Shown: positions 1-64,000 of the stretch, piece by piece
How positions within the stretch are numbered: the stretch's first letter is position 1
Layout: the number at the start of each line of letters is the position of its first letter
Translations under genes and position numbers: made by a program
Notes under the pieces: model-generated
The model's input: only the letters and a program-made list of their open reading frames with translations
The model's database searches: none
What the model was told of the DNA's origin: nothing
NCBI GenBank assembly: GCA_950096895.1
Contig: CATNBF010000001.1
Location: forward strand, 20,853 to 84,852
Source of the DNA: an uncultured bacterium
GTDB taxonomy: Bacteria > Pseudomonadota > Alphaproteobacteria > Rs-D84
Reading direction: 5' to 3'
Length of the DNA stretch: 64,000 nucleotides

Positions 1-26
1 GCCGTTGGGTAAATCCAGATAGTATC

Positions 27-59
27 TAAAAAAAATCCTGGTTATTCCGGGATTTTTTT
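27..59. terminator. intrinsic terminator-like hairpin
   Basis: aaaaaatcctgg-ttatt-ccgggattttttt: 8-bp stem flanked by an A-run and a T-run. It follows a gene that lies upstream of the window. Confidence 0.55.
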
Positions 60-164
60 ATGAATATTTTTCATGACCGATGATATTCATGCGTCCAATT
101 GGTTGCGACATCCGACCCAAATAATCAAACCAAATAAATTTACCCAGGTTACCCAAAAAACAAC

Positions 165-193
165 TTGCGTAAAATCGCGCAAAGGGCTAGAAT
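165..193 (+). promoter_or_regulatory. sigma70-type promoter of Cys-rich locus 1 (TTGCGT - 17 nt - TAGAAT)
   Basis: The block cttgcgtaaaatcgcgcaaagggctagaattcct is repeated verbatim at 13620-13652 and in diverged form at 14836-14867. It lies outside the inverted repeats. Confidence 0.6.
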
Positions 194-216
194 TCCTAGG
201 GTATCGGGGAATTTAC

Positions 217-258
217 CTATGCCTAATTCAAAGGGTGGTTTAGATTAGGCATAGTTTT
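217..258 (+). terminator. leader hairpin (ctatgcctaat / attaggcatag, 16-nt loop) followed by TTTT in this cassette orientation
   Basis: 11-bp stem at 217-227 / 244-254, then tttt at 255-258. The same hairpin at locus 3 is followed by ttaggtc instead. Confidence 0.5.
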
Positions 259-321
259 CGTTCCAAAAATCCCCATTTTCTGCCCCTTTTTTATGACTTA
301 ACTATGCCTAATCTAAACCAC
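235..321. promoter_or_regulatory. invertible DNA switch, OFF-like orientation (IRL 235-256, cassette 257-299, IRR 300-321)
   Basis: Perfect 22-bp inverted repeat gtggtttagattaggcatagtt / aactatgcctaatctaaaccac. The 43-bp cassette is the reverse complement of the cassette at 14927-14976. Confidence 0.75.
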
Positions 322-1041
322 GGTTTTTTATTATTGGCCGCGGTTATGGCGGCAGCCCCGGCATGCGGGGCAATCCCGGGCGGGATTTGCGGCAAGCTAA
401 GCCCGGATTATCCCTTAAATGGTGTTGTTGTACCGGGTGGCGCGTTTATAAATGGGGCCATAGTGCCCGATAAACATTATTCTTGCGCATCTGATGTCTG
501 GGAATTAGACGATGTTGTCAGCAATTACCAATGCATTGAATTCACCGATATTCGATTAAAAAGTACAGAAAAAAACAAAGAATTTTATACATTAAGTGGA
601 TGTACATACGCCGGATTTGGTTGTCATCTGAACAATATTGTATACACCAAGGCTGGCACCCCACAATGCCGCGAATGCACCGGAAATCGCGTGGTGTATC
701 CCCTGCGTCGTACATAATATGAAGATATTAATGGTGTCCACAACGCATATATCCATAACAAAACTGTGTGCGAATACTGTGACAATGGATATTACATCAT
801 GATGCCAGAAATAAATCCCGGCACAGGCCCCACATGCAGAAAATGCCCCGATGCAGATTTTCCCGCAGATGAAATATACTCGTGGGGTGATGGCGGTGTT
901 GATACATGCATGGCATTGATTTATATCGATCCAGACACTGATGGCGTTCATGGTCAAGATGATTCTGGGCAATATATCATCACATATAATTCAGATGACA
1001 TGATGTATGAAGATACAATTGCGTGCCCCTATCGGCCATAA
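304..1041 (+). pseudogene. Cys-rich secreted protein, paralog 1, interrupted by an in-frame TAA at 715-717
   Basis: It starts with arm-encoded MPNLNHGF plus a signal peptide (LLLAAVMAAAPACG). ORFs 304-717 and 766-1041 share one frame and are separated only by a single TAA (..PLRRT*YEDINGVHNAYIHNKTVCEYCDNGYY..). CxxC and CxxCP motifs occur on both sides. Confidence 0.6.
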
Positions 1042-1080
1042 AATTTCGGCCGGTACCAAATATACAGGCCAATCTGCATA

Positions 1081-2172
1081 TTAATCAATGGTCACAGGAA
1101 CGATGGTTTCCACCTGGCGTTCATCCAAGGGATGCCATTGATATTTCACATTGGCAAAATCGATCTTGTCCATATCAATTGACCGCAATGTGCGATTATA
1201 CATTGTATGATAATATACCTTGCGGTTGGTTAAATCGGTCGCAATTGTCCACTGGGTTGCCGCCGGCATATTATTAGGCGCAGCCCCAACCCCGAATTGG
1301 ATCCCCAACGGCACATCAAACGTATTCAAAATATGAAACGCCTGTAAAACCGTATCGTACCCTGTTTTTTGGGGTAATGAATACGATTGGAAAAAAGATG
1401 CCCGAACAAATCGCGACGGCGGCGTCATATCACCCGGCAGACCTAAAAAGCCACTGCCGGAACCAAAAGCCGTCAATGTCACATCCCCCAACGCGGTTTT
1501 CATGGTTGTTGGGCCCGCCGTGCCAGGTCTTAGATTAACATAATTGTTCAGATTGGTCACCATCCATTCAAACCCAGGCGCATTGGTTAATACCCCCACC
1601 TGGTTTTCGAAAAAGTGTGGAACCCCATCGGTAATTTCCAAGACGACTTCGCGACCGGATGCTTCTGCGATACGCCAATGAACCGTCGCGGTGCGGTTAT
1701 CAATATTAACGATGCGAACCCCTTGGATGGCTTTTTTAACCTGGTCAATGGTGGAAAATTGAGACAAGATCCATGATACCACCTGGAAATCAGCCAATGT
1801 TTTTTCATTATATGCCGGATCATAATCAACATATTTGCCATAGGCTGGGAAATAAAACAAGGCCGCGGATAAACCGGCTTCGTTCGTGCCATCGATGATG
1901 AATTCTGGCTGCTCTACCCCCAGACCAACAAAGCCAAATCGGCTGGTAAATTCCATTCCATCGGCGGTGCCGCCGGGGACAAAAGACTTTACCGTATGGT
2001 CACGCGGAATCACAACGTAAATATTATCTACTTCTTCGCGGGACCAATCAACAGTACGCGCAACAATAATTGAATTATCCTGGGATTTTAGCGTAATCCC
2101 CGTACATGCATCAGCACCACCGATCATTCCCATCGTCAATGCGCCCGCCATAATCATTGATAAATGCTTCAT
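1081..2172 (-). CDS. choloylglycine hydrolase / penicillin V acylase family (Ntn hydrolase), secreted
   Basis: Signal peptide followed by the nucleophile Cys (GGADA|CTGITLKSQDNSIIVARTVDW). 363 aa. Confidence 0.75.
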   Translation of the reverse strand: MKHLSMIMAGALTMGMIGGADACTGITLKSQDNSIIVARTVDWSREEVDNIYVVIPRDHTVKSFVPGGTADGMEFTSRFGFVGLGVEQPEFIIDGTNEAGLSAALFYFPAYGKYVDYDPAYNEKTLADFQVVSWILSQFSTIDQVKKAIQGVRIVNIDNRTATVHWRIAEASGREVVLEITDGVPHFFENQVGVLTNAPGFEWMVTNLNNYVNLRPGTAGPTTMKTALGDVTLTAFGSGSGFLGLPGDMTPPSRFVRASFFQSYSLPQKTGYDTVLQAFHILNTFDVPLGIQFGVGAAPNNMPAATQWTIATDLTNRKVYYHTMYNRTLRSIDMDKIDFANVKYQWHPLDERQVETIVPVTID

Positions 2173-2248
2173 AAAATCCCCCCATGTTTAACCCGTTGGG
2201 GAAATTATAGCCAGCGTCCATCAAATGCGTCTATAAGATTATTGTCAC

Positions 2249-3187
2249 CTAGCGGCCCAAACCATATTCACGAACAATACGCGCAATAATACGTGTCGGA
2301 ATACCGGTCTGACGTGATGCGGCGGCCTTGCTGCCCTTGGCCTGGGCCAATGCCAGTCGAACCATTTCAATTTCTGCATCGGTAATCTGGCGTCGTTGTT
2401 GGGGCTTTGGCCGTACCGGCAGAATTTGGTATTTTTTATTCCACAAATACATCTGACTGGGGCAGATGTCATATTTCTCTTCGATAACAAAGAAACTGGC
2501 CTGGGCCGATTGGGCATCTTGGGGCATCTTATTCATGATACCCAAGGCTTCATCCAGATATGCCTTTATTTCATCTTCTGTAAACTTGCGCCGTGACGGA
2601 ATCACAAAAACTTTTAGTTCGCGATTCCATCCGCGAATAACAGAATCATGGATATTATACTTGCGACTGGCATTCATGATCCCATGGTCAGATGCATAAT
2701 TCAAAATTTCACGCTTTTTCTCGATCGAACATATCTCGATCACCCCATGATAAATACCGAACTTTTCCGCCCAGCGATAGACACTCACTTCGTCAATAGC
2801 AAAACGTCGACACGCCGCACCTAAACCTTTATCATTCGCATAACGCAAGATTATTTTCTTTTGCTTGTCCGTAAAGTGTTTTAAGACTTTTGATTGAAAA
2901 ACATGCATTGTCTGGTTCCAGGAATAAATCAATGACGGTTTCACATCATACTTTTGACCGGCGACCGATACACCGTTATCGCGGGCATATTTCAAGATTT
3001 CCTGTTTTTGTGCATCTGTAAATTGACGATATGGTGCCCGCATAGGATAAATTTGATATGTATAATTCCACTGTGTTATCATATTACGATTCAAACGGAA
3101 CTTTCGTGCCGCCGCGCTAATCCCATTGTCACGTGCATATTCTAATACAGGTATGATGTATTCTGCGGTCAATTCAGTATATTTCAT
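2249..3187 (-). CDS. protein built from about six tandem helix-turn-helix modules
   Basis: Repeating ~50-aa units such as ILKYARDNGVSVAGQKYDVKPSLIYSWN, ILRYANDKGLGAACRRFAIDEVSVYRWA and ILNYASDHGIMNASRKYNIHDSVIRGWN. They resemble the HTH of IS3-type transposase OrfA. Confidence 0.55.
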   Translation of the reverse strand: MKYTELTAEYIIPVLEYARDNGISAAARKFRLNRNMITQWNYTYQIYPMRAPYRQFTDAQKQEILKYARDNGVSVAGQKYDVKPSLIYSWNQTMHVFQSKVLKHFTDKQKKIILRYANDKGLGAACRRFAIDEVSVYRWAEKFGIYHGVIEICSIEKKREILNYASDHGIMNASRKYNIHDSVIRGWNRELKVFVIPSRRKFTEDEIKAYLDEALGIMNKMPQDAQSAQASFFVIEEKYDICPSQMYLWNKKYQILPVRPKPQQRRQITDAEIEMVRLALAQAKGSKAAASRQTGIPTRIIARIVREYGLGR

Positions 3188-3296
3188 GTTCGCCCATCCG
3201 GTTGTGTTATATGTTTATATAGCACAAAAATAAATATTGTCAATACCAGTTTATGACCCCTGTTCTTTTTTTCTGGGGCCCCAGCAGCAGATACAC

Positions 3297-4304
3297 CTAT
3301 GACTTGCGTTCATAGCGGCGGGCAATCACCCCGGCAATGGCAAATACCGCGGTTACAATCAAGATAACATTAATAACCTCGCGCAATCGCTGGGTAAAGA
3401 TATAGCGGATAAACCACGCTTCGAGATATTCCCGCTTTGGCCCGGAAAATTCGACGTATTTCGGACGAACAGTCACACCAGAATTTTTATTAATTTGCAC
3501 CTGGACATAACCATATTTTCCCCGATCATAGAATCGCGGCGTTTGACCAGATGACGGAACCGTATAAATGGGAATACCGGCAAATGTACTGGTCGAAAAG
3601 TAATGCACATGCCCAAAAATCATTGCATCGATCTTTTGACCACGAACGATGGCGGCAAAACGTTCTGCATCTGGATCTGACATACGATGGCGTTCTGTAT
3701 CTGATGGATTAATCGGCGGCATATGCCCAAATAATACACAATGACGAAATAATGGACGAATAAATTCCAGCGTCTCGGCCAGCCATTCAAACTGCTCTTC
3801 TTCGATGACATCAGATGAATCCATCGCAATAAACAGCGTATCCCCATATCCGAACCAATAATATGTCGGTCCCACAACCGCACGATAATAACGCTTGTCA
3901 ATATTGCCGCGCTTTTCTACGTCATGATTTCCTGGAATCATATAAAACGGCATGCCGTTCAAGTGCCGGCCCATTTCCCTAAACATCCAATAAAAATTTG
4001 CCGGCCGCCGATCAGAAACCAAGTCCCCCAAATACATAATAAACCCAGGGATATTTTCATCCGATCGGGCATCATCAATAACCCGTTCAATAACATGATT
4101 ATGTGATCCAGTATCTGACATAACAGCGACATTAAATTCCCGCACATCATCTTTCAAAAAATGTGATGCCGGGGGTAACAAGTTTTGCGTTGGCCGCAGA
4201 AAATCCGCCCCCAAATAGGTATGCACCACAAACAGTCCAAACGCCAATGTAATAAAGACAGCCGCAATAATAAAAAATATTCGTGATAATTTTTTTTGTC
4301 GCAT
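3297..4304 (-). CDS. membrane-anchored calcineurin-like metallophosphoesterase
   Basis: Motifs GDLV, GNHD, GHMPP and GHVH. Hydrophobic N- and C-terminal helices. Confidence 0.75.
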   Translation of the reverse strand: MRQKKLSRIFFIIAAVFITLAFGLFVVHTYLGADFLRPTQNLLPPASHFLKDDVREFNVAVMSDTGSHNHVIERVIDDARSDENIPGFIMYLGDLVSDRRPANFYWMFREMGRHLNGMPFYMIPGNHDVEKRGNIDKRYYRAVVGPTYYWFGYGDTLFIAMDSSDVIEEEQFEWLAETLEFIRPLFRHCVLFGHMPPINPSDTERHRMSDPDAERFAAIVRGQKIDAMIFGHVHYFSTSTFAGIPIYTVPSSGQTPRFYDRGKYGYVQVQINKNSGVTVRPKYVEFSGPKREYLEAWFIRYIFTQRLREVINVILIVTAVFAIAGVIARRYERKS

Positions 4305-4463
4305 TGTTTGAATTCCCTTTGCTTGTTATCCTAAATAATAAAGATCACCCCATATCTTGTCCAGATTTTAATTTTATCCCCCCGGCAAAATAACGATCTT
4401 TATTTAATTGCAAATGCGCGCAATAGTTATATAATTTATTCGCATCAACAACAGGAATTTCTT

Positions 4464-4994
4464 ATGATATTTGAAAATCATATTGATTGTGGGGATTTTA
4501 CGTTGGAAAAGTTGACGCCAACGGATGAAAATGCGGTTGCATTACTAACAGTCATAAATGATAATCGGCTATTCCTGGGAAAATATCTGGAATGGGTGGA
4601 CGCGTATACAACACCAGAAAAAGCATTGGCAAATATTGCAAAGACCCATGCTGATGATGTATGTTCTTATTTTATTATCGTGGATGGTCGAATTGCAGGC
4701 AAGATAAGTTTCGTTGATACCGATGATAATATGGGTGAAATAAGTTACTGGTTGGCCAGCAAATATACGGCCCGCGGTATTATGACGCGTGCCTTGAATT
4801 TGATGACGGATATCGGATTTAATAAAATGAAATTAAATCGTATTCAATTAACTATTGATGTGGACAATACAGATTCTGATGCAGTGGCACGGCGTTGCGG
4901 TTTTCAACTGGATGGTGTTTTGCGCCAATATTTTCTGTTGCGTGGTGTACCATGTGATATGAAGATGTATTCAAAACTTAAGATGGACAAGTAA
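4464..4994 (+). CDS. GNAT family N-acetyltransferase (RimJ/RimL-like)
   Basis: 176-aa ORF with a GNAT-like pattern (..IAGKISFVD.., ..ARGIMTRAL..). Confidence 0.65.
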   Translation: MIFENHIDCGDFTLEKLTPTDENAVALLTVINDNRLFLGKYLEWVDAYTTPEKALANIAKTHADDVCSYFIIVDGRIAGKISFVDTDDNMGEISYWLASKYTARGIMTRALNLMTDIGFNKMKLNRIQLTIDVDNTDSDAVARRCGFQLDGVLRQYFLLRGVPCDMKMYSKLKMDK

Positions 4995-5096
4995 AAATCC
5001 ACCCCAAAAAAGTATGCACCACAAACAGTCCAAACGCCATTGTGATAAAGACAATTGCGGTGATAAAAACAGACGTGATAATTTTTTGCGACACAT
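4995..5096 (-). pseudogene. duplicated, frame-broken fragment of the 5' end of the metallophosphoesterase gene
   Basis: aaatccaccccaaaaaagtatgcaccacaaacagtccaaacgcca.. aligns base-for-base with 4201-4304 (aaatccgcccccaaataggtatgcaccacaaacagtccaaacgcca..). It contains indels and is followed by no ORF. Confidence 0.6.
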
Positions 5097-5296
5097 ATGG
5101 GTCCGCAAAAAAATTAAATATGCTGGGATTATTCTATAGGATGAAAAGCATCCTGACCAATTGAAAATACCCCGCGCCGCCGCCCACTAAAAAAAATAAA
5201 TAAAAACCCATGAAGATAAAAAATAGTTTAGAAACGTGTTAAATCTTATATTTTTCATTTCGAAATTGTGATATAATTCCGCCAAAGAAGATTGTC

Positions 5297-6199
5297 TTGC
5301 AACTGTCTATTAATATTGGTTGGTTTGAATGTCAACACCCCAGCAAAGATTTTGGAATCGATTTTTTTACTTTGCCGGCAATTCTGAAAAAGGCCGGATT
5401 TGCGGCAGCGGAATATTTCCCATCCGTGGGACATTTTTCTATGAATCCAAAAACAATAAACAAAATAATGCGTAATGCCGGTATGCGTTTTTTTAGCGGT
5501 CATTTACCGATGGTGGGCGGACAATTGTCTTTTGATGCGCCGGTATATAAACAACGGTTGGAATATATTAAAGACTGGATTGATTATTTCGCACAACTTG
5601 GGATACAGGTTGCGGTTATACATCCTGATGAAGGGCCTTTTCCATTATCCGAACACCAGGCGCGCATGGAATTGTGCGTGAAATGGGCGCATGCATTGGC
5701 GCACCATGCTGCAAAGTACGGTATGAAAATCGCGGTTGAAACAACATGGATGCGGGGGTCTTTGTTTGCATACCATAAAAATTTACAATATTTTAAAGAC
5801 AGAATCAAAGCAGATAATTTGGGATTTTGCTTTGATGTAGGGCATGCGTATGCGTCTGAGAGCCCGGCAGCCAAAAAAGATGTGGAAAAGCATTTTTGGC
5901 AGACATGGGAAATATTAAAAGATCGTATTTTTACTTTCCATTTGCACAATACATATCCGTGTGTTGATTTTCATAATCCGTTTCATATGGGTGGAATTGA
6001 TTTCAAGCGTTTTTTTAGCGAACTTAAAAAGATGAAATATGAATTCCCATTAACGCTGGAACTGAATCCTGGAAAATGTTTGGGGATTGGTGAACGCAGT
6101 GATATAAAAAGTTGGGGGCCAGCCGAAAATAATTCAAATATTGAAAAATCATTGTGTGCTGCCGCCAAGATGTTCCATAAATATTATGATGTGGCATAG
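5297..6199 (+). CDS. sugar phosphate isomerase/epimerase (xylose isomerase-like TIM barrel)
   Basis: Patterns FCFDVGHAY and FHLHN. 300 aa. The TTG start is uncertain. Confidence 0.6.
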   Translation: MQLSINIGWFECQHPSKDFGIDFFTLPAILKKAGFAAAEYFPSVGHFSMNPKTINKIMRNAGMRFFSGHLPMVGGQLSFDAPVYKQRLEYIKDWIDYFAQLGIQVAVIHPDEGPFPLSEHQARMELCVKWAHALAHHAAKYGMKIAVETTWMRGSLFAYHKNLQYFKDRIKADNLGFCFDVGHAYASESPAAKKDVEKHFWQTWEILKDRIFTFHLHNTYPCVDFHNPFHMGGIDFKRFFSELKKMKYEFPLTLELNPGKCLGIGERSDIKSWGPAENNSNIEKSLCAAAKMFHKYYDVA

Positions 6200-6220
6200 T
6201 TCTTGTTGTGAGAGTTGATA

Positions 6221-6246
6221 AAATCCCGCCCAAATGGGCGGTTTTG
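6221..6246 (+). terminator. intrinsic terminator
   Basis: aaaatcccgccc-aaat-gggcggtttt directly after the stop at 6199. Confidence 0.65.
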
Positions 6247-6577
6247 TCTATCTTGGTCCTGCGCACGGCAGGGTACTTGTACAGCGCGAACATCGCTTTG
6301 CTCGTTCTTGTCAACGGCGTAATCGAACCAATTGTCTCTCATCTCATCGCCCAACACCCAATAATTAAACCCGCCAATGGCGGGTTGAATTCTTGGTTGG
6401 GGCAGCTGGATTCCCTTGGCACTAATGTGCCTGTGGGGAAACCGTGACGACTCGACCGCACTTCGTTTGTCTCGTCTACTTGTTTTCGAACCATGTTGGT
6501 TCTCATCTCATCGCCCAACACCCAATAATTAAACCCGCCATTGGCGGGTTGAATTCTTGGTTGGGGCAGCTGGATTC
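6247..6577 (-). repeat. tRNA-Gln-linked tandem element (two units, 164-bp period)
   Basis: The tRNA 3' end tggttggggcagctggattc at 6558-6577 recurs at 6394-6413. Each copy is followed, in tRNA orientation, by a terminator hairpin and a conserved module. Confidence 0.8.
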
Positions 6578-6631
6578 GAACCAACACTGACGGAGTCAGA
6601 GTCCGGCGTTCTACCATTAAACTATGCCCCA
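6558..6631 (-). tRNA. tRNA-Gln (anticodon CTG)
   Basis: Manual fold of tggggca-ta-gttt-aatggta-gaac-g-ccgga-CTCTGAC-tccgt-cagt-gttgg-ttcgaat-ccagc-tgcccca-a-cca. CCA is encoded. There is one C/U mismatch at the top of the anticodon stem. Confidence 0.85.
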
Positions 6632-6701
6632 AGCGCGCCCATTATATGTCTTAAGTACGACAAATGCAAGTGTAAAATTCTGTTTTTATCAACCGGGGAT
6701 G

Positions 6702-7430
6702 TTATTTATGATGACATGCACAGTCATGGTCACAGGCGCACGCCTGGTTGGATTCGCAATGATGGCCGCCACAGCCGCATTCACATCCGCACCCATATGC
6801 ATCCCGGACATAGGGATTTGTCCGACGCATTTCACCCCATGTCACGGCATATCCATGCCCCGGAACCACAAACGTTTCATCGGCCAAGTTCATTGCACAT
6901 ATCCGGGAAATTGTTGTCGCCAACGCACGATCATCACCCCCGGGTAAATCACAACGCCCCACCCCATTGGCAAACAATGTATCACCAATGATTAAAATAC
7001 CACTGTCTGGGAAATAAAAGGCCACCCCACCGGCCGAATGTCCGGGCGCAGCAATCACATCGGCCCACGCGCCTGGTAAAATTTCAAATGTCCCATATGG
7101 TAAATTCGTGGGCGCAACCGATCCATCAATCACCGGCAATCCGAAATAAGCCAACAGATCCCGCGACCATTCAATTAATGCCGTATCCGCCGTATTCAAG
7201 TACCATGGAACATCGTATCGTGCGGCCAAATGTGGGGCCGCCGAAATATGATCCCCATGTCCATGGGTTGAATACACCGCCCGCAGTGATAATCCGCGTT
7301 CACCCAACAAACGTTGCCAATCGTCTGCGCGTCCCCACGCATCAAAGATCACGGCATCATTACCAACCGTCATCAAAACAGAGTTCGTATTTTCCGGCGG
7401 CATCGCCATAATTTCAAATTTGGCGGGCAT
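6702..7430 (-). CDS. MBL-fold metallo-hydrolase (glyoxalase II-like) with a Cys/His-rich C-terminal tail
   Basis: HGHGDH motif. The C-terminus is GCGCECGCGGHHCESNQACACDHDCACHHK. The start ATG overlaps the ftsH stop (TAATG). Confidence 0.75.
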   Translation of the reverse strand: MPAKFEIMAMPPENTNSVLMTVGNDAVIFDAWGRADDWQRLLGERGLSLRAVYSTHGHGDHISAAPHLAARYDVPWYLNTADTALIEWSRDLLAYFGLPVIDGSVAPTNLPYGTFEILPGAWADVIAAPGHSAGGVAFYFPDSGILIIGDTLFANGVGRCDLPGGDDRALATTISRICAMNLADETFVVPGHGYAVTWGEMRRTNPYVRDAYGCGCECGCGGHHCESNQACACDHDCACHHK

Positions 7431-9322
7431 TATTTTTTTCCTTTGACTGACTGAGAGCGGGTTCCCGATTTCGTCCGTGATGCTTTTTTATGGGATGCCC
7501 CCTGGACGATTTCTTTGATTTCATCACCCGTCAATGTTTCACGTGCCAGCAATTCGTTCGCCAATTTTTCCATTGTTGCCCGATTTTCACGCAGCAGCTT
7601 GGTCGCCGTCTTGTGTGCCGAATCCAGCCAGTGTCGCACCTCTATATCCACCATTTCTGCGGTTTTTTCTGAGGCATTTTCCAACGCCCGACGGCCGACC
7701 ATGATACCTGTTTGGTTCACCGCCGCCAATCCGACATTCGGGGATAGTCCGGCAACTGTTATTGAATACCGCGCCAGACGTGTTGCCGCCGCAATATCAC
7801 TTTCGGCCCCGGTGGTGATTTTATCGGGCCCAAAAAAGACTTCTTCGGCCGCCCGACCCGCCAAAGATACGGCCAGATTTGCCCGCACCTCTGCCAGGGT
7901 CATTGACACCTTGTCATCAATGGGTAAATGTTGCACCATCCCCAACGCCCGCCCACGGGGAACGATCGTCGCCTTGTGTATTGGATCCGTGATATCTGCA
8001 AACATCTGGGATACAAAAGCATGGCCCGCCTCGTGATACGCGGTCAGTTTGATATCTTCGGGACGCATTTTGCGAATTTTACGCGGCCCCATCAAGATTT
8101 TATCCCGTGCTTCTTCAACGTCGGGTGTTTCCACCGCTTTGCGTCCGGCGCGCACGGCGTGCAAGGCAGCTTCGTTCAACAAATTCTCTAGATCTGCCCC
8201 AGAAAATCCAGTTGTTCCCCGCGCCAAATCTTGCAAGTTTACACTTTCATCAACCTTGACCCGTTTAACATATAAATCCAAGATTTCACGACGGCCCGCC
8301 AAATCCGGCAGATCAATGTACACCTGGCGATCAAAGCGGCCGGGGCGCAACAATGCCGGATCCAACATATCGGCCCGGTTGGTTGCCCCAATCACGATGA
8401 TGCCGGTATCGTTTGAAAAACCATCCATCTCGATCAATAATTGATTTAATGTCTGTTCACGATCTTGATCGTTAAAGGAATGCGTGCTGCGTCGTTGGCC
8501 AATGGCATCAATTTCATCAATAAACAAAATACATGGCGCATTACGACGGGCCATTTCAAAGATTTCTTTGATTTTGGCCACCCCCAATCCCACGATAATA
8601 CCGGAAAAATCACTGCCGGATGTGGCAAAGAAAGGCACATTTGCTTCACCTGCAATGGCACGGGCCAGCAAGGTTTTACCCGTCCCCGGATTTCCAGATA
8701 ACAAGACACCACGCGGCACACGGGCCCCAACCGCCTTGAAACGTTCTTTGTTTTTCAAGAAATCGACAACTTCCATCAATTCTTGTTTTTCAGAATTGAT
8801 ACCGGCAACATCCTTGAATGTTGTTTTAGGCTTGCCCGTGGCGATTTTCGTCGGATTCTGGTTCATCAAATTCCGCGACAGCCCCCCGGCCCCACCACGA
8901 ATTCCACGCAAAATCCACCAGATAAACAGCAATCCCATCAAGATTGGAACCCATGTCCCCAGATAATCTGTCCACCACCGCGAATCTTTGATTGTTATCC
9001 GGGCCCCACCATCGGCAATTTTGGTTAACATATCTGGATCATATGTGATTGTGGCGCGATACGGTGTCCCATCATTCATAACACCACGGGCATCTGTCCC
9101 ACGAATATCCATGGTTTTTATGTCACCCGACCGACGCAACACATCGGAAAAAGTCAATTCAATCGGGGCCGCCGTCGGGGCATCACGTCCCGGGATACGC
9201 ATTGTCCCCGTTCCCCCGCCCATTATTGCCGCCCGCAAAATCATCGCCGCAAACAGCACACCAAATATGACCAGATAGAAGAACGATCCGTCACGCTTTG
9301 CAATTTTGTTTTGTTTTTTCAT
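7430..9322 (-). CDS. ftsH: ATP-dependent zinc metalloprotease FtsH
   Basis: Walker A GNPGTGKTLLA and the HEAGH zinc site. The start is placed at MKKQNK behind a GGAAAGGA SD; the track ORF extends to 9367. Confidence 0.95.
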   Translation of the reverse strand: MKKQNKIAKRDGSFFYLVIFGVLFAAMILRAAIMGGGTGTMRIPGRDAPTAAPIELTFSDVLRRSGDIKTMDIRGTDARGVMNDGTPYRATITYDPDMLTKIADGGARITIKDSRWWTDYLGTWVPILMGLLFIWWILRGIRGGAGGLSRNLMNQNPTKIATGKPKTTFKDVAGINSEKQELMEVVDFLKNKERFKAVGARVPRGVLLSGNPGTGKTLLARAIAGEANVPFFATSGSDFSGIIVGLGVAKIKEIFEMARRNAPCILFIDEIDAIGQRRSTHSFNDQDREQTLNQLLIEMDGFSNDTGIIVIGATNRADMLDPALLRPGRFDRQVYIDLPDLAGRREILDLYVKRVKVDESVNLQDLARGTTGFSGADLENLLNEAALHAVRAGRKAVETPDVEEARDKILMGPRKIRKMRPEDIKLTAYHEAGHAFVSQMFADITDPIHKATIVPRGRALGMVQHLPIDDKVSMTLAEVRANLAVSLAGRAAEEVFFGPDKITTGAESDIAAATRLARYSITVAGLSPNVGLAAVNQTGIMVGRRALENASEKTAEMVDIEVRHWLDSAHKTATKLLRENRATMEKLANELLARETLTGDEIKEIVQGASHKKASRTKSGTRSQSVKGKK

Positions 9323-10289
9323 GTCCTTTCCTAGTTTTGAAACTGGTGCGACTGCCTTCGGGGGCAATCAAAATTCGATCCCCCAACCGACGTAACACAC
9401 ATCCCCCCAATGTAAATTTGCAATCACTGTTTAATTGTGTCAACGCACGTTCCAACGCATTTAACCGTGGTTGATACACATTTCCCCCAATGTGTTGCAA
9501 CAGATTACCCAGCAACTTTAATCTAATATCGGCCGCTTCGTCAAATAGAAAAAATGCACTAAAAATTGCGCGTCCATTCTCGATTACACCTGCCATGCGT
9601 GCAGTGATATAGGCATCCAATGCCGCCCGCGTTCGCCCCAGATTGCGGATCGCCAATAAAATACGATCGTCACCAATCCCCAGTTCGTCCCCCAGGCATC
9701 CCCGCCGTCGCCGCATCCGAACCCGGGTAAAGCGTTCATCATCATTCATTTCATCATGCACATAGGCAATATGATTTTCATCGCAATACTTTTGTAACGC
9801 CGCACGCCGTATATCCAGCAACGGCCGCACGATCCGCATGCCATCCCGCATGGATTCTGGGCGCATTGCCGCCAGACCGTAAACCCCACTGCCCCGGGCC
9901 AAATTCATTAAAAAGGTTTCAATTTGGTCATCGGCATGATGGGCCACCATGATTGTCTGGATATCATTGGCACGACAGAATTCACCCATCATACGGTAAC
10001 GGGCCGCACGCGCAGCATCTTCGATTCCACGCGCTGGTTTTTCCCCGGTCCAATGCAAAATATGACATGCGACCCCCATTTTGGCCGCCACATCGGCAAC
10101 GTGCGTCGCGTCGGCCGCGGCCGCGGCCCGCAATCCATGATTTACATGCAACGCAACAATATCCAGACCGGCCGTCTTTGCCATATGTAACAAGGCCATA
10201 GAATCTGGTCCACCACTGACCGCGATGGCAATTTTTTGTCCACGAAACGACTGCATAAAATCTGTAAATTTGTGATTCATGTCGGGCAT
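9291..10289 (-). CDS. tilS: tRNA(Ile)-lysidine synthase
   Basis: PP-loop SGGPDS. The conserved tilS-ftsH adjacency is present. Confidence 0.9.
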   Translation of the reverse strand: MPDMNHKFTDFMQSFRGQKIAIAVSGGPDSMALLHMAKTAGLDIVALHVNHGLRAAAAADATHVADVAAKMGVACHILHWTGEKPARGIEDAARAARYRMMGEFCRANDIQTIMVAHHADDQIETFLMNLARGSGVYGLAAMRPESMRDGMRIVRPLLDIRRAALQKYCDENHIAYVHDEMNDDERFTRVRMRRRRGCLGDELGIGDDRILLAIRNLGRTRAALDAYITARMAGVIENGRAIFSAFFLFDEAADIRLKLLGNLLQHIGGNVYQPRLNALERALTQLNSDCKFTLGGCVLRRLGDRILIAPEGSRTSFKTRKGHEKTKQNCKA

Positions 10290-10327
10290 ATTTTATGTTA
10301 TAATTCGCAAAAATAAAGGAAAATAAT

Positions 10328-10882
10328 ATGTCAGGAAAGTTGAAATCAGTGGCGGTATATTGCGGCCATCAATTTGGTACCAATCCCGCATATGCCTGTG
10401 ACGCGGCAAAAATCGGGGAAATGTTGGCCCAAAATGGTATACGATTGGTTTTTGGCGGGGGCAATGTTGGATTAATGGGCACGGTTGCAAACGCGGCATT
10501 GGCCGGCGGTGGCCATGTGACTGGCATCACCACCCATGACGTTGTCGCAAAACAAGAACCATTGCATGATAATCTGGATTGCTTTGAAATTGTTGATGGT
10601 GTAAATGAACGCAAACAAAAAATGTTTGAACTGTCTGATGGTTTTATCATCTTGCCTGGGGGCACCGGCACATTAAATGAATTAACAGACATCATGACGA
10701 TGCAGCAGATTGGTGAAACATCCAAGCCGCTATTTTTTATGAATACAGAAAATTTCTGGGGGCCATTTGCCCGCTTGTTGGTGCATATGAAACGCACAGG
10801 ATTTTTTGTTCGTCCCCAAGATTATAACATGCATGGGGCAAATACGGTCGAAGAATTAATGGATCTGGTTTTGAATTATTAA
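10328..10882 (+). CDS. LOG family / TIGR00730 Rossmann-fold nucleotide-binding protein
   Basis: Motifs GGGNVGLMG and PGGTGTLNEL. Confidence 0.8.
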   Translation: MSGKLKSVAVYCGHQFGTNPAYACDAAKIGEMLAQNGIRLVFGGGNVGLMGTVANAALAGGGHVTGITTHDVVAKQEPLHDNLDCFEIVDGVNERKQKMFELSDGFIILPGGTGTLNELTDIMTMQQIGETSKPLFFMNTENFWGPFARLLVHMKRTGFFVRPQDYNMHGANTVEELMDLVLNY

Positions 10883-11097
10883 AATTCTATGACCTTGTCC
10901 CGTGTGGTATGGCCACGAATAATGCGAATATGGGATTTTGGCACGTCGAAATGGCGTGCCAACATTTTTATAACCGCGGCATTGGCGTCCCCATCACTGG
11001 GCGCGGCGGTGGTATGAACCCGCACAGAACCATCTGGTTGGGGATCAACCGCGTTTAATTTAGCCCGCGGAATAACACGCACCTTTATTTCCGGCAT
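10879..11097 (-). CDS. DUF167 (YggU-like) small protein
   Basis: 72-aa ORF with a pattern similar to YggU family members. It overlaps the upstream HIT gene by 13 nt. Confidence 0.5.
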   Translation of the reverse strand: MPEIKVRVIPRAKLNAVDPQPDGSVRVHTTAAPSDGDANAAVIKMLARHFDVPKSHIRIIRGHTTRDKVIEF

Positions 11098-11468
11098 ATA
11101 CGATCCATTTCTTTGGCGAATTCTTCACGCCGCGCCCCAGACATCAGATGCAGGTGAAAGTGAAACACCGATTGTTCCACGAATGGGGCATCGGCCCCAG
11201 AATTTGCCAAGACATTAAAATTTTCAGATATACCAATTTTTTCTGCGGTTTCGCGAAAGCATTCCCAGAATCCCATTTGGGCATCGGCCGGGGCATTTTT
11301 TGTAAAATCCAAGATATTTTCATAATCCCCCTTTGGGATAATCAAGGCATGGGTTTCAAACAACGGATTAATATCATAAAAACTTAATGCAAAATCATTT
11401 TCACAGATTTTATTACATGGAATTTCACCACGAATTATGCGGGCAAAAACATTATTTTTATCGTACAT
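11085..11468 (-). CDS. HIT family (histidine triad) protein
   Basis: HFHLHLM triad near the C-terminus. Confidence 0.85.
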   Translation of the reverse strand: MYDKNNVFARIIRGEIPCNKICENDFALSFYDINPLFETHALIIPKGDYENILDFTKNAPADAQMGFWECFRETAEKIGISENFNVLANSGADAPFVEQSVFHFHLHLMSGARREEFAKEMDRICRK

Positions 11469-11600
11469 ATGGACCCTTTCCTTTGGTTATCATATTTACT
11501 TTACAATATAATAACACATTTATAAAATCAAGATACTTGAAAAAATATCCTTTGGCATTACATTGTAATCCATAAAGACCAGGTAAAGGAGTTAATTAAT

Positions 11601-11885
11601 ATGTTCAAACCATTATACAATTACGTTTTGTTAGAAAGAATCGAAGAAGATAACAAAACCGCAGGCGGCATTATTATCCCAGATAACGCGCGGGAAAAAC
11701 CATCACGCGGCCGTGTCATTGCCGTTGGCGATGGGGCAATGGATGGGGCCACACGCATTCCGATGTCGGTCCATGTGGGCGACACGGTTTTATTTGCAAA
11801 ATGGGCATCCAGTGCAAATGACGTCAAACTGGACGGTACAGATTATGTCTTGATCAAAGAATCTGACATTTTGGGAATTTTATAA
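11601..11885 (+). CDS. groES: co-chaperonin GroES
   Basis: Canonical sequence ([26 protein letters not shown]..). AAGGAG SD. Confidence 0.97.
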
Positions 11886-11900
11886 GCAAAGGAAATAATT

Positions 11901-13520
11901 ATGGCAAAAGAAATTACATTTGATACAGACAAATTGGCCAGTGGTGTCGACAAATTGGCCAACGCAGTTAAAATCACCATGGGCCCCAAGGGACGCACGG
12001 TCGTTATTGAAAAATCGTATGGTGGCCCGGTTGCAACCAAGGACGGTGTGTCGGTTGCGCGTGAAGTCTCGTTAAAAGACCCCATTGAAAACATTGGTGC
12101 CCGCATGGTTCAAGAAGTGGCAAAGAAAGCCGGGGACAAGGCCGGTGATGGCACCACAACCGCGACTGTTCTGGCCCAGAAATTAATCCGCGAAGGCCGT
12201 CGTGTTATCGCCGCAGGTATGAATCCGATGGATGTCAAACGCGGTATTGATATTGCAGTATCGGCCGTTATGAACGATATTGATGCCCATGCCCGCCCGG
12301 TTAAAAACAGTGCAGAAATCGCCCAGGTTGCAACCATTTCTGCCAATTCTGATCGTGAAATCGGTGAAAAAATTGCCGACGCCATGGAACGTGTTGGCCA
12401 AGAAGGCGTGATCACTGTCGAAGAAGCCAAGGGATTGGATACAGAAATCGATGTGGTCGAAGGAATGCAATTCGATCAAGGCTTTATGTCGCCCTATTTC
12501 GTCACCAACAGTGAAAAAATGTTGGCGGAACTGGACGGGGCCCAGATTTTGGTTTCTGAAAAGAAAATTACAGGATTACAAGCCTTGTTACCCATCTTGG
12601 AACCAATTGCCCAGTCGGGACGCCCCCTGTTGATCATTGCCGAAGACGTTGAATCCGAAGCGTTGGCGACACTGGTTCTGAACCGGTTGCGTGGTGGATT
12701 AAAAGTCTGTGCGGTCAAGGCCCCAGGCTTTGGTGATCGACGCAAAGAAATGTTAAAAGACATTGCCATTGTGACTGGCGCAACGGTGATTTCTGATGAT
12801 ATGGGAATGACCCTGGAAAACATAACACCGGCGGTCTTGGGATCGGCCAAGAAAGTTGTTGTGTCACGCGATTCAACCTTGCTGGCCCAGGGTGCAGGGG
12901 ACAAAGCCGCCATCACTGCACGCGCAGATGAAATCCGCAAGGCGATCGCCGATTCCACCAGCGATTACGATCGTGAAAAATTGTCAGAACGCTTGGCCAA
13001 ATTGGTCGGTGGCGTTGCCGTGATCAAGGTTGGCGGCATGACAGAATTAGAGGTCAAGGAAAAGAAAGACCGTGTGGATGACGCATTGGCCGCAACCCGT
13101 GCCGCGGTCGCCGATGGCATTGTCGCCGGGGGTGGTATCGCATTGGTACGCGCGGTGCGTGCACTGGAAAAATTAACCGGTGAAAATGCGGATCAAAATG
13201 TCGGGATCGATATCGTACGCCGCGCCATCGTTGCCCCATGTGCCCAGATCGCAGAAAACGCCGGCGTATCTGGCGAAATTGTTGTGGGCAAAGTATCCGA
13301 AGCCAAAGATTATAACTTTGGTTATAATGCCCAAACCGGCGAATATGTCGACATGATGAAGGCCGGCATTATCGACCCGGCCAAGGTCGTTAAAACCGCG
13401 ATCCAGGCCGCAGCCAGCACGGCGGGCGTCTTGCTGACCACGGGGGCCGTTATGTCGGAAATTCCCGAAGAAAAACCGGCACAATCCCCTGCGATGGGGG
13501 CAATGCCCGGCATGATGTAA
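11901..13520 (+). CDS. groEL: chaperonin GroEL
   Basis: Canonical sequence, including [12 protein letters not shown] and the C-terminal GGM-like tail (AMGAMPGMM). Confidence 0.98.
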
Positions 13521-13523
13521 TGC

Positions 13524-13555
13524 AAAATCCCGCCATTTGGCGGGATTTCTTTTTA
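13524..13555 (+). terminator. groEL intrinsic terminator
   Basis: aaaatcccgcc-attt-ggcgggatttcttttt. Confidence 0.75.
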
Positions 13556-13620
13556 TGTGTCCCGCCCCAATGGTGCCAAAATCCGGCATTGTGTATTTGC
13601 GAAAAAAGCAAAAAAATCAC

Positions 13621-13649
13621 TTGCGTAAAATCGCGCAAAGGGCTAGAAT
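13621..13649 (+). promoter_or_regulatory. sigma70-type promoter of Cys-rich locus 2 (TTGCGT - 17 nt - TAGAAT)
   Basis: Identical to the block at 165-193. Confidence 0.55.
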
Positions 13650-13690
13650 TCCTGGTATTGCGGGGAATTTAACTATGCCTAATCCAAAAG

Positions 13691-13777
13691 GACGTTTTTC
13701 TGGCATAGTTTTTTGAAAAATAAAATCCCAGATTTCTGCACTTTTTTATCCCCCATGATACGCCTAATCTAAACGTC
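13691..13777. promoter_or_regulatory. decayed copy of the invertible switch, OFF-like orientation
   Basis: The left arm is gacgtttttctggcatagtt, with its core deleted. The right arm is atacgcctaatctaaacgtc. The cassette at 13711-13757 has the same orientation as locus 1, and the leader hairpin is followed by tttttt. Confidence 0.6.
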
Positions 13778-13789
13778 GGTTTTTTATTA

Positions 13790-14726
13790 TTGGCCGGCAT
13801 CATTATGATGACGCCCACCAAAATGGCAAACGCGGACACAGAATGTTATCAATGTCGCATTACCCAGAAATTTTATGGTGGCTGTCCAAAGCCCAGCGAA
13901 ATCAGCAATAATCCCTATTTCACGTATGAAAAATGCATCTGTACCCAAACAACACCACCGACCTGTATGATTATGGATGTTTTTAATGGATGCCCACTGA
14001 AAAATGCGGTTTATTGCCAATGCACCACTGGCCCATGCACCAGCGGCGGTGGTTCAACCGGGGGCGATGGGGGCGATACATGCGAAAAATTACCATGCAG
14101 CGCGTGCGATGCGAACGACGGCACCTGGCGCAGCAACGGCACCGGATATGAAATAAAAAAAGACCGGTGGCACATGCAGTGGCAACACATGTAATTCCAA
14201 TGGAACCTGTTCGGGGGAAACGGTTGAATATCGATGTGCCACCGGATATTGCGGTGAAACAACCGACGGCAAAACCGGATGTACGGCATTTTCTAGATCG
14301 GAACTAAGCACTGGATACTGTTTCTTTCAATTGGCATCTGGCATGCCATGCCCCCCGAATGCGGTGTCTTGTAAAGCCGGGGTCAGTGGATTCATGAAAG
14401 GATCCTGTCCGTCAGGCGTCACGGGTTGCACATGCGAATACACCAAACCGATCGCAAATACAAATACCGTTAACGGATATTCGGTATCATTACCATCATC
14501 CGGACAATGTAAAATCACCAACGGACCCATACAATTATGCGCCGCGGGATATTACGGCAATCCAGACAGCGGCACATGCCAAAAATGCCCGTCACCAGGC
14601 ACATCTGATGTCTTTGGCATCGGCACAGGCACCAATACAACAATTGACAAGTGTTATATTCCCGCCGGGACCCGCGGTTCAGACACCAGTGGAACATTTG
14701 AATACACCGCCCAGTGCGCCTATTGA
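13790..14726 (+). pseudogene. Cys-rich secreted protein, paralog 2, with lost ATG and a frameshift at an A7 tract
   Basis: The family start ATG CCT AAT is ACG CCT AAT here (13760-13768). ORF 13790-14194 and the open frame 14157-14726 overlap and differ by +1 at aaaaaaa (14155-14161). Confidence 0.6.
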
Positions 14727-14791
14727 TCAACAATCAAATCATTCCTATTGCCGATGGTAATCCCATGGTGATAAAATGTCAGTACCCAACC

Positions 14792-14819
14792 AAAAGACAG
14801 CCACACGGCTGTCTTTTTA
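14792..14819 (+). terminator. intrinsic terminator
   Basis: aaaagacagcc-acac-ggctgtcttttt. Confidence 0.7.
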
Positions 14820-14836
14820 CTTTTTGAAAATAAACC

Positions 14837-14864
14837 TTGCAAAAAATCATTCCAGTGCTAGGAT
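14837..14864 (+). promoter_or_regulatory. sigma70-type promoter of Cys-rich locus 3 (TTGCAA - 16 nt - TAGGAT)
   Basis: Occupies the same position as the promoters of loci 1 and 2 within the conserved leader. Confidence 0.5.
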
Positions 14865-14907
14865 TCCTGTGGCGTTACCAGAAAATTTACTATGCCTAAT
14901 CCAAAGG

Positions 14908-14995
14908 GTGGTTTAGATTAGGCATAGTTAGGTCACAAAAAAAGGTGCAGAAAATGGGGATTTTTGGAAAGAGATTTATGCCTAATCTAAACCAC
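14908..14995. promoter_or_regulatory. invertible DNA switch, ON-like orientation (IRL 14908-14926, cassette 14927-14976, IRR 14977-14995)
   Basis: Perfect 19-bp inverted repeat. The cassette is the reverse complement of 257-299. It places AAGGTG (14942-14947), 6 nt and ATG (14954) in frame with the arm-encoded MPNLNH. Confidence 0.8.
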
Positions 14996-16216
14996 GGGTT
15001 TATTCTGGGGATGGCGGTTTTATTGCCATGCGCGGCATTTGGTGCAACATGTGATGGGCAAACCCAAAATAATTGCCCCAGTGGTTGTTATTGGGCGACA
15101 ATCGGGCTACCTAATGCATCGACTTCCTGTAGAGCATGTCCCCATGGTTATGATTACTCTACAAACGGCGCAAGCCAACAAGGGCAATGCTATAAAACTG
15201 CATCGTTTCCCCCATATCAAGCGATAAACTGCTATTATCGCTCAGACACCGATTGTCAAAATATCCCGAAATGCGGGGATACTCAGAACTGCACGCAGTG
15301 TGATTTTGTATGCACTAATGATGCCCATATAGAGCATGATGATGGTAACCAAAACATTCCCTGTAAATGCGCCTTAGATGAACGTGATTGCGCCGATCAA
15401 GATAAATATGGCGGGGCCGACGGAATCGCCAGCTGCACCGAAAAATGGAACGCGGACAACCAAGAATATTTTCTAAATAAATTAACTTGCAAGTCAAACT
15501 ATATCAAACATAATAATCAATGCATCATAAATGAAAAAGATTGTGATTCAATGCCAACACATGCCAAGACTTGTAAAATGATATGGGATTCGGAAAAAAA
15601 CGACTATGTAATGCACTTGACATGTGACAAAAACTATATTGCCATTGATAATAAGTGCAAAAATATTACGGAGACGGATTGTCTGACATATATCCTGGGA
15701 CAGCAGGAGCTAAAATCACTATACCAGGCTTGCACCACCAATCATGGCAATTTTCATATTACCGGAAATTTGACAACGGAATCGGGACAAGCATCCCTGC
15801 GTAATTGTCTTTGTAAAAAAACGGGGGCCACCCAAGTGTCCGGTGGTAAATGTTACCAGGCCTATGCATTAGTGGGATCGACCGGCAATTATACATGGGC
15901 CGATAACACACATTGGGCAGATTGTGTATGCAAGGATTACTTTTGCCCGAACGAAACCCATGGATGTGCAATCCCGGCCGAAAATGAATATTGGGACAAA
16001 GATTCAAGGGAATGCCAAACCTGTCCAATGGGAACCAAAACCAAATTCGGCAATGACACCGATGCCTATGACAGAAATCCAAAACGCACCGCCGGATCCG
16101 CCGCATGTTTCGTAGACCGCACGACCACATTCTGTGATGCATTTGGGTGTTTTAATCTGGAGGATATTTCCGATACCAATCGGTCATATTTGATAGAGAA
16201 TACAAACAACAAATAA
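14954..16216 (+). CDS. Cys-rich secreted protein, paralog 3 (intact)
   Basis: MGIFGKRF-MPNLNHGFILGMAVLLPCAAFG signal peptide, then about 400 aa rich in CxxC and C-x2-CP-x-G motifs. The alternative start is the arm ATG at 14978; the track ORF starts at GTG 14945. Confidence 0.8.
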   Translation: MGIFGKRFMPNLNHGFILGMAVLLPCAAFGATCDGQTQNNCPSGCYWATIGLPNASTSCRACPHGYDYSTNGASQQGQCYKTASFPPYQAINCYYRSDTDCQNIPKCGDTQNCTQCDFVCTNDAHIEHDDGNQNIPCKCALDERDCADQDKYGGADGIASCTEKWNADNQEYFLNKLTCKSNYIKHNNQCIINEKDCDSMPTHAKTCKMIWDSEKNDYVMHLTCDKNYIAIDNKCKNITETDCLTYILGQQELKSLYQACTTNHGNFHITGNLTTESGQASLRNCLCKKTGATQVSGGKCYQAYALVGSTGNYTWADNTHWADCVCKDYFCPNETHGCAIPAENEYWDKDSRECQTCPMGTKTKFGNDTDAYDRNPKRTAGSAACFVDRTTTFCDAFGCFNLEDISDTNRSYLIENTNNK

Positions 16217-16236
16217 AAAAACAAAAGGAGCATATC

Positions 16237-16662
16237 ATGCATATCAACAAAAAAATCCCGTATAAATTGGGTAAAAAATTAACCTTGATGGCCGTTGGCG
16301 GCGCAACATTGTTTGGGGCATGTTCCAAAGAAAACAATGGCACCGATGAAATCTTGCCGAAACACGATATCGAATTGACATTTACCGAAGATAATTTCGA
16401 TCATATCGCATCAGATTCTGTGCGTGCGGCATTGGCACGACCGGATGTCGCCATGGTTTATTTATTGCCCAAAAATTATTTTAGCTTTAACCGCAATGAA
16501 ATTAATATTTTGCGCACGGCCGTTCTGGAACCATTAATCGAATTAGACCCCAGCCGCGTTACCGGTCGCGGGGATTTCTATTTCCGTCATGGTATGGTCA
16601 GCGCGAACGACAGCCTGTGGTACATTAAAAACAATTGGACCATTAACCAAAAGAAACGTTAA
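16237..16662 (+). CDS. lipoprotein, unknown function, probably co-transcribed with paralog 3
   Basis: Lipobox LFGA|C. There is a 20-nt gap after the upstream stop, with AAGGAG in front of the ATG. Confidence 0.6.
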   Translation: MHINKKIPYKLGKKLTLMAVGGATLFGACSKENNGTDEILPKHDIELTFTEDNFDHIASDSVRAALARPDVAMVYLLPKNYFSFNRNEINILRTAVLEPLIELDPSRVTGRGDFYFRHGMVSANDSLWYIKNNWTINQKKR

Positions 16663-16681
16663 CACGTTTCATAACATCCAT

Positions 16682-16719
16682 TTGCCCGCGTGATAGATAT
16701 CATTGTGCGGGCAATTTTT
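16682..16719 (+). terminator. intrinsic terminator
   Basis: ttgcccgc-(17 nt)-gcgggcaattttt. Confidence 0.6.
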
Positions 16720-17269
16720 ATCGCCTGGGGATGGTCATAATGGGATGCCGGGGCGGCCAATTATATCCGCCCCGCCCCATGATGCGAATTTTCCATAATC
16801 AAATCGTACGATCATATTAAGCTTATGAAATCTGATCTTGGACCAACGTCATCAATGTCATCCAAGGCCATAGATTCAATATCCAAACAATCGCACATCT
16901 GTATGCATTTCATATCCCACGCATGCCCTATGATCATCCAGACTTTCTATACATGATATAACGGATAAATGATCGCGCAAAATCAATTTCATCCCACGAA
17001 TATCATGGCATTATTTATGGCGCATCAATTCATCCGACATTAAACCATACTCACTTATAAATCCCAAAGAAGCGATCAAGACAACAACGGTCTCAAATGC
17101 GATACGATCGTGGTGAAATAAAACAACCAAATGGCGTCAACACATCCCAAAATAAAATACAAAAGCGTTATATCGACACCATGAACACGCCCCACGGGCC
17201 CATGACATGGTTACCCCATCCTGGGGTGCGGGGCGTGACATGTAAAAAAAACGCGGGATGCACATACCC

Positions 17270-17600
17270 ATCACTTTCTTGGTTCCAAAGTCATGTCCGA
17301 TTATAATGTGTGCGCACATATGGATAATTATCCCACCCCAGTCCATTAATCCATACCATACAGACCATGCCTTAATCGCTTATGAGCGGTTATAATGGGC
17401 GAACGATATCCCCCACTTTCTTGGTTCCAAGTCCCAGAAAACACAAACGGGGCATTATTCGCATCCGATCATAATGACACGCCTTTGCGGATTGCCTTTT
17501 ATCCTGATCAATCAAAGTCATACAGACCACGCCATGATTATTTATATCGGATTATAATGGATGGTACATGCGGGACACTTTCTGAAATATTTATCCCGAA
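17270..17600. repeat. degenerate ~140-160 bp tandem repeat (about 2.2 copies) in a 1.1-kb ORF-free region
   Basis: cactttct(t)ggttccaa at 17272 and 17414, with a shorter match at 17576. catacagacca at 17357 and 17519. Four ..(t)tataatg.. boxes at about 17301, 17390, 17471 and 17552. Confidence 0.6.
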
Positions 17601-17721
17601 CCACCGCTTAAGCCCCCCCAACGCGGTCACGACATGATTTCTGGGGATCGGGGCATCATTTCGCAATAAAACAAGGCCCGCCCCCGTGCCCGGGGACAGG
17701 CGAACATCACACACAATTATA

Positions 17722-17751
17722 AAAAAATCCCGCAATGCGCGGGACTTTTTT
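17722..17751 (-). terminator. tsf intrinsic terminator
   Basis: Minus strand reads aaaaaaaagtcccgcgcattgcgggattttttt, abutting the tsf stop. Confidence 0.75.
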
Positions 17752-18621
17752 TTATTTCAGCATCTTTGCAACTTCGTCGGCCAAATTGTCTTCGGCTTTT
17801 TCAATGCCTTCGCCCAGGACATAGTACGAAAAGCCAGCCAATTTTCCACCGGCTTCGTCGATGACCTGTTTAACAGTCTTGGACGGATCCATAACAAACG
17901 GCTGTTCTTCCAGAACCGATTCTGCGTAATACTTGCTGATACGGCCAGCAACCATTTTTTCAACAACCATGTCCGGTTTACCCGCGGTTGCCCCAGATTC
18001 GATAAAGACCTTTTTTTCACGTTCAACCGCCGCCGGATCAACGTCATCAATGGTCATAAATTCGGGCTTGGTCGCTGCAATGTGCATGGCAATTTTCGGT
18101 CCGATTTCATCAATACCGGCCCCGTCACCATTAATGGCAACCACAACACCAATCTGGCCCATGCCCGGAACCAACGCATTGTGAACATAGGTGTAAACGT
18201 GATCACCCGCCACCGTTGCAATACGACGCAGGTTCATATTTTCACCAATCGTTGCAATTGTCGCCGCGATATCATCTTTGACCGCATTTAATGTTGCATC
18301 AAAATCACCCTTGAATTCCAATGCGCGGGCCGCAACATCAGAAACCAATTTTTGAAACTTTTCATTTTTCGCAACAAAGTCCGTTTCAGCGTTCAATTCG
18401 ATAACACATCCCATGTCATCGCATTTGACAACCGTGACCAGTCCCGATGCCGCCACACGACCGGCCTTGGACGCTGCCTTGACAATGCCTTTTTGACGCA
18501 ACCAATCTGCCGCCGCAGATACATCGCCGTCTGTTTCCATCAAGGCTTTCTTGCAATCCATCATCCCGGCGGACGTTTTTTCGCGCAGTTCTTGAATCAG
18601 TTTTGCTGTAATTTCTGCCAT
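17752..18621 (-). CDS. tsf: translation elongation factor Ts
   Basis: Canonical N-terminus MAEITAKLIQELREKTSAGMMDCKKAL. Confidence 0.97.
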   Translation of the reverse strand: MAEITAKLIQELREKTSAGMMDCKKALMETDGDVSAAADWLRQKGIVKAASKAGRVAASGLVTVVKCDDMGCVIELNAETDFVAKNEKFQKLVSDVAARALEFKGDFDATLNAVKDDIAATIATIGENMNLRRIATVAGDHVYTYVHNALVPGMGQIGVVVAINGDGAGIDEIGPKIAMHIAATKPEFMTIDDVDPAAVEREKKVFIESGATAGKPDMVVEKMVAGRISKYYAESVLEEQPFVMDPSKTVKQVIDEAGGKLAGFSYYVLGEGIEKAEDNLADEVAKMLK

Positions 18622-18727
18622 GGTGTTTCCCCCTTTTTTTATATTGGTTATAAGGTTGTGGGAATATCAATATTTCCCATTATTTGAATTGGGGGGCGTT
18701 GCCGCCCCCGGACAATAAATCAATTGA

Positions 18728-19594
18728 TTATTCGGACTGGGCCGCTTTTTCAATTTTGTCGGCCAATTTACCGCGACGTTCCGCACGTGCTTCGGATGTT
18801 TTGGATTTCTGACGTGCTTCGCGTTCTTTGATGTCATCTTCGAAATCTTCGGCCATAGATGCACGCACATCGGCGTCGCCTTTCTTGCCAGCCGCCCCGC
18901 CCAGGCGTTTTTCAATCCCAGACAAGATCGCATCCACAAACAAATCACAATACAATTGTGTCGCACGGGCCGCATCGTCGTTGCCTGGAACCGGGTAATC
19001 AACCATTTCCGGATTGGCGTTCGTGTCGCAAATCGCAATTGTCGGGATGTCCAGATTCTTGGCTTCACGGACCGCATTCATTTCACGCGGAACGTCGATA
19101 ACAACCATCGCCTGGGGTGTGCCGTGCATATCCAGAATACCACCGAAAATACCGCGCAGTTTTTCAACTTCTTTGGTCATCACACCAACTTCTTTCTTGG
19201 TCAGACCCAATTTTTCGGCGTTTTCAATGTCTGATTCCATTTTTTTCAGACGACGAATAGACTGTGATACCGTGGCCCAGTTGGTCATCATCCCACCCAG
19301 CCAGCGGTTGTTTACATAATATTGCCCACAGCGTTCGGCCGCATCACGTACAATGTCTTTGGCCTGGTGCTTGGTCGCGACAAACAAAACCTTGCCGCCG
19401 GCGGCCGCGATCGCTTCCAATGCGACCAAGGCACGATGCATTAACGGGGCCGTTTTGTTCAAGTTAATAATATGAATTTTATCTTTGATGCCATAAACAT
19501 ACGGGGTCATCAACGGGTTCCAGCGACGTGTATGGTGACCGAAATGTACACCAGCTTCCATCAACTGTTGCATGGTAAAGGTTGGCAATGCCAT
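18728..19594 (-). CDS. rpsB: 30S ribosomal protein S2 (with a charged C-terminal extension)
   Basis: Canonical sequence (..LMEAGVHFGHHTRRWNP..). rpsB-tsf operon order is present. Confidence 0.97.
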   Translation of the reverse strand: MALPTFTMQQLMEAGVHFGHHTRRWNPLMTPYVYGIKDKIHIINLNKTAPLMHRALVALEAIAAAGGKVLFVATKHQAKDIVRDAAERCGQYYVNNRWLGGMMTNWATVSQSIRRLKKMESDIENAEKLGLTKKEVGVMTKEVEKLRGIFGGILDMHGTPQAMVVIDVPREMNAVREAKNLDIPTIAICDTNANPEMVDYPVPGNDDAARATQLYCDLFVDAILSGIEKRLGGAAGKKGDADVRASMAEDFEDDIKEREARQKSKTSEARAERRGKLADKIEKAAQSE

Positions 19595-19818
19595 TGTAAT
19601 ATCCTTTGTTTTCTGTTGTTATCCTCGCCATCGGGGAACCAAACCGAACATAAATGCCGGACAGAAAATCACCCAGGTGGCTGTGTTCTTCACGCATGGC
19701 GCGTGCCGCCATAATAAAACATCCCCCCTATAAAATCAAGTAAAAAGTGCCATTTACACCCATTTTCACACAGAAATAAAAAAATATGGACAAAAATTAT
19801 TTTTATTAACAATAATAC

Positions 19819-19846
19819 TTGACGAATTATTCAAATGTACTATATT
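19819..19846 (+). promoter_or_regulatory. candidate sigma70 promoter (TTGACG - 16 nt - TATATT)
   Basis: Read directly from the sequence, about 30 nt upstream of the S8 protease start. Confidence 0.4.
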
Positions 19847-19877
19847 TATAAGTGTGAGCGTGGAGGAAAAAGAGCCT

Positions 19878-21782
19878 ATGAGAATGATTAACCGCATCTT
19901 GACAGTTTTTTTAGCCGTCGTAACGATGGCAACATCGGCGCATGCCGTACCGGCCGCGTGCAAGAGCGAATTGTATCGTCGTGCCCATCCGGAAAAATGC
20001 ACCGAAAAAAAATCAAATTCTTTTCTGTCGCGCAACGCGATCTGGATTGGTGGTGGGGCCGTGGCGGCCGGCGCAGTGGCCTTGGTTGCAATGGCGGCCG
20101 GTGGCGGATCCAGCTCTGGGGCCACGGCACATGTGCAATCGACCAATGATTCAAACTTTGCATTTGGGGCACCCAATGTTCCCCAGTATTCTTTGCCCAC
20201 ATTAAGCATTTATAACCGCGTGGGCTATACAGATCCGAAACTGTTGGCGGCGGCCCGTAAAACAACCCGCTATGCCCGTAATGCGGCCCAATACGAAGAT
20301 ATTCGCCTGGCCTATTCCTTGGCACGTGGATATACCGGCAAAAATTCAACCATCGCCATTTTGGACACGGGCGACTATGGCTATCATGGAACCGCAGTCA
20401 AAAACATTGCCGGCGGTGCCATTGCCCCGGATGTAAAAATCAACGAACACAAAATCGTTGATAACCACGGTGAATTCATTACATACGACAAAATTGCGAA
20501 CATCATCGCCAACGATACATCTGCCAACATTTTTAACGCCAGCTGGGGCACAGAATCCCAGGCCGGCCTGAACGCGGCAACAATTAAAAATCGGGCGCAA
20601 ATTGTTAACCTGACCAGTGAATCTTTTGTTAACGAAATCACATCGGCGGCCCAAAATCGCGATGCCATCTTTGTCTGGGCAGCGGGCAATGACCACAAAT
20701 CCCAAAGCACGGCCTTGGCCGCCATGCCGTTGGTGGTACCAGAACTGGATGGGCACTTTATTAATGTTGTCGCATGGGACAGCCGGACCAATTCGCTGGC
20801 CGATTACAGCAATGCATGCGGCGCAACCCAAATGTATTGCATCACGGCCCCGGGCACAGATATGAACGTTGGCATTGGCAGCGCATCCGGGACCAGCTTT
20901 GCTGCGCCGATTGTTTCAGCCGCGGTGGCGGTAATTCGTGAAGCATTCCCATACATGACCGCCGGCGAAATTACCAGTCTGTTGTTCACGACCGCCCGTG
21001 ATTTGGGCACCCCGGGTGTTGATGAAATTTATGGGTGGGGCATGCTGGATCTGGAACGGGCGCCACGACCGGTGGGGGCCACATTGGTCTCTATCGACGA
21101 TAACGTCATGGCACCAATGCAGACCGCCCGCGCCGCCGGTGTTATTGGCCGCCAGATCAAGTCCGCCAACCTGCGCTTTGCATTCTTTGACAGCTTTGGT
21201 CGTGCCTTTGACGCCAAATTAAACGACAGTATTAATTTCCGCCCAATGGGTCGTGCCATTGAACGCGTCCGCGGTAATGCCGACATGTCTGTATCATTGG
21301 GCAACATGGATTTTGGATTCACACGCAGCAACCTGTTGGCATCTGATGGATTCTTGCGCACAGGTGAACGTGACCTGATGGGCTTTGTCGGGATGCGCGG
21401 TGAAATGATGCTGGGGGATGTTCGCCTGTTCCAGCGCACACGCATGGGATTCAGTGCCCCAACCGCCGCCCGCGATTCCATGATCCGTGAATTTTCAAAT
21501 ATCATCAGTGCATCTGTCACCCTGGGGGCAACGTATGGGGACTGGACATTCACAGTGGGTGCCCCAGAAACAATCGTTTCAGGTGACATGACACTGCGTC
21601 TGGCGACCGGTCGTGCGGCCGATGGACAAATCCAGTATCGCAATCATCGCGTTTCTTTGGTTGAAACCCGCCCGGCAATGGAATACACCGCGAAATACAA
21701 GTTCATCACCGCCGGTTATATTGATAATCCGTCCGGAACCGATGAATTCTATGTCATGGCACGCGGCCAGGTCAGCTTTTAA
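19878..21782 (+). CDS. subtilisin-like (S8) serine protease with a C-terminal autotransporter-like beta domain
   Basis: Triad contexts ILDTGD, YHGTAV and GTSFAAPIVSAA. Signal peptide MRMINRILTVFLAVVTMATSAHA. The C-terminus ends ..ARGQVSF, an aromatic terminus typical of OMPs. Confidence 0.75.
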   Translation: MRMINRILTVFLAVVTMATSAHAVPAACKSELYRRAHPEKCTEKKSNSFLSRNAIWIGGGAVAAGAVALVAMAAGGGSSSGATAHVQSTNDSNFAFGAPNVPQYSLPTLSIYNRVGYTDPKLLAAARKTTRYARNAAQYEDIRLAYSLARGYTGKNSTIAILDTGDYGYHGTAVKNIAGGAIAPDVKINEHKIVDNHGEFITYDKIANIIANDTSANIFNASWGTESQAGLNAATIKNRAQIVNLTSESFVNEITSAAQNRDAIFVWAAGNDHKSQSTALAAMPLVVPELDGHFINVVAWDSRTNSLADYSNACGATQMYCITAPGTDMNVGIGSASGTSFAAPIVSAAVAVIREAFPYMTAGEITSLLFTTARDLGTPGVDEIYGWGMLDLERAPRPVGATLVSIDDNVMAPMQTARAAGVIGRQIKSANLRFAFFDSFGRAFDAKLNDSINFRPMGRAIERVRGNADMSVSLGNMDFGFTRSNLLASDGFLRTGERDLMGFVGMRGEMMLGDVRLFQRTRMGFSAPTAARDSMIREFSNIISASVTLGATYGDWTFTVGAPETIVSGDMTLRLATGRAADGQIQYRNHRVSLVETRPAMEYTAKYKFITAGYIDNPSGTDEFYVMARGQVSF

Positions 21783-22423
21783 CCATCGACATTTTCATAA
21801 CTGACATTGAATGTTTCTAAATCAGGGATTTCAATCCCCCGCCCCATCAAGAATCGATTCAACGTATCACGATGGACACGTAATCGCCGCGCCAAGATAT
21901 AACGACTGTTACCACTGTATAACTGTTGACAGATATATTTTTCACGCGTGGCCAGTTTGGCGGCATTACGACTGCCCAGGGGCCGACCCACATGACGTCC
22001 TTCGGATTTAACACGGGCCAAGGCCTCCTTGGTGCGTTGCGATATCAAATTCCGTTCAATTTCCGCCGACAATCCAAATGCAAATGCCAAAACCTTGCTG
22101 GTGATATCACTGCCCAGGCGATAATTATCCTTGATCGTCCAAACGCGTGCCCCAATATCCATACAGTAGTGCAAAATACTCATAATCTGTAATAAATTAC
22201 GCCCCAGACGGGATAGTTCTGATGCAATAATTAAATCGTCTTTGCCAATTTTTTTAATCAGTCGCCCCAACTTTCGCTTGTTCAAATCAACCGTCGACGA
22301 AATTGTTTCTTCGATCCATTTATCGACCACAATATTTTCTTTTTCACAGAACTTTTGTATTTCAAAGCGTTGATTCTCCGTCGTTTGGTGGTCGGTCGAA
22401 ACGCGGATATATCCGTAAATCAC
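21779..22423 (-). CDS. small serine recombinase (resolvase/invertase family)
   Basis: N-terminal MIYGYIRVSTDHQTTENQ (catalytic Ser motif), ELSRLGRN, and a C-terminal HTH (ILARRLRVHRDTLNRFL). 214 aa. Confidence 0.85.
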   Translation of the reverse strand: MIYGYIRVSTDHQTTENQRFEIQKFCEKENIVVDKWIEETISSTVDLNKRKLGRLIKKIGKDDLIIASELSRLGRNLLQIMSILHYCMDIGARVWTIKDNYRLGSDITSKVLAFAFGLSAEIERNLISQRTKEALARVKSEGRHVGRPLGSRNAAKLATREKYICQQLYSGNSRYILARRLRVHRDTLNRFLMGRGIEIPDLETFNVSYENVDG

Positions 22424-22610
22424 GTTTTGCCTCCTTTGGCTGGTTGTACAATTATTTTTTTTGTATACGCTTATATTCCTAAATTACTTTTTGAAATATG
22501 CAAGTATTTGTTTTTACGTATTTTTTATGAATTTATTCCAGATCAAATAAAATGCTTGATGTCGTATAAAAAACTTTACTATCATGATTATTAAAGAAAG
22601 GTGGGATACA

Positions 22611-25600
22611 ATGGCACACAAATCATCAAACACACGAAATTCTGGACATTTGGTTAAAAAAACGCGCACCCGGGTTGGATTATGGGGACGTCTTGTTTAT
22701 GCCGCGATCGCGGTTATCGTCGTGACCGCTGGGGGATTTGCATGGCATCACCACACCAAGGCAAACGAACAAACCGCCACATATAAATTAACACTGGATA
22801 CGCCAACACCCGCTCGATACATGGATACCAACCCTATTATCATGACGGTTGGACCAAATCGTGTTGCCATGCCAGAAATTAATCCCGACCGGGATATGGC
22901 GGCCCCAACACCATTGCGTATTTATTATAGCTTTGAATCAGGTAATTACGCGCCCGCCATGCGCATGGATTTAGATGCGGCAAATTTGGCCAACGCAATA
23001 AAAATGACACCCGCCATACGGGGAAAATGGACCATGCCTAATCCCAACATGCTGATGTTTACGCCCGATGGAAATTGGCCCGCCGACACAAAATTCCGGA
23101 TTAAAATTTCCCCCCGATTAATCAACAGCGATGTTCATGTTAATTCACGCAAAGTCACCTTTGTAACACCACGCGTTGCCGGCACCGTCGACAGCTTTGA
23201 CGTCTATCCCACCGGCCGGGGCACAGTTACCGGGGTTGGGGTTGTTTCTTTTAATTATCCTGTATCAGGTATCTCAAACGCGACCACGGTTAAATTAAAC
23301 GGCAACCGAATCCATTCTGATGTGCGCATGGATACCAATAACCGCACCGCGATTATAACCACCCAACCAATTCCTGTGCGTGATATCGAACAATCATTGT
23401 CACTGGGGATATCAGGTGCCACGCCGACCCGCATATCGGCCAACACAACGATCGCCGCGGCGGATAACTTTTTCAAAATTACCGATATCACCACCGCCGC
23501 CGTTGATGATGAATCCGGTACCCCCCGCCAATTAGTTATTATTACAACCAGTGCCGCCGTCCGCGCCGATACAGATTGGCAAAAATTTATTGATGTATAC
23601 TTGCTGCCGCGGCAACGGGATACAGATGAACGATCATCCCATCGATGGGCCACAGACGAAATTACACCCGATGTCTTGAAAAAGTCCAAGAAGTTATCAA
23701 TCACCCCAACAAATTTAATCAGCCCCAATGGCACATATCAATATGCATTTTCATATGATGTATCAGATGCAAATACGCGCTATATCTATGTGACGGTGCG
23801 CGAAGGGATTATGTCTGATATTGGTTTTGCAACCGGGGCAACAGTTGATAAAACCATGACAGTCCCATATCCGCAACGCAGTGTTAAAATCGCCGGCGAT
23901 GGGGCGTTGTTAAGTCTGAATGGGGATCAAAAAATCGGCATCGTCGCCCGGGGTGGTGTCAATGCGGCATACATTAATGTATCCAAGATCAAAGATACGG
24001 AAATCAATCATTTAATTTCGCAAACGTATAATATCTTTACACCCTTGAACTTTAAGTCTTGGTCATTCGGCGTTGATGATATGGCGGTCGTATTCAAAAA
24101 AAGAATTCCTTTTTCCAATACATCACCAACACGCGTTAACTATGCATCGGTGGATTTGGGCGAATACCTGAATAAAACACCGGGCGATAAAACAGGGATC
24201 TTTGTTATCCAATCTGGCACAACGCAATCGGCGGCTGATTATAATGACCGACGGTTAATCTTGATGACCAATATGGGCATTATTCGCAAGATTAATTCAA
24301 ATGGATCATCGGCGGTCTTTGTATCATTATTAGATTCTGGTGGTCCGGCCGGTGGTATTGATGTATCTGTGTTGGGGCGCAATGGAAATACCGTTTGGAC
24401 CGGCGTAACCAATGAACGCGGACGCGTGGATATTCCGGTATTAAAATGGAACGAATACCGAGGCGCACGCGAACCCATCGCGATCGTTGCACGTAATGGT
24501 TCTGATGTGTGCTTTGTCCCCTATGATGCGGGGGGCGAACAAATGGTCGAATATTCCAAGTTCGATACAGGCGGCGTTTATGCCACCCCCAATGGCGCAT
24601 TGAATGCCTATGTCTTTTCAGACCGTGGTATTTATCGCCCAGGTCATGAATTAATCATCGGGGCAATTGTTCAATCAGAAAGCGCAAAATCAACCGCCGG
24701 CATCCCTGTCCGTGTCATGATCGATGATGCACGCGGGCGCAGTATCTTGGATAAAAAAATATCCCTGGGTACTGATGGCATGTTTGATGTGCGCTATCGC
24801 CTGGGGGCGGATGCCCCATTGGGGGAATATACGGTAACCCTGTATTCCATCAACAGTCGTCATAACACCAATGACGACGTTATCGGTCGGACCACGTTCC
24901 GCGTTGCAGAATTTACCCCCGATACGATGAAAATCAATACAAAAATCAATAATGCATCCGACGTGGGCTGGATTTCCCCATCAGACATGACGGCAAATGT
25001 CACATTAAATAACCTGTTTGGCACGCCGGCACAAAATCGACGCATTACCGCACGGGCGACACTAAGCCCCAGTCAATTCCGCTTTGATCAATTTCCCGGC
25101 TATGCCTTTACCCCCAATATTATTGGTAATTCGGGTCTGGCCGCGAATTCTGGGGTTGTCCCACGACCAATAACCATGGAATTGGCCGATGTTCGTACCA
25201 ACGATAATGGGGATGCGGTTATCAAGATTGACTTTGATCGTTCCATCCCATCGGGCACATATGTATTAAATCTGAACGTACGGGGATTCGATGGTGATGG
25301 CGGACGCAATGTCGAAATGACCACCACTGCCCGCGTTTCTGATGCGACACACCTGGTTGGATGGCGGGCGGATGGTAATTTAGACTATATCAATCGGGGC
25401 ACAACACGATCTGTGCACATTGTGTCTGTGGACACCAGCGGCACCGCCGCCCCCACAGATGATTGGCGCATGCGCGTGATTGCCCGCGAAAACTTGACCA
25501 GTTTGATCAAGGACGCATCTGGATATTATAAATATCAGTCAACCATCCGGGATCGCGTGATTCGCACCACCCCATTAACCATCCCAAAAGATGGGCAATC

Positions 25601-28310
25601 GGTAACATTGGATACCACGGTTCCAGGAACCTATACAATCCAGATTATCGATAAAAACGACCGCGTTTGGGCATCAATACCGTACTTTGTTGCCGGGACA
25701 AAAAATATCACCATGACACGTGACAGTGCGGCCGAATTAACAATCAAGTTAAACCGTTCAGAATACGCACCCGGTGACAATGTTGCGGTTTCAATTACGG
25801 CCCCCTATGCCGGGACAGGTTTGATCACCATTGAACGCGACCGGGTCTATGCGTATAAATGGTTTAACACCACCGACACCACATCGGTACAATACATACG
25901 CATTCCCGATGATTTTGACGGCAGTGGTTACATCAATGTGTCCTTTGTCCGGGATATCAACAGTCGGGACATCTTTACATCACCCTATACCTATGCGGTG
26001 ACCCCATTTACTGCCCGCGATCCGTCACGGAAAATCAACATCACCATATCGGCACCGAAAAAGATCGAGACAAAAAAATTAAACATTGAATACAACGTAT
26101 CACAATCATCACGACTGATGATCTTTGCCGTTGATCGCGGCATCTTACAGGTGGGCCGATATACATTGCCCCGCCCGTTGGCACATTTTTACCAGAAATA
26201 TGCCCTGGGGGTGCAAACGTATCAAATTTTATCTTTGATCTTGCCTGAATATCGAATTTTGAACCAATTCGCCAAAACCGGCGGCGGCGATTATGATGGC
26301 GGGGCAAATGGAACCGCCCCCCAGACCAATCCTTTTGGGCGGCGCGTGGCCGAACCGGTGGCGTTCTATTCTGGAATTATTAATGCCCATGCCAATAAAC
26401 CAGGTCATGTGACATTTGATATCCCAGAATATTTTAATGGTCAACTGGATATTTATGCCGTGGCGGCATCATCACATGCCGTCGGATCGGCCAGTACGAA
26501 TACCACCGTCCAATCACCGGTTATGGTAACGCCATCTATGCCCTTGTTTGCCGCCCCAGGCGACACATTTACCGCCGGGGCCATTATTACCAACACCACA
26601 GATGATGCCCATTTGTCGGTGGATGTAACGGCATCAAAAAACATCCAGATCACCACCAATACCACCCACCAAATGGACATTCCCAATGGCAGTGAAAAAT
26701 TGTTACCAATTGGTATACGTGCATCAGATGTTGGCCCATCGGAAATTCAATTCGTGGCCAAAACAGATGCCGCCACACCATATACCGCCAATGCCACAGC
26801 AACAATGACGGTGCGCCCGATATCCACATTTGAATCTGTTATTCGCACCGGCGTAATAACCCAAGATCGAACAACCGTACGTCGGTTTAACGTCGACATG
26901 TATCCCGACAATCGAACCCGTCAAATATATATCAGCCGGGGCAACGCCGTATGGATGCGCCCGCTGATGCAATACTTGGATCAATATGATTTTGATTGCA
27001 GTGAACAACTGGCCTCGCGCGCGTTGGGGTATGTGTTGATGCCGAATAATAAAATCTTGGGCACAACATATGACACCGCGGCGAAACGCGTTAATAACGC
27101 GATTACCAAACTGCGTGGGCGTCAAAATCCCAATGGATCATTTGCCCTGTGGCCGGCGGATGACAGTGGCGATCACACGCCGGGTGTAACGGCATATGTC
27201 ACAGAATTCTTGATGGATGCACGCGACGGCGGTTTTACCGTTTCCCCCGAAATGATTTCACGGGCCGTTGATTACATGCGGGATGTGGCCGGTATGCCTG
27301 TGACAGACCAGACGGATTTATCCACCCAGGCATGGTTAATCTATCTGATTACACGGGCCGGATATGTTACAACAAATTACATCAGTGCATTCGAAGAATA
27401 TGCCAACAAAAATGCACCCAATTGGCCCCAGACAATTTCGGGCCCATATATCGCAGCGGCATATAAAATATTAAAACAATCCGATCGGGCGGACCAGATA
27501 CTGGGGCAATATCGGGCCCATACCGGTGCGCCAGAATATCGGTCTATGTTTAATAACACCGTGGCCAACGACGCCATTGCGGCATACATTACGCGAACAT
27601 ATTTTGGAATGGAAAATGATCAATTAATCCAGGCCATCCGTACCTATATCAACCGTGGCAATTATACCAGTTATACATCCGCCATGGCGATCCGGGGATT
27701 GGCCGGGAAACCGAATTCAGACCCATTGCCAGAATTTACCGTAACCGCAGACAAGACAACCATCCCAGGAAGCGTATCAGAATCCATGTGGACGGCCGAC
27801 ATTGCCGATAACATAGACACATTGACCATCAATTGTCCAACATGCGACACATCCCCCATGACATATACCATCATTATGGCGGGATATCCACGTCATGTGC
27901 GTCCCACCGAACAAGGCATCGAAATAACCCGTCACTATTATGACGCATCTGGCCATCGCATCACATCGGCAAAACTGGGACAAGATGTCACGGTTAAAAT
28001 CACCGCACGCGCCATTGGCGACGCCGATAACATCCCCAATGTGGCCATTGTTGATATGTTACCTGGGGCGTTTAACGTCATGCCCGAAACACTGGCCGGC
28101 AATATGACCCATGGCGAAGTCCGCGAAGACCGTGTCTTGATCTTTGCCAATATAACGCGGATGGGCCAAGAATTTACCTATACCGCGACGGCTGGTATTG
28201 TCGGGGACTTTGCGGTTCCCCCTATTTCGGCGGCCTCTATGTATAACCCCGGAATTCGCGCCATTACGAATTCTTCACGGATTATTGTGACGGATGACAC
28301 GGGGCGGTAA
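22611..28310 (+). CDS. bacterial alpha-2-macroglobulin family protein (membrane-anchored, thioester-containing)
   Basis: About 1900 aa with an N-terminal TM helix. CSEQ thioester motif at 26997-27008. It is followed by pbpC, the classic pairing. The start is placed at the ATG behind AAGGTGG; the track ORF starts at 22584. Confidence 0.85.
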   Translation: MAHKSSNTRNSGHLVKKTRTRVGLWGRLVYAAIAVIVVTAGGFAWHHHTKANEQTATYKLTLDTPTPARYMDTNPIIMTVGPNRVAMPEINPDRDMAAPTPLRIYYSFESGNYAPAMRMDLDAANLANAIKMTPAIRGKWTMPNPNMLMFTPDGNWPADTKFRIKISPRLINSDVHVNSRKVTFVTPRVAGTVDSFDVYPTGRGTVTGVGVVSFNYPVSGISNATTVKLNGNRIHSDVRMDTNNRTAIITTQPIPVRDIEQSLSLGISGATPTRISANTTIAAADNFFKITDITTAAVDDESGTPRQLVIITTSAAVRADTDWQKFIDVYLLPRQRDTDERSSHRWATDEITPDVLKKSKKLSITPTNLISPNGTYQYAFSYDVSDANTRYIYVTVREGIMSDIGFATGATVDKTMTVPYPQRSVKIAGDGALLSLNGDQKIGIVARGGVNAAYINVSKIKDTEINHLISQTYNIFTPLNFKSWSFGVDDMAVVFKKRIPFSNTSPTRVNYASVDLGEYLNKTPGDKTGIFVIQSGTTQSAADYNDRRLILMTNMGIIRKINSNGSSAVFVSLLDSGGPAGGIDVSVLGRNGNTVWTGVTNERGRVDIPVLKWNEYRGAREPIAIVARNGSDVCFVPYDAGGEQMVEYSKFDTGGVYATPNGALNAYVFSDRGIYRPGHELIIGAIVQSESAKSTAGIPVRVMIDDARGRSILDKKISLGTDGMFDVRYRLGADAPLGEYTVTLYSINSRHNTNDDVIGRTTFRVAEFTPDTMKINTKINNASDVGWISPSDMTANVTLNNLFGTPAQNRRITARATLSPSQFRFDQFPGYAFTPNIIGNSGLAANSGVVPRPITMELADVRTNDNGDAVIKIDFDRSIPSGTYVLNLNVRGFDGDGGRNVEMTTTARVSDATHLVGWRADGNLDYINRGTTRSVHIVSVDTSGTAAPTDDWRMRVIARENLTSLIKDASGYYKYQSTIRDRVIRTTPLTIPKDGQSVTLDTTVPGTYTIQIIDKNDRVWASIPYFVAGTKNITMTRDSAAELTIKLNRSEYAPGDNVAVSITAPYAGTGLITIERDRVYAYKWFNTTDTTSVQYIRIPDDFDGSGYINVSFVRDINSRDIFTSPYTYAVTPFTARDPSRKINITISAPKKIETKKLNIEYNVSQSSRLMIFAVDRGILQVGRYTLPRPLAHFYQKYALGVQTYQILSLILPEYRILNQFAKTGGGDYDGGANGTAPQTNPFGRRVAEPVAFYSGIINAHANKPGHVTFDIPEYFNGQLDIYAVAASSHAVGSASTNTTVQSPVMVTPSMPLFAAPGDTFTAGAIITNTTDDAHLSVDVTASKNIQITTNTTHQMDIPNGSEKLLPIGIRASDVGPSEIQFVAKTDAATPYTANATATMTVRPISTFESVIRTGVITQDRTTVRRFNVDMYPDNRTRQIYISRGNAVWMRPLMQYLDQYDFDCSEQLASRALGYVLMPNNKILGTTYDTAAKRVNNAITKLRGRQNPNGSFALWPADDSGDHTPGVTAYVTEFLMDARDGGFTVSPEMISRAVDYMRDVAGMPVTDQTDLSTQAWLIYLITRAGYVTTNYISAFEEYANKNAPNWPQTISGPYIAAAYKILKQSDRADQILGQYRAHTGAPEYRSMFNNTVANDAIAAYITRTYFGMENDQLIQAIRTYINRGNYTSYTSAMAIRGLAGKPNSDPLPEFTVTADKTTIPGSVSESMWTADIADNIDTLTINCPTCDTSPMTYTIIMAGYPRHVRPTEQGIEITRHYYDASGHRITSAKLGQDVTVKITARAIGDADNIPNVAIVDMLPGAFNVMPETLAGNMTHGEVREDRVLIFANITRMGQEFTYTATAGIVGDFAVPPISAASMYNPGIRAITNSSRIIVTDDTGR

Positions 28311-30654
28311 AAAAATCTTGGTTGGGATTTGCGGTGGCATCATTGCCATATGCGTTATATTGCGTATGTTTGTGATGCCACCATTGATGGCGGACGTTCC
28401 GTTTTCAAATGCGTATTATGATCGCAATGGGGAATTGTTGCGATTGACACTGGCGGCAGATGATAAATATCGATTGTATACGCCGCTATCTGAAATCGCC
28501 CCGGCGTTACGTAATGCCACTGTTTTATACGAAGATCGATGGTTTTTCTTTCATCCCGGGATCAATCCTATATCCTTGATCGGGGCAACCATTAACTATT
28601 TTACCCACCACACCCGACCCATCGGGGCATCAACCATCACGATGCAGGTTGCCCGTATGAAATACGATTTGGATACGACGCAACCAGGGGGCAAATTTAT
28701 TCAAATTATCGCCGCACTGTATATTGATCTGTTCTATTCTAAAAACGATATTCTCGAAGCATACTTAAACATGGCCCCCTATGGCGGAAACATCGTTGGG
28801 ATCGGCGCAGCGGCCCGAATTTACTTTGATCGCAATGCCGCCGATTTATCCCAAATAGAATCCATCACATTATCCACAATTCCGCAAAATCCGACACGAC
28901 GTGGATTACACAGTCCAAATGGATTGGCGCATGTACGCCAGATGCGACAAGATCTGGTGCGACGGTGGATCAAACGCTATCCAAATGATACAGAATTATT
29001 AACCATGGCCGATATGGATTTGGATGTACGCAGTCGCCAAGAATTGCCCTTTGCCGCCCCACATATGATCGACCGATTGATCCAGCAAGCCCAACATAAT
29101 GCCGCCCCCATCCCACAATCTGGGATAATTCATACCACAATCGATGCAGAATTAAATCGCCGATTAAATAATGCATTAACCCGGGAAATTGCGCGACGTC
29201 GATCCAGCGGTGTGGAAAATGCCGCCGTGTTGTTGATCAATTATCGAACCATGGAAACACACGCCTATATCGGATCAGCCGACTATTTCGACAAATCAAT
29301 TTATGGCGAAAATGATGGTGTCTATGCGCGACGCAGTCCGGGTTCAACACTAAAACCATTAATTTATGCCATGGCCATAGACCAAGGTTTAATTCATTCG
29401 ATGACATTACTGCGTGATGCACGCATTAACTTTGGGGTTTATGCCCCAGAAAATTCCGATAGTGAATTTTACGGTCCGGTCTTGGCCAAAGATGCATTAA
29501 ACCATTCGCGCAATATCCCGGCAATTGATCTGGTGCGGCGTGGCGGGATACGACATTTTTATCAATTATTGCGTGATGTGGGTATATCACACCTGCGGCC
29601 GGTGGAACATTATGGTGTCTCGATGGCCTTGGGCGGGGCCGAAGTATCGATGGCAGAACTGGCGAAAATTTATGCCACTATCGCAAACCTGGGGCGGGTA
29701 CAGCAAATTCGCATGCGTCAAGATACCCCATCCCAAGATGGACCACAACTGTTATCTGCCGAAGCTTTTTTTCTAACCCTGGATATGATGCGCCACGCCC
29801 CCAGCGGTTCGACGCGCATCGCGTATGCCCGAACATCAGACACCCCCATTGATCATTACTGGAAAACCGGTACATCATCATCTTATCGTGACGCATGGAC
29901 CGCTGGTATCTTTGGCGATTATGTGTTGGTTGTCTGGGTGGGTAACTTTGACGGGCGTCCCAACAACGCATTCAGCGGGGCCAAAACCGCCGCCCCTATT
30001 TATTTTCGCATGGCAGACGTCGTACGCGATTACGATGCCGCCCGTGGTCATCCTATTCAAAATCCAGACTTTTTACGCGATGGGTTAAATGTCACAAAAA
30101 TCGACATGTGCGATGATGTTGGTGGCATTGCGGGTGCGTATTGCCCGAAAAAAATAGCGGCTTATTTCATCCCAGGTACATCACCCATCGATATTTCACC
30201 GGTATACCGCGCGATCCCCATTGATCGATCCAGTGGTCTGCGTGCATGCCGTCCCGATCCCGATACAACGCAAATGAAAGTATATGAATTTTGGGATGCC
30301 GAATATCTGGATATGTTTCGCCGGGCCGGCATTACACGTCATACCCCGCCGGCATTTATCCCAGGATGTGATCTGGACACGATTTCTGATGCCACCACAC
30401 CACCCGTTATAACATCCCCCGTGGATCGAACACGCATTATTATCACCGACGAAACAGATAATGCGATGGTTTCAATGTCTGCTGTAACGACCAGCATGGA
30501 TAAAACATTGTTTTGGTTTTTAGATAACGCACTGGTTGGGACATCTTCATCGGGTGAAACCATCACATACCACACCCCCATTGGGGAACATAACTTGCGC
30601 GTGGTTGATAGTACTGGGACTGCCACAAAAATTAATTTTAGCGTTGCGAAATAA
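28294..30654 (+). CDS. pbpC: penicillin-binding protein 1C
   Basis: Transglycosylase motifs EDRWFFFHPGINP and GASTITMQ, plus a transpeptidase domain. 786 aa. It overlaps the A2M gene by 17 nt. Confidence 0.88.
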   Translation: MTRGGKKILVGICGGIIAICVILRMFVMPPLMADVPFSNAYYDRNGELLRLTLAADDKYRLYTPLSEIAPALRNATVLYEDRWFFFHPGINPISLIGATINYFTHHTRPIGASTITMQVARMKYDLDTTQPGGKFIQIIAALYIDLFYSKNDILEAYLNMAPYGGNIVGIGAAARIYFDRNAADLSQIESITLSTIPQNPTRRGLHSPNGLAHVRQMRQDLVRRWIKRYPNDTELLTMADMDLDVRSRQELPFAAPHMIDRLIQQAQHNAAPIPQSGIIHTTIDAELNRRLNNALTREIARRRSSGVENAAVLLINYRTMETHAYIGSADYFDKSIYGENDGVYARRSPGSTLKPLIYAMAIDQGLIHSMTLLRDARINFGVYAPENSDSEFYGPVLAKDALNHSRNIPAIDLVRRGGIRHFYQLLRDVGISHLRPVEHYGVSMALGGAEVSMAELAKIYATIANLGRVQQIRMRQDTPSQDGPQLLSAEAFFLTLDMMRHAPSGSTRIAYARTSDTPIDHYWKTGTSSSYRDAWTAGIFGDYVLVVWVGNFDGRPNNAFSGAKTAAPIYFRMADVVRDYDAARGHPIQNPDFLRDGLNVTKIDMCDDVGGIAGAYCPKKIAAYFIPGTSPIDISPVYRAIPIDRSSGLRACRPDPDTTQMKVYEFWDAEYLDMFRRAGITRHTPPAFIPGCDLDTISDATTPPVITSPVDRTRIIITDETDNAMVSMSAVTTSMDKTLFWFLDNALVGTSSSGETITYHTPIGEHNLRVVDSTGTATKINFSVAK

Positions 30655-30659
30655 TGACT

Positions 30660-33159
<2,500 letters not shown>

Positions 33160-33161
<2 letters not shown>

Positions 33162-33190
33162 AAAACGGTCCCTTGTGGGACCGCTTGCTT
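33160..33190. terminator. bidirectional terminator between ligA and the VirB11-like gene
   Basis: aaaaaacggtccc-ttgt-gggaccgcttgctttt. Confidence 0.6.
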
Positions 33191-34186
33191 TTACACCACC
33201 GCAGTAACCGCACGTAATGCCCCATCCCGCGACAATTGAACCACGCGCAGCTTGTTTTTCATTTCTGAAATTAATTCTGTGCGATTGTATGCCGGCTGGG
33301 TATGTAAAATACGATCCGCAAAGGCCGCATAGGCGGCATCTGGGCTTTCTGCATGAATGGTTGTATAAAAATGATCATGCCCCGTCCCCAGCATTTCCCA
33401 CATTACCGCCGCATTATCAGTGGAAATTTCACCCCCGATAATAACATCGGGCGTCATCCGAACCACCAAATCCAGCAAACGGGCATAATTAAAATCGTTC
33501 GTCTGTTCCGTACGTGACAAGACAAAGTGCACGCGATTCGCCTGGGGGACACGAATTTCCCGGGCATCTTCGACAGTGATTACACGGCTGTCTTTATCAA
33601 TCAACGTCAGCATATGATTCAAAAACGTCGTTTTTCCCGTGGCGGTCGCACCACTGATTAAAATCGGGCTGCCATCATTAATGGCCGATATCAACCGTTC
33701 GTATGGATCATCTGGGCGCGTTGTATGCCGCGGCTTTACCGCCAATAACTTTTCCCCGCGTTTAAGATGATAGTTTTCAAAACTCGTCTCTGGCGCACTG
33801 CCGCCACGAATATTTAACGCCACGCCCCCGGTTACATCGTTATCGTCATATTGAACATTTGGACCGGCAATCGCACTAAATCGATGATTACCTGGTAACG
33901 TCGCATAGACGACCGGTATCCCATGGGTGGGGTTAAATGGCCGCTCGTATATATTGGCGACGGTGTGAATCAGATCAACCAAATATTGCTTGCTTAACCC
34001 CGGCGCGTCATAGGCCCCCCATGGCACCCGCGCCCCATGCAGACGCATCCATACCTGGCCCGGGTGATTGATGGCAATTTCTTCGACAAAAGATGGTCGA
34101 TAAAATTCCGCCAATGGTTTCAGCAAAGATTCCAATACAACATTTGTCATTTGATATGATTTTATCATAATCGTTACTTGAATCAA
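33191..34186 (-). CDS. VirB11-family type IV secretion ATPase (orphan)
   Basis: Walker A ISGATATGKTT, VITVEDAREI and GGEISTD..TGH. The ~330 aa size is typical of VirB11. The exact start is uncertain. Confidence 0.7.
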   Translation of the reverse strand: MIQVTIMIKSYQMTNVVLESLLKPLAEFYRPSFVEEIAINHPGQVWMRLHGARVPWGAYDAPGLSKQYLVDLIHTVANIYERPFNPTHGIPVVYATLPGNHRFSAIAGPNVQYDDNDVTGGVALNIRGGSAPETSFENYHLKRGEKLLAVKPRHTTRPDDPYERLISAINDGSPILISGATATGKTTFLNHMLTLIDKDSRVITVEDAREIRVPQANRVHFVLSRTEQTNDFNYARLLDLVVRMTPDVIIGGEISTDNAAVMWEMLGTGHDHFYTTIHAESPDAAYAAFADRILHTQPAYNRTELISEMKNKLRVVQLSRDGALRAVTAVV

Positions 34187-34226
34187 AAATGTTTATTTGA
34201 TAAAATTAAAAAAAAGAGAGAAAAAG

Positions 34227-34790
34227 ATGAAGTTATCAAAAATACTTGCATTATGTTCTGTTTTAACACTGGGGGCATGCATTAATCATGATGACATGCC
34301 ATATAATGTCGATGATTTTGCCATGGGTGGCCCCGATGCCCCGTTATATAACGAACGCACCAGCGGGTTTATGCAACCGGACAATCAATACGCCAATATC
34401 GATTCTTATCGGCCAAAAACCGCCGAAGAAAAAGAACGATCCAGTGCCCGTTGGAACACCGCAAGAATGGAAACCCGTTGGCAAGAATACAAGGGAACCA
34501 TGGTGCGTGTTCAAATCTTGTTGGGCGATACAGATTTACGCGAAATGCGCTTGCGCATGATGCAGAACGCCGATGGAATGGATGTTGACGGGGATGCCCG
34601 TACCATTTTGTCACATGTCGCCGATTATGAAATGAAGCGCGTTTGTGGCCGTAACGCCGATAGCATTGTTATGGTCTATGACGAACCATCATTTGATGTT
34701 ATGCGCCCAACCCCCTATTTTGATTATAAGATAGAGGCCGAAGGGGCCACCATGCGCGAATATGGATTCCGGTGCGTTTATCGTCAATAA
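34227..34790 (+). CDS. lipoprotein, unknown function
   Basis: MKLSKILALCSVLTLGA|C lipobox. The start is moved to the second ATG of the track ORF. Confidence 0.55.
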   Translation: MKLSKILALCSVLTLGACINHDDMPYNVDDFAMGGPDAPLYNERTSGFMQPDNQYANIDSYRPKTAEEKERSSARWNTARMETRWQEYKGTMVRVQILLGDTDLREMRLRMMQNADGMDVDGDARTILSHVADYEMKRVCGRNADSIVMVYDEPSFDVMRPTPYFDYKIEAEGATMREYGFRCVYRQ

Positions 34791-34818
34791 ATATCACCAT
34801 TAACCAAAGGATCAAAGA

Positions 34819-35142
34819 ATGAAAAAAATTATGTCTGCGGCGGCCATATGTGGCGCAGCGTTTTTAGGGGCATGCGATAGCAATGCCGGCGCAAAAAATG
34901 GTGATACGGTAATCATTGACTTTGCCGGATTCTTGGACGGCGTACAATTCCCCGGCGGTACCGCCAATGGGTTCCCATTAAAACTGGGCAGTGGTCAATT
35001 CGTCCCGGGCTTTGAAGAACAATTAATCGGGGCCAAGAAAGGCGATGTGCGTGACGTAAATATCACGTTTCCCACACAATATGTTCCCGAACTGGCCGGC
35101 AAAGATGTCGTGTTCAAGGTAACAGTTGTTGATATTCTGTGA
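34819..35142 (+). CDS. lipoprotein consisting of a stand-alone trigger-factor-type FKBP PPIase domain
   Basis: Lipobox FLGA|C. The rest, GDTVIIDFAGFLDGVQFPGGTANGFPLKLGSGQFVPGFEEQLIGAKKGD..FPTQY..LAGKDVVFKVTV, matches the trigger factor PPIase core pattern. Confidence 0.7.
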   Translation: MKKIMSAAAICGAAFLGACDSNAGAKNGDTVIIDFAGFLDGVQFPGGTANGFPLKLGSGQFVPGFEEQLIGAKKGDVRDVNITFPTQYVPELAGKDVVFKVTVVDIL

Positions 35143-35144
35143 TA

Positions 35145-35175
35145 AAAATTCCCCGCCGTCTGGCGGGATTTTTTA
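35145..35175 (+). terminator. intrinsic terminator
   Basis: aaaattccccgcc-gtct-ggcgggatttttt. Confidence 0.7.
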
Positions 35176-35206
35176 CGCCCCCCGCCTGTCTATTCCACAG
35201 ATCTGG

Positions 35207-35583
35207 CATATATAATCAAAGAATTATTTGTCGGCACGGCACGGTGTTTTATCGTACGCCCCTTTTATTTCCTGTCTTTGCCACCGCATCACTGACATAC
35301 CACATAAATCCCACGTCGACTGATAAATCCCATGGCATAGCTTAGCTGCGTCTGTCCTTGCGTTATGATGCGCCCCAACGTGTGATTTCTTTCCTGGACT
35401 CTACAAAGCACACAATGCGGATCCATGTTTTATGCATATTAACATATAAATCTTAATGCCATTGGCCCGCACCACATCACGGGATTTTTTACGTCCCCGG
35501 ACCATCTATAATTCCATGGATCGACCCGTAATTATATATAATCAACGAATTTTTACGCCACCGTATGGTGTTTTTATTGTGCA
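35207..35583 (+). repeat. two copies of a ~50-nt repeat starting with TATATAAT in an ORF-free region
   Basis: 35207-35257 (catatataatcaaagaattatttgtcggcacggcacggtgttttatcgt) versus 35533-35583 (tatatataatcaacgaatttttacgccaccgtatggtgtttttattgt). Confidence 0.5.
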
Positions 35584-35980
35584 CTGCATCCACCGCATGC
35601 ATTGGAAACCACAGTATATTAAAGCATATCGTCGTCAAATGCCAAATCCCCTTAGCATAAACTATTTCTGCCAATCCCACCCACCATGGCAACATGCCTA
35701 ACCCGGATACTGCATTACATGATGTAATACGCAAACCAAAACAAACGCATGCCAGACATGCACGCCACACGGTCAACGCATGACACGGTGAAAACCAAAC
35801 CCAAAAATTGCTATTCCCATCGAATGGCGAAACCTGACCCATAACCCTGGCTATAACGTCAATCCTTGCAGAACCATTGTGCCCTGACGCATAATGTTTT
35901 GTATTCGTATGCCATCATTCGATCCCCATAATCCCCCCATGCTTTAGGCAGCAAAATGCATAAATTCTATGAATGGCCAT

Positions 35981-36009
35981 AAAAAATCCCGCCATATGGC
36001 GGGGGATTT
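35981..36009 (-). terminator. intrinsic terminator of the MotB-like gene
   Basis: Minus strand reads aaaaatcccccgccatatggcgggatttttt. Confidence 0.7.
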
Positions 36010-37164
36010 TTAACGATTTGTTAACTGCAGCTCTATACGGCGATTCTTTTGCATACTGGCCGGATCATTACCCAATTCAACCGGATGCATTTCACCAAAT
36101 CCACTGGGGACCAAACGCCGCTTTGACACACCGGCACGGGCCAATTCATCGGCCACCGCCGTTGCACGACGCAATGACAATTCTGTATTGTTGCGATATT
36201 CACGTGTCCCCGGAATAATCCCTGTCCGATCGGTATGTCCATCAACACGGATAATCCAATTAACATCCGATGGAATTTGATGTTCTAAATCCTTGATCAC
36301 ATTCGCAATCAGACGCAATTGATTTTTACCTTCGGGGGATAATGTGTACGCCCCGCTGGGGAATAAAATATCGCTGGATACAATAAAGCGATCACCATCA
36401 GGCTGGATCGTGGTGCGATCCCCCAAGGCGTTTTTGATCGCCTTGTAAAACCCAGATTGGTATTGTGTAACATTGTTTAATTCTGCAACCTTGGAATTTA
36501 ATTCCGCCACTTTATCTGCCAATGCTTTGTTCAATTTATTGGACATTTCAATATATTGAATTTCTTGATCGGCGGCTTTGGCCTCTGCCGCGTTCAATGC
36601 AGCTTGCAGACTGGCCAGCTGATCGGCCAATTGGGCACGCTGCTGGGTCATCTGGGCCTGTAAATCACGCCGTTCTTGTTCCAATTCGGCACTTTTTGCC
36701 GCGTCGGCATTGGCCTGGTTTAATTGCGTGGTTAACAACGCCACCTGTTCTTGCATGTTAACACCGGCGGCCTGTAATTCGGCAACCTTGGCCTCGTACG
36801 CGGCAATCAGATCTTCGATCGACATATCAATTTCTTGCAATTCAGTGTCCAATGCATCCACTTCGTTGCTTAATTCCGCCTTGTCATTTTCCAAGTTTTC
36901 CAATTCTGCCCGCGCCAGCAATAACAACCGTTTGGCTTCCTGCTCATCAGCCGTCATTTGGGCAATTGTTTGCGCCTGTTCTTCGTTTGTCTTTTTTAAT
37001 TCAGAAACAGTTTTGATCCCAGACGTCTTGTTAAATACACTGGTCGTGGTCCACAAAAATACAAAGACAATCAATAAAAAGATTAATATGATAACCAGAT
37101 TGGAAAATAAATCCACAAAACCTGGCCATGAATTCGTCTTTTCACGAAAGCGAATATTTACCAT
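36010..37164 (-). CDS. MotB/OmpA-like peptidoglycan-binding protein with a long coiled-coil linker
   Basis: N-terminal TM helix, about 200 aa of heptad-rich A/E/Q/L sequence, and a C-terminal OmpA-like domain (VDGHTDRTG..NTELSLRRATAVADEL). Confidence 0.75.
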   Translation of the reverse strand: MVNIRFREKTNSWPGFVDLFSNLVIILIFLLIVFVFLWTTTSVFNKTSGIKTVSELKKTNEEQAQTIAQMTADEQEAKRLLLLARAELENLENDKAELSNEVDALDTELQEIDMSIEDLIAAYEAKVAELQAAGVNMQEQVALLTTQLNQANADAAKSAELEQERRDLQAQMTQQRAQLADQLASLQAALNAAEAKAADQEIQYIEMSNKLNKALADKVAELNSKVAELNNVTQYQSGFYKAIKNALGDRTTIQPDGDRFIVSSDILFPSGAYTLSPEGKNQLRLIANVIKDLEHQIPSDVNWIIRVDGHTDRTGIIPGTREYRNNTELSLRRATAVADELARAGVSKRRLVPSGFGEMHPVELGNDPASMQKNRRIELQLTNR

Positions 37165-37194
37165 AATCCCTCTCCTTTGTTTCCATCATTCTCT

Positions 37195-37974
37195 TTAATT
37201 AACGTTCGTTTTACCCAATGACGATACCGTCTGTTCCAGACGTGATACCGCGGAATTCAAACTGCGCGCCGCCATATCCAGCGTATCTGCATTTTCTGCA
37301 TCCATGACACGGGTCTGGGCCGATAGATAATCTTCCAGCTCGCGAAAGATGGCGTTTTGGGCCAATTGCACCTGCAGACCTAAAAAACCGACAATCAAAC
37401 TGCTGGCCAGTCCCAACAGCGAACTGGTAAACGCGGTGGCCATCCCCCCCAGTGGTCGCACCAGCCCTGATTGCATCGCCGTCATAATGGCATCATCTTC
37501 GAAATTCAGATTCCCAATCAGTTCTGCAAACCCACCCACGGTCAATATCAGGCCCCAAAACGTCCCCAGCAACCCCAAAAAGATCAATGTATTCGTGACA
37601 TAGCGCACAGATTCCCGTTGATCTTCGAAACGATTGGCAATGATATCTAAAAAACCATTCAATGTGCGCGGGGATAATGCGCGGGGACGGGCCTGGAGAA
37701 TAATTGCAACCGGGCGCAAAATACGCGGCGGTAATTGGGGACGCCGACTGCCCCCTGTGAATTGGTGCAGCCAACGATATTCCGGTAACAGGCGAAAAAT
37801 ATCAACAAAGCACAATCCAATCCCAAAAATCGCCGTTCCAATAATAATTCCATTTAAGATAATATTTGACGCCGCAACAACCATAAAATCGCGCCAAAAC
37901 AAGATAATCCCCGTCGCCACCAACGCGGTAAACAAGGCCATTCGATTAAGATTTCTATGAAAATGTCTGGGCAT
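37195..37974 (-). CDS. MotA/TolQ/ExbB-family proton-channel protein
   Basis: Multi-TM protein with FLGLLGTFWGL and GMATAFTSSLLGL, which are typical of the family. It lies directly upstream of the MotB-like gene. Confidence 0.7.
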   Translation of the reverse strand: MPRHFHRNLNRMALFTALVATGIILFWRDFMVVAASNIILNGIIIGTAIFGIGLCFVDIFRLLPEYRWLHQFTGGSRRPQLPPRILRPVAIILQARPRALSPRTLNGFLDIIANRFEDQRESVRYVTNTLIFLGLLGTFWGLILTVGGFAELIGNLNFEDDAIMTAMQSGLVRPLGGMATAFTSSLLGLASSLIVGFLGLQVQLAQNAIFRELEDYLSAQTRVMDAENADTLDMAARSLNSAVSRLEQTVSSLGKTNVN

Positions 37975-38160
37975 ATCTCTCTGCTTTTCTCTAAATGATA
38001 GTAAAAATTCATCTATCCTGTCAATAGTGATTTTATTCTTTGCCCACTATGGATCTGGATTATGAATTTAAGGCTTGATTTTATTAAAAAAACCTTCATA
38101 ATGATTGACGTTCCTGCCAATGACATGGGGTTGTTGGCTGTATAAACCATAGGAAATAAA

Positions 38161-38499
38161 ATGGCTTACTATGAAAGCGTTCTGGTTTTCCGCCAGGACC
38201 TGACCGAACCGCAGGTCAAAGAAAAAGCGGCAAAATTTAGCGATATTATCAAAGAACTGGGCGGTAATGTAAAATCCACAGAATTCTGGGGATTGAAAAA
38301 CCTGGCCTATATCATTCGTAAAAACCGCAAGGCACATTACGTTATGTTAAATATTGAATTGCCGGGCAACCAAATCAAAGAACTGGAACGCCGTTCACGC
38401 ATCGACGAAGACGTTATTCGTTTCTTGAACGTCCGTGTCGAAGAATTGGCAACCCAACCGTCAATCATGATGAAAAAAAATAATGAAGAGGCAGAATAA
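38161..38499 (+). CDS. rpsF: 30S ribosomal protein S6
   Basis: [19 protein letters not shown]... rpsF-rpsR-rplI gene order is present. Confidence 0.95.
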
Positions 38500-38726
38500 T
38501 GGCAGTCCGTGCAGCAATCTATCGTAAAAAATCCAACCCGTTAAAGGGCAAGGTTATTGACTATAAAGACGTTAAATCGTTGAGCCATTATATCACAGAA
38601 CGTGGTAAAATTGTCCCGTCCCGCATCAGCGGCGTTCCCCAAAAAGATCAACGCGCATTGGCCACGGCCATTAAACGCGCCCGTCATTTGGGTCTGTTGC
38701 CGTTTGTGCGCAATAACCTGGGGTAA
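38499..38726 (+). CDS. rpsR: 30S ribosomal protein S18
   Basis: ..[26 protein letters not shown].. pattern. Confidence 0.95.
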
Positions 38727-38781
38727 AAAAATAAATATAACAAATTTGGGATTTTCCCTAACTTGAAAAAGGACAGATAAA

Positions 38782-39378
38782 ATGAAAGTTATTTTAACAG
38801 AAAAAATTACAAAATTGGGCAATATTGGTGACACCGTCGACGTAAAAACGGGCTATGCACGTAATTTCTTGTTGCCGAACAACAAGGCCATGCGTTGGTC
38901 CCGTGAAAACGTTGCCATCTTTGAATCTAAAAAAGCCGAATTACAGGCCCGCCAAGATGCAACCAAAAAGGCAGCCGAATCCAACGTTGATGCGGTCAAG
39001 AACGCCAAACTGCACATGATCCGTCAGGCAGGTGATACCGGCCAATTGTATGGTTCCGTGTCCAGCCGTGATATTGCACGCATGCTGACAGAAATTGCAA
39101 ACGTTGCAGTCGAATCGGCCCAGGTTATGTTGGGCTCTCCGATTAAATCTATCGGTTGCTTTGACACGAAAATCGCCCTGCACCCGGATGTTATTGTTCC
39201 GGTCAAGGTCTATGTGGCCCAGACCCAAGACGAAATTGACGCCTTGGTTGCAGGCAAGGTTCTGACATTCGGCACCAAGAAAGTCGAAGAAGAAGCAGTC
39301 GAAGAACCGGCCACCGATGCAGCCGCATCTGACGCCGAACCGACAGCAGATGCCGAAACAACGGCCGATGCAGAATAA
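38782..39378 (+). CDS. rplI: 50S ribosomal protein L9 (with an acidic C-terminal extension)
   Basis: MKVILTEKITKLGNIGDTVDVKTGYARNFLLP. Confidence 0.95.
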   Translation: MKVILTEKITKLGNIGDTVDVKTGYARNFLLPNNKAMRWSRENVAIFESKKAELQARQDATKKAAESNVDAVKNAKLHMIRQAGDTGQLYGSVSSRDIARMLTEIANVAVESAQVMLGSPIKSIGCFDTKIALHPDVIVPVKVYVAQTQDEIDALVAGKVLTFGTKKVEEEAVEEPATDAAASDAEPTADAETTADAE

Positions 39379-39392
39379 AATGCAAAGATCAA

Positions 39393-39421
39393 AAAAATCC
39401 CGGTCCGCCGGGATTTTTTTA
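39393..39421 (+). terminator. rplI intrinsic terminator
   Basis: aaaaaatcccgg-tccg-ccgggattttttt. Confidence 0.75.
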
Positions 39422-39479
39422 TATTATCATAAATTGCAGATTGATTTCTGAATAAAATCAGTTATAATAGCGTCTGCAT

Positions 39480-39556
39480 GCACCCGTGGCTTAACTGGAT
39501 AGAGCATCGCCCTCCGAAGGCGGGGATTGCGCGTTCGAATCGCGCCGGGTGCACCA
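39480..39556 (+). tRNA. tRNA-Arg (anticodon CCG)
   Basis: Manual fold of gcacccg-tg-gctt-aactggata-gagc-a-tcgcc-CTCCGAA-ggcgg-ggatt-gcgcg-ttcgaat-cgcgc-cgggtgc-a-cca. TATAAT box at 39463. Confidence 0.9.
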
Positions 39557-39955
39557 AAATTCAAACCGACCATCGCGTCGGTTTTAATTTTGCACGGGCA
39601 TCCCGCGATTTGAACGCGCCGCGGTCGACTATGAGTCGGCAAGACAAACGTAGTGCAGTCGCGCCGTCACGAATGCCCCGACGGCACACGTGTGCCCAGG
39701 GAATCGCGCCGGGTGCACCAAAATTCAAACCGACCATCGCGTCGGTTTTAATTTTGCACGGGCATCCCGCGATTTGAACGCGCCGCGTTCGACTATGAGT
39801 CGGCAAGACAAACGTAGTGCAGTCGCGCCGTCACGAATGCCCCGACGGCACACGTGTGCCCAGGGAATCCGCCGGGTGCACCAAAATTCAAACCGACCAT
39901 CGCGTCGGTTTTAATTTTGCACGGGCATTCCGCGATTTGAACGCGCCGCGGTCGA
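39537..39955 (+). repeat. tRNA-Arg-linked tandem element, 2.55 copies of a 164-bp unit
   Basis: Unit starts at 39537, 39701 and 39865. Each begins with the tRNA 3' end gaatcgcgccgggtgcacca (the third copy has a 1-nt deletion), followed by a terminator hairpin and a GC-rich module. Confidence 0.9.
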
Positions 39956-40255
39956 TAATTGGTTTTGCCACCAATAAAACATCGGCGGGCACCGGGGCGG
40001 CCATTACAAATGCTATATCACCCATTATGCCCCCCGCAAAAAAACAGATAGCAATATGATCAAAGGCCCGATATCAACCAAAATAATAAAAAAAAAGCGT
40101 ATAGGGACTAGCAAAAAATTTGGTTGTATCAAATAAATTTTTCTATCATTAATGGAATTTTTACCTAATAAAAACAGTTGAATTATGATAAGAATACAAT
40201 CATAATTAGGCTAAGACATTAGGAATATTACCCTAATTAACGATTGGAGAAAAAT

Positions 40256-40522
40256 ATGACACATACAGCGATATGGGCGGCCATTGATGCCTTGGCCGAC
40301 AAGAACAACATGACGACATCACGTCTGGCACAGATTAGTGGGATGGATGTCACATCGTTTAACCCCAGCAAGCGTTTTACACGCGGGGGCAAGCCGCGCT
40401 GGCCATCGATTGGCAGTCTCCTTAAAATCCTGGCGGCAACGGGAACCACATTGGCAGAATTTGTTGAAATGATCCCAGAAACGACCGACATGGAGCATAC
40501 CACCGCCCCAAAGGCGGAATAA
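40256..40522 (+). CDS. small XRE/Cro-like helix-turn-helix regulator
   Basis: ..MTTSRLAQISGMDVTSFN.. HTH. GGAGA SD 5 nt upstream of the ATG. There is a 7-bp inverted repeat aattagg/cctaatt in its promoter region. Confidence 0.55.
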   Translation: MTHTAIWAAIDALADKNNMTTSRLAQISGMDVTSFNPSKRFTRGGKPRWPSIGSLLKILAATGTTLAEFVEMIPETTDMEHTTAPKAE

Positions 40523-40580
40523 CACGTCCCCATTGCCTTTTACATGACATTTAATTTAGAACACCAATTCAAATATTCAA

Positions 40581-40612
40581 AAAAAAAATCCCGGAATAAC
40601 CGGGATATTTTG
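40581..40612. terminator. bidirectional terminator
   Basis: aaaaaaaatcccgg-aataa-ccgggatatttt, between convergent genes. Confidence 0.7.
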
Positions 40613-40613
40613 A

Positions 40614-41588
40614 TTAAAATTCGGCACGGATCCCCAACATAACATTGGCCCAGAACATACTTTTTACCCCAAACCAATCGCGCGACCGATCGCCTTCTTT
40701 ATCAGATAATGCCCATTTTACATTTGGAACATACATCAAGCGGGCCCCAAAATCCAAGAAAATCGCATCTGTTATTCCATATGACATCCCCCCGGCCAAG
40801 ACACCCGCCACAGTCGAATTATCTTTCTCTGACTTATAAAATTGCAAGATATTATACTTGTCCAATTCGCCATAGTTCTGTAAATCTGCGGACAACGACA
40901 AATCCCCATACAAATCGGTCAGGTGCAAGACCGTTTGAACATCGGCATACCCCACCCCAAATCCGACATAGGGAATAATCTGGCGTGACGGCTTTTCAAT
41001 ACCATCAAAGAAATCGTAAAAGGCCATCGCACTGATGATATCAGCGGTAACCTTGGAATGAACGCCACCCGATTGAACGTTGACGATCATACCGCTGCTT
41101 AATGTTAAATCACCATCAAACATTGGCGATGCGTTATATTCACTTTCCGAGATGTGATCCCATCCCAATTCCAAACGCCATTGCGGGGTATTGGGCACAG
41201 TCCAACCCACACTGGCCCCGGCGGCGAATGAAAAATTTGAATAATCCTTGGCCGCAGGCAATGCAGCGATATCCCCCGATCCGGCCAATTCAAACATGGA
41301 CGCATCGCAATCCCCACTTTCCAGGCATGCAGCATAAAACCCATCAGACACGACCAGGCCTGTTGACGGATCATAATAATAATTTGCCGTCAAAGATCCG
41401 ATTTCGTTATCAACACCCCCAAAACCGAACGAACCGCCCCCACGCACAGATATTGTAAAGCGTGACCCATCATCGGCATATGCCCCCGTACGAACGTAAT
41501 CACCCGCATACTGCCAATTTGCAGATGCCGGCGTTATAACCGCCACAGACAACAAAACCGATGCCAAAGATATAATATTGTGTTTCAT
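40614..41588 (-). CDS. outer-membrane beta-barrel protein (OMP_b-brl / porin-like surface antigen)
   Basis: Signal peptide MKHNIISLASVLLSVAVITPASA, alternating beta-strand pattern, and a C-terminal ..LGIRAEF. Confidence 0.65.
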   Translation of the reverse strand: MKHNIISLASVLLSVAVITPASANWQYAGDYVRTGAYADDGSRFTISVRGGGSFGFGGVDNEIGSLTANYYYDPSTGLVVSDGFYAACLESGDCDASMFELAGSGDIAALPAAKDYSNFSFAAGASVGWTVPNTPQWRLELGWDHISESEYNASPMFDGDLTLSSGMIVNVQSGGVHSKVTADIISAMAFYDFFDGIEKPSRQIIPYVGFGVGYADVQTVLHLTDLYGDLSLSADLQNYGELDKYNILQFYKSEKDNSTVAGVLAGGMSYGITDAIFLDFGARLMYVPNVKWALSDKEGDRSRDWFGVKSMFWANVMLGIRAEF

Positions 41589-41867
41589 GTTCGATATTAT
41601 ATCACAATTTAACGGGAACAAAAACAGAAAAATCACCCAATTCTTTGCCCCCGTGGCGGCGCGTCACCACCACAATTGAAACACATCGCCAACGTGCGTA
41701 TGGGGCAAAAAAATCGTCTCTATGCCGTTCGTGGTTTATTTTTTAATGGCTGGCACTTTCGCACGCCACCCATGATGGACATCATCATGGCCGATCAGTC
41801 ATATGATACAGATCAAACCGCCGGCGGCCCCAAGGTCAGAAATGTTATCAATTGCGATCGCAAACGG

Positions 41868-43631
41868 TTATTTTACAATATCGCGAAAAATTTCTGCGGG
41901 AATGGTTCCGCCGGTTATCTTTGAATTCATGGGCGTAAAGTCATCATTGCCCATCCAAACACCAATCACCCAATCGCGGGCCCGTCCAATAAACCATGCA
42001 TCACGGTTCCCATTACTGGTTCCTGTTTTTCCGCCCAATACATGCGCCCCGGCCGCACGACGTCCGGTCCCACCCGGCCCCACCACATCGGCCAGCAGCT
42101 GGCCCATATGTCCAACGGTTGATTCTGACAAAACCTGGATCGGATCAGATGGGTTACGTTGATACAAAACATCCCCACGGGGTGTTGTGATTTTTGTAAT
42201 AGAAAACGGATGAACCGATTTGCCATTATTCCATATCACAGCGTATATATTGGTCAAATCCAACAGACTCATTTCCGATGCCCCCAAGACCGTCGAATAT
42301 TCCCGCCGCAACCGGTTTCCCACCCCCAATCGCGCCGCCATATCCAACATAGTATCAATCCCATATTCATGCGTTAATTTTAACGGCACAGAATTGACAC
42401 TTTTTGCAAATGCGTTGGCCAATGTCATATCCCCATAATATTTTTCATTGTAATTCTTTGGGTTATAATCCCCGACGGCAAACGGTGAATCATTGACATA
42501 CGATTGCGGGGTTAACCCATTCTCAAGGGCCACCAAATACACCACCGGCTTAAAACTGCTGCCGGGTTGCCGTAATGCCAAGGCGCGATTAAACTGGCTG
42601 GTCTGGTAATCTGCCCCACCCGCCATTGCCCGAATGGCCCCACCCGGTGTCATGGCCACAACGGCCCCCTGGTATGGGGAAACTTTTTGCATCAAAGTTG
42701 CAGCAACGCGTTCTTGTAATTTCTTGTCCAGTGTGGTATAGACGAACAAATCGGAATCAAATTCACCGATCCGAGAGCGCACTTCGTCCACAACAAAATC
42801 GGTCCAATAACGATAGATATTTGTATCCGGAATTCCCTTTGCCGGCCCCAGTGTTTGTGCCGCCCCACGTGCCGCATCCAACGTCACATATCCTTGGCGC
42901 ACCATTTCGGTCAAGACCACCCGCGCACGTGCAATATTTTTATTGGGATTTTTAAGGGGGCTGTATGTTGTCGGGGCCTTTAGCATGGCGGCAATTTGTG
43001 CACTTTGCGCCAATGTCATTTTATTGGCCGGCGTTTGAAATAAGGCCCGTGACGCCGCATCAATCCCCCGCATTCCCCCGACCAAAGACACACGGTTCAT
43101 ATATAAATCCAATATCTGATTTTTATCAAAACGATTTTCCAGCCAATATGACAAGATTAATTCTTGAATTTTGCGAGAGATCTTTTTCTCTCGCGAGAGA
43201 AAGATATTTTTTGCCGTCTGTTGGGTTATCGAAGACCCCCCTGCCGCCAAGCGTCCATGCACCAAATTAGAAATCATTGCCCGCGTAATTCCACGAACAT
43301 CAATGGGGCCATGATCAAAAAAACGCTTGTCTTCGATGGCAACAATCGCTTGCCATACATGTGGGGGCAGTGTCTGGACAGAAACCGGGGCCCCCATGAT
43401 GCGATTGGCACTGCGTATCTCGTTCCCATCACGATCTAAGAAAGTAATGGCGGCGGGACGGGTTTCATGCAAAATCGCATCTAATGACGGCATCTGTAAA
43501 AAAACCGTCAAAACATAAATCGCCACAATTGCAATACCAACCAGGATCAGATTAATTCCCCACATCAGCATGCGCACCCGCCATGATGGTGCCTTGTCTT
43601 CGACTGATTTTTTCTGTGCTTTTTCGCGCAT
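41868..43631 (-). CDS. mrcA: class A penicillin-binding protein (PBP1A family)
   Basis: Transglycosylase motifs EDKRFFDHGPID and GGSSITQQ, plus a transpeptidase domain. The start is moved to MREKAQ. Confidence 0.85.
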   Translation of the reverse strand: MREKAQKKSVEDKAPSWRVRMLMWGINLILVGIAIVAIYVLTVFLQMPSLDAILHETRPAAITFLDRDGNEIRSANRIMGAPVSVQTLPPHVWQAIVAIEDKRFFDHGPIDVRGITRAMISNLVHGRLAAGGSSITQQTAKNIFLSREKKISRKIQELILSYWLENRFDKNQILDLYMNRVSLVGGMRGIDAASRALFQTPANKMTLAQSAQIAAMLKAPTTYSPLKNPNKNIARARVVLTEMVRQGYVTLDAARGAAQTLGPAKGIPDTNIYRYWTDFVVDEVRSRIGEFDSDLFVYTTLDKKLQERVAATLMQKVSPYQGAVVAMTPGGAIRAMAGGADYQTSQFNRALALRQPGSSFKPVVYLVALENGLTPQSYVNDSPFAVGDYNPKNYNEKYYGDMTLANAFAKSVNSVPLKLTHEYGIDTMLDMAARLGVGNRLRREYSTVLGASEMSLLDLTNIYAVIWNNGKSVHPFSITKITTPRGDVLYQRNPSDPIQVLSESTVGHMGQLLADVVGPGGTGRRAAGAHVLGGKTGTSNGNRDAWFIGRARDWVIGVWMGNDDFTPMNSKITGGTIPAEIFRDIVK

Positions 43632-43656
43632 TATACCCAATCCCCCATTGGTCCAG

Positions 43657-44913
43657 TCATAATTGGATAAACATATCCGGTCGATCGGCCAATTGTTCAA
43701 TCGCGTCATCGACAACATGACGATAATTCAAGAATCGTTCTTTGTCATTGGCCCCCAGATTACTAATGGCGGGCAACTTTACCGTCATGGGGTTAACATG
43801 CTTGCCATTCTTGATAATTTCATAGTGCAAATGTGGCCCGGTGGACATGCCGGTCGATCCGACATAGCCAATGGTCTGGCCCTGGCGCACATTGGTTCCA
43901 ACCCCCACCCCTTTGGCAAATCGTGACATATGCGCATAAAGCGTTTCATACGATCCATTATGCCGAATCTTGACATAGTTTCCATGTCCCTTGTTAAAGC
44001 CACGGGCAACCACACGACCCGCCCCCGCTGATGGAATCGGCGTCCCGGTTGACGCACGGAAATCAACCCCTTTGTGCGCACGGGTAAATCCCAAGACCGG
44101 ATGTTTGCGCCGTAAATTAAAGCTGCTGGTGACACGCGCGTTATTAATGGGCGTGCGCTTTAACGATTTAATGGCCCCATTACCGTCTTCGTCATAATAG
44201 CCGATTGTGCCATCAGATTTCCGAAAACGGTACATTTTGACATTCCCACGCAACGCCTGGAACCAAACAGCGATCACGTTACCATTGTCAACCTTGGCCC
44301 CGTCTTGATAATTTTCTTCGTACATAACCGAAAACCGCTGGCCGGCGCGAATATCACGTTCAAAGTCCATCTCGAACGCCAACAAATCATACACATAGGC
44401 CAATATCCCGGCGGGAATACCGGCCCGCTGGCCCGCGACATAAAAGCTGTCCCCGTCGTGAATTTCCCCGGCACGATAGACCACACGTGTATCCCGTTCG
44501 ATATCATGGGCCTGGCAATGCCATGCACCGGTGTCATCACACGTCAATTCCACCATGCGCCATGGGCCCGGCCGAAACACCATACGCGTCACCGGCGCAT
44601 CATCGGTCGCACGAATAAATTCGATTTTATCGTTATCCGCCCGCAGGGTTGACACCCCCGCATCTTTCTTTAACATCTTGGCGATGGCATCAATATCACG
44701 GGCGGAAAATCCTTGATCTGATAATAATTTCCCCAGTGTATCGCCCGCCGATACCATCACAACGGTTTCGCATTCTGGACGGACAACCGGCCCACGTGAT
44801 CGATTCCATTGCGATACAACCAATGCTATTGCCGTTAATGTTAGCAGCCCCGCCAGCACCAAAACGGCCCAGGTCAACCGACGGATGGTCAGAATATTTT
44901 TTGCTTTTTCCAT
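43657..44913 (-). CDS. M23 family metallopeptidase
   Basis: HKGVDFRA and GSTGMSTGPHLHYE motifs. The start is moved to MEKAKN to avoid overlap with divergent prmC. Confidence 0.8.
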   Translation of the reverse strand: MEKAKNILTIRRLTWAVLVLAGLLTLTAIALVVSQWNRSRGPVVRPECETVVMVSAGDTLGKLLSDQGFSARDIDAIAKMLKKDAGVSTLRADNDKIEFIRATDDAPVTRMVFRPGPWRMVELTCDDTGAWHCQAHDIERDTRVVYRAGEIHDGDSFYVAGQRAGIPAGILAYVYDLLAFEMDFERDIRAGQRFSVMYEENYQDGAKVDNGNVIAVWFQALRGNVKMYRFRKSDGTIGYYDEDGNGAIKSLKRTPINNARVTSSFNLRRKHPVLGFTRAHKGVDFRASTGTPIPSAGAGRVVARGFNKGHGNYVKIRHNGSYETLYAHMSRFAKGVGVGTNVRQGQTIGYVGSTGMSTGPHLHYEIIKNGKHVNPMTVKLPAISNLGANDKERFLNYRHVVDDAIEQLADRPDMFIQL

Positions 44914-44934
44914 GTCGCGGATTATAATAGGTTC

Positions 44935-45720
44935 ATGAAAATAAATCAAGCATTCGAAATATTACAAAAATCCGGTGGCCTGCGTGCCGCCCGAATAATT
45001 ACCGAACATTTTGGAAAAATGTCCGCCATTCGTACCTATTATATCGCGCGCCAGTTGCGCCGTGGCGTCCCGGTCGCCAAAATCATTCATGAAAAATGGT
45101 TTTATGCGCTGCCTTTTTATACCAATGGGGCAACACTGGATCCACGCCCAGATACAGAAACACTGGTGGCGGCCGTTATTGCCGATTGCGGCCCTGATGT
45201 GACACCACGCATTCTGGATGCAGGAACCGGAACCGGGTGTATTATCGCCGCATTGGTAAAAAATATCCATGGCGCAACCGGTGTCGGTATTGATCGATCG
45301 TATCGTGCCACGCGCGTTGCCCGAAAAAATATGCGTCGATTGGGATTAAATGATCGGATCAAAATTTTATGGCGGGATTTTACAAATGTACCATGTGATA
45401 CGCCATTTGATATCGTTGTATCAAATCCCCCCTATATCGATCGAAATGACCCACGAATAAATGATGGGGCACGCCATGATCCGGCCATGGCCCTGTATGC
45501 CAAAGATAATGGATTGGCCGCATACCGAATCATCGCCCGGTGCGCCCATAAATGGTTAACCGACAATGGAAAAATTTATTTGGAAATTGGTATCGATCAA
45601 GATAAACCCGTGCACGATATCTTTACCCAATCAGGCTTTCGTTTTCTGCGCATGGAACAGGATCTGGGGGGGATCAATCGCGTGATGGTTTTTGAACGGC
45701 ATGCCCCCGGCACAATATAA
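44935..45720 (+). CDS. prmC: release-factor glutamine N5-methyltransferase
   Basis: LDAGTGTGCI SAM motif and VSNPPYI. Confidence 0.8.
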   Translation: MKINQAFEILQKSGGLRAARIITEHFGKMSAIRTYYIARQLRRGVPVAKIIHEKWFYALPFYTNGATLDPRPDTETLVAAVIADCGPDVTPRILDAGTGTGCIIAALVKNIHGATGVGIDRSYRATRVARKNMRRLGLNDRIKILWRDFTNVPCDTPFDIVVSNPPYIDRNDPRINDGARHDPAMALYAKDNGLAAYRIIARCAHKWLTDNGKIYLEIGIDQDKPVHDIFTQSGFRFLRMEQDLGGINRVMVFERHAPGTI

Positions 45721-45725
45721 ATCTT

Positions 45726-45761
45726 AAAAAAAATCCCGCCAATTGGCGGAATTTTTTTTTC
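45726..45761. terminator. bidirectional terminator
   Basis: aaaaaaaatcccgcc-aatt-ggcggaattttttttt. Confidence 0.7.
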
Positions 45762-45762
45762 T

Positions 45763-46035
45763 TTAGTTCAACGCATCTTTCAACGCTTTACCCGGCTTGA
45801 ATTTCGGCTGGGTCGATGCCGGAATCTTAATCGCAGCACCTGTTTGCGGGTTGCGGCCCGTTGTCGCCTTGCGCTTTGCGGTTGTGAATGTACCGAAACC
45901 AACCAAGCGAACTTCGCCTTTCTTTTTCAGAACTTTGGTAACTGTGTTAATGAACGCGTCCAAGCAAGCAGCCGCGGTCGATTTTGTTACATCAACTTCA
46001 TTCGCAATTGCTTCGATCAATTGTAATTTGTTCAT
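45763..46035 (-). CDS. hupB: HU family DNA-binding protein
   Basis: MNKLQLIEAIA..GFGTFTTAKRKATTGRNPQTGAAIKIPA. GGAG SD before this ATG. Confidence 0.9.
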   Translation of the reverse strand: MNKLQLIEAIANEVDVTKSTAAACLDAFINTVTKVLKKKGEVRLVGFGTFTTAKRKATTGRNPQTGAAIKIPASTQPKFKPGKALKDALN

Positions 46036-46247
46036 GGTTTTTCTCCTTTCATACAGGTTTTTTAAGGTTGTCCGGCAGATATTGGGCAATGACTTTGGAA
46101 TCTGTGTCGCCCGCGATTTGGCGAATTTTTATTTATCACACCACGCTGCGGCCCGAATTCCAAGGGCATTGCCCGCCCTGCTTACCCGAATCGTAGAGAA
46201 ATCCGCCCTTTAAGTCAAGTGCATAATTTACAATTGAAAAAATCATT

Positions 46248-46724
46248 TTATGCCTTGACAGCCGATGCCCGTACCGCTATGGCCCCAGGATCGCTTTCTT
46301 CGCATAAAATCCATTCCCCAGACGCCCCGGCAACATGGACGCTGCGAAAGTAATTCGGCGTCATAATCAGCACCGTCATAATCGCCGCCGCCCACAACAA
46401 CATCTTGGTCATTTGCCATGGTTTTTTATAGGCATCACCAACAAATTTATCTTTTAATAAATTCTGGTATAATGCCCATCCCCACGAAAAGATAACCAGC
46501 AAGGCAATAAACATAAACACCATTACAATCTGACGCGTGGCATGGGACAAGATCGATGAAATTTCACCCCACACGCCCCCCGTCATCGGACAGACAAACA
46601 ATGCCGACCCGGCGGCATCGGCCGGCAATGGGAAATGAACCGGCGGCATAATCCGCAATCCGAATACCGACGCCAGAATAATTCCCGCCACGGCTGCAAT
46701 AGAAAACATCATAATCGGCTTCAT
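46248..46724 (-). CDS. integral membrane protein, unknown function
   Basis: 158 aa with about four hydrophobic helices. Confidence 0.45.
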   Translation of the reverse strand: MKPIMMFSIAAVAGIILASVFGLRIMPPVHFPLPADAAGSALFVCPMTGGVWGEISSILSHATRQIVMVFMFIALLVIFSWGWALYQNLLKDKFVGDAYKKPWQMTKMLLWAAAIMTVLIMTPNYFRSVHVAGASGEWILCEESDPGAIAVRASAVKA

Positions 46725-46862
46725 AAATATCCCCTGCGTTATTAATAAGTCTTATTATATCATATATGCAAAAGTAAAAAAATCGCATTTTTATAAATCT
46801 ATGATTGAAAGATTGAAAAATAACTTATAAAATCGCATGAAATTAAGCTAAGGAATAGATCG

Positions 46863-48938
46863 ATGACATATAATGAAATCCGCAAGGTATTTTTGGACTA
46901 TTTTGCCGCACATGGCCACACCATTGTACCGTCGGCATCACTGATCCCCAATGATCCAACATTGCTGTTCACGGTGGCCGGCATGGTTCCCTGGAAGGGT
47001 ATTTTACAAGGCACCGAACAACCGTTCGCCCCGCGCGTGGCCGACGTCCAGAAATGCATTCGTGCCGGGGGCAAGCATAATGACCTGGACCAGGTGGGTT
47101 ACGATGGCCGTCATCATACATTCTTTGAAATGTTGGGCAATTGGTCTTTTGGTGATTATTTCAAGCACCAGGCCATCGAAATGTCGTGGGAATTATTAAC
47201 AAAAGTATTCGGTCTGGATCCCAATCGCATTATTGTGACGACGCACACATCTGATGACGAAGCCACCGCCATATGGAAAAAAATTACTGGCAAAGACGCC
47301 ATTCGCCTGGACAAAGATAACTGGTGGTCGGCGGGTGATACCGGACCGTGCGGGCCATGCACAGAAATGCATTATGACTTTGGTCCGGAATTTGCCGGCG
47401 GCCTGCCAGGCAGCGCGGACGAAGACGGCGGCCGTTATGTCGAAATCTGGAATGATGTGTTTATGCAATATGACCGCGATGCCAATGGCAATTTGACCCC
47501 ACTGCCGAAACAAAATGTCGATACAGGCGCGGGTCTGGAACGTGTTGCCGCCATCATGCAGGGTGTACACGATAATTATGACACAGATTTATTCCAACAT
47601 TTAATGACCGCTGTTTCGGACGTTACCGGTGTTTCACGTACAGATGAAAACACACCATCGTTCAAGGTAATCACCGACCACTTGCGTGCCGTTGGATTCG
47701 CCATCGCCGATGGGGTTATTCCATCTAATACAGATCGGGGATATGTTATTCGGCGTATCCTGCGCCGCGCCATGCGCCATGGTCAGATCTTGGGTCATCG
47801 GGGGGCGTTGTTATCACGGCTGTATCCGGCATTAATTACCGAAATGGGTGATGCATACCCGGAATTGGCACGTAATGAAAAACACGTATTGGAAATTATC
47901 GAAAACGAAGAAAATGCCTTTGCCGATATGTTGCAAAACGGGATGAAATTGCTGGATGCCGAATTGCCAAAATTAAACAATAAAATACTGCCGGGGGATG
48001 TGGCGTTTAAGCTGTTTGATACGTATGGATTTCCGCTGGATCTGACGCAAATGATCCTGCGCGATCGTGGGATCGATGTTGATACCGCTGGATTTGATGC
48101 CGCCATGCGTGAACAAAAAGAACGTTCACGTGCCGACACCAAAGGAACGCGGGTTCTGTGGGAATCCCAAACCCAATTAAACGCAACAGATGATGCGGCA
48201 AAATATGCCCCATCGGATATAACAGCCACAGTGGTATCAATCCTGCGTGATGGCGAATTCGTCACGTCTGCCGACGCCAACGATACAGTTGAAATCGCGT
48301 TGGATAAAACGACATTTTATGGCACCCAGGGTGGTCAAACAGGCGATTCGGGCACCCTGTGCCGGGATGGTGCCCCCATCATGACCGTGACCGAGGCCGC
48401 CCGCGCCAACAATATTGTTATACACAAGGGTACCTTGACCGCCCCGATTGCGGTTGGGGACATTGTCACGCCCGTTGTTAATGCAACGGTACGTCAACAA
48501 ACCGCACGCGCCCACACGGCAACCCACCTATTACAGGCGGCATTACGCACGGTCTTGAACGAAGACGTCGAACAACGCGGATCCAAGGTCAGTCCTGATT
48601 CTGTTCGATTTGATTTTTCATTTGGTCGTGCCATGACCCCGGACGAAAAACAGGCGGTCGAAGATCTGGTGAACAAATGGATTGCGGCCGATATGCCGGT
48701 GGCGCACGAAGAAATGTCAATTGATGCCGCCAAAGAACGCGGGGCCATGGCATTGTTCGGCGAAAAATATGGTGATACAGTGCGCGTTATTACGGCGGGC
48801 GATGTGTCATGCGAACTGTGTGGCGGAACCCATATTGATCGCACCGGTGAAATCATTCGCGCCAAAATTAACAAAGAAAAATCTATCAGCAGTGGCATTC
48901 GCCGCATTACCATGTCGGTTGGAACACTGGCTGAATAA
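46863..48938 (+). CDS. alaS: alanine--tRNA ligase (short form, 691 aa)
   Basis: Canonical N-terminal catalytic region and the editing-domain HxxxH/CxxxH motifs (HTATHLL, CGGTH). The ORF ends shortly after the editing domain. Confidence 0.9.
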   Translation: MTYNEIRKVFLDYFAAHGHTIVPSASLIPNDPTLLFTVAGMVPWKGILQGTEQPFAPRVADVQKCIRAGGKHNDLDQVGYDGRHHTFFEMLGNWSFGDYFKHQAIEMSWELLTKVFGLDPNRIIVTTHTSDDEATAIWKKITGKDAIRLDKDNWWSAGDTGPCGPCTEMHYDFGPEFAGGLPGSADEDGGRYVEIWNDVFMQYDRDANGNLTPLPKQNVDTGAGLERVAAIMQGVHDNYDTDLFQHLMTAVSDVTGVSRTDENTPSFKVITDHLRAVGFAIADGVIPSNTDRGYVIRRILRRAMRHGQILGHRGALLSRLYPALITEMGDAYPELARNEKHVLEIIENEENAFADMLQNGMKLLDAELPKLNNKILPGDVAFKLFDTYGFPLDLTQMILRDRGIDVDTAGFDAAMREQKERSRADTKGTRVLWESQTQLNATDDAAKYAPSDITATVVSILRDGEFVTSADANDTVEIALDKTTFYGTQGGQTGDSGTLCRDGAPIMTVTEAARANNIVIHKGTLTAPIAVGDIVTPVVNATVRQQTARAHTATHLLQAALRTVLNEDVEQRGSKVSPDSVRFDFSFGRAMTPDEKQAVEDLVNKWIAADMPVAHEEMSIDAAKERGAMALFGEKYGDTVRVITAGDVSCELCGGTHIDRTGEIIRAKINKEKSISSGIRRITMSVGTLAE

Positions 48939-48967
48939 AGAAACGCCCCATGTGGGCGTTTTTTTAT
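48939..48967 (+). terminator. alaS intrinsic terminator
   Basis: aaagaaacgcccc-atgt-gggcgttttttt. Confidence 0.7.
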
Positions 48968-49007
48968 TCGATAATTTCAGGTAAATCATCAAATATTAAA
49001 ATCTGTG

Positions 49008-49931
49008 TTATTCATCATCATCCATCCCGGCACGGGGGTGGGCATTGTTATAGATTTTTGAAATTTCGGCCATATTTACCCGCGTATACAATTGCGTTGT
49101 CGACAATGACGAATGCCCCAATAATTCTTGCAGGGTACGTAAATCTGCCCCATCGGACAGTAATGCCGTCGCAAACGTATGACGCAACGCATGCGGCGTC
49201 ACATAATCTGGCAATTGCAAATAATGACGCAACTTTTCAACCACTTTTTGCGCCATTCGGGCCGTCATTACATGGCCACGCACACTGCAAAACAAAGGAT
49301 CATCGGGCCCATTGCCATCCGGGCGCACGGCAATGTATGCATCAATTGCGTCATAGACCGCCGGCAAAACCGGAATTAGACGCTCTTTGGATCCCTTGCC
49401 CACAATACGTAACGTATCTGGTCGGGATGCCACATCACGATTGGTCAGCCCCAATGCCTCTGACACACGTAACCCGCACCCAAACAGCACCACCACCAAC
49501 GCCCAATCCCGGGCGGCAATCCATTGACAATTTGAATCAATCACAGAAATGGCATCATGCATATCTGCGACATCTGTTGATTCAATGGCCTTGGACAGCG
49601 TTCGTGGCACCTTTGGCGCGGCGATTAATTCAATATATTCGTTTTGGATTTGATGTGTTTTACGCAAGAATTTATAAAACGTTCGCAACGCAGCCAATGC
49701 ACGTGCCGTAGATTTATGTGTCATATGACGCCGAACCCGGTCGGCCATCCATGCCCGAAAGACCGTTGTATCGGCCGTCCCCATATCATGGGGCAAAATA
49801 TCCGCGCCACGATATATGGCATAAAATTTTAACATATCGGCAATATCACGCTGATATGCGTTAATCGTGTGCGCGGAATATTTTTTTACACACGCCAAAT
49901 AATCTAAAAATTCGGCGATAATATTATTCAT
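49008..49931 (-). CDS. XerC/XerD-type tyrosine recombinase
   Basis: C-terminal HALRHTFAT and LLGHSSLSTTQLYTRV motifs. 307 aa. Confidence 0.85.
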   Translation of the reverse strand: MNNIIAEFLDYLACVKKYSAHTINAYQRDIADMLKFYAIYRGADILPHDMGTADTTVFRAWMADRVRRHMTHKSTARALAALRTFYKFLRKTHQIQNEYIELIAAPKVPRTLSKAIESTDVADMHDAISVIDSNCQWIAARDWALVVVLFGCGLRVSEALGLTNRDVASRPDTLRIVGKGSKERLIPVLPAVYDAIDAYIAVRPDGNGPDDPLFCSVRGHVMTARMAQKVVEKLRHYLQLPDYVTPHALRHTFATALLSDGADLRTLQELLGHSSLSTTQLYTRVNMAEISKIYNNAHPRAGMDDDE

Positions 49932-50653
49932 TTAATTTCAAAAACCGCAGATACGGATACCGCCACTTCGGTATCTTTGGCCACGATACCCCCCGCCGCA
50001 AATGCAGCATCTTCGGCAACCGCCAACTTGGCCGAACGCAGATAATTCGCCGTCGGTCGAACCACATTATTGGTCGATGCCCCATATTCAACCGCAATCA
50101 TTTTTCCGGCATGACGTCCATCCCCTGCGGCCAAGGCATTTGCCCGTGTGCGGGCATTTTCAACCGCCGTCCCCAAACACTTTTCCAAAATTGGTTTCAT
50201 GGTTTCCGTGCTGGTAAACATGCGCAAGTTTTCGGTATAAACATTTTCCAGACCGGCAAACTTGGTCAAGACCGTTTCAATTGTTTCGATATTATCGGCC
50301 GAAACTTCAATGGCGATTGTTGTTTCAATCCCCAGCTTGATTGACTTTTGCGCAGTGCGATCCCATTCGGTTTTTTCATACGAATCAAATTGGGTCGTTT
50401 GTAATTTTACATCCAGCGTTTTCAAATACGCCGTCATCGCCGCCACTTGGTCACTGGCCATCTTCATTGATTTTGCCGCATCTTTGTCCAATGTTGTCAC
50501 GCGCAAAGTAATCGCTGTACGATCTTTTGGGGCCGTGGTCAGACATTCCCCCGTCACCGCAATGGTGCGCAGTTCACGATTAGATGTACCCACCCACGCA
50601 ATAACCGCCGCAGCGGCAATCACACTGGCGGCAACAAGTAACGTTTTTTGCAT
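49928..50653 (-). CDS. SIMPL/DUF541 periplasmic protein (Bp26-like)
   Basis: Signal or anchor helix and a pattern similar to the SIMPL family. 241 aa. Confidence 0.55.
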   Translation of the reverse strand: MQKTLLVAASVIAAAAVIAWVGTSNRELRTIAVTGECLTTAPKDRTAITLRVTTLDKDAAKSMKMASDQVAAMTAYLKTLDVKLQTTQFDSYEKTEWDRTAQKSIKLGIETTIAIEVSADNIETIETVLTKFAGLENVYTENLRMFTSTETMKPILEKCLGTAVENARTRANALAAGDGRHAGKMIAVEYGASTNNVVRPTANYLRSAKLAVAEDAAFAAGGIVAKDTEVAVSVSAVFEIK

Positions 50654-50688
50654 TTTTCTCTCCTTTTCTTGATGTAAATTATATTTTC

Positions 50689-51681
50689 CTAGCCCAACAT
50701 GGCATGATGAACGCGATCATATGTCTGGGCGGCCACTGCGCGGGCACGCGCCGCGCCATCGGCCAAGATGGCATCAATTTCCGATGGATTTGCCATCAAG
50801 CGTTCATATTCATTTCGCACCGGTGTCAAGACCGCGTTGATCTTGTCAAATAAAATGGTCTTGGCCGTGCCGTATCCCATCCCGGGGGTCATCAACTTTT
50901 GACGAAAATCTGCGATTTCGTCGTCTGTGGCAAAGTGCGTATATAATTGAAAGATCGTCGATGTATCCGGATCTTTGACATCGTCCGGTGTCTTGGAATC
51001 TGTAATAATGCGCATAATTTTCTTTTTCAATTCATTTTCCGGCGCAAGCAAGGGGATGGTGTTGTCGTACGACTTGCTCATCTTGCGGCCATCCAGCCCC
51101 GGAATAATCCCGGTGCTTTGCCCAATCACAGGTTCCGGCAACTTAAATACATTCCCATAGATATGATTAAAATATCCGGCGATATCACGTGCAAATTCCA
51201 CATGCTGCTTTTGATCTGCGCCACATGGTACAATATCTGTGCCATATAATAAAATATCCGCCGCCATCAATACCGGATAGGTATACAGCCCCATATTCAC
51301 CCCGGCATCTGTATCCAACCCAGCCGCCATATTTTTATCCATGGCGGCCTTGTACGAATGGGCACGGTTCATCAATCCCTTGGGTGTGACATTCATCAGC
51401 ATTGTTGATAATTGCGAAACCTGGACAATATCAGATTGACGAAACAAGACCGCATTGTTCAAATCCAATCCCATCGCGATCAGCAGCGCGGCAATTTCGT
51501 ACGTATGTTGCCGAATTTGCGCAGCATCATGAATAATATTTAACGCATGCAGATCGGCAATGAACATAAACGTGCGATTTGAACGCGCCATTTCAATCAA
51601 CGGCTTTAAGGCACCGACATAGTTACCAATATGTGGCGTTCCTGTGGGTTTAATACCGGTTAATACAATTTTTTCTGACAT
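50689..51681 (-). CDS. trpS: tryptophan--tRNA ligase
   Basis: GIKPTGTPHIGNY (HIGH) and KMSKS. Confidence 0.95.
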   Translation of the reverse strand: MSEKIVLTGIKPTGTPHIGNYVGALKPLIEMARSNRTFMFIADLHALNIIHDAAQIRQHTYEIAALLIAMGLDLNNAVLFRQSDIVQVSQLSTMLMNVTPKGLMNRAHSYKAAMDKNMAAGLDTDAGVNMGLYTYPVLMAADILLYGTDIVPCGADQKQHVEFARDIAGYFNHIYGNVFKLPEPVIGQSTGIIPGLDGRKMSKSYDNTIPLLAPENELKKKIMRIITDSKTPDDVKDPDTSTIFQLYTHFATDDEIADFRQKLMTPGMGYGTAKTILFDKINAVLTPVRNEYERLMANPSEIDAILADGAARARAVAAQTYDRVHHAMLG

Positions 51682-51916
51682 AATAAATACCTTTGTTGTT
51701 CTAATTCTAATATGTTTGTTGTGAAAATAAAAGAACGAAATTTATTCGTTTATATAATATGAACAGATTCAGGCGGCAATGCGCCAGCAATCAAAACCAA
51801 CAAAGATTAAATTTGAATCAATCACGTTCTTGATTATATAACATCATCCCCCCATGTAAAGTGATATTTATCCCCCCACAAATAAAAATCCCCGTATGTT
51901 ACGGGGACAGAGACAC

Positions 51917-54202
51917 TTAGAATTGGGTTTCAAATGACAACAGGAATCGCTGCTCGCGGTCATATTTGTTCATCTTTAACGGCCACCCCCAAGAAAAGTT
52001 CATGGGCCCCATCGGTGTATTCCAATAAATACCAACCCCCGCAGACGTGCGTAAAGACTGATCAATATCATTAGATTGACATTTATCCCCAATACAGAAT
52101 ACATCTTCATCCCGCGGCGGCTTGCCCAGTATACCATAATCCATAAAGACAAATCCTTTGACCTGGTATTCATCGGGGATAAATATCGGGAAATTCAACT
52201 GGGTCGATCCATTAAATTTCCATAGTCCACCCAACGAATAATTGGTATAGAACCAATTGCGGCTGCCCACACCGGCCACATCAAAACCACGCAATGATTC
52301 CCCACCCAAGAAATAACGATATACACGCGATACGTAATCCCCATCTAATGGCTGGATATATCCAAAATCCAACGAAGACCGTAATTGCCACCGATCATCC
52401 CAGAATTTTATCATACCAATCACATCGGCACTGTATCGCATAAATGTTTCTGTGCCCCCAAAGCCGGTATAGGACACACCAACATTTCCCACCACACCTG
52501 TGTGGGTATTTTGTTCAAAATTTGTATGTAAATTATGATACCGCCAATTCGTTCCCAACGTATACAAATTCGCCGCACGCCATCCCGACGATTGCAGATC
52601 ATAATTCTGGTCAAACGATGCCGATAGACGCAATGTCTGGGTCCAATGATCGGTCAAACGCCATCCCATACGACCCGATACCGCCAAAGAATCACGATCG
52701 TACCCAAAACTGCCCAATGAAGAATAGTTATACATGGTATACGACACATCAAACCCGGCCGATAATTGACGCCCGAACAGATACGGTTCGGTAAAGCTGA
52801 ACAAGGCCTGCCGCTGATATTCGGCAATTGATCCACGCAATTGAACCGTTTGGCCACGTCCCATAAAGTTATTTTCGGTGATCCCCGCATCAACCATGAA
52901 TCCATTAATGTTGGACCATCCCAATCCACCAGATAATTCACCGGTCGGTTGTTCTTCGACCTTGACATCCAGATTCATCATATTCGCATCGGCAATACGA
53001 CTGGGGGTCATCTGGACATCTTTGAAATAACGGGTACGCATTAACCGCTGGCGGCCTTCTTCGATTGTCTGCAAAGAAAACGGATCGCCGGCCCGCATGG
53101 GTAACAGCTGCTCTATCACGCTATCGAATGTGCGCACATTTCCCAGAATATTAATGGAATTCAAATAAATTCGATTTGTCTTTTGAATTTTGAAATCCAG
53201 ATCAATTGTGCGTGTATCATCATTTTTAACCGGGATCGGATCCACACTGATAAACGCATAGCCATAATCAGCCACCGCGCCACGCATCGCATTCATCGTT
53301 TCTTCGACCAGATCGACATTATACACGTCACCCTTTTTCATCTTGATCGTGCGCATCAAGACATCATCAGGGACATCTGGAAACGGATTGGTTATCGTTA
53401 ATTTTCCAAAATCATAACGCGGCCCTTCGTCTACGGTAAAGGTAACCGAATAATAATCACGTTCTGGGGTAAATACGCCGGCGGCATTTTTAACCTGGAA
53501 ATCGACATAACCATTACGCAAATAAAACTGGCGCAGCATCTGCTGGTCATACAAAATACGATCTTCATCAAAAACATCAAATTGCGTCATAAACCGCCAC
53601 CAGGCATGCTGGCGCGACAAGATTTCATCCCGTAATGTCCGACTGCGGAATTTTTTATTCCCAACAAAGTCAATCTTGCGAATATAGGTGGGATGCCCTT
53701 CTTTGATTTCATAAACAACATTAACCCGATTATCCGACAGCTGGATTTTTTTCGGTTCAATTTTTGTTCCGAAAAAGCCCTTGCGCTGATAAATGGTTAA
53801 CATGCGCTGAACATCGGCACCAATAACAGATTCATCGTATGACGCCCGTTCTTTTAACCGAATTTCTTTTTTAAGATCATCGGTGGAAATGTCATCATTA
53901 CCTTCGACCGTTACCATGTTGACGGTTGGGGCCTCGGCAATATTAATTTTCAAGACATCCCCAGACATCCGCACATCAATTTTTGAAAAATACCCACTTT
54001 CACGCAGTTTTTTTGCCGTCTTGTTTACCCCTTCGGAATTCAAGCTGTCCCCAACCTTAACACCGGCCAGAATACGAATTGATTCGGCATCCATACGTGA
54101 ATTTCCAGACACATCAATACGTGAAATCGTGGCCCCAACCGCCACGCCCGGCACAACCGCCGCCGCCATTACCGATAAACAAATTGATTTATATTTCATC
54201 AT
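51917..54202 (-). CDS. bamA: outer membrane protein assembly factor BamA
   Basis: POTRA repeats, a beta-barrel and a C-terminal ..LLSFETQF. It lies downstream of rseP. The start is moved to MMKYKS. Confidence 0.9.
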   Translation of the reverse strand: MMKYKSICLSVMAAAVVPGVAVGATISRIDVSGNSRMDAESIRILAGVKVGDSLNSEGVNKTAKKLRESGYFSKIDVRMSGDVLKINIAEAPTVNMVTVEGNDDISTDDLKKEIRLKERASYDESVIGADVQRMLTIYQRKGFFGTKIEPKKIQLSDNRVNVVYEIKEGHPTYIRKIDFVGNKKFRSRTLRDEILSRQHAWWRFMTQFDVFDEDRILYDQQMLRQFYLRNGYVDFQVKNAAGVFTPERDYYSVTFTVDEGPRYDFGKLTITNPFPDVPDDVLMRTIKMKKGDVYNVDLVEETMNAMRGAVADYGYAFISVDPIPVKNDDTRTIDLDFKIQKTNRIYLNSINILGNVRTFDSVIEQLLPMRAGDPFSLQTIEEGRQRLMRTRYFKDVQMTPSRIADANMMNLDVKVEEQPTGELSGGLGWSNINGFMVDAGITENNFMGRGQTVQLRGSIAEYQRQALFSFTEPYLFGRQLSAGFDVSYTMYNYSSLGSFGYDRDSLAVSGRMGWRLTDHWTQTLRLSASFDQNYDLQSSGWRAANLYTLGTNWRYHNLHTNFEQNTHTGVVGNVGVSYTGFGGTETFMRYSADVIGMIKFWDDRWQLRSSLDFGYIQPLDGDYVSRVYRYFLGGESLRGFDVAGVGSRNWFYTNYSLGGLWKFNGSTQLNFPIFIPDEYQVKGFVFMDYGILGKPPRDEDVFCIGDKCQSNDIDQSLRTSAGVGIYWNTPMGPMNFSWGWPLKMNKYDREQRFLLSFETQF

Positions 54203-54218
54203 ATGTCCATTTCTGATT

Positions 54219-55274
54219 TCATAACCCAAAAACGCGAACCAAATCATTCCACATGGTCAACGCAAACATCGCAATAATCAGCCCCCATCCGCACATAATC
54301 GCGATTTCCATCCCGCGGCCAACTAATTTCCGACGCGTCACACCTTCGATAATCAAAATCAACAGATATCCCCCGTCCAGCACCGGCAACGGTAATAAAT
54401 TAATAACCCCTAAATTCACCGACAGTAACGCAATAATCGACAAAAATGCGAACAGCCCCATGGCCATGGCCTGGCCAGAAACCTCTGCAATGGTGATAAA
54501 TGATCCCAATTGCTTTGAAGACCGTTCCCCTGTAACAATCTGTTTCAGCACCACCAACAGTGTTTTGGATTGATTGTATGTTTCACGCGCACCGGCCCGA
54601 ATGGCACCAAAAAATCCTTTTTTGCGAAATTCGGTTTTGCTGCCGTCGGCAATTAGTCCCCACCGTTCTGCCGGACTTAATTTCACCGAAACCAATTTAT
54701 CCCCACGCAGCAAAAGCACATTGGCATCACGATTGGCGGCCAATTCTTTGGCGATAATTAATTCCCCCCAATTGGTAATTTTTTCTTCGTCAATGCGCAT
54801 AACTGTGTCACCTGGTTTTACCCCGGCATGAAAGGCAACGGATTCTTGGATCACTTGGCCAACCACAGGTAATTGCACATTTTTCGGTTGAAACATAAAC
54901 AGTGCCGAATAAATCCCCCACGCCAAAACAAAGTTCATAAATACACCGGCGGCAATGATAATAAATTGCTTCCACGCGGGTACAGACAGATAATGACCAC
55001 ACTTTTTATCCGCCGGCAATTCATTGAATTTCTTGCGATCAAACATATCTTCTTGGCCATAGATCGATACATATCCCCCCAAAGGCAGCAACGCAATCTG
55101 CCACACGGTACCACATTTATCACACCATTTAACCAAGGCCGGACCAAACCCAATTGAAAACTTGTTCACGCGCACACCACATAACCGCGCCGCCATAAAG
55201 TGCCCCAATTCATGAACAAACACCACCACACCCAAAACAATCAGTAATGCAACAATGGTTAAAATAATATTCAT
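54219..55274 (-). CDS. rseP: RIP zinc metalloprotease RseP
   Basis: HELGHF motif, a PDZ region and multiple TM helices. Confidence 0.9.
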   Translation of the reverse strand: MNIILTIVALLIVLGVVVFVHELGHFMAARLCGVRVNKFSIGFGPALVKWCDKCGTVWQIALLPLGGYVSIYGQEDMFDRKKFNELPADKKCGHYLSVPAWKQFIIIAAGVFMNFVLAWGIYSALFMFQPKNVQLPVVGQVIQESVAFHAGVKPGDTVMRIDEEKITNWGELIIAKELAANRDANVLLLRGDKLVSVKLSPAERWGLIADGSKTEFRKKGFFGAIRAGARETYNQSKTLLVVLKQIVTGERSSKQLGSFITIAEVSGQAMAMGLFAFLSIIALLSVNLGVINLLPLPVLDGGYLLILIIEGVTRRKLVGRGMEIAIMCGWGLIIAMFALTMWNDLVRVFGL

Positions 55275-55420
55275 CTTCCTTGTCCTTTTCCTTTATCCCT
55301 GGGCGGTGGCGGGGCATGCCCTTGATCGACGATCCGTTTCAAAATTGTGCGCACCACTGGATGCTATATAACTATTTTTTAACCGTTCGTCTATTTGAAA
55401 GCGTTCCCATAATCACCCAT

Positions 55421-56080
55421 TTATAACATGACCAGCCATATTAACGGCAACACATAGATCCAGCCATCAAACCGATCCAGAATTCCCCCATGGCCCGGAA
55501 TAATACGCCCAAAATCTTTGATTCCAATACGCCGTTTGATCCAGCTGGCGGTTAAATCACCATATTGGGATAGCAATGCCACACTTATCCCGATCCACAT
55601 CAATTGTGGCATAAATGTGTCTGTGCCCAATAATCCATAAAGCACAGATGCAAATGTCCCACAAATAATCCCAGCGATTTGCCCAGACCATGTCTTGCCC
55701 GACGACAAGCGTTCCCACATCTTGTCCCCACCAATTAACTTGCCAAACAACCATGCCCCCGAATCAGCCGCCACAATCGTCATCAGCATCAGCAACACAA
55801 TCCATGGCCGATTACCAACATGACTGATCGCGACCAGCACCAGCACCAGCCACCCCAGAAATGCAACACATATCGGGGTATTTTGATGCGTTAATGCCGT
55901 ATCACGATGACGGTACATAACCATAATAAATTCAACAATCATCATCACCGCAATCGCACACCCCAGCCAGCGTACCCCGGGCAACCCATAATGTTGGGCC
56001 AATGCAGCCCCCAACGCAATCAGGGTCATCCCCCCTGCGGCCAACAGACGCGTTGCCCCATTTGATAATTTTGTTTTCAT
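55421..56080 (-). CDS. cdsA: phosphatidate cytidylyltransferase
   Basis: Multi-TM protein with C-terminal ..GHGGILDRFD.. Position is uppS-cdsA. Confidence 0.8.
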   Translation of the reverse strand: MKTKLSNGATRLLAAGGMTLIALGAALAQHYGLPGVRWLGCAIAVMMIVEFIMVMYRHRDTALTHQNTPICVAFLGWLVLVLVAISHVGNRPWIVLLMLMTIVAADSGAWLFGKLIGGDKMWERLSSGKTWSGQIAGIICGTFASVLYGLLGTDTFMPQLMWIGISVALLSQYGDLTASWIKRRIGIKDFGRIIPGHGGILDRFDGWIYVLPLIWLVML

Positions 56081-56838
56081 TTTTTCTGTCCTAAATAATT
56101 CGCTTTTTTCCCGCCACCATAACGCCGATCACGTGACGCGTATTCATCCAAAGTCTGCTGCCACAGGTGCTGGCTGCTGATGAATTCTGGCCAATGCTGG
56201 GGGATGAACATTAATTCTGCATACGCCAATTTCCATAACAAGAAATTAGAAATCCGGAATTCATTACTGGTCCGAACCATTAAATCAATTGGCACCAATT
56301 CCCCGGTATCCATGTATGATTCAAATTCTTCACGTGTAACCGGAACACCGGCGACAATCGCATCATTTACGGCATTAACAATTTCATCTTGGCCACCATA
56401 ATTTAATGCAAAGACCACCGTCCCAGCAGTATTTTCAGCCGATTCTTGTTCCAATCGATCACACAATTGCGCCAATTTCTTGGGCAACCGGTCACGCGAT
56501 CCCACCACCCGATAACGCAGATTCTTTTTAACCGCATTCTTCAAATTCTTGCTTAATTCCGTCTGAAATAAATCCATCAGGAATCCAACCTCTTCATCTG
56601 AACGGGCCCAGTTTTCTGTCGAAAAGATAAAGAACGTTACCGTCGTCACGCCACGTGCAATATACCAATCAACCAGGTTTTCAAAATTCTGAATTCCTGC
56701 CTGGTGCCCCATTAATGGTGGCAGACCACGATCCTCTGCCCAGCGGCGATTCCCATCACAGATAAAGGCAATATGTGCCGGTACACGTGCCGGTTTCTGG
56801 GGGATATCCTGCTTTTTTCTTGCAAATAATTTTAACAT
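56077..56838 (-). CDS. uppS: isoprenyl transferase (undecaprenyl diphosphate synthase)
   Basis: HIAFICDGNRRWA and ..RTSNEFRISNFLLWKLAYAEL.. The start is moved to MLKLFA. Confidence 0.9.
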   Translation of the reverse strand: MLKLFARKKQDIPQKPARVPAHIAFICDGNRRWAEDRGLPPLMGHQAGIQNFENLVDWYIARGVTTVTFFIFSTENWARSDEEVGFLMDLFQTELSKNLKNAVKKNLRYRVVGSRDRLPKKLAQLCDRLEQESAENTAGTVVFALNYGGQDEIVNAVNDAIVAGVPVTREEFESYMDTGELVPIDLMVRTSNEFRISNFLLWKLAYAELMFIPQHWPEFISSQHLWQQTLDEYASRDRRYGGGKKANYLGQKK

Positions 56839-56872
56839 TTTGCGCCTGTGTTTTCTTTTAGATTGCTGATTA

Positions 56873-57433
56873 TTATACCGACATGATGTCCGTTTCTTTT
56901 TGACGGGCGATCGCATCTACTTCGCCGGCACGCGCATCAAACACTTTCTGTAAATCGTCTTCGTAACGCCGCTGATCATCTTCGGAAATTTCTTTATCGG
57001 TGACCGCCCGCTTTATCTTGCCCATGGCATCTTGGCGAATGTTACGCATAGAAATTTTTGCTTCTTCGGCGTATTTCCCAGATACTTTGACCAATTCTTT
57101 ACGACGCTCTTCGGTTAATGGGGGCAAATTCAAGCGAATAACACCACCCGCCGTCATCGGATTTAATCCCAGTCCCGAATCGCGAATGGCCTTTTCAACG
57201 GCCGGGGCATTGGTCACGTCCCACACCGTCACAGACAACGTCTGGGTATCCGGTGCAGACACAGTCGCCACCTGGTTTAGCGGCATTTCAGCCCCATAAA
57301 CCACAACACGCACCCCGTCCAGTAAATGCACCGATGCCCGCCCAGTGCGCAAGCCGGCATATTCATTTTTTAATACATCAATTGTTTGAAGTGTCTTTTG
57401 TTCAACTTCGGATTTTAATGCGGTATAGTCCAT
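56873..57433 (-). CDS. frr: ribosome recycling factor
   Basis: Canonical 186-aa sequence. Confidence 0.95.
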   Translation of the reverse strand: MDYTALKSEVEQKTLQTIDVLKNEYAGLRTGRASVHLLDGVRVVVYGAEMPLNQVATVSAPDTQTLSVTVWDVTNAPAVEKAIRDSGLGLNPMTAGGVIRLNLPPLTEERRKELVKVSGKYAEEAKISMRNIRQDAMGKIKRAVTDKEISEDDQRRYEDDLQKVFDARAGEVDAIARQKETDIMSV

Positions 57434-57521
57434 AAATATCTCCTAAAAAAATAACTTATAAAAAGATTAGCAAATTGATTTGACATTTGGCAAGAAGAAA
57501 TATAAAATAGCATCTTGTAAT

Positions 57522-57597
57522 GGGGTTGTAGCTCAGTTGGTAGAGCACTTGCATGGCATGCAAGGGGTCGTCGGTTCGAGTCCGATCAGCTCCACCA
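57522..57597 (+). tRNA. tRNA-Ala (anticodon GGC)
   Basis: ggggttg-ta-gctc-agttggta-gagc-a-cttgc-ATGGCAT-gcaag-gggtc-gtcgg-ttcgagt-ccgat-cagctcc-a-cca. The G3:U70 identity pair is present. Confidence 0.9.
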
Positions 57598-57605
57598 GAA
57601 ATTAT

Positions 57606-57631
57606 AAATGCACCAAACGGTGCATTTTTTA
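57606..57631 (+). terminator. tRNA-Ala terminator
   Basis: aaatgcacc-aaac-ggtgcatttttt. Confidence 0.7.
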
Positions 57632-57898
57632 TTTCCAGTGTTCAGACATAACTAAATCGTTGCAATCTCGATTTTTACTGGGTCGTACATATAATACATA
57701 TGACCGCGTAAACCGCTTTGCCTTTATAGATGCCTGGCCATGGTCAATGGGTGATTACAACCATCCGCGCATGTCTGACGGTACAAGAAAAGAAAACATC
57801 AGCACCGCATGCACAAACATCTTTCGGTTTATGAATATTTTTTAATGATGATAAAAAACCGGCCATAATGCCGGTTTTTATTTTGGGATGGGTTCGCC

Positions 57899-58570
57899 CT
57901 ACTTTACCTTGGCCAGGCGGGCATTCTGGACACAGGCATACCATCTATCATCTCTGACTGTATCAATGTGTATGTCCATTAATTTTCCCAATGTGCGCCC
58001 ATGCGCCCAGCATGATACCAAGATGCGTACAGCCCAAAAGAAAGAATTATTGGACATCGTGCCTGTATCTGCCGCGTCACTGGTTCGATCAATTAGTTTC
58101 TTGGTTAATTTCTTGCCTGCTTTCATTTCTATTTGCATTAATTTTGCCCATTGTTCCGCATAACGAATGGTCATCGCACTATACATATCAGAATCATTCT
58201 GTTTTTTATACGCCGCATAGAAATACGGATATGTAACCTTAAATTCTTCATGCGCAATGGTGTCCAAAAAGATTTTAACCCGATGCTGCTCTTTCAAATC
58301 GCGCAATTTGTCACGCATTTGATTTTTTCTTGCGACGTCAGAATTCTGGTACAAATAACATTCATAATCATACTTTCTGTGATAATTATTAAGAATTTCT
58401 GATACACTCATGCCTGGGGTTACATTGATCAAAATATCATTAAATTGAAATTTGACCAGGCGATTTTCTTTGCACGCCTGACCCAGTGCCTGCTTGGCCC
58501 ACGTCTCAATATCCGTTCCAAGAAAATCACAGCTTGACATAAGGCGCGGCTTGTAATTAAATTTTTTCAT
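57899..58570 (-). CDS. hypothetical protein in a visibly AT-rich segment between tRNA-Ala and tRNA-His
   Basis: 223-aa ORF with no motif I recognise. It is followed by its own terminator (aaaaaccggccataatgccggttttt, 57855-57879). Confidence 0.45.
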   Translation of the reverse strand: MKKFNYKPRLMSSCDFLGTDIETWAKQALGQACKENRLVKFQFNDILINVTPGMSVSEILNNYHRKYDYECYLYQNSDVARKNQMRDKLRDLKEQHRVKIFLDTIAHEEFKVTYPYFYAAYKKQNDSDMYSAMTIRYAEQWAKLMQIEMKAGKKLTKKLIDRTSDAADTGTMSNNSFFWAVRILVSCWAHGRTLGKLMDIHIDTVRDDRWYACVQNARLAKVK

Positions 58571-58737
58571 TTCGACATCCTATTTGTTTTCATTAATAGT
58601 TAGCTTAACATCAAATGAAATATATTACAATTTTTATTTTTTATAAATAAAGTATCTAAATAATGTATCATGGCTGAGCATAACATAGAATTTCTGCTTG
58701 CAAATCATAAAATATCCTATATACTAACCTGACGTAT

Positions 58738-58815
58738 GGCGGGCGTAGCTCAGTTGGTTAGAGCACCGGTTTGTGGTACCGGTTGTCGCCGGTTCGAATC
58801 CGGTCGCCCGCCCCA
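58738..58815 (+). tRNA. tRNA-His (anticodon GTG, encoded G-1)
   Basis: g-gcgggcg-ta-gctc-agttggtta-gagc-a-ccggt-TTGTGGT-accgg-ttgtc-gccgg-ttcgaat-ccggt-cgcccgc-c-cca. Confidence 0.9.
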
Positions 58816-59235
58816 TTAAAATTAAAAGCCCGCCTTGTGCGGGGTTTTTATTTTAATTCTGGACGGTGTCGGATGAGAACCGACCGGTTCGACAACGTAG
58901 TTATCGAGAACAAGCCCCTGCGCCGTTCGAGATATACGCAGTGGAAAGGGACCCGCCGCATACGCGGTGGGAATTACAATCCGGTCGCCCGTCCCATAAT
59001 AAAAGACGCCGTATGGCGTGTTTTTTTATGGGATTGCGGCACCGTGAAGAGAACCGGCCGGTTCGACTACGAGTAAGCGAGACAAGCATCGCGCAGTCGA
59101 GTGCTAACGAGTGGTGCGCGCGCAACGCAGCGCGAACAATACGAAGATATCATGCAATGCATGATATCGAAGGTACCCGGTCGCGACAGCTCATAATAAA
59201 AGACGCCGTATGGCGTGTTTTTTTTATGGGATTGC
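58796..59235 (+). repeat. tRNA-His-linked tandem element (two diverged units)
   Basis: The tRNA 3' end aatccggtcgcccgcccca recurs at 58978-58996 with one mismatch and in degenerate form at about 59174-59193. Modules lie at 58861-58977 and 59037-59172. The terminator taataaaagacgccgtatggcgtgttttttt is duplicated. Confidence 0.8.
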
Positions 59236-59249
59236 AGGTATTGACTGCA

Positions 59250-59278
59250 TAAAAAAACACAGGGCAATGCCCTGTGTC
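59250..59278 (-). terminator. fabZ intrinsic terminator
   Basis: Minus strand reads cacagggcattgccctgtgttttttt. Confidence 0.7.
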
Positions 59279-59285
59279 CGTATTC

Positions 59286-59723
59286 TTATTTATCTTGGAC
59301 ATCCATAATGGCGGTAAATGTTGCCTCTGCGACTTTTTTATCGCCCACCATGGCGACCCCATGAAATTTATACAGGCGCATTTTTGACATGACCAATTCG
59401 ACGTGTAATTCCAGCACATCACCCGGCATAACCATATGGGAAAACTTGATCTTTTCCATTGTGGTAAAGTACCCCAGTGCACTGCCGTCTGTGATTCCCA
59501 AATTCATCAATGCGATAAAGCATGCGGTTTGGGCCAAGGCTTCGACCTGTAAGACGCCGGGCATAATGGGTTTTCCCGGAAAGTGACCGGCGCACCAGAA
59601 TTCATCATCACGTACATAATGAATACCAACACCTGATTTATCATCAAATTCACGAATTTCATCAATCAGGCGCATATGGCCGCGATGCGGAATAACTTTT
59701 TCTATTCCTTGTGCGTCTATCAT
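59286..59723 (-). CDS. fabZ: 3-hydroxyacyl-ACP dehydratase FabZ
   Basis: ..IPHRGHMRLIDEI.., ..CAGHFPGKPIMPGVLQVEALAQ.. The start is moved to MIDAQG. Confidence 0.9.
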   Translation of the reverse strand: MIDAQGIEKVIPHRGHMRLIDEIREFDDKSGVGIHYVRDDEFWCAGHFPGKPIMPGVLQVEALAQTACFIALMNLGITDGSALGYFTTMEKIKFSHMVMPGDVLELHVELVMSKMRLYKFHGVAMVGDKKVAEATFTAIMDVQDK

Positions 59724-59748
59724 AATTTTATTCTCCTTTGCTTTTATT

Positions 59749-60789
59749 TTACTTTGCGTTTTTACGCAACCACGCATAATGACGCATAAATTCAATTCCT
59801 GGGCCCGCCGGATACCCCATATATCGGGCCCCTGGGGGCACATCACGCATCAGACCGCTATTTGCGCCCACCTCTGCATCATCACCGACCTTGATTCCAT
59901 TGGCAATACCAACATGTCCTGCCAATAAAACACGATCCCCAATAACTGCACCCCCGGCAATCCCAACGCCAGAGGCCAGAAAACATTCAGCCCCAATGAC
60001 CACACCGTGCGCCACCTGGCACAGGTTATCAATCTTGGTTCCATTGCCCACACGCGTATCGGTCAAGGCACCACGATCAATACACGTATTGGCCCCCACC
60101 GACACACGATCCCCCAGGACAACACGTCCTGTATGCGGAATAAAGACATTATGACCATCTTGACGGGTATAACCAAAGCCATCTTTGCCAATAACTGCGC
60201 CGGCGTGAATTATACAATCGGCCCCGATTGTTGCATTTTCAATGTGCGCCCCAGATTGAACAACTGTGCCCCGCCCCAGTGTAACATGACGCCCGATATA
60301 GGCCCCAGGATAAATTTTAACATCTGGTTCAATCACTGCGCCTGATTCAATCGTGGCAAATTGCCCAACATAAACCGTTTTTTTCTGGCGAAAAAAGACA
60401 CCACGGGCCACAACCGCCCGACGCGAGATCCCAAATCGTGGCGGTTCACGATACAATTCGCCCAAGATTTTTACAATATTTCCCCGGGGCGTATCGGTAA
60501 TCAACAATGTCGCACCGGCGGGTGCATCATTAACCTGGTCCGGCTGTAATAAAATAACACTGGCACGGGTATGACGCAAAACATCGATCGGCAATATTTT
60601 GAATGCCGCACTGTTTTGTTCTGTTGAATAAAACGCCAGCTGGCCCGCACGTGCATCGGCAATGGGGGCCACCCCACGCACAACCACGCCCGCATCCCCA
60701 CGCAGGGTCAAACCAAACTTTTCTGCCAATTCACCGGCCGTAATTTCTGTTCCCGCCGGTGTAAAAAAGGAACGTAAGAATTTAAGCAT
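59749..60789 (-). CDS. lpxD: UDP-3-O-acylglucosamine N-acyltransferase
   Basis: Left-handed beta-helix hexapeptide repeats. lpxD-fabZ gene order is present. 346 aa. Confidence 0.88.
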
Positions 60790-60892
60790 AGATCGATTAT
60801 ACGCATAAATAATTGAAATTCAAAGCATAAAATGCCCCACCCCATGGGACGATATTCCGCATATAAAAAATCCGCCCAATGGGCGGACCATC

Positions 60893-61135
60893 TTATTTTT
60901 TCTTTTTCGTCGACTTTGCGGTTGTTTTTTTTACAGAACGCGGTTCAGATGCATTTTTGAATTCTTTGTACAATAATTCAATGCATACATATGCCACCAT
61001 CGCCGATGCCGCCGTTATTAATCCCGGCAATAAACCATCAGAAAAGATCGCAAACAGCACAATCGCCACCGCCAGTGTAACAGTGTATGCGATATTACGT
61101 GCCAACACGCCGACAATTTTATCAAATGTTTTCAT
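60893..61135 (-). CDS. small membrane protein with a Lys-rich tail
   Basis: 80 aa with two hydrophobic helices and C-terminal KKTTAKSTKKKK. It has its own terminator at 60865-60889. Confidence 0.4.
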   Translation of the reverse strand: MKTFDKIVGVLARNIAYTVTLAVAIVLFAIFSDGLLPGLITAASAMVAYVCIELLYKEFKNASEPRSVKKTTAKSTKKKK

Positions 61136-61246
61136 GTGTTCCCCTTTGTTCTTGAAACGTTTTTATTATATCAGAAAAAAGTCCGTTTGAAAACGACAAA
61201 GAAAAAGACCGACAATGTCGTCGGTCTTTTTAAGTTCTTTGGTAAT

Positions 61247-61957
61247 TTATAACATCACTTGGCCACCCAAACGCGCCGATGACGGAATGGGCCCAAACGA
61301 TGAATTACGATTAACATAGATATTGCCAGTGACGACAAAATCCCCGCAAAACTTTAACATACCAACATCACGCAAGAACAGATTGCCGTTAATATATGCC
61401 CCACATGGCAACGTGTATTGACGCATATTTTGCAGATAAACATTGCCCGACACACGTACACCCGGCGTTAACATCGTATCACCATAACGTTTGTCCACAA
61501 TAATATCCCCATACATATCATATACCACCGCCGCAGGTTCAGACCGCACAACCGTCACATCTGATTCTGGGATATCTGGCGATGCCGGCATAACATGATT
61601 CCCCCGGCGCGCCCGAACATGTTTGGGGGCCGATGTATCTGTCACAGTAATCTGGGGACGTGGTGTTGATTTAACAGATTCGGCCACATCTGAATTAACA
61701 ACCACAACCGTTTTGGGGGCCGGACGCGTTAAATCCAAAATCAACATGGAAAATAAAACAATAATCGCCACTAACAGGGTTAAATTCACCATCGCAATTA
61801 AATCAATACAACGTAACCATGCCCATACCGCATGCACAGGACGCATAACCATATCACGTACACGACGTGGTTGCGGGTTGGATTTGCCGCGCATGGCACG
61901 TGCCTTGGCGCGTTCAACACGATGCTGGGCGATCTTCATTCTTAATTGCTTGAACAT
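61247..61957 (-). CDS. membrane-anchored protein with a C-terminal GN(I/V/L)(Y/F) repeat region (bactofilin-like?)
   Basis: Basic N-terminus, one TM helix, and a C-terminal region GNVYLQN..INGNLFLRD..VVTGNIYVNRN. Confidence 0.4.
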   Translation of the reverse strand: MFKQLRMKIAQHRVERAKARAMRGKSNPQPRRVRDMVMRPVHAVWAWLRCIDLIAMVNLTLLVAIIVLFSMLILDLTRPAPKTVVVVNSDVAESVKSTPRPQITVTDTSAPKHVRARRGNHVMPASPDIPESDVTVVRSEPAAVVYDMYGDIIVDKRYGDTMLTPGVRVSGNVYLQNMRQYTLPCGAYINGNLFLRDVGMLKFCGDFVVTGNIYVNRNSSFGPIPSSARLGGQVML

Positions 61958-62199
61958 AATATTTTGGCCTTTTTTTATTTATTATGTCCAAAATATAATA
62001 TTTGTCAAACAAATTGTCAAGTAAATTTGTCAAAAAAATATAAAATTCAATAAATACTTGATTTTTATGAATTGAATCTATAAAATCGGTGCGCTGGGTA
62101 ATCAGAACTGATTAATGCAGACGGTGCAATTTGGTCCCGTTTGATAATAAGGCTTCTGTTTCTTGCCTGGCACCAAAAAACCAAACAAAGGATATAAAA

Positions 62200-62832
62200 A
62201 TGGCAAGAGCTGGTGCAAAACGCAGCACACGTAAATTAAAGATTAGCCGCCGCCTGGGTGTTAACCTGTGGGGCCAGGCGAAATCCCCTATTAACAAACG
62301 GAAATATAAACCGGGTCAGCATGGGCCAACATCACGTGGTGGAAATTCTTCTGATTACGCCAAACAGATGCGTGCCAAGCAGACATTAAAAGGTTACTAT
62401 GGTAACGTTGGTGAAAAGAAATTCCGTGCATATTATTTAGAAGCAGCCAACATGAAGGGTGACACCCCCGATAACTTGATCGGTTTGTTGGAACGTCGTC
62501 TGGATGCGGTTGTATACCGTGCAAAATTGGCCCCGACGGTCTTTTCTGCCCGCCAATTGGTCAGCCACGGCCACATCTATGTTAACGACAAACGCGTCAA
62601 GATCGCTTCTTATCAGGTTAAACCAGGCGACGTCATCACGGTCAGCGACAAGGCAAAACAGATGCCGTTGGTTGTTTTGGCACTGGAATCTGCAGAACGC
62701 ACAACACCGAATTACATCACGGTCGACAGTGCAAACTTTGTGGCGACATATGTACGTGTTCCGTCTTTCGAAGATGTCCCCTATCCGGTTCAAATGTCAC
62801 CGGAATTGGTCGTCGAATTCTATTCACGTTAA
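62200..62832 (+). CDS. rpsD: 30S ribosomal protein S4
   Basis: [25 protein letters not shown].. The start is placed behind an AAAGGA SD. Confidence 0.95.
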
Positions 62833-62835
62833 TAA

Positions 62836-62865
62836 TTATCCCGGGTATATCCCGGGATTTTTTTC
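62836..62865 (+). terminator. rpsD intrinsic terminator
   Basis: ttatcccggg-tatat-cccgggattttttt. Confidence 0.75.
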
Positions 62866-63123
62866 ATGCCAAAATCAACAAATGCGTTTTTTCTTGCATT
62901 TACAGACCGATTGAGTATCATAAATACGGTTTTGAGAGAGAAATTGGATATCAACAGGTATTCGATACAAGATAAATTACACCCCACGCGTCATATGAAT
63001 AATACAACACAAATGGGGTAAATGCCCGCGTTGCCACGGATTCACTACGAATAAAGAATATTCTTTATTGGCAATGGATTGACGTGGCGACGCGAAATAT
63101 AAAACCATAGACAAAGGATAAAA

Positions 63124-64000
63124 TATGGTAAAAGTACGTGACAAGGCGCAACCTGCGCCAAACCCGATGGTGGCCCCGGCCCCCGCACAAAACAGCGCAC
63201 CGCGTCATGAAAAAAAGCGGTCCCGCAATACGCCCAAGACCCCAGAAAAAATTTCTGGAATGCCGACCGCAGAAAACGATAACAACGACGAAAAAATTTA
63301 CTTTATGGCATTGGGTGGTCTGGAACACGTCGGCCAGAATATGTACGTTTATAAGTACAAAGGAAAATACCTGATTGTTGATTGCGGTATGGGATTTCTG
63401 GAAGAAGAAATTGGTGCCGGCGATGTTCAATATTGTGACACATCATGGTTGGAAAAGCGAAAAAAAGACGTGGTTGGCTTTGTCATAACCCACGGCCACG
63501 AAGATCACATTGGTGCGTTGAAATACATCTGGCCGAAATTCAGAAAGCCAATTTATTGTACCCGTTTCCCGGGCGAAATCATTCGCCGCACATTCGAAGG
63601 CTGTGAAATCGATTTCAACCCGAAAAAAGACATTATTATCACCGATCATAATGGCGATTCTTTTGATATCCCACCGTTCCAGATCGAAACATTCCATGTT
63701 ACCCATTCCGTACCAGAGGCACAGATGGTTATCATCAAAACCCCGGCGGGCAAGATCTTGCATACAGGTGACTGGACATTTAATGATGACAATCCACTGG
63801 AACCGACCACAGACTTTGCGCGTCTGCGTGAAATCGGATCCGATCCGAAATTGCTGGCGGTGATGTCGGATTCGACATCCATCTCGCGCCAGTCGAAACA
63901 AACGACCGAAATCGAAGTTCGTGATGCCTTGACCGAAATTATGAAAAATGCCCCAGGCCGCATCATTGTAACGGGGTATTCGCGATCAATCGCGCGTATC
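63124..64000 (+). CDS. rnj: ribonuclease J (5' partial, runs off the window)
   Basis: This frame is open from ATG 63124 to the window end and is absent from the supplied track because it has no stop. My translation contains ..FMALGGLEHVGQNMYVYKYKGKYLIVDCGMGF.. and VITHGHEDHIGAL (MBL/beta-CASP). AAGGA SD. Confidence 0.8.

Follow-up and report, generated by a model that had tools for sequence, protein, structure and literature searches.

The gene at positions 21779-22423 of the window (the whole 64,000-nt stretch of DNA that was analysed) encodes what is, by sequence and modelled structure, an intact small serine recombinase with the predicted fold, assigned to the Mpi master-invertase family. 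Of the candidates for the enzyme that would flip about 30 switches located before genes for surface and secreted proteins, it is the strongest. The protein is probably active and would serve in trans as a genome-wide invertase of approximately 28-30 cassettes. An earlier note on this DNA had proposed that a serine invertase like Mpi serves, in trans, dispersed cassettes flanked by inverted repeats, and the proposal is supported as far as sequence analysis goes. The host is an uncultured gut alphaproteobacterium of the Enterousia group with a genome of about 1 Mb (93% complete). Enterousia (order Rs-D84) comprises uncultured, tiny-genome gut bacteria that are functionally almost undescribed, and the literature mentioning Enterousia contained nothing on recombinases or phase variation.

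The recombinase gene and its product have the following features:

21779..22423, minus strand: serine recombinase gene, assigned to the Mpi master-invertase family, 214 aa, GTG start
22430..22437, minus strand: AAAGGAGG, the ribosome-binding site as seen in the sequence itself, 6 nt ahead of the GTG start
Residues 5-13 of the product: YIRVSTDHQ with the catalytic Ser9
Residues 71-75 of the product: SRLGR motif
Residues 107-140 and 154-194 of the product: long helix and C-terminal helical DNA-binding domain, respectively, as predicted in the AlphaFold model

The reading frame and its catalytic N-terminus are present as first described, and the Pfam Resolvase domain covers residues 2-143 (1.7e-30). 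All 28 homologues compared keep S9, R7, R72 and R75. The closest solved structure by sequence is the Gin invertase (8e-13), while resolvases reach 1e-6. The NCBIfam equivalog model of the Mpi family, NF009949, reaches 296.2 bits, above its cut-off of 272, in an alignment of residues 2-196 to model positions 2-197 of 203. This cut-off was passed in one of 14 control genomes, 12 of which encode Resolvase-domain proteins, and in seven of 301 Alphaproteobacteria. Mpi itself was reportedly described by Coyne et al. in 2003 as the master DNA invertase of Bacteroides fragilis.

The small serine recombinase architecture, that is, a catalytic serine domain and a C-terminal helix-turn-helix (HTH), is found in this protein, with the HTH taken from the structural model and a paralogue. 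A C-terminal HTH had been claimed from the start; Pfam gives no significant match there in the recombinase itself (best match CENP-B_N, 0.009), but the claim holds on other grounds. The AlphaFold model (pLDDT 77.5) predicts helices at residues 154-194 after the helix at 107-140, the gamma-delta, Tn3 and Sin recombinases align to the full-length model including the DNA-binding domain (Foldseek, E ~1e-10), and the HTH is clear over the aligned stretch of the 46%-identical paralogue (HTH_28, 2e-7; HTH_7, 2e-4). Across many MAGs the recombinase is 75-89% identical, which indicates strong purifying selection. No co-variation was seen between the recognition helix (VHRDTL) and the T/G variant of the site arms, since the helix is nearly invariant and both arm variants occur within single genomes.

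Three of the switch loci are located in the window:

165-193: fixed promoter of locus 1, TTGCGT/TAGAAT
217..339, plus strand: switch locus 1, putative target, with S1 (217-254), segment (255-301) and S2 (302-339)
217-254: S1 of locus 1, a two-armed palindromic site with centre GGGTGG
302-339: S2 of locus 1, with centre CCACGG and the ATG of the downstream gene inside
13673..13795, plus strand: switch locus 2, putative target, type I, with S1 (13673-13710, centre AGGACG) and S2 (13758-13795, centre CGTCGG)
14890..15013, plus strand: switch locus 3, putative target, with S1 (14890-14927), segment (14928-14975) and S2 (14976-15013)

Approximately 28-30 cassettes of this kind were found on about 20 contigs of the genome. 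The arm motif has 62 matches in the own genome compared with 3 for a control pattern, and 28 switch loci are anchored by a promoter. The design is uniform: a fixed sigma-70-type promoter is followed by two inverted sites (S1 and S2) and then by a gene. The distance between site centres is 83-88 bp and in most cases 85 bp, which corresponds to about eight helical turns. A short core is flanked by arms of sequence TGCC(T/G)AATCYAAA or by a reduced form, CCAGAAAAA; in the own genome, the outer S2 arm is degenerate. Two cassette subtypes with the cores GGGACG and CCACCC exist, each in both orientations. The sites can be read as 11+2+11 bp with a non-palindromic central dinucleotide (GT/AC or GA/TC) that is reverse-complementary between S1 and S2 of a locus, while the adjacent 2 nt differ. 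Genes behind the switches encode cysteine-rich secreted proteins, a repeat surface protein, a GT6 glycosyltransferase and an ABC transporter. At locus 2, the inner arm of S1 is unlike the S2 arm and the start codon within S2 is ACG. The nearest cassette lies 6.8 kb from the recombinase gene; the distance of 5.6 kb to locus 3 given in the earlier note says nothing about function, as there is about one switch in every 33 kb.

In the proposed mechanism, the recombinase would act in trans on the 28-30 dispersed miniature cassettes, each with a fixed promoter on one side and, on the other, a gene whose product is secreted, located at the surface or related to glycans. Crossover is expected at the central dinucleotide, where a 2-bp staggered cut would be followed by a 180-degree rotation of subunits; a non-palindromic dinucleotide that is complementary between S1 and S2 is what these steps require of a serine recombinase. 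The consequences of flipping can be predicted from the two orientations. In the off orientation, a T-run behind the S1 hairpin would form an intrinsic terminator, and such a T-run follows the S1 hairpin of locus 1 as oriented in the window. In the on orientation, the gene would be preceded by a ribosome-binding site and a start codon, or simply by no terminator. Relative to locus 1, the segment of locus 3 is reverse-complemented; it provides the open reading frame 14945-16216 with its ribosome-binding site and start codon.

Inversion is real at two loci, as observed at contig ends and in public contigs. Within the same assembly, contig C20 ends in a sequence that, beyond 126 nt of flank in common with C21, matches the locus of C21 exactly in the flipped orientation. 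For the GT6 glycosyltransferase locus, a Logan contig of SRR28738953, an independent public sample, carries the exact reverse complement of the segment in the own genome, with identical flanks and protein; two other contigs match the own-genome orientation. Loci 2 and 3 had a single orientation in all three assemblies of the species (the window and two others). The C4 and HNH loci, which are type II switches, had one orientation in all copies found; of the loci looked up by protein in this way, only the GT6 locus gave a flipped copy.

The distribution of the gene was compared with that of the cassettes in 150 related genomes, 44 with and 106 without an orthologue of the recombinase. A cassette profile was positive in 35 of the 44 carriers and in one of the 106 non-carriers (Fisher 1.2e-24, shared ancestry ignored), and the sole positive non-carrier has a 64%-identical homologue. 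With the exact 12-mer motif (at least 5 matches), the counts were 27/44 and 0/106 (Fisher 1.6e-18, again ignoring shared ancestry). Both the arm motif with one mismatch and the exact degenerate 12-mer undercount genomes with diverged arms; the profile recovered these genomes (G020, G028, G090 and G083). Nine of the 44 carriers are without strong cassette matches, and four of them (G009, G074, G115 and G129) have none. Orthologue presence is interspersed on the local tree, so that losses act as natural knock-outs. Independent pairs on this tree were concordant in three cases and discordant in none (p = 0.25, with only three informative pairs). Cassette presence thus tracks the orthologue of the window gene and no other recombinase in the profiled set, which comprised the paralogue and the phage-type integrases. 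From these data we infer that the catalyst is the window protein rather than its paralogue or XerC/XerD.

The recombinase is the only serine recombinase in the window, as the earlier note had stated, but not in the genome, which holds two Resolvase-domain genes. The second, SR_C10 (C10:9015-9617, 200 aa), is the 46%-identical paralogue mentioned above and is likewise Mpi-like. It is improbable that this paralogue flips the cassettes or that the work is divided between the two enzymes, for example by cassette subtype. SR_C10 is of the same broad family, has a clear HTH and is about 10 kb away from a C10 switch, and the two subtypes would offer a basis for such a division; its NF009949 score of 233 bits is nevertheless below the family cut-off. 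The raw association of SR_C10-type genes with motif-rich genomes (p = 0.02) disappears when only the genus (p = 0.18) or only the orthologue carriers (p = 0.55) are considered. At E<=1e-60, they are missing from 13 of the 27 motif-rich genomes; among these 13 are G091, G120 and G133, which have 48-50 motif matches each. Moreover, both subtypes occur in genomes without the paralogue: G120, G073 and G044 combine type I with palindromic alpha-type sites.

It is quite unlikely that a tyrosine recombinase, either XerC/XerD, perhaps with an accessory factor, or an integrase, performs the inversion while the Mpi-like protein has an unrelated role. The sites can also be read as two 16-nt arms with a 6-nt spacer and then resemble dif or lox-type sites. 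The 6-nt spacers of partner sites, however, differ at two positions (GG vs CC) beside the conserved central dinucleotide, which is awkward for exchange with a 6-8-nt overlap and fine for a 2-bp serine crossover. The other recombinase of the window, 49008-49931, is XerC-like as previously described, and the switch at C17:3684 has a XerD-like gene (C17:4560-5510) about 0.9 kb away. At a density of about 30 switches per Mb, chance alone would place one of the seven recombinases within 1 kb of a switch in about one case in three. XerC and XerD are presumably universal, so their distribution would not separate them; as housekeeping genes expected in nearly all bacteria, they would not explain the loss of cassettes where the Mpi orthologue has been lost. 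Orthologues of the three phage-type integrases are absent from the motif-rich genomes G133, G121, G038 and G044. A tyrosine recombinase, RecV, does run several terminator-type switches in Clostridioides difficile (PMC5903667).

A rearrangement with no dedicated recombinase, by template switching or hairpin formation at the quasi-palindromic sites, with the Mpi gene co-inherited for other reasons, is very unlikely. The segments are very short and bounded by inverted repeats of 14-20 nt beside a perfect hairpin, features that favour strand-switching and hinder protein-mediated synapsis. Such passive events would not be expected to preserve the arms, the core and the spacing of 84-85 nt across species at about 60% PbpC identity, nor a non-palindromic, complementary central dinucleotide; nor would they explain why the cassettes go missing wherever the orthologue has been lost.

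The recombinase gene has rpsB, tsf and genes for an S8 protease, an alpha-2-macroglobulin (A2M) and PbpC as neighbours. Two features of its borders had been listed as signs of a secondary insertion:

21779..21782, unstranded: TTAA, shared by the stop codons of the S8 protease and recombinase genes, which converge here
22424..22583, unstranded: divergent intergenic region between the recombinase and A2M genes, 25.6% GC compared with 46.6% for the window

Both are as described: the stops overlap and no terminator-like site was found in 21600-22700, and the upstream region is AT-rich. The tight convergent packing is also seen in relatives. The intergenic region presumably holds the promoters of both flanking genes; a simple scan of it found no consensus promoter for the recombinase. 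The absence of a transposase, a res-like array and cargo beside the gene was likewise borne out. A recent insertion, in contrast, does not agree with the comparative data. In 16 of 16 carriers checked, including another genus, the gene occupies the slot between S8 protease and A2M in the same orientation. In the carriers compared, it is 73-88% identical while its neighbours reach 45-67%, and its GC and GC3 are unremarkable. Its distribution on the local tree is patchy, and in 10 of 10 genomes without the gene, S8 (or rpsB) directly abuts A2M. The recombinase is therefore best read, from these sequence comparisons, as an old resident of the slot that was lost several times. That it is a remnant resolvase of a mobile element beside A2M/pbpC with no role in switching is extremely improbable, for although empty sites exist and the upstream region is AT-rich, mobile-element context is lacking, slot and orientation are constant, the gene is better conserved than its neighbours with ordinary GC3, its sequence is nearer to invertases than to resolvases, and it is coupled to the switch cassettes.

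The geometry of the cassettes appears unusual for a serine invertase. The DNA between bound sites would be only about 45-50 bp, so that synapsis in a classical tetramer needs extreme bending; to our knowledge, this is far shorter than any segment inverted by Hin, Gin or Mpi. No Fis homologue was detected in the 93%-complete genome by tblastn, which suggests that the system is independent of Fis; HU-like genes are present. With about 30 loci sharing common sites, the same enzyme may at times recombine between loci. The mosaic locus C36, which combines a promoter of the C17/C21/C40 type with a C9 cassette and a C21 gene, may suggest such events. That an Mpi-type invertase works without Fis on sites 83-88 bp apart and occasionally recombines between loci is a tentative idea that may well prove wrong. 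If true, the spacing of about 85 bp implies a minimal, tightly bent synaptic geometry that is not known from serine invertases, and recombination between loci would shuffle promoters, cassettes and genes across the 1-Mb genome.

If one gene runs about 30 switches, roughly one in 30 genes would be under stochastic on/off control in a host expected to have shed regulation. This host would then share the master-invertase strategy with Bacteroides, a member of another phylum in the same habitat. The recombinase and its sites, each about 38 bp long in a cassette of about 85 bp, would form a compact, portable pair for probing the shortest invertible segment, and the natural gene-loss series would allow the fate of switches to be followed once the invertase disappears.

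Among known systems, the Tn3, gamma-delta and Sin resolvases share the two-domain fold over the full length of the protein, but here transposon context and a three-subsite res are lacking and the sequence is nearer to Gin. Hin, Gin, Cin and Pin have the fold and the catalytic motif in common with the recombinase, Gin being its best solved relative, and the present sites can be divided into two inverted half-sites with a non-palindromic core of 2 bp between them. Their half-site, TAATC-YAAA-SS, is similar to what we take to be the hix half-site, TTATC-AAAAA-CC. Hin, Gin, Cin and Pin have their genes alongside or within a single invertible segment of 1-4 kb, and they depend on Fis and an enhancer. 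The present gene, in contrast, is unlinked, with no cassette within 6 kb, and its segments measure about 85 bp.

A parallel in switch design is offered by cwpV (Cdi1) and other RecV-controlled switches of C. difficile, where the switch likewise lies between a fixed promoter and the open reading frame, one orientation forms an intrinsic terminator and one recombinase, RecV, serves several switches (PMC5903667). RecV differs in being a tyrosine recombinase, and its switches are larger and fewer.

Mpi is the master DNA invertase of B. fragilis (PMC5903667, PMC12632263), where it inverts at least 13 dispersed regions (PMC5903667), and Mpi-family genes are enriched near programmed inversions (PMC9881135). 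The present system resembles it in a small serine recombinase that passes NF009949, in a gene unlinked to its targets, in many dispersed segments flanked by inverted repeats with one site motif, in targets that govern surface or glycan-related genes, and in a gut commensal as host. It differs in that the host is an alphaproteobacterium with a 1-Mb genome, and in having about 30 proposed targets, compared with the 13 or more of B. fragilis. The cassettes of 83-88 bp contain no promoter; downstream of a fixed promoter outside, inversion would bring in or remove a terminator and a ribosome-binding site or start codon. The arms, TGCCKAATCYAAA, are presumably unlike the site sequence of B. fragilis Mpi. 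Invertible promoters with the inverted-repeat consensus of B. fragilis are thus not what is found here, which is a difference in targets and not in protein family.

The earlier note had described an isolated serine recombinase gene, and this was borne out by sequence and domain searches. The genes concerned are:

21779-22423, minus strand: recombinase ORF, 214 codons, GTG start
49008-49931: XerC-like gene, the window's other recombinase
45769-46035: gene for an HU-like DNA-bending protein, 51% identical to E. coli HupA (tblastn)
C10:9015-9617 (contig C10, outside the window), minus strand: SR_C10, an Mpi-like serine recombinase of 200 aa, 46% identical to the window's

A ribosome-binding site (AAAGGAGG) lies 6 nt 5' of the GTG start. 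The gene is flanked by rpsB, tsf and an S8 subtilase gene on one side and by the genes for a bacterial alpha-2-macroglobulin (A2M) and PbpC on the other, with neither a transposase nor a res-like array beside it. The stop codons of the S8 and recombinase genes overlap in TTAA (21779-21782), a consensus scan found no terminator in 21600-22700, and the 160-bp intergenic region 5' of the gene has a GC content of 25.6%. The Xer type assigned to the window's other recombinase was likewise upheld. The recombinase is the lone one of its kind within the window but not genome-wide: the assembly (~1.0 Mb, 41 contigs) encodes two serine recombinases, the second being SR_C10, and five tyrosine recombinases (XerC-like, XerD-like and three phage-type integrases).

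HMM searches, which the earlier note had proposed, matched the Resolvase catalytic domain at residues 2-143 (Pfam, 1.7e-30). The C-terminal HTH that it had named is weak by Pfam but present in the AlphaFold model (helices 154-194; pLDDT 77.5), and Foldseek matches this model to gamma-delta, Tn3 and Sin recombinases across the full length. The protein also passes the NCBIfam equivalog "master DNA invertase Mpi family" end to end, scoring 296.2 bits where the curated cut-off is 272. The specificity of this model was gauged on 14 control genomes and 301 sampled Alphaproteobacteria. Resolvase-domain proteins occur in 12 of the 14 controls, two of which respond to the model (Bacteroides thetaiotaomicron and Corynebacterium glutamicum) and only one of which passes the cut-off, as do only 7/301 Alphaproteobacteria. 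The model is discriminating, and by this curated test the recombinase is an Mpi-family member. The affinity to invertases rather than resolvases is also seen in the closest solved structure by sequence, Gin invertase (8e-13), with resolvases behind at ~1e-6. Homologues with 75-89% identity come from numerous MAGs whose label is "Alphaproteobacteria" or "Rickettsiales bacterium"; NCBI's pipeline already assigns several of them to the Mpi family by name. Across 28 homologues, neither the catalytic residues nor the helix VHRDTL vary.

The arm motif of the three switch cassettes in the window (217-339, 13673-13795 and 14890-15013) has 62 matches in the genome, versus 3 for a control pattern, and a promoter-anchored search found 28 switch loci with one common plan. 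After a fixed promoter (TTGTRAAAAA, ~17 nt, TATAAT) comes crossover site S1, whose two arms are inverted and enclose 6 nt. A segment of ~45 nt then leads to site S2, which has a good arm, again 6 nt, and a degenerate, T-rich arm that in most cases is part of the coding sequence. The site centres are 83-88 bp apart, mostly 85. Read as 11+2+11 bp, S1 has the central dinucleotide GT, AC or GA and S2 its reverse complement; the beta-type S2 arm is 2 nt shorter, and the register was set by eye on the CGTCGG core. Beside the dinucleotide, partner sites disagree at two bases (GG vs CC), and we infer that the pattern suits a 2-bp serine crossover more than a tyrosine overlap of 6-8 nt. Both segment orientations are found among paralogous loci of every subtype. 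In one, a T-run after the S1 hairpin, or a hairpin and T-run inside the segment, would form a terminator; in the opposite one, the gene would either receive its ribosome-binding site and start codon from the segment or just be freed of the terminator. The genes behind the switches include those for cysteine-rich secreted proteins, a repeat surface protein, a GT6 glycosyltransferase, an ABC transporter and an HNH protein. Loci with particular features are:

C5:39424-39700: switch followed by a GT6-family glycosyltransferase and an amidase (loci L059-L061), flipped in one public sample
C36:580-681: mosaic switch
C9:26922-27023: mosaic switch
C21:6536-6636: mosaic switch
C17:17313-17414: mosaic switch
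C40:4371-4471: mosaic switch

In the C36 mosaic, promoter and leader are of the C17/C21/C40 type, the inner arm and segment are those of C9, and the gene that follows is that of C21; the mosaics suggest that cassettes were exchanged between loci or that the assembly mixes strains. At locus 2 (S2 at 13758-13795) and at C21:14563, the start codon inside S2 is ACG, not ATG, and the inner S1 arm is unlike the S2 arm; these copies may be altered in expression or partly disabled. The HNH-protein locus at C20:9639 is the only one with non-complementary central dinucleotides (S1 AT, S2 GT) and may be mutationally locked; the one other contig that covers the cassette has it in the same orientation.

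Inversion really happens. The end of contig C20 shares 126 identical nt with the end of C21; beyond these, its sequence matches the far end of the C21 cassette in exact reverse complement, so both states of one locus are present in the reads. At the GT6 locus, the segment between the arms in a Logan contig (SRR28738953) is the exact reverse complement of this genome's copy, while GCA_949032065.1 and SRR30781996 have the same orientation as this genome; the flanks and a 293-aa protein are identical in flipped and unflipped copies. This switch suggests phase-variable glycan modification. S1 or S2 is also where many contigs are interrupted, in this assembly and in those of Logan. Loci 2 and 3 have one orientation across three assemblies of the species. 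Separately, C30:7542-7678 at a contig end carries a 20-nt inverted repeat (ACACAAGACTATCATGCACC) around a bidirectional terminator. The contig stops exactly at the repeat, which may be an artefact of assembly or a further invertible element.

The window's recombinase is probably the invertase of these cassettes. Among 150 genomes of the order, an orthologue (≥75% identity) is present in 44 and absent from 106. The exact core motif TGCCKAATCNAA has at least five matches in 27/44 genomes with the orthologue and 0/106 without (Fisher 1.6e-18), and a 132-nt cassette profile made from five species has strong matches in 35/44 versus 1/106 (Fisher 1.2e-24), both tests ignoring shared ancestry. The profile picks up carriers with drifted arms (G020, G028, G090, G083), and the sole cassette-positive non-carrier, G057, has a 64%-identical homologue. 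In a tree of A2M, rpsB and tsf from 22 genomes, presence and absence are interspersed, with six changes, at least four of them forced by well-supported branches. Independent sister contrasts (three concordant, none discordant, one tie; p = 0.25) are in the right direction but underpowered.

The other recombinases that were profiled, SR_C10 and the phage-type integrases, fit less well. SR_C10 has a clear HTH and reaches 233 bits on the Mpi model (NF009949), under the cut-off. Its orthologues are common in the genus without tracking the motif: 13 of the 27 motif-rich genomes lack the paralogue, and no association with cassettes remains after control for genus or orthologue status. The phage-type integrases lack orthologues in several motif-rich genomes. 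At C11:11452-11537, outside the window, an intergenic pair of 21-nt inverted repeats (AAACCACCGTTTTTTTGTTTC) 44 nt apart shares the core AAACCACCGTTT with the type II sites, though not their arms; this pair may form a further inverton or be acted on by SR_C10.

A secondary insertion beside A2M/pbpC, as the earlier note had supposed, does not hold as a recent event. The orthologue occupies the same slot beside the S8 gene, and beside A2M-PbpC where present, in 16/16 carriers examined. In 10/10 non-carriers (G113, G024, G018, G004, G087, G128, G114, G123, G030, G095; loci L024-L033), S8 or rpsB directly adjoins A2M, with a junction of ~200-350 bp and essentially no cassette matches. Identity among relatives is 73-88% for the recombinase versus 45-65% for S8 and 45-67% for A2M, and its GC3 (0.456) is ordinary next to its neighbours (0.45-0.57). 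The AT-rich upstream region and overlapping stops, taken as insertion signs, are normal in a compact genome, and tight convergent packing recurs in relatives. With the tree pattern, the simplest reading is not a recent insertion but an old resident lost several times with its cassettes. At least four separate lineages appear to have lost invertase and switches jointly.

The main physical objection to the model is that synapsis by a classical tetramer may be difficult at so short a spacing: centres 83-88 bp apart leave little DNA to loop. A spacing of 84-85 nt is kept in other species and is close to eight helical turns, so both sites would share one helix face. HU-like genes are present in the genome; a tblastn search found no Fis homologue there. 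If the model is true, synapsis over so short a spacing would be its most interesting aspect.

The Enterousia literature found makes no mention of this recombinase or its switches. Programmed inversions in general show an enrichment of Mpi-family genes nearby (PMC9881135). In B. fragilis, Mpi is a single serine invertase, unlinked to the many scattered surface-feature switches on which it acts (PMC5903667, PMC12632263). The scheme proposed in the earlier note on this example agrees with the family model, the 28 loci and the coupling of orthologue and cassettes, with the window's recombinase as putative catalyst. In contrast to B. fragilis, the host lineage and site sequence are different, the cassette is very small, and a terminator together with a ribosome-binding site or start codon is flipped rather than a promoter. 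The flipped part resembles that of cwpV in C. difficile, a switch inverted by a tyrosine recombinase.

Follow-up and report, generated by a model that had tools for sequence, protein, structure and literature searches.

RtT repeats belong to the earliest peculiarities to have been sequenced in bacterial genomes, and the repeat distal to the tyrT/tyrV tRNA genes of Escherichia coli was reportedly described by Egan and Landy in 1978 and by Rossi et al. in 1981. In strain K-12, tyrT/tyrV carries 3.1 copies of a 178-bp unit, and each unit behind tyrV closes with AATCCTTCCCCCACCACCA, which is the 19-nt 3' terminus of tRNA-Tyr. The rttR annotation starts 8 nt past tyrV and ends at the CCA of the first repeat, and an RtT sRNA is annotated behind tRNA-Lys as well, where it ends in the 3' end of tRNA-Lys. 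The family is modelled as Rfam RF00391, which has a curated gathering threshold of 45 bits and gives the tyrV units of E. coli 133-137 bits. Bosl and Kersten (1991; cited in PMC3318445, PMC4986893 and PMC2965389) described the rtT RNA, which according to the first of these citing papers accumulates as a discrete RNA. An altered amino-acid starvation response upon overexpression is the sole effect reported for E. coli rtT (PMC4986893, PMC7542023). Expression of family members in Actinobacillus has been demonstrated by Northern blot and RNA-seq (PMC4986893), strains of Erwinia pyrifoliae differ in the presence of RtT (PMC7542023), and covariation support for RtT together with a tandem G-A motif has been published (PMC7657543).

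Two other systems resemble this arrangement in part. The attL/attR sites of tRNA-targeting elements and the integrase-less CIMEs also have a duplicated tRNA 3' end past an intact tRNA, a junction inside the T loop and possible tandem accretion. The E. coli 3'ETS-leuZ is a stable RNA from a tRNA-operon spacer that is freed by tRNA maturation enzymes, as we propose for the units described here. It differs from them in being a short single-copy trailer that is not known to have a tRNA-end copy, tandem repeats or a tRNA-like closing helix.

Here, we describe RtT-like units behind three tRNA genes in a 64-kb stretch of DNA from an uncultured alphaproteobacterium, referred to as the window. On sequence grounds, we place these units as a divergent, alpha-type lineage within the RtT family, with which they have the 5' half and the architecture in common but not the 3' half of the core. 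A sequence-only reading of this DNA knew of no described element with such an architecture; the E. coli tyrT/tyrV repeats, annotated as rttR or RtT sRNA and covered by RF00391, are such an element. The RtT design now extends to uncultured gut Alphaproteobacteria and to Saccharibacteria, beyond the reach of the current Rfam model, and the wider family supplies more diverse sequences for studies of structure and function.

Tandem units behind the tRNA genes of the window

Tandem Repeats Finder reported the Arg array (39537-39955) as 2.6 copies of a repeat with a period of 164, 98% matches and no indels counted, the corresponding values in E. coli being 3.1 copies and 178 bp. The tandem 164-bp units that the sequence-only reading had placed behind tRNA-Arg were thus recovered, as were the four parts it had assigned to each of them: the tRNA 3' end, a trailer part (AAATTCAA and a terminator-like hairpin), a GC-rich module, and a terminal palindrome that forms a GGCACAC/GTGTGCC hairpin. 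Three exact copies of the tRNA end had also been claimed. Two are exact, since the 20-mer GAATCGCGCCGGGTGCACCA occurs at 39537 and 39701 only, whereas the copy at 39865 carries a 1-nt deletion and reads GAATC-CGCCGGGTGCACCA. Like the E. coli units, the window units end in 19-20 nt of their tRNA, and the 19-mer of the tRNA-Arg end was matched in none of 100 shuffles of the window. Positions of all features are given in Table 1.

Table 1. tRNA genes and associated units in the window. Bit scores are from the covariance model R1 described in the text.
Feature	Position	Strand	Composition	Support
Sigma-70-like promoter of tRNA-Arg	39441..39468	+	TTGATT-16-TATAAT; sole promoter-like site in tRNA orientation at the Arg locus	
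tRNA-Arg(CCG)	39480..39556	+	last 20 nt (39537-39556) are copy 1 of the repeated 3' end	ARAGORN, Rfam
Arg unit 1	39557..39720	+	trailer; terminator hairpin 39563-39584; module and tRNA-end copy 39588-39720	R1, 138 bits
Arg unit 1, tRNA-end copy	39701-39720	+	20/20 to tRNA-Arg end	
Arg unit 2	39721..39883	+	terminator hairpin 39727-39748; module and tRNA-end copy 39752-39883	R1, 135 bits
Arg unit 2, tRNA-end copy	39865-39883	+	1-nt deletion (one G gone), 19 of 20	
Arg unit 3, truncated	39884..39955	+	terminator hairpin 39890-39911; of the module, just the 5' arm and the first hairpin	R1, 27 bits
tRNA-Gln(CTG)	6558..6631	-		ARAGORN, Rfam
Gln unit 1	6394..6557	-	terminator hairpin 6532-6550; module; exact 20-nt tRNA-Gln end 6394-6413	R1, 144 bits
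Gln unit 2, diverged	6206..6393	-	terminators 6368-6386 and 6226-6241; tRNA end shrunk to ACCA	R1, 20 bits
tRNA-His(GTG)	58739..58815	+		ARAGORN, Rfam
His unit 1	58816..58996	+	terminator hairpin 58829-58843; module; tRNA-His end copy 58978-58996	R1, 26 bits
His unit 2	58997..59216	+	terminator 59006-59019; module 59027-59156; end 59177-59194; terminator 59203-59216	R1, 49 bits

The third Arg unit ends at 39955, exactly behind GGTCGA, and a search of the window for its missing remainder turned up neither another tRNA-Arg end nor another core. The break at TCGA adjoins an AT-rich stretch and an HTH gene.

At the Gln locus, unit 2 resembles unit 1 in trailer, terminator and 5' arm and differs from it in the core: the two have in common a 77-nt block with 1 mismatch and diverge from the junction of segments a and b (see below) onwards. 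His unit 1 ends in AATCCGGTCGCCCGTCCCA (58978-58996), which matches tRNA-His at 18/19 positions and in which the common part begins AAT, not GAAT. In His unit 2, the long terminal hairpin of the module (59146-59168) precedes a diverged tRNA-like end, CCCGGTCGCGACAGCTCA (59177-59194), and a 42-nt repeat lies on both sides of this unit, beyond the tRNA-like end. The cores of the two His units are 54% identical. At both loci, the proximal unit carries the end of its own tRNA and the distal unit is decayed. The claim that the Gln and His modules terminate in the 3' end of their own tRNA therefore applies to the proximal units (20/20 and 18/19) and not to the distal ones, and the GAAT start of the shared part is seen at Arg and Gln but not at His. 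Modules lie behind three of the four tRNAs of the window; the R1 scan found none behind tRNA-Ala (57522-57597).

Relation of the window units to the RtT family

At the gathering threshold, Rfam identified the four tRNAs in the whole window and no RtT, and RF00391 gave no match to the Arg and His loci even at E values up to 10. The same model did not match two further alpha units (L110 and L112), and it scored a Saccharibacteria locus (L056) at 29.9 bits, under the threshold. A sequence pattern, GAACCN{3,6}GGTTCGAN{8,16}CGAGACAA, was derived from the window Gln and His units only and matched 85 loci in the genome collection. At 40 or more of these 85 loci, the match lies 37-100 nt behind a tRNA (Lys, Ser, Pro or Gln) and the 15-nt end of that tRNA occurs again with 0-2 mismatches, mostly 33-54 nt past the pattern match. 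The duplicated segment is accordingly tRNA-specific, as had been claimed for the window, across the family and at least 40 further loci. The tRNA-linked loci belong to Enterobacterales, Gilliamella, Oceanospirillales, Aeromonadaceae, two lineages of alphaproteobacterial MAGs (L031/L038 and L041) and Saccharibacteria (L024, L056 and L064). Eighteen of them were scanned with Rfam: the 12 gammaproteobacterial loci passed the RtT threshold with 46-94 bits, and the alphaproteobacterial and Saccharibacteria loci fell below it. Pattern loci away from tRNAs that were inspected, about a dozen Rhizobiaceae among them, proved to be an unrelated Rhizobiaceae 5' region or chance matches.

A covariance model, R1, was built on four alpha-type units (window Arg unit 1 and Gln unit 1, L031 and L041). 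R1 recovered all copies in the 64-kb window, with scores of 144, 138, 135, 49, 27, 26 and 20 bits, only behind tRNAs, and gave no credible match elsewhere in it. R1 also cross-matched Rfam-validated units (L039 at 26.9 bits, E 5e-6, as well as L073, L045 and L059) and the Saccharibacteria locus L064, and it did not detect the E. coli units. A scan of viral contigs with window blocks returned an enterobacterial tRNA-Lys RtT array (L008), in which the tRNA-Lys end is followed by three 153-bp units that score 76-79 bits each with RF00391; this locus was inspected, and the other 14 matches were scanned for tRNAs only. A metagenome scan with the alpha-type pattern gave one real match (L110, from the species of L038) and 7 chance matches.

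The gammaproteobacterial RtT units behind tRNA-Lys, Ser, Pro and Gln occupy a position like that of the window units, with the 3' end of the tRNA directly upstream, and they are likewise often tandem and often preceded by a terminator. E. coli rtT and the window units both have a 5' arm that pairs with the tRNA-derived end, and both have the motif order GGAUGAGAA..GGUUCGA..CGAGA. Compared with the RtT consensus, GGAUGAGAAC..GGUUCGA..AG.GAGA.AA.CG.., the window units agree in the 5' half and differ in the 3' half of the core, which is also unlike that of E. coli rtT. The gamma-type core may be written GAGCGAAG..CGAGACAAC, a hairpin and CCCGAAGGG, and the alpha-type core AGUAG.CGAGACAAAC..GUCGAG.CGUCACG..CCCC, a hairpin and AGGGAAU; the two types detect each other weakly, at 13-27 bits. 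Further differences concern terminators and coding potential. The E. coli units are without an intrinsic terminator and one contains the small tpr ORF, whereas the window units have a terminator each, and 1-2-nt indels in their aligned core argue against a common reading frame, unlike tpr. Since RF00391 misses the window and R1 misses E. coli, homology to RtT is proposed here from the common 5' half, the architecture and the intermediate sequences. Part of the common motif is T-arm-like and could be convergent.

Predicted fold of a unit and the T-loop junction

Each unit was compared segment by segment with its tRNA, for the window copies and for other units of the family including those of E. 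coli. Segment a is the reverse complement of the 3' strands of the acceptor and T stems, and segment b, GAUGAGAACC, is almost complementary to the T-stem 5' strand with the T loop. Segment c consists of the T-stem 5' strand and UUCGA and is followed by the core, in which two or three further hairpins are predicted; behind the core, segment d comprises (G)AAU and the 3' strands of the T stem and acceptor stem, up to and including CCA. By sequence comparison, a unit stripped of its core is an inverted repeat of the 3' third of its tRNA. Segment a is predicted to pair with d, and b with c in a hairpin (GAUGAGAACC-loop-GGUUCGA) of T-arm-like sequence. The a:d duplex has a mean of -16.2 kcal/mol with the cognate tRNA end versus -10.7 kcal/mol with non-cognate ends. 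When alpha, gamma and Saccharibacteria units were folded by minimum energy, all had this closing helix round several hairpins, and RNAalifold was in agreement with the helix and the hairpins. In the folded model, the helix of 5' arm and tRNA end would mimic the way in which acceptor and T stems stack in the adjacent tRNA, with NCCA at its end. In the His unit, a G is predicted to pair with C73, as in a minihelix of tRNA-His.

Compensatory changes in the predicted stems, which the sequence-only reading had put forward as a check, were found. In 21 units aligned to R1, 90.9% of the cells were paired, as against 70% in shuffles and 26-51% when the partners were slid, and 16 of 23 pairs were changed on both sides, including all 3 modelled pairs of helix 1; the alignment was fitted to R1, so these figures lean towards structure.

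Several other RNA candidates were considered and rejected. A resemblance of GAUGAGAACC..GGUUCGAAA to the CUGAUGA/GAAA core of a hammerhead ribozyme exists in the Gln copy only, the Arg copy having GAUUUGAAC, and no Rfam match to a hammerhead or other ribozyme was obtained for the Arg and His loci at E values up to 10. Neither ARAGORN nor Rfam detected an opposite-strand tRNA pseudogene in the Arg unit. A guide RNA of the TnpB/IscB type or an IS200/IS605 derivative was dismissed because none of the ten ORFs tested on the flanks had a Pfam match to a nuclease or transposase of these kinds and because the tRNA-specific end pairs with the 5' arm within its own unit.

The fold bears on one of the two readings offered from the sequence, in which a non-autonomous mini integrative element carries a copy of the tRNA 3' end, integrates site-specifically at the T loop and accretes in tandem, older copies being pushed outward. 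Some tRNA-targeting integrases cross over in the T loop, which is where the junction sits. The intact tRNA ends of the proximal Gln and His units next to decayed distal ones would fit such accretion; the His cores, at 54% identity, point to no recent duplication; the likeness of cores across tRNA type and genome is in keeping with a mobile origin, and so is the interruption of Arg unit 3 at exactly the TCGA junction, next to the AT-rich stretch and HTH gene. Pfam, however, found no integrase or other recombinase among the ten ORFs flanking the three loci, where the assignments were the L9 side, HTH_26, PBP1, AP endonuclease-like, metallo-beta-lactamase, Tad4-like, FabZ, LpxD, GNAT and RRF; nor did a search around these loci reveal an island. 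A recombinase could still act in trans. A few loci of related species, found through L9 and FabZ homologues, the best of which are named as proteins of alphaproteobacterial MAGs, had no integrase in their called genes; these loci have no tRNA at the matching positions and no module. The window unit further differs from attL/attR elements and CIMEs in measuring only 164 bp and in its interior, a conserved structured RNA where those elements have cargo or arm-type binding sites. The repeated block does not stop at the tRNA end, as it runs on into the trailer, the terminator and the module's 5' arm, over 77 nt with a single mismatch at Gln, and the sequence directly upstream of the junction is unlike the T-stem 5' strand of a core-type site. 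An att site needs neither a 5' arm complementary to the tRNA end nor hairpins with compensatory changes, and the E. coli homologue is a processed RNA in a conserved chromosomal position. The junction coincides with the inner end of the conserved predicted helix, and its fixed place in the T loop would be explained by that helix end rather than by a crossover site. We therefore set the integrative reading aside as very improbable.

Proposed transcription, array growth and spread between tRNAs

The second reading offered from the sequence, small RNAs that end in a tRNA 3'-end mimic plus terminator, was right in substance and matches the E. coli homologue. We consider it probable that the units are RtT-type tRNA-trailer RNA modules that are read through from the tRNA, processed in a tRNA-like manner and multiplied by unequal recombination. 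No promoter in the tRNA direction was found inside the Arg, Gln or His units. Transcription would start at the tRNA promoter and enter them by read-through of the terminator. A terminator hairpin is present in every unit, each of which repeats the tRNA's own trailer and terminator. Since a good intrinsic terminator precedes every module, transcription of the modules may be weak. By analogy with the rttR annotation, tRNA maturation enzymes would cut out the unit RNA and trim its 3' end, and the tRNA-like helix with its NCCA may be what lets these enzymes set the RNA ends.

Rfam classes RtT as cis-regulatory, and the repetition of the tRNA's own trailer and terminator in every promoterless module would likewise suit a cis-acting spacer that gives read-through RNA a second tRNA-like 3' end and terminator, the released piece being a by-product. 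A fail-safe terminator, however, could do without a 110-nt core whose conservation reaches from Alphaproteobacteria to Saccharibacteria and includes compensatory changes, tandem amplification would bring it no obvious gain, and in E. coli the rtT RNA accumulates as a discrete species, according to PMC3318445. A role as a mere spacer is hence unlikely in our view.

For the preferred RtT-type RNA module, growth and shrinkage of an array would proceed by unequal homologous recombination between the direct repeats of each unit, which comprise tRNA end, trailer and terminator and measure 60-77 bp. The near identity of the Arg units would result from such exchanges, and the 77-nt Gln block and the 42-nt His repeat fit recombination between diverged copies. 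Two features count against this explanation: unequal recombination explains neither the first acquisition of arms that match a new tRNA nor the likeness of cores across tRNA types.

That likeness is considerable. Core identity is 81% between Arg and Ser units and 84% between Gln and Ser units, as compared with 73% between Arg and Gln units of the same genome, and one genome has identical modules behind two distinct tRNA-Ser genes (L031 and L038). Core likeness thus cuts across tRNA type and genome. It could be accounted for by a neutral or parasitic module that spreads between tRNA loci by gene conversion via the T-loop sequences GGTTCGA on the left and GAATCC on the right and that persists as it is harmless behind a terminator. 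These two sequences do bound the part of the module whose relationships go with core lineage and not with tRNA type, and the identical tRNA-Ser modules, the modules behind three of four window tRNAs and the variable presence of RtT between Erwinia pyrifoliae strains (PMC7542023) are in line with selfish spread. Matches of 6-7 nt are little for homologous recombination to work on, however, the conserved structure and compensatory changes argue for selection on the RNA, and arms re-matched to each tRNA are not a product of simple core conversion. We judge this account quite unlikely, and it leaves the matching of arms to a new tRNA unexplained, as do the integrative and cis-spacer readings.

The sharper question is how a conserved core gets arms matched to whichever tRNA precedes it. 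Each unit looks like the tRNA 3' third copied twice, first as its reverse complement and then directly, with the core inserted in the T loop of the direct copy, and core lineages appear to have switched tRNA partners. It is conceivable, although we give the idea little credence, that RtT-like modules are widespread tRNA-templated elements with a dedicated means of re-tailoring to a new host tRNA. If this were true, a copying mechanism would exist (snap-back synthesis, template switching or a T-loop-acting recombinase), and the modules would represent a new kind of mobile module that is peculiar to tRNA operons.

The repeats also matter for annotation, as RtT-type repeats break short-read assemblies at tRNA loci and are mistakable for integration scars. 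Short-read contigs of the same species as the window (MAG GCA_949032065.1, with identical L9) break within the Arg array.

Boundaries of the tandem units

Within the window, the Arg array stops directly after the GGTCGA of unit 3 (position 39955), and neither the rest of this unit nor a final tRNA-Arg end is present anywhere in the window. When a contig from another sample (L112; ERZ781214) was compared with positions 39588-39883, its first module was found to be a GGTCGA variant that leads directly into a deleted form of the tRNA end, a form that follows unit 2 in the window. This arrangement could reflect an array with one unit fewer or a chimeric short-read assembly.

Units 1 and 2 behind tRNA-Gln have a 77-nt block in common (1 mismatch), past which they diverge abruptly at the GAUGAGA junction. 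Behind tRNA-His, unit 2 is flanked on both sides by a 42-nt near-identical repeat consisting of the terminator plus ATGGGATTGC, despite which its tRNA-like end is strongly diverged.

Antisense sites and neighboring ORFs

On the strand opposite the Gln and His modules lie promoter-like sites that the GAGAACC motif forms when read as its reverse complement; they would direct antisense transcription toward the tRNA. No corresponding antisense promoter-like site was found in the Arg units. The 222-aa ORF has hits to PF25186 in Pfam (Tad4, a Thoeris inhibitor, at 48 bits) and to phrog_9822. It may represent a small island of phage origin lodged between the two tRNA genes.

Positions of units, promoter-like sites and adjoining features in the window
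Feature	Position	Strand	Remark
Gln unit 2	6206-6393	-	
Gln unit 1	6394-6557	-	
TTCTCA-18-AATAAT	6500-6529	+	promoter-like; antisense to Gln module
AT-rich stretch	39956-40240		directly beyond Arg array
HTH_26 ORF	40244-40519		beyond AT-rich stretch; Pfam
339-aa ORF	within 39955-41640		after HTH_26 ORF; no Pfam or PHROG match
222-aa ORF	57899-58567	-	between tRNA-Ala and tRNA-His
TTCTCA-18-TAAAAT	58879-58850	-	promoter-like; antisense to His module
His unit 2	58997-59216		

RtT-type units in other bacteria

The search pattern also caught Rhizobiaceae loci that were rejected as unrelated to tRNAs (L020, L023, L032, L033, L042, L051, L067, L078 and L088). They share a conserved 5' region with repeated GAACCG..CGGTTC palindromes immediately upstream of an ATG, which matches the pattern through a chance likeness in motif.

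RtT-like units, some in tandem, were found behind tRNA-Ser(GGA) in Saccharibacteria/TM7 (L024, L056 and L064), each with the 3' end of the preceding tRNA as its 3' terminus. The Rfam RtT model scores L056 at 29.9 bits, below its threshold, and R1, the model built from four alpha-type units, gives 21 bits; the family seems to extend into the candidate phyla radiation. One genome carries identical modules (L031 and L038) downstream of both tRNA-Ser(GGA) and tRNA-Ser(CGA), two distinct genes on the same MAG contig (CARVLU010000001.1), and the 3' halves of the two tRNAs are identical as well. At L038, a second, unrelated-looking insert is flanked by two tRNA-end copies. The E. coli lysT operon (L016) has short RtT-like pieces, each about 100 nt long, in the spacers that separate its tRNA genes; the GAACC/GGUUC hairpin is missing from them, and the 5' arm, distal core and tRNA-Lys end are retained.

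Follow-up and report, generated by a model that had tools for sequence, protein, structure and literature searches.

The window, by which we mean the whole 64,000-nt stretch of DNA analysed here, contains a tRNA-His(GTG) gene that is followed on the same strand by a short tandem array of modules, with a hypothetical gene, fabZ and lpxD as the neighbours of the array (Table 1). A first-pass annotation of this DNA had listed a series of elements behind the tRNA; we found all of them in place, and they are not a product of chance. Two units are followed by the truncated start of a third, the array thus holding ~2.2 units, and their spacings, previously put at ~181 and 196 bp, measured 181 and 196–197 bp. 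When the last 19 nt of tRNA-His were searched against the 64-kb window allowing ≤3 mismatches, tail 1 was the only other match (0.02 expected by chance) and tail 2 gave none, which agrees with the earlier description of progressively degraded tRNA-end copies (18/19 matching positions in tail 1, only CCGGTCGC preserved in tail 2). The pattern GAGAAC-N4-30-GTTCGAMNANG likewise matched the window at His units 1 and 2 only (0 expected). Terminator 1 scores as a terminator on both strands; the terminator copy at 59198-59224 is identical to terminator 2 save for one extra T in the T run, and it is followed by the first 10 nt of the unit-2 leader, beyond which (after 59235) the sequence is unrelated.

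Table 1. Features of the tRNA-His locus and its array (positions counted from the first nucleotide of the window)
Feature	Position	Strand	Sequence or content	Evidence
Promoter-like site of tRNA-His	58698..58725	+	TTGCAA-16-TATACT	
tRNA-His(GTG)	58739..58815	+	CCA encoded; last 19 nt (58797-58815) repeated downstream	
Unit 1	58816-58996	+		
Terminator 1	58824..58854	+	hairpin CCCGCCTTGTGCGGG and T run, flanked by A/T arms	
Unit 1 leader (P1 5' strand)	58861..58874	+	GGACGGTGTCGGAT	MFE folds, leader-vs-tail duplex test
Unit 1 GA-P2-GA	58875..58892	+	GA GAACC gacc GGTTC GA; GAGAACCGACCGGTTCGA	
Unit 1 core, type A	58893..58977	+	P3, linker, P4	
Unit 1 P3	58901-58934	+	TATC-GA-GAAC...GTTC-GA-GATA, tandem G.A loop; ..TTATCGAGAAC..GTTCGAGATA	
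Unit 1 P4	58952-58971	+	hairpin CCCGCCGC-ATAC-GCGGTGGG	
Tail 1	58978..58996	+	AATCCGGTCGCCCGTCCCA; copy of tRNA-His positions 58-76 including CCA	18/19 match
Unit 2	58997-59193	+		
Terminator 2	59001..59027	+	ACGCCGTATGGCGT and T run	
Unit 2 leader	59028..59048	+	ATGGGATTGCGGCACCGTGAA	
Unit 2 GA-P2-GA	59049..59066	+	GA GAACC ggcc GGTTC GA; GAGAACCGGCCGGTTCGA	
Unit 2 core, type B	59067..59173	+	P3, GC-rich hairpin region, then extra segment	
Unit 2 P3	59076-59105	+	AGC-GA-GAC...GTC-GA-GTGCT; ..AGCGAGAC..GTCGAGTGCT	
Palindrome in unit 2 extra segment	59146-59168	+	perfect, 23 nt; followed by GAAGG	
Tail 2	59174..59193	+	TACCCGGTCGCGACAGCTCA; degenerate tRNA-end copy keeping only CCGGTCGC and the final CA	
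Third-unit start, truncated	59198..59235	+	terminator copy (59198-59224), then leader start ATGGGATTGC to 59235	

A comparison of all copies revealed one order of parts in every unit: terminator, leader, GA, P2 hairpin, core and tRNA-end copy. The commonest leader type is a diverged reverse complement of approximately the last 28 nt of the tRNA (in the His case TGG..GGACGG..TCGGAT), and the leader of unit 1 is a diverged reverse complement of the tRNA-His 3' end. P2 has the form GAACC-loop-GGTTC, its 3' arm consisting of the 5' T-stem strand of the tRNA itself and then TTCG(A); in unit 1 this arm, CCGGTTCGA (58884-58892), reproduces the T-stem 5' strand of tRNA-His and the first bases of its T-loop. 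The core, with stem P3 and hairpin P4, spans 85–107 nt and the final part of the unit corresponds to A58 through CCA of the tRNA (the last 19 nt), so that the core sits inside a split copy of the T-arm, between positions 57 and 58. The leader and the P2 5' arm together form an inverted copy of the same tRNA segment in which TC is replaced by GA (GGAT-GA-GAACC). The T-stem copy tracks the host tRNA: modules at tRNA-Val carry its unusual GGGGTTTG (TTTG T-loop), and those at tRNA-Ser(CGA) carry that tRNA's GGGGGTTCA (TTCA T-loop). Separately, at the tRNA-His loci of several relatives (L090, L095, L083 and L086) some module tails are split by inserts of ~25–30 nt, which sit in the acceptor 3' strand and some of which form hairpins (e.g., ..ggtcatc[acacttcaccaaagtttcgtgtgacgggt]ccgcccca).

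Our searches connected both His cores to those behind other tRNA genes. The A core of unit 1 differs from the tRNA-Arg(TCT) core on contig C28 at 1/97 positions and is 83–90% identical to the tRNA-Pro(GGG) and tRNA-Lys(CTT) cores, and the B core of unit 2 is of a type that also occurs behind tRNA-Arg(CCG) and tRNA-Gln(CTG). A profile made from the Arg and Gln units only recovered His unit 2 genome-wide with an E-value of 5.7e-6, and His unit 1 at only 0.18. As MAFFT-only alignments of whole units (A1-A6) produced no consistent structure, we specified by hand, on a cleaner subset, the structure of a covariance model of the P2-P3 domain (R1), trained on 11 sequences of the unit-1 type from several species with the Arg, Gln1 and His2 units left out. 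R1 nonetheless scored His2 at 43.6 bits (6e-8), Gln1 at 34.9 bits and the Arg units at 30.4 and 27.5 bits. The proposal of the first-pass annotation that the His modules are the same element as those at the Arg and Gln loci, to be given up should no supported alignment exist between them, is thereby upheld, for unit 2 by the Arg/Gln profile and for unit 1 through R1, both of which supply supported alignments.

In the genome from which the window derives (G000), R1 had 14 matches, all adjoining tRNA genes and none elsewhere; tRNA-end copies lie behind 9 of its 46 tRNA genes, and two further loci, Arg(ACG) and Pro(TGG), have decayed or inverted cores. At the latter (contig C15:11100-11400, behind tRNA-Pro(TGG)) we observed two cores inverted relative to the tRNA, each abutting a 12-nt copy of the tRNA acceptor 3' end (TCGCCCCGACCA), and the array ends ~200 bp upstream of a cas9-like ORF (MKYKIGLDLGCTSLGWAV...). 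Across the order, 157 of 201 genomes were matched by R1 with 1–13 copies each, every one in the window's own family (9 genera), and the model had no match in the order's five other families. Among the loci that we fetched, modules follow more than 20 tRNA species. In a 30-species comparison of the tRNA-His locus, most species had one unit or two, the core being of type A, type B or a third type ("C"), and several had no unit.

The covariation within this collection argues that the modules fold. The P2/P3 set comprised 53 R1 matches (51 distinct sequences), with standard pairs in 93% of the pair cells and with 74 double-change cells as against 18.5 ± 5.7 in shuffles (0/500 reaching 74) and ≤9 in slid controls, statistics that are inflated by the relatedness of the sequences and by the fitting of the alignment to the model. 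P3 has the general form xxxC-GA-GAAC...GTTC-GA-Gxxx, in which the tandem G.A loop is conserved, the outer arm covaries freely (TATC/GATA, GAC/GTC, GGC/GCC, GGT/ACC) and one inner pair alternates between G-C and A-U. It had been suggested from the correspondence of GAAC/GTTC in the first module with GAC/GTC in other copies that a conserved helix exists here; this helix proved to be the inner arm of P3, which covaries in the 51 distinct sequences and is one pair shorter in B cores. The unit 1 core also holds the purine linker GGAAAGGGA, and within A-type P4 (37 distinct sequences) one pair alternates between A-T and G.T and others swap among CG, TA and GC. The ratio of G.U to A.C was 14:7 in P2/P3 and 18:3 in P4, counts taken from related sequences and, in the case of P2/P3, from the model-fitted alignment, and the sense fold was on average 3.5 kcal/mol more stable than the antisense fold (p = 0.006). 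This excess of G.U, together with the calculated fold energies, favours folding of the tRNA-sense strand, though single-stranded DNA of that same strand would give an equal covariation and G.T signal.

When units were folded independently by MFE, most of them formed a closing stem between leader and tail, as did the E. coli elements discussed below. In unit 1 it consists of GGACGG/CCGTCC plus TCGGAT/ATCCGG, with A58863 facing T58992, the single changed base of tail 1, and in a duplex test the unit 1 leader ranked its own tail first of 25. Overall, leaders paired better with their own than with foreign tails (p = 8e-4), a preference that holds only for the inverted-T-arm leader type; in the same test the Pro and Ser units with other leaders had no own-tail preference. 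The unit 2 leader formed a duplex of -18.3 kcal/mol with the true tRNA tail versus -13.8 kcal/mol with its own. We rejected mimicry of the T-loop motif, by which TTCGA before the core would keep the T54-A58 pair, as the base after GGTTCG varies among A, G and T in the 53-sequence alignment.

Two less likely explanations of the units were also considered. The first, that they are functionless remnants of tandem tRNA-His copies lacking the 5' two-thirds, has in its favour that the T-arm halves, the acceptor 3' strand and the terminator are all copied from the tRNA locus and that decay is plain in unit 2 and in the unit 3 stub. However, the leader copies the tRNA end in inverted rather than direct orientation, neither ARAGORN nor the Rfam tRNA model matched anything in the His units, and the core, which is not derived from a tRNA, is conserved with compensatory changes across the 157 genomes; cores common to different, unrelated tRNA loci (99% identity between His and Arg(TCT)) already contradict such an origin, and we regard it as very improbable. 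The second, which we find scarcely credible, would make the units self-cleaving tandem ribozymes of a hammerhead-like type (GAUGAG-helix-CGA) that yield small, perhaps circular RNAs. Their tandem organisation, the tandem G.A pairs adjoining a helix and a resemblance of GGAUGAG[helix]CGAC to CUGAUGAG[helix II]CGAAAC invite the comparison; however the hammerhead core CUGANGA ... GAAA is not preserved (position U4 holds G, position A14 holds C, and in the Arg units the sequence reads GAUUUG), neither the hammerhead nor any other ribozyme family in Rfam matched at E ≤ 10, and the motif is fully explained as the reverse complement of the T-arm with TC changed to GA. On the basis of the differing core positions and of the Rfam result we rejected the hammerhead and other ribozymes as candidates.

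The layout of the His units is that of the tRNA-linked repeats (TLRs) of E. coli. According to PMC8144298, which cites Egan and Landy 1978 and Rudd 1999, this type of element was first seen behind E. coli tyrT in 1978, and E. coli has 22 copies at 10 loci, among them tyrT/tyrV (rtT RNA, rttR), serX and proK. They are transcribed and processed, with a common 3' end tied to processing, and have no known function (PMC8144298). Like the E. coli TLRs, the His units immediately follow a tRNA gene and share its strand (beginning at 58816, + strand), as one to a few tandem units (~2.2 here, as compared with one to five per TLR locus) of which the last is often truncated. TLR units end in the last 18–20 nt of the tRNA, to which their leader is complementary; tail 1 reproduces the last 18–19 nt of the upstream tRNA at 18/19 positions, and tail 2 is a degenerate version. 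Both also include TGAGAAC-hairpin-GGTTCGA with the tRNA's T-stem, which the His units have at 58875-58892 and 59049-59066; this motif with its tail-complementary leader is our own derivation from tyrT, serX and proK and not a definition taken from the literature. In E. coli tyrT/tyrV the sequence of the repeats is GGGGAAGGAT-GA-GAAGC..AAGGTTC-GA-core-TAATCCTTCCCCCACCACCA, the same plan as in the His units; the pattern TGAGAA-N-GGTTCGA had 9 matches in K-12 (0 in the control), 7 of them in the tyrT/V, serX and proK repeats. Each unit of serX and proK contains a terminator, the last unit of the proK array is truncated, and the Rfam RtT consensus includes the leader-tail closing stem. A tandem G.A-loop stem is present in E. 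coli tyrT as well (CUC-GA-GC..GC-GA-GAG).

In contrast, we detected no homology to the E. coli TLRs outside the tRNA-derived parts. The Rfam RtT model (RF00391; gathering threshold 45 bits) had no match at E ≤ 10 over 58700-59300 or at the Arg locus, and scored its positive control, E. coli tyrT, at 133–137 bits; conversely, R1 had no match at E ≤ 1 on the K-12 chromosome, and in a targeted 1.5-kb search it ranked the four RtT copies as the top four at only 11–14.5 bits, gained mostly from the tRNA-derived hairpin. The cores here are longer than those of E. coli, with other P3 and P4 stems and at least three types (A, B and C), and the host is a 1-Mb alphaproteobacterium with up to 13 copies per genome, turning over between species. 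As the layout agrees and the sequence does not, these units belong to the TLR class by layout and not to RF00391. We conclude that the His locus is very probably a TLR-type array with the anatomy described above, and it is the third locus of this family in the window; the kind of element is already known, and the sequence family, which is specific to this alphaproteobacterial family, and the host group are new. The same plan, in this case with a perfect 19-nt tail, recurs in a module at a tRNA-Ser(CGA) locus of another alphaproteobacterial family (L101), which implies that the plan is scattered across Proteobacteria. L101 also has a duplicate of the promoter region and of the tRNA's first ~17 nt, ~110 bp upstream of the tRNA gene.

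TLRs have been in the literature since 1978 and are part of the E. coli annotation, yet they still lack an explained origin and function, and the E. coli set is limited to 22 copies with little diversity. The His modules are part of a large and fast-changing family in a gut bacterium with a tiny genome, and the hundreds of diverged copies in this gut alphaproteobacterial family are enough to derive structure from covariation, to date gains and losses and to see cassette exchange. The comparison also sharpens the description of the TLR, which combines an inverted and a direct copy of the tRNA 3' end and carries its structured core as an insertion at T-loop position 57/58, and for annotation purposes such regions should not be labelled tRNA pseudogenes or island scars.

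In the main rival explanation the units would instead be miniature integrative elements, or scars of larger ones, that accumulated by serial insertion through a tyrosine recombinase crossing over in the T-loop, each insertion bringing a tRNA 3' end and a terminator and pushing older copies outward, with the hairpins serving as recombination sites, possibly as folded single strands; we judge this unlikely. The repeated tRNA piece runs from the T-loop to CCA, and an identity block of that extent was reportedly described by Williams in 2002 as typical of integrases that target the T-loop. Direct tRNA 3' repeats from the T-loop and tandem accumulation in which distal copies are older and more decayed are shared with tandem tyrosine-integrase islands and cis-mobilisable elements at tRNAs, and the most decayed tails here are indeed the distal ones; each unit has a terminator and a tail, as in such elements, the unit size of 160–200 bp is close to that of attP, and the genome encodes three tyrosine recombinases besides XerC/D. 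Insertions at tRNA genes also occur in G000 and in a relative: the tRNA-Met gene on contig C6 of G000 (47687-47763, minus strand) has a classical ~1-kb insertion downstream with a 45-nt repeat from the anticodon loop to CCA, and the tRNA-His of a relative (L075 in G020) is followed by a 364-nt insert that has a GIY-YIG gene and is flanked by 55-nt direct repeats having the same T-loop start as the module tails.

However, unlike tRNA-integrated islands, the units are only 160–200 bp long and have no integrase; the five tyrosine recombinases that the genome encodes all lie elsewhere, and no module locus has a recombinase gene in it or close by. An attR would require the T-stem 5' copy and TTCG to abut the distal tail, and here they are 85–107 nt apart with the core splitting the T-arm copy; in unit 1 the 85-nt core lies between CCGGTTCGA (58884-58892) and the start of tail 1 (58978). 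The stems covary like those of a folded single strand while their sequence changes freely, a poor fit to protein-binding sites, and one strand is favoured by G.T wobble and folding energy; moreover, E. coli TLRs of the same plan are stable, processed RNAs (PMC8144298). The GIY-YIG gene is absent from the window's genome, and GIY-YIG homing was rejected as this gene occurs in one relative only and is missing from all other fetched loci as well. As to the two insertions themselves, that at tRNA-Met is followed by a further short tail fragment and represents a class of tRNA-linked insertion distinct from the modules, and that at L075, within the first 420 nt downstream of the tRNA, encodes a 79-aa GIY-YIG protein (Pfam E = 3.6e-14).

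By analogy with the E. coli TLRs (PMC8144298) and because of the strand-specific structure, we instead lean, at slightly better than even chances, toward the units acting as RNA and by a mechanism at the RNA level. The promoter scan found one convincing promoter upstream of the array, the tRNA-His site at 58698..58725, and no convincing promoter belonging to the modules within it, and a strong terminator precedes every module; leaky terminators could let transcripts that start at the tRNA-His promoter read through into the modules. A cloverleaf-like fold is predicted for the tRNA-sense strand, its closing stem with a free NCCA would imitate the acceptor/T-stem helix of the upstream tRNA, and tRNA maturation enzymes (RNase P and 3' trimming enzymes) may cut out and stabilise the module. 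[quoted passage not shown] As in these RNAs, the module lies between two terminators and finishes with a copy of the 3' end of the stable RNA upstream, though that RNA is an rRNA in their case and not a tRNA. RrA, RrB and RrF act through Hfq and CsrA binding in vitro (PMC8144298). Neither Hfq nor CsrA (PF17209 and PF02599) was detected in the 93%-complete genome, the controls being positive; the RrA/B/F mechanism thus does not transfer, a CsrA/Hfq sponge is rejected, and binding of these proteins cannot be the general function of TLRs.

It is also conceivable, though decidedly improbable in our view, that TLRs are self-retargeting selfish elements that capture approximately the last 28 nt of a new tRNA in both orientations. 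This would involve a templated step, for which strand switching or snap-back synthesis at the T-arm hairpin are candidates, and the inverted leader and split direct copy would let the element borrow the host's tRNA maturation machinery. If true, this would be target capture of a kind described for no mobile element, and it would explain a common plan in E. coli and distant Alphaproteobacteria without detectable homology of the cores. A retroelement was considered and rejected: the leader complements the tRNA 3' end in the manner of a primer-binding site, but the genome contains no reverse transcriptase.

Comparison with the sister genome G029 indicated how the arrays turn over. The leader at the tRNA-Arg(TCT) locus is orthologous between G000 and G029, but the cores differ, that of G029 being only 78% identical to the His unit 1 core; the cores of His unit 1 and of the first Arg(TCT) unit, nearly identical in G000, have counterparts at the orthologous G029 loci that are only 87% and 78% identical, which points to a recent, cassette-like exchange of cores between loci. 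Leader and core types are combined differently in the two genomes, e.g., the leader type of unit 2 precedes an A core at the tRNA-His locus of the sister species (L003/L068). We propose that loci exchange cores as cassettes whose borders are the T-loop halves, that arrays may grow and shrink by unequal recombination between tail-plus-terminator repeats, and that the unit adjacent to the tRNA would stay intact as distal units (here unit 2 and the unit 3 stub) decay; in most arrays the decayed or truncated units are the distal ones. We think it reasonably probable that the TLR-type array, the RNA-level mechanism and this mode of array evolution hold together as one account of the locus. The regions downstream of tRNA-Lys(TTT) in G000 and G029 are non-syntenic and therefore allowed no empty-site comparison.

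Several smaller observations concern the ends and surroundings of such arrays. In the window at 39884-39955 and at E. coli proK (L117) the last, truncated unit ends right after the GGTTCGA / GGTCGA of P2, at the expected start of the core; the truncation points of other arrays differ. The tRNA-His locus of one relative (L094 in G042) has a different tandem repeat with a period of ~190 bp (gattgccacgccactgacgtggctcgcaatgacaag...), which includes no module core and no tail copy. Finally, G029 has a second, partial tRNA-His (G029:C9:6864-6930; positions 1-67, 97% identical) located ~1 kb from the intact gene.
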